Assembly (NCBI GenBank): GCA_000004985.1
Contig: GG739161.1
Source of the DNA: Naegleria gruberi
Lineage: Eukaryota
Reading direction: 5' to 3' (one strand)
DNA: 5,460 nt
Part shown: positions 1 through 5,460 of the stretch, one piece after another
How positions within the stretch are numbered: position 1 is the first letter of the stretch
Layout: each line of letters opens with the position of its first letter
Translations under genes and position numbers: made by a program
The notes under the pieces: generated by a model
Told to the model about the DNA's origin: nothing
What the model saw: the letters and a program-made list of their open reading frames with translations, nothing else
Database searches by the model: none

Positions 1-1320
1 ATTCGTGGTTATTTTGATAATTGTTCCTTGATTTCAAAACAATTCTTTAATGTGATCAAGGAGCGTTCAAAACTTTTTATTAAATTTAAAAAGAAATTTA
101 CAGAGAAAAGAATTAAATTATTCATGAAGAGTCAATTTATGAATAGTATTGTTAATGTTAAATTTTCTAAAAGGTTGTTTGACTCTATAGAAAAACCCAA
201 ATTCATATGTGAAATGAAACAATTAACATCACTTATTATTAGTGGAAATCAAATTGGTGATAAAGAAGCCAAATTTATAAGTGAAATGAAACAGTTAACA
301 TCACTTGATATTTATAACAATCGTATTGGTGATGAAGGTGTCAAGTCAATAAGTGAAATGAAACAATTAGTATCACTTAATATTTATAACAATCGAATTG
401 GTGATGAAGGAGTTAAATCAATAATAGAAATGAAACAATTAACATCACTTGATATTGGTGGAAATCGAATTGGTGATGAAGGAGTCAAATTTATAAGTGA
501 AATGAAACAATTAACATCACTTAATATTTCTGAAAATCAAATTGGTGATAAAGAAGCCACATTTATAAGTGAAATGAAACAATTAACGTCGCTTAATATT
601 TATAACAATCGAATTGGTGATGAAGGAGTCAAATCAATAATAGAAATGAAACAATTAAAATCACTTGATATTGGTAGAAATCAAATTAGTGTAGAAGGAG
701 CTAAATTTATAAGTGAAATGAAACAATTAGTATCACTTAATATTTATAACAATCGAATTGATGAAGGTGTCAAGTCAATAAGCGAAATGAAACAATTAAC
801 ATCACTTAATATTGCTGAAAATCGAATTGGTGATAAAGAAGCCAAATTTATAAGTGAAATGAAACAATTAACATCACTTGATATTTATAACAATCGTATT
901 GGTGATGAAGGTGCCATATTTATAAGCAAAATGAAACAGTTAACATCACTTAATATTTATAACAATCGAATTGGTGATGAAGGAGTCAAATCAATAATTG
1001 AAATGAAACGATTAACATCACTTGATATTGGTAGAAATCGAATTGGTGATGAAGGAGTCAAATTTATAAGTGAAATGAAACAATTAGCATCACTTGATAT
1101 TTCTGAAAATCGAATTGGTGATGAAGGTGTCAAGTCAATAAGCGAAATGAAACAGTTAACATCACTTAATATTTCTGAAAATCGAATTGGTGATGAAGGA
1201 GCCAAGTCAATAAGTGAAATGAAACGATTAAAATCACTTGATATTGGTGGAAATCAAATTGGTGATGAAGGAGTAAAATTCATAAGTGAAATGAAACAAT
1301 TAGCATCACTTAATAAGTAG
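1..1320 (+). CDS. RNI-like leucine-rich repeat protein, about 15.5 tandem 24-aa repeats. The frame is open to the left window edge, so the gene is probably 5'-partial. The first in-frame ATG is at 124, and the track start at 28 is a TTG.
   Basis: Seen in sequence: 430-codon ORF ending at TAG 1318-1320. The repeat unit is EMKQLTSL(D/N)I.xN(R/Q)IGDEG(V/A)K(S/F)IS, which matches the ribonuclease-inhibitor-type LRR pattern (L..L.L..N.IGD.G...L). Frame 1 runs without a stop from nt 1 to 28, so the coding region likely starts upstream of the window, or at ATG 124. Confidence 0.8.
   Translation: MRGYFDNCSLISKQFFNVIKERSKLFIKFKKKFTEKRIKLFMKSQFMNSIVNVKFSKRLFDSIEKPKFICEMKQLTSLIISGNQIGDKEAKFISEMKQLTSLDIYNNRIGDEGVKSISEMKQLVSLNIYNNRIGDEGVKSIIEMKQLTSLDIGGNRIGDEGVKFISEMKQLTSLNISENQIGDKEATFISEMKQLTSLNIYNNRIGDEGVKSIIEMKQLKSLDIGRNQISVEGAKFISEMKQLVSLNIYNNRIDEGVKSISEMKQLTSLNIAENRIGDKEAKFISEMKQLTSLDIYNNRIGDEGAIFISKMKQLTSLNIYNNRIGDEGVKSIIEMKRLTSLDIGRNRIGDEGVKFISEMKQLASLDISENRIGDEGVKSISEMKQLTSLNISENRIGDEGAKSISEMKRLKSLDIGGNQIGDEGVKFISEMKQLASLNK
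211..1317 (+). repeat. Tandem array of 72-bp coding repeats (about 15.5 units, each encoding one 24-aa LRR). Unit 7 is 69 bp after an in-frame 3-bp loss. Units 1-3 are near-duplicated as units 9-11 at a 573-bp offset.
   Basis: The motif 'gaaatgaaaca' recurs at 211, 283, 355, 427 and so on, which is a 72-bp period. Units 3 (427-498) and 11 (1000-1071) differ at about 3 of 72 positions. In the unit starting at 715, RIGDEG becomes RIDEG. Confidence 0.9.
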
Positions 1321-1717
1321 TATTATACAGTAGAAGTATGAAAGTAAGTTACCTTGTATATTTTTAAATCAGTTAGTGCACCTAACAAAAAAGATTGAAA
1401 GCATACCCTTATTGAGCTGCTCTAATTGCTCTTCTGAATTTTCCCCAAAAAGATATTTTGGATTTGGATGACTTTTGGTGAGATTTTCCAATAAAAAAGA
1501 AAGGGTGTAGAATAGTGTAGAACTATAATAAATAATTTGCTGGTCAATTAACAGTTTACAATGGTGTGTTGGTGTTGAAAATGCTATGAAGAGAAGTACC
1601 AGGTAGCCAACCTAGATAAGTCTCCACTTGAAAACATGATGCACTTTCTAATCACCAAATTACATAATTAGTAAACCTAATACGGATGCAAAAAATCAAG
1701 TTTCACACAACAAAAAA

Positions 1718-2680
1718 ATGTTTCAACTGAATACACACATTATTCCTTTTGCTTGCAGCCTAATTCCATTGACTGTTGGTATTTATTTTGCTAGAAAGTA
1801 TTTTAACGGGCCAACTGTCAGTGAAAAATTACTGAAATCATCAGATTTGACAGGTAAGATTGTTATTGTCACTGGAGCAAGTGCTGGTGGAATAGGATTT
1901 GAAACTAGCAAAGTATTGCACAGATTGGGAGCAACAGTTGTGTTGGCTGTCAGAAATCAACTGGCTGGTGACAAGGCTAAAGAATTAATCGAAAAGGAAA
2001 ATGGAAATTCTGACAAATTAATTGTAATGCTCATCGACTTAGCAGATTTAGCTTCTGTTAAGAAATTTACAGAACTTTTCATGTCAAAATTCAATCAGCT
2101 TGACATTTTAATTAACAATGCAGGAATCATGTCAATTTACGGAACTACCAAACAAGGAGTGGAACTTTTATTTGGAAGCAACCATTTGGGCCACTTTCTT
2201 CTCACACACTTACTTTTGAATTTGCTTAAAAAATCCAAAGATGGTCGAATTATTAATTTGACATCTGTCTCTGCAAATTCAAATTTGGAATTTATTGAAA
2301 AATACGCAAATTTTGAATTGGAGTCATTGATTGGAGATTGTAAGACATCACATCCCAATAATTTTGCACTTTACAGGAGATCCAAGTTGGCCAATATTTT
2401 ATTTAGCAAAAAATTAAGCAGAGAACTAGCTCTAGATTCTTCCAATTTAGTTCAATGTTATTCTAATCATCCAGGAACTGTAAAGTCAAATATGGGAAAG
2501 CACATGCCTCTATTATTCAGATTATGCACCAAAATCTTCCTCTTTCCAATACTTGCCTTAGTTTTGAAGAGTACTTATCAAGGAGCTCAAACAACAATTC
2601 ATTTGGCTCTTTCGAATAAGAAAGATTTGAAATCGGGTAACTATTATGCTGATTGTCAGGAAAAGGTTGGATCCATATGA
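1718..2680 (+). CDS. Classical short-chain dehydrogenase/reductase, retinol dehydrogenase 11/12/13/14-like, with an N-terminal membrane anchor. The annotated stop is probably premature, and the homologous C-terminus continues in the +1 frame to TAA at 2784-2786.
   Basis: Seen in sequence: ATG at 1718 in the context aaaaaaATG. N-terminal hydrophobic segment. Gly-rich NAD(P)-binding motif VIVTGASAGGIG. NNAG motif (ILINNAGIM). Catalytic Ser in LTSVSANS. YxxxK as YRRSK. C-terminal GAQTTIHLALS and SGNYYADC resemble the RDH11-14 subfamily. Frame 0 from 2682 encodes DSIELQDKLWKNSFELCKEY, which resembles the RDH C-terminal ..RLW..S.ELL motif. Confidence 0.85.
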   Translation: MFQLNTHIIPFACSLIPLTVGIYFARKYFNGPTVSEKLLKSSDLTGKIVIVTGASAGGIGFETSKVLHRLGATVVLAVRNQLAGDKAKELIEKENGNSDKLIVMLIDLADLASVKKFTELFMSKFNQLDILINNAGIMSIYGTTKQGVELLFGSNHLGHFLLTHLLLNLLKKSKDGRIINLTSVSANSNLEFIEKYANFELESLIGDCKTSHPNNFALYRRSKLANILFSKKLSRELALDSSNLVQCYSNHPGTVKSNMGKHMPLLFRLCTKIFLFPILALVLKSTYQGAQTTIHLALSNKKDLKSGNYYADCQEKVGSI

Positions 2681-2942
2681 AGATTCCATTGAATTGCAAG
2701 ATAAATTATGGAAAAACAGTTTCGAATTATGCAAAGAATATTTAAACGAAACCAAACTTTCTTCAAACCAGAATCCAATCCAATAAAAATCCTCACTGAT
2801 GAAGAAATGCTTTGATTGTTTTAGAATCAAAACATTTAATACATAAATGAAGCAAATCCACAGTGAGGAATGAGAAAAGTTCGTAATAAGTTTCATAAGT
2901 TTCTGAATAGATGCGGTTAACAAACATCAAAGAAGTAAATAA

Positions 2943-3860
2943 ATGTCATTTGTCTCTGTTTCTAATCAAATATTTAAAAAAATGTGGACAACAAGACGTA
3001 GAACAATACTTTCCTTGATTTTACTGACAATATCTAGTTGTCTCGTGTATATATTTCTCTTCATTCTCTATCAACCAAATATTGATGAAAAATTAACTTT
3101 TCTTCATCCAATCATAATCCGAAACAAATATTCGAAAGCTAAAATTGCAATCGTTTCATTCCATACGAAAAGCTTTCAAGAAATTGGACGAATGACAAGT
3201 CTGAACAAGATTTTCTACTCTCTAAAGCATAATTATGATTTTATCCTATTCAATCAACCTTTCTATAAATCATGGTTTGTGAAACCTGCTTGGAATAAGA
3301 TTCCACTTATCAAAAGTCAATTGAGTAGTTATGATTGGATTATTTGGATTGATTCTGATGCACTTGTGTTATTGCATCAAGTTGATTTGGATCAAATTAT
3401 TGAGGAATCGTTGAAACGAGATCCGAATAAGAATGGAGAAATTAACCTAATCATTTCATATGATAGAAATGGATTGAATAGTGGAATAATGGCTATTAGA
3501 AATTGTAAATGGTCACATCAGATATTGAATAATGTACTCAGTTGGAAATACTTTCTCTATTCCATGCATTGGTATGCAGAACAAACTCCACTCGTTATGG
3601 AACTCGAACATGGAAAATCTCAGAATGTTCGAGTTGCCTTGAAATCATTCCTCAATTCGTACATGTATGATTATAAGGAGGGTAAATCATTTATATTTCA
3701 CTTGGCTGGATGTAATAAGTATGAGGGAAATTTGTGTGCCTCAATTATGAGAAACTTTTATGAAAATTGGAGGGAAAGGAATGTCACCACAGTGGAGGAT
3801 AGAGAATTATTGAGAAAGACTGAAATTATTTATGATGGAGTGAGTGGAGGTGGATCATAA
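2943..3860 (+). CDS. Type-II membrane glycosyltransferase, GT34-like (Mnn10/Mnn11/Gma12/xyloglucan-xylosyltransferase family; alpha-1,2-galactosyl or alpha-1,6-mannosyl transferase type).
   Basis: Seen in sequence: ATG at 2943. A short cytosolic N-terminus (KKMWTTRRR) is followed by one hydrophobic span (ILSLILLTISSCLVYIFLFILY). The segment KPAWNKIPLIKSQLSSYDWIIWIDSDALVL matches the GT34 signature W.K(I/L)P.......E..W(I/V)WW.D.DA, which includes the DxD motif. Stop TAA at 3858-3860. Confidence 0.7.
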   Translation: MSFVSVSNQIFKKMWTTRRRTILSLILLTISSCLVYIFLFILYQPNIDEKLTFLHPIIIRNKYSKAKIAIVSFHTKSFQEIGRMTSLNKIFYSLKHNYDFILFNQPFYKSWFVKPAWNKIPLIKSQLSSYDWIIWIDSDALVLLHQVDLDQIIEESLKRDPNKNGEINLIISYDRNGLNSGIMAIRNCKWSHQILNNVLSWKYFLYSMHWYAEQTPLVMELEHGKSQNVRVALKSFLNSYMYDYKEGKSFIFHLAGCNKYEGNLCASIMRNFYENWRERNVTTVEDRELLRKTEIIYDGVSGGGS

Positions 3861-4080
3861 TGTGATTGCTAAATAAACCAATTCAAAAGAATATTTGAAA
3901 ATTGTGAAATCATGTATGTGGAATTTTGGAGATGCTCTTTCTATACTATTTACCGACTCTAATTTGGAGTCATTACCTTTACCTGATGTTCTTCTTTCCC
4001 TTCCATTAACTTGGCATCTTGCCAAATATCTCGATAACGAACTATATAAGAGTGATGATATTTTGAAAGAATATGTAAAA

Positions 4081-4151
4081 TCGGGTGTGGTATAGTGGTA
4101 GCATTCCAGACTGTCACTCTGGCGACCCGGGTTCAATTCCCGGCACTCGAG
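4081..4151 (+). tRNA. tRNA-Asp (anticodon GTC), eukaryotic type, no encoded CCA.
   Basis: Hand-folded cloverleaf. The acceptor stem pairs tcgggtg (4081-4087) with cactcga (4144-4150), giving 7 bp with one G-U. The D-arm is gtat/agtggta/gcat. The anticodon stem pairs ccaga (4106-4110) with tctgg (4118-4122), and the loop is ctGTCac with the anticodon at 4113-4115. The T-arm is ccggg ttcaatt cccgg (4127-4143). The discriminator is g4151. The A-box is gtatagtggta and the B-box is ggttcaattcc. The overall sequence is close to metazoan and fungal tRNA-Asp. Confidence 0.9.
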
Positions 4152-4157
4152 ATTAAA

Positions 4158-4161
4158 TTTT
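4158..4161 (+). terminator. RNA polymerase III terminator (T4 run) 7 nt downstream of tRNA-Asp.
   Basis: TTTT at 4158-4161 lies immediately 3' of the tRNA. By established knowledge, runs of four or more T terminate Pol III. Confidence 0.5.
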
Positions 4162-4568
4162 AATATTTAATAGTTTCAAAATATCGATAAAAGCATATAG
4201 TCTACCTAATTCTCGATTTTCAAATGATCATCTCTTAAAACCATAAAGAAGATAACCTCAGATTATACTGACCTATTTTCTTCAAAAATCACAAGCAGAT
4301 GCTCAACTGAACTTGGAAAAGTTGAGCTCAAAAAACCAATGAATCTTGTGCTTTACCTTACATTTTCCTTAATTAATGCAGGACTGCATTTGATATTTGA
4401 TGGATTCAATTTATCCTCCATCTTGTTCATGTTTTGGGTCCCTCATCATGCTTACTATTATTTAATTTAATATCTTCGTCATCATACATGTTCGGAATTT
4501 AAAAAAAACTCAATTTTACTCTGATTGAGATTCTCTATGTGCAATGATTTTTCAATTAATAAAAAGAG

Positions 4569-4758
4569 TTGGGTGGCTCCTAATCTGACGGTTTGTGCAA
4601 TGTCTGATTGAAACCAAATCAAAGTGAGCAATTAAGCTCAAACCCTGATCCCTACAAAAAATTGAGTTAATAGTAATGCAACCCGTGGGCTGCTTTCAGC
4701 TATTAAACTGAAAAGAACAGATACTACACTCGATCAAAGCCAATTGGCCGAGAAAGAT
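4569..4758 (-). ncRNA. U2 spliceosomal snRNA gene. The 5' end is at 4758. The 3' end is approximate and lies near the ...GGAGCCACCC(AAC) terminus.
   Basis: The reverse complement of 4758 downward reads AUCUUUCUCGGCCAAUUGGCUUUGAUCGAGUGUAGUAUCUGUUCUUUUCAGUUUAAUAGCUGAAAGCAGCC...CAAUUUUUUGUAGGGAUCAGGGUUUGAGCUUAAUUGCUC...GGAGCCACCC. This contains the near-invariant U2 5' region and the branch-point-binding GUAGUA (human: AUCGCUUCUCGGCCUUUUGGCUAAGAUCAAGUGUAGUAUCUGUUCUUAUCAGUUUAAUAUCUGAUA). It contains the Sm site AAUUUUUUG. It contains a stem-loop III-like GAGCuuaauuGCUC. Its 3' terminus is similar to human ...GGUGCACCC. Confidence 0.85.
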
Positions 4759-4781
4759 GGTTTTGAGTATTACATAAGGAT

Positions 4782-4795
4782 CATTGTATTTATTC
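4782..4795 (-). promoter_or_regulatory. TATA-like element (GAATAAATACAATG on the minus strand), about 30 bp upstream of the U2 +1.
   Basis: TAAATA lies at about -34 to -29 relative to the inferred U2 start at 4758. By established knowledge, plant and many protist or fungal U-snRNA genes carry a TATA at about -30 plus an upstream element. No clear upstream element was recognised here. Confidence 0.3.
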
Positions 4796-4891
4796 GGTTT
4801 GTTGTCGAGTGAGGATTTGCAAAATGTTTGTGGTATTTTATTAAATAATAATGCCTAGTACAATTATTGAACATGTAGTGAATCTTAATTA

Positions 4892-5383
4892 CTAATTCTT
4901 TACTTTGATTTCATCCTTCCACCAAGCACCATCCATATCTTCCACTGTCTTGCTGTATTGATTGAATTTCCATCCATCCTGAGAGGTTTCTTCCTCTTTG
5001 AGGAATCCCCACATTTTAACTCGTTTCCAATGAAAGAATAAAGTCCAAACCTCACATTCGTCCACAATTTCCTCATTATTTTCATCCAATTCCTTAATTT
5101 CCTTATTCTCATTCGGTTGAGGTTTCAGCAAGACTCGGTGATAATCCTTCCCACTGAAATAATTAACACTTCCTGCACGAAACTCCTTCTCACTCATCTT
5201 TTTATTCGAATGCGAAACTTTAATTTCCCTATACGAACCACTTAATATCAAACTAATGCCAAACTTCCACGGATGATCGTGATACCCTCTATCAGGATCT
5301 GAATGCACAAATCGATGTAACACTAAACCAGGTCCATTTTCAAAAGATAATAAATTGATCTTTCCAAAATTAGAACGTTTGTT
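4892..5383 (-). CDS. Cupin-type thiol dioxygenase-like protein (cysteine dioxygenase / cysteamine dioxygenase / plant cysteine oxidase superfamily). This is the 3' exon only. There is no ATG, and the N-terminal 70-100 aa are expected in an upstream exon, possibly beyond the right window edge.
   Basis: Seen in sequence: the frame is open from 5383 down to TAA at 4892-4894. The track 'M' at 5323 is actually GTG. The translation ...KINLLSFENGPGLVLHRFVHSDPDRGYHDHPWKFGISLILSGSYREIKV...GSVNYFSGKDYHRVLL aligns with the CDO core ([36 protein letters not shown]...NDSIGLHRVEN). It also aligns with the ADO/PCO HDHPgM..SK.LyG motif. That gives a 3-His metal triad HxH ... H. The C-terminal 80 aa (acidic and Trp-rich) are not CDO-like. 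A candidate 3' splice acceptor, ttctaattttggaaAG|ATC, sits at about 5360. Confidence 0.45.
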   Translation of the reverse strand, partial: NKRSNFGKINLLSFENGPGLVLHRFVHSDPDRGYHDHPWKFGISLILSGSYREIKVSHSNKKMSEKEFRAGSVNYFSGKDYHRVLLKPQPNENKEIKELDENNEEIVDECEVWTLFFHWKRVKMWGFLKEEETSQDGWKFNQYSKTVEDMDGAWWKDEIKVKN

Positions 5384-5460
5384 TTATCGTTCAATGAGTG
5401 AAAGATTTGTTTCCTTGGCAAGTGTTTGGATAACGTATGGAGAAGTTGTTCATTTTTTTG

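Follow-up and report, generated by a model that had tools for sequence, protein, structure and literature searches.

An unannotated, 5'-truncated leucine-rich repeat gene of Naegleria gruberi with a 72-bp tandem array and a probable place in an F-box/GALA-type LRR subfamily

The window analysed here comprises an entire orphan scaffold of 5,460 bp from Naegleria gruberi NEG-M, the genome of which was assembled from Sanger reads (PMC9928731 Table 1). Its first 1,320 nucleotides (1–1320, plus strand, frame 1) represent an unannotated gene of an F-box/LRR family, the open reading frame of which comprises 439 codons plus stop, contains no stop before 1318 and is truncated at its 5' end. An earlier note on this DNA had missed that the frame is already open at base 1, where the scaffold ends and the gene is cut off. 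Downstream of this gene, the ORF at 1718–2680 matches EFC35543.1 (NAEGRDRAFT_76802) exactly and the ORF of a GT34 protein (2943–3860, 305 aa) contains EFC35544.1 (NAEGRDRAFT_76803) at 100 % identity. Together with the genes for tRNA-Asp and full-length U2 snRNA also present on the scaffold, orthologues of the neighbouring protein genes in N. fowleri and N. lovaniensis (52–55 % identity) directly identify it as nuclear DNA of an amoeba. A twin of the GT34 protein with 99 % identity (219/222) is encoded on a scaffold of 362,555 bp, and no such twin of the neighbouring SDR was detected among the annotated proteins; the scaffold may represent a haplotig or a recent segmental duplicate. In comparison with its orthologues of 352 aa, the SDR carries a frameshift, so that the sequence quality or the functional state of the scaffold is not beyond doubt. 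An LRR protein encoded on the 362-kb scaffold of the GT34 twin (P0002) was considered as an allele of the window gene and rejected, since it shares only 45 % identity and lies 28 gene accessions away.

The only strong tandem array reported by TRF extends from 198 to 1315 and comprises 15.6 copies of a 72-bp unit (82 % matches, score 1403), each of which encodes one 24-residue LRR (EMKQLTSLxIxxNRIGDEGVKxIS). The 72-bp periodicity for which the earlier note had proposed a repeat-finder search is therefore present. The array is preceded by a non-repeat N-terminal part (1–210) that, according to paralogue alignment, consists of the last third of an F-box-like domain (NCSLISKQFFNVIKE) and a linker. 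The anatomy of the array can be read directly from the positions of an ATGAAAC anchor, which recurs at a spacing of 72 bp from 214 to 1291 with a single exception of 69 bp (718 to 787). Cut at the E-M-K codons, the array divides into 15 full units from 211 and a partial unit of 33 bp (1288–1320), in agreement with the 15.5 units counted previously. The exceptional unit (715–783, 69 bp) has lost one codon (ATTGGTGATGAA to ATTGATGAA), so that RIGDEG becomes RIDEG and the encoded repeat is reduced to 23 residues, exactly as had been noted for unit 7 from 715. At the 3' end, the frame reads ...TCACTTAATAAGTAG at the position where other units have ...TCACTTAATATT, and the TAG stop (1318–1320) is located mid-unit inside the terminal partial unit (EMKQLASLNK plus stop); array and ORF do thus end together within a unit, as described before. 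Pairwise DNA identities between units range from 75 to 97 % (mean 84.7 %), and calling the units near-identical was overstated in view of these values and of the 82 % matches reported by TRF.

Similarity is lowest between direct neighbours in the array (lag-1 mean identity 82.5 %), and the highest mean identity of all lags was found at lag 8 (90.1 %). Permutation of the unit order yielded p = 0.002 for lag 8, which becomes a modest p = 0.03 once the choice of lag is corrected for by using the maximum over lags. With units numbered from 0 at position 211, the best block of four units pairs units 0–3 with units 8–11 (93.1 %, p = 0.01) and begins one unit 5' of the copy perceived earlier, in which units 1–3 were held to recur almost base-for-base as units 9–11. 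The copy itself and its offset of eight units minus 3 bp are confirmed (856 − 283 = 573 = 8 × 72 − 3), but identity amounts to only 93.1 % (201/216, 15 mismatches); along the whole overlap of the offset-573 diagonal it is 89.3 %. Clustering revealed five unit types (A, B1, B2, C and D) in the order A-B1-B2-C / A-B2-C-B2 / A-B1-B2-C / D-D-C-(partial). The offset-573 diagonal, the lag-8 mean and the clustering delimit a first block of eight units (211–783, 573 bp, types A-B1-B2-C-A-B2-C-B2) and a second block of seven full units plus the 33-bp partial unit (784–1320, types A-B1-B2-C-D-D-C-(partial)), the first four units of which are a 93 % copy of 211–498. The higher-order copy is real but modest, and its simplest reading is the duplication of an 8-unit, 573-bp block, with the eighth unit of the second copy ending at the stop codon.

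No protein at least 90 % identical to the ORF was found in a collection of 5.8 billion proteins, hence the gene is unannotated; the best match was N. gruberi NAEGRDRAFT_66053 (P0001, 71 %). This protein and NAEGRDRAFT_64117 (P0004) answer affirmatively whether related LRR genes exist in N. gruberi, as the earlier note had suggested to check; a further relative (P0012) is metagenomic and encoded on contig L001. All three resemble the window gene in the N-terminal linker (73–79 % for P0001 and P0004), repeat consensus, codons and 50 %-identity cluster neighbourhood. They differ in possessing 4–7 repeats instead of 15.5, and in units that, unlike those of the window gene, are no more alike within a gene than between genes. 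In an exhaustive search among 1.84 billion representatives, the 70 non-repeat N-terminal residues of the window matched two 50 %-identity clusters, which indicates that the specific subfamily is small. Protein-based and DNA-pattern scans of JGI metagenome contigs detected no related DNA, nor did a scan of viral contigs, and no paper describing a Naegleria family of such F-box/LRR genes was found in the literature; related DNA was obtained from metagenome contig L001 only.

Residues 5–69 of the window align with residues 59–122 of the N. gruberi paralogues P0004 (73 %) and P0001 (79 %). Together with the frame being open at base 1, this alignment places about 55–58 N-terminal residues beyond the end of the scaffold, a part that reads ...IFSDDVCFEIISMLDDSWFILNNCSLISKQFFNVIKE... 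in the paralogues. A profile of 16 N-termini of the family was compared with PDB, and 11 out of 11 matches were F-box proteins (FBXO42, KDM2A/B, beta-TrCP, FBXO44, COI1, FBXL2, GID2 and Cdc4), all aligned at the same profile positions; each match is weak alone, the best E-value being only 0.031. The Pfam models F-box-like/F-box were matched by 13 of the 16 N-terminal segments (best 6.5e-10). They were matched neither by the nearest paralogues P0001, P0004 and P0012 as whole proteins nor by the isolated N-terminal segment of P0001. From these profile and Pfam matches we conclude that the family probably combines an F-box with LRRs. Of the F-box (about 45 residues), only the last ~15–20 residues are located inside the window; because this is merely the last third, we infer from the family that a complete F-box would precede the LRRs of this gene.

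The repeats are matched by Pfam LRR_6 (1.2e-73), and L5-x-x-L8-x-I10-x-x-N13-x-I15, the signature of the LRR superfamily, is present in 15/15 units. With 14 units of 24 codons and one of 23, their length is that of the GALA-LRR and GL-LRR types (24 residues). The motif of these types is likewise present, as in the Kajava numbering Asn occupies position 3 in 15/15, Ile position 5 in 15/15, Gly position 6 in 13/14 and Asp position 7 in 14/15 units; further repeat positions are I13, L19, L22 and I24. The GALA-LRRs, a subfamily of the CC-LRRs, are defined by 24 residues, N3, I-G-D at positions 5–7, Gly/Ala at 9, Ala at 10 and no conserved Leu at 16 (Kajava et al. 2008, PMC2244805). The repeats studied here have Gly (12/15) or Glu (3/15) at position 9, Val (9/15) or Ala (6/15) at position 10 as compared to Ala in GALA, and an invariant Met at position 16, which is not conserved in GALA and is occupied by Leu in GL-LRR. 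At these three positions they are intermediate between the GALA and the GL consensus.

The best PDB match by sequence was the Ralstonia GALA protein 9j7j (1.5e-42). The best Foldseek match of the AlphaFold2 (AF2) model was the LRR domain of RipG4/GALA4 in the same entry (E 1.4e-19, rmsd 2.6 Å over 343 columns, TM 0.79). The model (mean pLDDT 82, LRR part mostly >90) displays 16 strand/helix turns. Its solenoid is maintained through the 23-residue repeat by means of a shorter helix (256–260; pLDDT of this block 88–92), and its last element is a strand at 436–438. The earlier designation of the repeats as RNI-like is appropriate in the broad sense of the fold, since ribonuclease inhibitor is likewise an alpha/beta horseshoe (global TM 0.74–0.75), but does not extend to its class: ribonuclease inhibitor consists of 28–29-residue repeats alternating between types A and B, as opposed to units of 24 residues here, and identity is only 17 %. 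Motif and model together suggest a GALA-type CC-LRR as the better fit, and the repeat class is corrected from RNI-like to this type.

The GALA/RipG type III effectors of Ralstonia solanacearum share with the window gene the 24-residue repeat, N3, I-G-D at positions 5–7, G9 and the apolar positions 13, 19, 22 and 24, and have an F-box before the LRRs as seen in members of the Naegleria family. They are secreted bacterial effectors as opposed to the product of a eukaryotic nuclear gene, and overall identity is only 26 %. Amoebal GALA-like F-box-LRR genes bear on the origin of the bacterial GALA effectors, a matter that Kajava et al. (2008, PMC2244805) had brought up and that exceeds the scope of a single window. 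Eukaryotic FBXL proteins (Skp2, FBXL2, COI1/TIR1), which act as substrate receptors of SCF complexes, have the same domain order of an F-box followed by an LRR solenoid, and the F-boxes of FBXO42, KDM2A/B, beta-TrCP, COI1, FBXL2 and Cdc4 are among those matched by the N-terminal profile of the family. In contrast, the canonical CC-LRRs of FBXL proteins have 26 residues with a conserved Cys rather than 24 residues without Cys, and the DNA sequences of Skp2-like repeats have diverged much further from each other than those of the window units.

Several codons are fixed or nearly fixed at given positions of the unit, namely TTA for Leu5, CTT for Leu8 and ATA for Ile23 (15/15 each) as well as TCA for Ser7 (14/15). 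Given the frequencies of these codons in the two neighbouring genes (TTA 0.22, CTT 0.16, ATA 0.20, TCA 0.30), so uniform a choice would arise by chance with a probability of 1e-8 to 1e-12 per position, and of about 1e-10 to 1e-12 for the codons fixed in all units. The units therefore directly display a shared descent at the DNA level, beyond a mere protein consensus. At the protein level, the nearest neighbour of a unit is found inside the same gene for 15/15 window units, as compared to 2/7 for P0001, 2/5 for P0004 and 1/4 for P0012; this pattern, a direct observation, points to an expansion of the array specifically in the window gene. The units of the L001 gene share on average 78.6 % (up to 89 %) DNA identity with the window units, which among themselves share 84.7 %; outside the repeats, the two genes match at 83.4 %. 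The L001 units L1 and L2 are the closest outside relatives of types A and C (89 % and 86 %, respectively). Since types A and C can be recognised in the L001 gene, the unit types appear to be older than the split of the two genes and not to have been homogenised away.

This bears on the two processes offered earlier, recent expansion or concerted evolution. Were the similarity of the units maintained chiefly by gene conversion or unequal crossing-over rather than by recent block duplication, units would be closer within the gene than between genes (84.7 % versus 78.6 % DNA identity; 15/15 nearest neighbours) and hardly any synonymous variation would be seen in the 5' half of each unit (framework pS 0.065), both of which were observed. 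We nevertheless regard this explanation as rather unlikely, because five distinct unit types persist in a non-random order, types A and C predate the gene split (L001 relatives at 89 % and 86 %) and similarity is lowest at lag 1 (82.5 %). Moreover, the 5' half is equally invariant in L001 and its invariance hence is a property of the family, not of the window array. Of the earlier suggestion, expansion is thus retained, as one specific to this gene, concerted evolution as the main force is not, and the comparison of units favours expansion by multi-unit block duplication over strong ongoing concerted evolution. Under such an expansion, the array would have been enlarged within the gene as units recombined out of register or slipped against each other, with the near-invariant first 24–30 bp of each unit possibly providing the homology for out-of-register exchange. 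Growth probably included duplication of the 8-unit (573-bp) block, the copies of which would since have diverged to about 89–93 % identity.

The end of the array had been described as abrupt, which might be read as a sign of truncation. The window gene could accordingly be a decaying or truncated copy, i.e. a pseudogene or the null allele of an alternative haplotype, in which a once longer array was recently shortened to the present mid-unit stop by a nonsense mutation or a truncation. The stop at a place where the consensus continues (AATATT versus AATAAGTAG), the missing annotation of the gene, the frameshift in the neighbouring SDR and the possible haplotig nature of the scaffold are compatible with decay, which we consider improbable on the following grounds. 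No degraded unit was detected downstream of the stop (local alignment score 16 versus a shuffle mean of 16.2, p = 0.53), and none of 136 GT..AG combinations near the 3' end adds LRR-like sequence as a spliced extension. Six paralogues likewise terminate at most a few residues past their last strand, namely P0101 (...LTYLY-stop), P0057 and P0127 (...LTKLVL-stop), P0005 (...LRKLVLFA-stop), P0013 and P0004. Given these ends and the last beta-strand of the AF2 model, which is supplied by the terminal partial unit, the final strand-only half-repeat is best regarded as the normal C-terminus of the family and not as evidence of truncation. Decay is further opposed by an open frame of 439 codons in DNA of 24–31 % GC and by a framework pN/pS of 0.37.

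The earlier note had also warned of collapse or miscounting of units. The longest exact internal repeat of the array is only 53 bp, and 99 % of its 50-mers and all of its 75-mers and 100-mers are unique. Sanger reads exceed such a repeat in length by an order of magnitude. With every 75-mer unique in a Sanger-sequenced genome, collapse or miscounting is unlikely, the warning loses its basis, and the assembled unit count, as far as the sequence tells, gives little reason for doubt. The caveats proper to this assembly are the scaffold ending inside the gene, its possible nature as a haplotig and the frameshifted SDR. That the array is an assembly artefact, with a wrong (collapsed or expanded) unit count or a mis-joined scaffold and hence a different true repeat number, is very improbable: a 5.46-kb orphan scaffold ending inside a gene, the 99 %-identical GT34 twin on the 362,555-bp scaffold and an adjacent SDR frameshift that could reflect low-coverage sequence lend it some colour, but the exact repeats of at most 53 bp, the unique 75-mers and 100-mers, the far longer reads of the Sanger-sequenced NEG-M genome and a frame intact over all 15.5 units, including the in-frame 3-bp deletion, speak against it. 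The array as assembled can be regarded as trustworthy.

Taken together, with a probability of roughly 0.7 the ORF represents the LRR part of a genuine, unannotated nuclear gene which belongs to a Naegleria subfamily combining an F-box with GALA-type LRRs, the array of which has grown within the gene and the product of which would by analogy act as an SCF receptor. In terms of annotation, the gene is a new, partial and unusually long (15.5-repeat) member of this small subfamily and otherwise an ordinary repeat-encoded LRR gene; the practical value of adding this so far unannotated member is small. In the predicted product, each 72-bp unit adds a single beta-strand/helix turn to a curved solenoid. 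By analogy with FBXL and GALA proteins, the most likely role of this product is that of a substrate receptor of an SCF ubiquitin ligase; it would contact Skp1 through its F-box and capture the substrate with its LRR solenoid. A farther-reading proposal, which we deem quite doubtful, is that the gene belongs to a fast-evolving, Naegleria-specific repertoire of F-box-LRR recognition proteins, with repeat number and exposed strand residues varying by haplotype or strain, serving in intracellular surveillance as adaptors through which proteins of bacteria or viruses are marked for ubiquitination; in that case, the orphan scaffold would result from structural divergence of the locus between the two haplotypes.

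Among the units, pN/pS amounts to 2.9 for the six codons that encode the x residues of LxxLxLxxNx (unit codons 6, 7, 9, 11, 12 and 14), as compared to 0.35 outside the x codons and 0.37 for the framework codons (pS 0.065, pN 0.024), values that stem from non-independent pairs of units of one gene and are thus descriptive only. Such a pattern, in which the scaffold stays constant and the exposed residues of the strand are diversified, is usual for LRRs. The framework codons are conserved, the x residues that the LxxLxLxxN strand exposes vary between units, and since these residues differ, each unit would contribute a different patch of a putative binding surface. The gene may in this respect serve as a small, clean example of how LRR proteins enlarge their binding surface, in that multi-unit blocks duplicate, framework codons stay fixed and exposed strand residues diverge. 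The helix side varies as well, at unit codons 18–22 and 24.

The window (1-5460) corresponds to a complete orphan scaffold of 5,460 bp from the N. gruberi NEG-M assembly. Its GT34 protein has a twin (EFC41548.1, 219/222 residues, 99 % identity) encoded on a scaffold of 362,555 bp; no close twin of the SDR protein was detected among the annotated proteins. The 5,460-bp scaffold may represent a haplotig or a segmental duplicate.

The GT34 ORF (2943-3860) comprises 305 aa, while the annotated model covers only 222 aa. The additional N-terminal part of the ORF includes a hydrophobic stretch (ILSLILLTISSCLVYIFLFILY) resembling a type II membrane anchor. Since the orthologue of N. lovaniensis comprises 303 aa, comparison suggests the 222-aa model of N. 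gruberi to be N-terminally truncated. The neighbouring SDR gene (EFC35543.1, 1718-2680, annotated length 320 aa) appears to be frameshifted near 2660-2680. The conserved C-terminus of the SDR continues out of frame (DPYEDSIELQDKLWKNSFELCKEYL, within 2646-2786), and this part aligns with residues 327-351 of the 352-aa orthologue from N. fowleri (E = 3e-11). Either a real null allele or a sequencing error would underlie this putative frameshift.

A close relative of the LRR gene was identified at 2086-2877 of metagenome contig L001 (ENA, ERZ929261), which presumably originates from another Naegleria-like amoeba. The F-box-like N-terminus of this relative is complete, and its array comprises only four 72-bp units, the codons of which are those of the window array. 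It is flanked by genes for a gelsolin-like and an amino-acid-transporter-like protein.

On the minus strand of the window, a 143-codon ORF (4892-5323; …HRFVHSDPDRGYHDHPWKFG…) yielded no sequence matches in Pfam and PDB, and its exact sequence was absent from the protein collection. It may be partial or contain an intron, because the frame is interrupted upstream. Two small RNA genes were detected, located about 420 bp apart: one for tRNA-Asp (GTC; 4081-4151, plus strand) and a full-length gene for the U2 spliceosomal snRNA (4568-4760, minus strand), which matches positions 1-192 of Rfam model RF00004 with 119.5 bits.

Follow-up and report, generated by a model that had tools for sequence, protein, structure and literature searches.

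A frame break in a retinol-dehydrogenase-like SDR gene of Naegleria gruberi: consensus error or recent deletion?

In the draft genome of Naegleria gruberi NEG-M, the reading frame of a retinol-dehydrogenase-like gene of the SDR type closes at a TGA, and the adjacent frame goes on to encode what resembles the C-terminal segment of the same protein. The locus raises the question of whether N. gruberi makes a shortened SDR, joins the two frames during expression, has lost the gene by a recent mutation, or possesses an ordinary gene whose deposited sequence is short of bases. The window analysed here is the entire 5,460-bp scaffold that carries the gene (contig GG739161.1), part of the NEG-M Sanger draft and containing 0 N. 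The NEG-M assembly is Sanger-only and comprises 1,977 scaffolds, the N50 being 160 kb (PMC9928731 Table 1; PMC8040595), which places a scaffold of 5,460 bp among its smallest pieces. The features of the window are compiled in Table 1.

Table 1 Features of the 5,460-bp scaffold, with the elements of the two frame-broken genes listed below the gene to which they belong.
Feature	Position	Strand	Basis
LRR_6 repeat gene	ORF 28-1320, repeats 198-1315	+	72-bp period
SDR gene	1718-2786 across the frame break	+	Pfam adh_short, relatives
SDR CDS part 1, frame 2, Met1-Val317	1718..2668	+	Pfam, XP_002668287.1 identity, invariant columns
Break zone GGATCCATAT, frame 2 to frame 0, most simply a net 2-nt deficit vs the family	2669..2678	+	HSP overlap, spacing, repair scores
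SDR CDS part 2, frame 0, DPYEDSIELQDKLWKNSFELCKEYLN, conserved C-terminal helix	2670..2747	+	second tblastn HSP
Premature TGA closing the annotated 320-aa product	2678..2680	+	frame-2 translation
12-residue C-terminal extension ETKLSSNQNPIQ and TAA	2748..2786	+	beyond the end of the closest relatives
GT34 glycosyltransferase ORF (GMA12/MNN10-type)	2943-3860	+	305 aa, N-terminal hydrophobic stretch
tRNA-Asp (GTC)	4081-4151	+	ARAGORN and Rfam, 57 bits
U2 spliceosomal snRNA, full-length	4568-4760	-	Rfam RF00004, 119.5 bits, E 1.1e-24, model 1-192
HDHPW-motif gene, right end of scaffold	4892-5453	-	tblastn, DNA alignment with L004
1-nt deficit, AGA-TC-AAT vs L004 AGA-TTC-AAT	5357..5358	-	single-base gap in DNA alignment
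1-nt deficit directly after ATG, ATG-AA-CAA vs L004 ATG-CAA-CAA	5449..5453	-	alignment; 8-12 nt from scaffold end

To the left of the SDR gene, the LRR_6 protein is encoded by 15.6 tandem 72-bp units (198-1315, +; ...NRIGDEGVKSISEMKQLTSL...), with one Gly codon missing from the repeat near 757-770 (NNRIDEGV). Towards the left the LRR frame stays open as far as base 1, and the LRR gene may therefore extend beyond the left scaffold end; an intron-like stretch, GTAAGTTACC...TTTTTAAATCAG, is found at 1340-1372 (+), directly 3' of the LRR stop codon. To the right, the public N. gruberi model of the GT34 gene (P0121) begins at Met84 and comprises just 222 aa, compared with 303 aa for the orthologue in N. 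lovaniensis. The tRNA-Asp and U2 genes are ~420 bp apart.

The SDR ORF at 1718-2680 is 100% identical to NAEGRDRAFT_76802 (EFC35543.1 / XP_002668287.1 / D2W5V8), a 320-aa 'predicted protein'. Pfam PF00106 adh_short is matched over residues 47-197 at 105.4 bits against a cut-off of 26.6, and the SDR motifs are kept, namely T52-G53..G58-I59-G60 (TGASAGGIG), N133-N134-A135-G136 and the catalytic residues S183/Y219/K223. The cofactor, NNAG and catalytic residues all lie in invariant or near-invariant columns of the alignment of relatives, and the same part of the gene specifies an N-terminal hydrophobic helix. Judged by its sequence, the protein is a classical SDR nearest to the RDH11-14/DHRS13/TIC32 group and would be an ordinary member of it after repair of the frame; the Pfam match and the closest named relatives bear out the RDH11-14-like identity given to it in the initial annotation.

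The coordinates reported there for the two frames are reproduced by the translations. Frame 2 reads ...SGNYYADCQEKVGSI and ends in ...YYADCQEKVGSI-TGA at 2678-2680; frame 0, open from 2646, reads ...DPYEDSIELQDKLWKNSFELCKEYLNETKLSSNQNPIQ as far as the TAA at 2784-2786; and the third frame contains many stops. In tblastn searches of 13 relatives against the window, the HSP in frame +2 reaches 2674, and for nine of the ten heterolobosean relatives a further HSP begins in frame +3 at 2661-2676 (E values from 1.6e-7 to 1e-2). The two HSPs overlap at 2670-2674, N. fowleri residue 327 being common to both, in agreement with the proposal that homology shifts by +1 within a few bases and continues in the new frame.

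An open frame of 38 codons has a probability of ~0.04 from base composition, and among 2412 windows of non-coding DNA on this scaffold, 267 are likewise open; a frame of this length is likely enough by chance that the case for a frame jump is carried by similarity and not by openness. The second HSP shows 58-64% identity to Naegleria homologues, and identity to N. fowleri amounts to 64% in the out-of-frame tail (25 residues), compared with 54% in the gene body. As the initial annotation had recognised, the downstream frame encodes the conserved C-terminal segment of RDH-type proteins: every one of 108 relatives keeps this segment, extending at least 20 residues past the break, and its helix residues are conserved as L (106/108), W (104/108) and S (108/108). 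We looked for relatives that end at KVGSI and leave the downstream part unconserved, and found none among the 108. AlphaFold2 predicts a helix at residues 325-348, with pLDDT of 93-98 over residues 311-340; the L-W-x-x-S-x-x-L helix of the window SDR is conserved yet lies in the next frame, and enters the protein only after repair. A profile built from relatives only gives 394 bits to the annotated 320-aa product and 424-430 bits to the frame-repaired versions. On the strength of these comparisons, the jump of homology from frame 2 to frame 0 is confirmed as real and far beyond chance. The tail that follows the conserved W is longer in the window SDR (24 aa) than in the 108 relatives (7-19 aa), and its 12-residue extension (2748-2783) is predicted by AlphaFold2 to be disordered, with pLDDT of 43-72.

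To locate the break, we compared the deposited sequence across it, GGATCCATATGA (within 2660-2690), with the EKVGNP[LM]E of N. fowleri and N. lovaniensis, which is matched both by E-K-V-G in frame 2 (2660-2671) and by D-P-Y-E in frame 0 (2670-2681). Because E-K-V-G matches residue for residue in frame 2, the A-run at 2661-2664, one of two sites suggested earlier for the lesion, is excluded, and the switch must fall within 2669-2678, an interval that takes in the other suggested site, the gg at 2669-2670. Of the 108 relatives, 104 have a DC-to-LW distance of 17 residues, three have 18 and one has 26, and none has a shorter one; the window has 49 nt in place of the 51 nt (17 codons) expected, which makes a net loss of 2 nt the most parsimonious change. 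Repairs of 2 nt also outscore repairs of 1 nt by 5-7 bits under the relatives-only profile. The break is therefore most simply read as a net 2-nt deficit rather than a 1-nt indel, which would revise the size postulated at the outset. The original sequence may have been GGA-GAT-CCA or TCC-ATA-TAT-GAA, the candidate losses being GGA-GAT to GGAT or ATA-TAT to ATAT, and a restored form would show GGAGATCC or ATATAT.

The HDHPW-motif gene, which lies at the scaffold's right end, is broken as well. Its family, which has no Pfam or NCBIfam match, is widespread and counts 1,258 representatives at E <= 1e-3. The tblastn HSPs of this gene are split between frames -1 and -3, and comparison of the gene with a related Naegleria contig of ~80% nucleotide identity (ENA ERZ12289978, hereinafter designated L004) reveals two single-base deficits (Table 1). 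With both bases restored the gene becomes a single clean 187-codon ORF, and its dN/dS of 0.089 at a dS of 0.96 indicates strong purifying selection; the occurrence of two deficits in a gene under such constraint suggests unpolished draft sequence. The public model of this gene (P0125) covers only its last 101 aa. The encoded protein carries a ~20-residue insert (PQPNENKEIKELDENNEEIVDE) relative to its relatives.

We put the probability that the SDR frame break is a consensus error, arising in an unpolished small scaffold of the 2010 Sanger NEG-M draft, at about one half. The locus would then encode one continuous SDR of ~356 residues, comprising an N-terminal hydrophobic helix, a Rossmann core, a Ser-Tyr-Lys centre and a C-terminal helix. 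Two bases (net) would be absent from the deposit in the break zone, which would displace the final 38 codons to the next frame and give rise to the TGA at 2678; the organism would make the full-length SDR, and the annotated 320-aa model would be a truncation artefact. For three frame breaks in 5.5 kb, affecting two genes under selection, a single cause, a poor consensus, is a simpler account than independent recent mutations. The SDR gene is otherwise undamaged: its 356 codons contain no further stop, none of the invariant and catalytic residues is missing, and its root-to-tip length is 0.71 compared with 0.65-0.70 for relatives. The repaired protein (~356 residues) is modelled by AlphaFold2 with a mean pLDDT of 92.5. 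An undamaged gene, a repaired product that is predicted to fold and a tail at least as conserved as the body all favour a consensus error. Both further deficits are no more than 105 nt away from the scaffold end; a weak consensus is expected there in any assembly, and they are for that reason less informative about the middle of the scaffold.

The initial annotation had left the choice between sequencing error and recent mutation, and it is to these two readings that our analysis also narrows. A true, very recent 2-nt deletion in NEG-M, maybe confined to one allele, is almost as probable. By this account, slippage would have converted GGAGAT to GGAT or ATATAT to ATAT, and the gene would now be a young pseudogene or a loss-of-function allele specifying a 320-aa protein without the C-terminal helix. 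The net 2-nt deficit relative to 104 of the 108 relatives and the best-scoring repairs, which are likewise of 2 nt, suit a deletion of this kind: both candidate sites are dinucleotide repeats once restored, and a net loss of 2 nt is less usual than one of 1 nt in base calling and typical of slippage at GAGA or ATATAT, which counts against an error. The sequence around the break also looks accurate; the flanking residues show no other anomalies, so that no low-quality patch is apparent. At least two paralogues, P0005 and P0006, are present in the same genome and would render a real loss of the window SDR tolerable, and the lack of a syntenic orthologue in the retrieved flanks of the GT34 gene of N. 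lovaniensis or N. fowleri points to a lineage-specific copy that is plausibly dispensable. Against a deletion, the SDR gene shows neither a second lesion nor relaxed constraint, so that the event would need to be extremely young, and the two other breaks on the scaffold, located in a strongly constrained gene, point instead to sequence quality. A decayed pseudogene was rejected on account of the single lesion, the intact catalytic and cofactor residues and the normal branch length.

We searched for other copies of the locus. Look-ups of the exact products of the 320-aa SDR and the 305-aa GT34 ORF returned no further contig, and a database search with the 65-aa repaired SDR C-terminus returned no candidate. 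In JGI metagenomes, a degenerate DNA pattern for EDSIELQDKLWKN gave no match and a scan for relatives gave nothing above 32% identity. A Logan run of a related Naegleria (SRR25266747) contains an orthologue of P0005 and none of the window SDR. Within 10 kb on either side of the N. lovaniensis GT34 orthologue there is no SDR, and none was found near that of N. fowleri, for which the upstream flank comprises only ~2.3 kb before the contig starts. The GT34 neighbourhoods in N. lovaniensis (L002, PYSW02000001.1) and N. fowleri (L003, VFQX01000009.1) contain exportin-6-like and esterase genes, and no SDR, LRR or HDHPW gene was detected in the retrieved flanks of either. The differing neighbourhoods indicate that N. 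gruberi does not share its gene order at this locus with N. lovaniensis or N. fowleri.

A long-standing, functional isoform of this SDR paralogue that is naturally truncated is very unlikely. The Rossmann core and the catalytic residues do lie upstream of the stop, which would be compatible with a working short form. The initial annotation had listed natural C-terminal truncation among its explanations, and as a long-standing state it is contradicted by the at least 20 residues that all 108 relatives keep past the break, with the Ser invariant and the L-W near-invariant, by the high-confidence prediction of the C-terminal helix (pLDDT 93-98), and by the downstream frame itself, since an unused frame would not stay open and 64% identical to N. 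fowleri.

Still less credence attaches to a programmed +1 frameshift at AUA-UGA-A, in which the ribosome would skip the stop-codon U and read GAA in an antizyme-like manner, with termination at the UGA giving the short form. The geometry is formally possible, the 0-frame UGA at 2678 being followed in the +1 frame by GAA-GAU and the conserved helix, and the resulting KVGSI-EDS product scores 424 bits. The window resembles antizyme +1 frameshifting in having a 0-frame UGA followed by a +1-frame continuation, but unlike antizyme it has no UCC-UGA-U motif, no downstream structure and no conservation in homologues. None of the 108 relatives, ten heterolobosean homologues included, requires a frameshift, the site is not among known shift motifs, and the product would fall one residue short of every relative. 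Folding of the 80 nt downstream gives an MFE of -8.9 kcal/mol, no better than shuffled sequence (z = -0.94); an equal or lower energy is reached by 34 of 200 shuffles. The low weight first given to programmed frameshifting is accordingly upheld. If true, recoding at AUA-UGA-A would provide truncated and full-length SDR and would be the first nuclear recoding event for Heterolobosea. Reading of the TGA as selenocysteine was rejected because frame 2 meets a TAA three codons on.

A spliceosomal intron bridging the frame change is the least credible reading of all, because the ten GT..AG pairs with a length of 1 mod 3 that keep the ORF open all remove invariant or near-invariant residues (G307/Y309/D312 or the ELQD..LW helix), as foreseen in the statement that no intron would fit, the conserved coding of the two frames abuts within one base (2668, 2670), and the annotators' model contains none.

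As a lesion or artefact, the SDR frameshift is of an ordinary kind and not new biology. Its practical value is annotation hygiene: the public model NAEGRDRAFT_76802 (XP_002668287.1, D2W5V8), whose locus tag was not found in the literature searched, is probably 36 residues too short, and adjacent public models are likewise truncated (101 aa and 222 aa), so that N. gruberi proteome comparisons inherit the truncations. Neither outcome touches an open biological question, and a real deletion would give a single young loss-of-function allele of an ordinary sort, within a gene family that is redundant.

Compared with known proteins, the closest solved folds and sequences are light-dependent protochlorophyllide oxidoreductase (LPOR; 7jk9, 6l1h, 6r48) and 3rd5 of Mycobacterium paratuberculosis, with Foldseek E values of ~1e-18, target-normalised TM scores of 0.75-0.85 and phmmer E values of 4.5e-23 to 1.2e-12; at just 22-27% identity to the window SDR they serve as fold references only. 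The best named matches are RDH11-14 and DHRS13 of animals and TIC32 of plants, all SDR7C-type classical SDRs, which have 36-41% identity to the window SDR, a DC-to-LW spacing of 17 residues and the C-terminal LW..S..L helix that the window SDR gene carries in the next frame. Closest overall are homologues from Naegleria and Willaertia, 342-389 aa in length, among them N. fowleri FDP41_007791, N. lovaniensis C9374_007049 (352 aa), the N. gruberi paralogues P0005 and P0006 and the Willaertia magna homologues, with identities of 51-55% (Naegleria proteins) and 43-46% (W. magna). These homologues have in common with the window SDR the N-terminal hydrophobic helix, the TGxxxGIG, NNAG and S-Y-K motifs and a C-terminal part ...DCKEKVGNPLENSTELQDRLWETSLELCQEYL, with which they all run on past the position of its stop; the window SDR forms a separate, deeper branch in the tree. 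Each of the homologues is encoded by one unbroken ORF that ends 0-1 residue after YL, whereas the window SDR is frame-broken at the GNP position and carries the 12-residue tail extension.

Follow-up and report, generated by a model that had tools for sequence, protein, structure and literature searches.

What is encoded in the DNA between a tRNA gene (4081-4151) and the stop codon of the next protein gene (4892) on a small scaffold of the amoeboflagellate Naegleria gruberi, and does it work? The stretch analysed here, called the window, is the complete 5460-bp scaffold. It had been claimed at the outset that the interval from the tRNA to position 4892 has no protein ORF, and indeed none of 50 aa or more is found in it, the longest mechanical ORF being 49 aa in length. 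The original prediction was instead that positions 4569-4758 hold, on the minus strand, the gene for U2 small nuclear RNA, one of the core components of the intron-removing machinery. We find that 4568-4758 on the minus strand is a genuine full-length U2 snRNA gene, an ordinary housekeeping gene of N. gruberi. The best explanation is that it is a functional U2 gene of the N. gruberi major spliceosome, and presumably expressed, and we put the probability of this at about 0.9.

A U2 gene in this organism is probably not new. N. gruberi was one of the 149 genomes in the spliceosomal RNA screen of Lopez, Rosenblad and Samuelsson (2008; PMC2396436), who report major-spliceosome RNAs in nearly all species, the exceptions being C. 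merolae and G. lamblia. U1 is the only RNA that they name for N. gruberi among the models run with unfiltered Infernal, which implies that U2 had already been found in 2008. The N. gruberi U2 was thus probably already known, and is a textbook RNA gene of the kind that any routine Rfam/Infernal pass finds.

The gene has little significance beyond annotation hygiene, protein-only gene models leaving snRNA genes unmarked. It does confirm that the scaffold is eukaryotic nuclear DNA. This had been proposed from the U2 sequence, and it is borne out by the glycosyltransferase ORF at 2943-3860, which is 100% identical to a predicted protein of Naegleria gruberi. A fully canonical U2 of full size also fits the intron-containing genes of N. 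gruberi (the genes in the window itself appear to be intron-free), and contrasts with the shortened, polymerase III-made U2 of the trypanosomatid relatives.

Identity and sequence elements of the U2 gene

The whole window was scanned using cmscan against all 4227 families of Rfam 15. Two matches were above the gathering score, these being U2 (RF00004) and tRNA. The U2 match, on the minus strand at 4568-4760, scores 119.5 bits (gathering score 46; E = 1.1e-24). It spans model positions 1-192 of 192, is not truncated, and is repeated when a sub-window is scanned. This is the significant match that the original prediction had proposed to look for, and it agrees with the predicted coordinates to within 1-2 nt.

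The Rfam alignment reaches 4760, with two extra C residues (4760-4759) at model positions 1-2. We nevertheless put the 5' end of the RNA at A4758, on the basis of the usual AU start and of a purine as the first base; in the minus-strand reading of 4300-5000, it is AUCUUUCUCGGCCAAUUGGCUUUGAUCGAGUGUAGUAUCUGUUCUUUUCAGUUUAAUAGCUGAAA... that begins at 4758. The 3' end is placed with a few nucleotides of leeway, giving a gene of approximately 191 nt. The first 60 nt had been described as almost identical to human U2. This is a small overstatement: over the first 67 positions, 55 agree with the Rfam consensus, and the near-invariant core is about 40 nt long. Over the rest of the molecule the figure is 69/125.

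From the 5' end, the first element is stem-loop I (4734-4753, minus strand), in which UCUCGGCC and GGCUUUGA enclose an AAUU loop, with six of its seven pairs canonical and one U.U. The predicted U6-pairing segment GCUUUGAUC is present at 4739-4732 (minus strand); the GCU..GAUC within this region, made up of the 3' strand of stem I and GAUC (4735-4732), can be assigned to helices Ib and Ia. There follows the conserved single-stranded sequence GUGUAGUAUCUGUUCUU at 4729-4713, which contains the branch-point recognition sequence GUAGUA (4722-4727, minus strand). GUAGUA sits between stem I and stem IIa, and is unpaired in the Rfam consensus structure. Just 5' of it, the Naegleria gene has GAUCGAG where the consensus reads GAUCAAG, a single change in an otherwise near-invariant 5' region.

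Stem-loop IIa (4694-4713, minus strand) has all six of its pairs canonical and is recovered by free folding, and stem-loop IIb (4678-4693, minus strand) has all seven canonical, three of them being unlike the pair in the Rfam consensus. Downstream of these is the sequence CUAUUAA (4667-4673, minus strand), which is complementary to UUAAUAG in loop IIa (4706-4700). The consensus reads UUAAuAu and auaUUAa for these two segments: a U-to-G change in loop IIa is matched by an A-to-C change in 4667-4673, so that complementarity is kept by a double change. We take this to be the long-range pairing that alternates with stem IIa, as described in work on the yeast stem IIa/IIc toggle.

The Sm-protein binding site, AAUUUUUUG, was identified by its sequence in the Rfam alignment at 4663-4655 (minus strand). 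Both this motif and GUGUAGUAUCUGUUCUU had been quoted in the original prediction, and both are in place. Compared with the pattern purine-A-U(4-6)-G-purine, the base following the G is U and not a purine, and the sequence was still accepted as an Sm site. It is followed by stem-loop III (4618-4649, minus strand; 12 of 13 pairs canonical, with one pair deleted) and stem-loop IV (4575-4615, minus strand; 11 of 12 canonical, with one A.A), both of which are also found in the free fold. The 3' stem-loops that had been called plausible are therefore real features of the predicted structure, the 3' domain on its own having z = -3.9. Loop IV carries the motif AUUGCAC at 4601-4595 (minus strand); in other eukaryotes, the AUUGCAC loop is the site bound by U2A'/U2B''. 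Judged by its sequence, the gene has everything that characterises the U2 family.

The functions of these elements can be proposed from established knowledge of U2 in yeast, humans and plants, from which the roles given here are taken; every one of the elements is itself found in the sequence. GUAGUA, being single-stranded, would pair with the branch site of the intron, bulging the branch adenosine. The GCU..GAUC segment, together with the extreme 5' end, would pair with U6 (helices Ia, Ib and II) and so contribute to the catalytic centre. Stem IIa would alternate with the long-range pairing between its loop and the downstream segment in the course of the splicing cycle. The AAUUUUUUG site would nucleate the Sm ring, which would wrap it, and stem-loop IV would bind the U2A'/U2B'' pair.

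The related U12 snRNA belongs to the same Rfam clan (CL00006), and shares with U2 its general layout and a role in branch-site recognition. U2 was the clan match retained, with one lower-scoring overlapping match of the same clan being dropped, and the branch-site-pairing sequence in Naegleria is GUAGUA, of the U2 type, and not the corresponding sequence known for U12.

Folding and conservation of base pairs

In the Rfam alignment, 42 of the 45 modelled pairs are canonical. Free energy minimisation, which is independent of the Rfam model, gives the 191-nt RNA a folding energy of -57.4 kcal/mol with z = -4.03, and none of 200 shuffled sequences is as stable. The free fold contains stems I, IIa, IIb, III and IV, which are the same five helices as in the model. 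The stem I/IIa/IIb/Sm/III/IV architecture, named originally as a feature on which the identification should stand or fall, is thus present both in the covariance-model alignment and in free energy minimisation. When folded in parts, the same helices are formed: the IIa/IIb segment alone has z = -3.1, as compared with the value given above for the domain containing III and IV. The branch-point segment folded alone stays unpaired, with an MFE of 0 kcal/mol. We also asked whether the A-to-G change could still pair, as G.U, in the branch-point-interacting stem-loop; the MFE of the 28-nt segment is 0 kcal/mol whichever base is used, so that folding does not distinguish the two.

A scan for bacterial promoters and terminators, which is irrelevant for a eukaryote, reported two "terminators" here; these are U2 stems IIb and III.

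For comparison we used a real, high-scoring U2 gene (168 bits) on a metagenome contig, L005:5654-5848. This is a plant-type U2 with the same architecture, the same length (approximately 190 nt), and the same GUAGUA, Sm site and loop IV AUUGCA. Over the first 67 positions, 55 are identical in the two genes. The differences include GAUCGAG in Naegleria against GAUCAAG in the plant-type gene, the loop of stem I, which is AAUU in Naegleria and UUUU in the plant-type U2, and the U.U mismatch in the Naegleria stem I. The 3' 125 positions have diverged much further, with 64/125 identical, and it is here that paired changes are seen, 14 pairs having been kept by double changes. Among all 45 pairs, 21 show no change, 7 survive a change on one side only and 14 survive changes on both, and the other 3 are imperfect in one or other of the sequences; because both sequences were aligned to a single model, these counts lean towards the structure of that model. 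Such a pattern of paired changes would be expected if selection acts on the structure of the RNA.

The GAUCGAG variant was followed further by scanning sequence collections with GATCGAGTGTAGTATCTGTTCTT. The scan of metagenomes gave three loci, none of them a close relative, and the scan of viral contigs gave 0 loci. The first is a decayed U2 beside the plant-type U2; the second, a U2 with many mismatches, scores 84.6 bits, and the third is a U2-like transcript that stays below the threshold (34 bits). Since only one decayed and two divergent U2-like sequences were recovered, the variant appears from these sequences to be sporadic and not diagnostic of any clade. The first of them shares its contig with the reference gene: the intact plant-type U2 (5654-5848, 168 bits) is followed approximately 840 bp downstream by a decayed U2 fragment at L005:6690-6799, which scores 47 bits, has lost its stems, and carries GAUCGAG.

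The scaffold and the question of a silent copy

The gene could still be a silent copy. On this reading it would be a U2 pseudogene, or an unused copy, on a decaying or poorly assembled duplicate, with the working copy elsewhere, on a 362-kb scaffold.

The two annotated proteins of the window, NAEGRDRAFT_76803 and 76804, have 99%-identical twins, NAEGRDRAFT_70602 and 70601, which have adjacent locus tags on a scaffold of 362,555 bp. These twins and their adjacent tags suggest that the window is probably an allelic haplotig or a very recent duplicate. If so, a second U2 copy is to be expected on the 362-kb scaffold, as part of a second tRNA-Asp/U2 pair between NAEGRDRAFT_70601 and 70602. The flanking genes are Naegleria gruberi genes, and the scaffold is therefore not a contamination.

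Closest to the U2 gene on its 3' side is a tRNA-Asp(GTC) gene (4081-4151, plus strand), found both by Rfam (tRNA, 57.1 bits) and by ARAGORN, which is convergent with U2 and 416 bp from its 3' end. Upstream of the tRNA is an intact ORF of 305 aa with a Glyco_transf_34 domain by Pfam (2943-3860, plus strand). The public model of this protein has 222 aa and starts at an internal methionine; the 303-aa orthologue in N. lovaniensis supports the longer form.

Before this is a short-chain dehydrogenase ORF, also identified by Pfam (1718-2680, plus strand), which stops early. Its expected C-terminus (DPYEDSIELQDKLWKNSFELCKEYLNE...) resumes in another frame and extends as far as about 2786, leaving no space for an intron, which indicates a single-base frameshift near 2660-2670 that is either a sequencing error or the mark of a decaying gene. 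Towards the left end of the scaffold there is a gene for an RNI-type leucine-rich-repeat protein (198-1315, plus strand; Pfam LRR_6, E 8e-74), consisting of a 72-bp (24-residue) tandem array of 15.6 copies with 82% identity, whose frame is open to the scaffold's left end.

On the other side of U2 is a gene with an HDHPW motif (4892-5460, minus strand), previously called a dioxygenase. The name has a source, in that UniRef names the N. lovaniensis orthologue "Cysteine dioxygenase"; the gene itself has no Pfam match, and the label is best treated as tentative. At the N-terminus, some 30-odd residues (NEQLLHTLSKHLPRKQIFHSLNDKTNVLILER) are read in another frame than the rest, with one base missing near 5365; the ATG near 5451 is likewise out of frame, and the public model covers a fragment of 101 aa. 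A protein gene on each side of the tRNA-U2 pair therefore carries a single-base frameshift, and these may be sequencing errors in a small scaffold or the early decay of a duplicate.

The position of U2 is not conserved within the genus: the orthologous loci of its two neighbours in N. lovaniensis and N. fowleri (L001, L002 and L006) contain no U2 and no tRNA, and lie on different contigs. The corresponding loci of two environmental relatives (L007 and L008) likewise have no U2 or tRNA.

A silent copy would account for the frameshifts in the short-chain dehydrogenase and HDHPW-motif genes and for the 99%-identical twins with adjacent tags on the larger scaffold, and it draws further support from the lack of synteny in N. 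lovaniensis and N. fowleri. The gene itself also has three pairs that are imperfect (a U.U in stem I, an A.A in stem IV and one deleted in stem III) and the GAUCGAG change. Against this, it is full length, its functional motifs are all intact, and all but three of its modelled pairs are canonical. A truly decayed U2 looks very different, as is seen in the fragment at L005:6690-6799 described above. The divergence of the twins, at about 1%, fits allelic haplotypes better than an old and decaying duplicate. Moreover, the gene models of the twins are truncated to the same extent (222 and 101 aa), which suggests that the frameshifts may be common to both copies, or may be sequencing errors. We therefore give only a small probability to a silent copy, and prefer a working U2 gene.

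Transcription of the gene and the downstream spacer

Naegleria and the trypanosomatids both belong to the supergroup Discoba, in which the trypanosomatid U2 genes (Leishmania major, Trypanosoma brucei) are the best studied. The trypanosomatid snRNAs are all made by RNA polymerase III, each from a divergent upstream tRNA or tRNA-like element (PMC4950102). In L. major, U2 is transcribed by polymerase III under the control of A and B boxes belonging to a tRNA-like element, upstream and divergent, and to tRNA-Ala, and the transcript ends 2 nt before a T6 tract (PMC4950102). The primer sequence published for L. major U2, AUAUCUUCUCGGCUAUUUAGC, corresponds to AUCUUUCUCGGCCAAUUGGC in Naegleria, the two RNAs being of the same family and having a similar 5' end; however, the L. 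major RNA is only 143 nt long (PMC4950102), whereas that of Naegleria is of full size, at about 191 nt, with a canonical U-rich Sm site. Both genes have a T tract directly after them, but the Naegleria gene does not have the upstream tRNA-like element of L. major U2. The Naegleria U2 is neither of the trypanosomatid type nor a U12.

The Naegleria gene is most likely transcribed by polymerase II, on its own, from a promoter that would lie in the 133-bp gap between the stop codon of the neighbouring gene (4892) and the start of U2. A candidate promoter element in this gap is the TATA-like sequence AATAAATA (4787-4794, minus strand), which would be at -36 to -29 relative to A4758. Polymerase II is favoured because the gene contains a T6 run (in the Sm site) and a T4 run, whereas the first T-run downstream of tRNA-Asp is only a TTTT (4158-4161), and because the trypanosomatid layout is missing.

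The case for polymerase III starts from a T5 run on the U2 strand (4561-4565), which begins 3 nt beyond the Rfam match. Its significance is uncertain; at the rate found in the intergenic parts of this window, the chance of a run of T5 or longer starting in a given 10-nt stretch is about 4%. If the run were a terminator, the tRNA-Asp gene, 416 bp away, would put both polymerase III genes in the same neighbourhood, and the L. major U2 that ends at a T tract would provide the precedent (PMC4950102). However, the tRNA-Asp is convergent with U2 and is found past its 3' end, whereas the trypanosomatid arrangement calls for a divergent element about 100 bp upstream. The upstream region 4759-4950 has no tRNA, tRNA-like sequence or B box: ARAGORN and Rfam found no tRNA upstream of U2, and box scans together with a permissive Rfam scan of 4100-5000 found no A-box/B-box promoter there, the only good B-box match being inside tRNA-Asp itself (4130-4140). 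A promoter of the trypanosomatid type was rejected on these scans. In addition, the internal T6 and T4 runs should stop polymerase III before it reached the end of the gene.

It is conceivable that the Naegleria U2 is made by polymerase III and ends at the T5 run, with tRNA-Asp as its companion, in which case the trypanosomatid habit of transcribing Sm-class snRNAs by polymerase III would go back to the ancestor shared by all Discoba and would be older than the tRNA-dependent promoter. The internal T6 run and the absence of an upstream tRNA-like element make this very unlikely. A genuine U2 gene transcribed by polymerase III in the manner of the trypanosomatids, with the T5 run as its terminator, is very improbable on the same evidence, and we retain polymerase II as the most likely polymerase.

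The 416-bp spacer between the 3' end of U2 and the tRNA was considered as a possible site of another structured RNA. It has no excess structure (z = -0.27), and the only matches are sub-threshold ones resembling C/D snoRNAs, with E of about 2, so that this candidate was rejected and the matches attributed to chance. They lie at 4224-4297 on the minus strand (snoU2_19, 21 bits; snoR117, 17 bits) and are probably fortuitous. The spacer also contains, at 4301-4327, an inverted repeat in which two perfectly matching 8-bp arms, GCUCAACU/AGUUGAGC, enclose a loop of 11 nt. On the U2 strand, approximately 40-67 nt past the 3' end of U2 (4495-4525), there is a small hairpin, CUCAAU...AUUGAG, which is followed by a run of U8.
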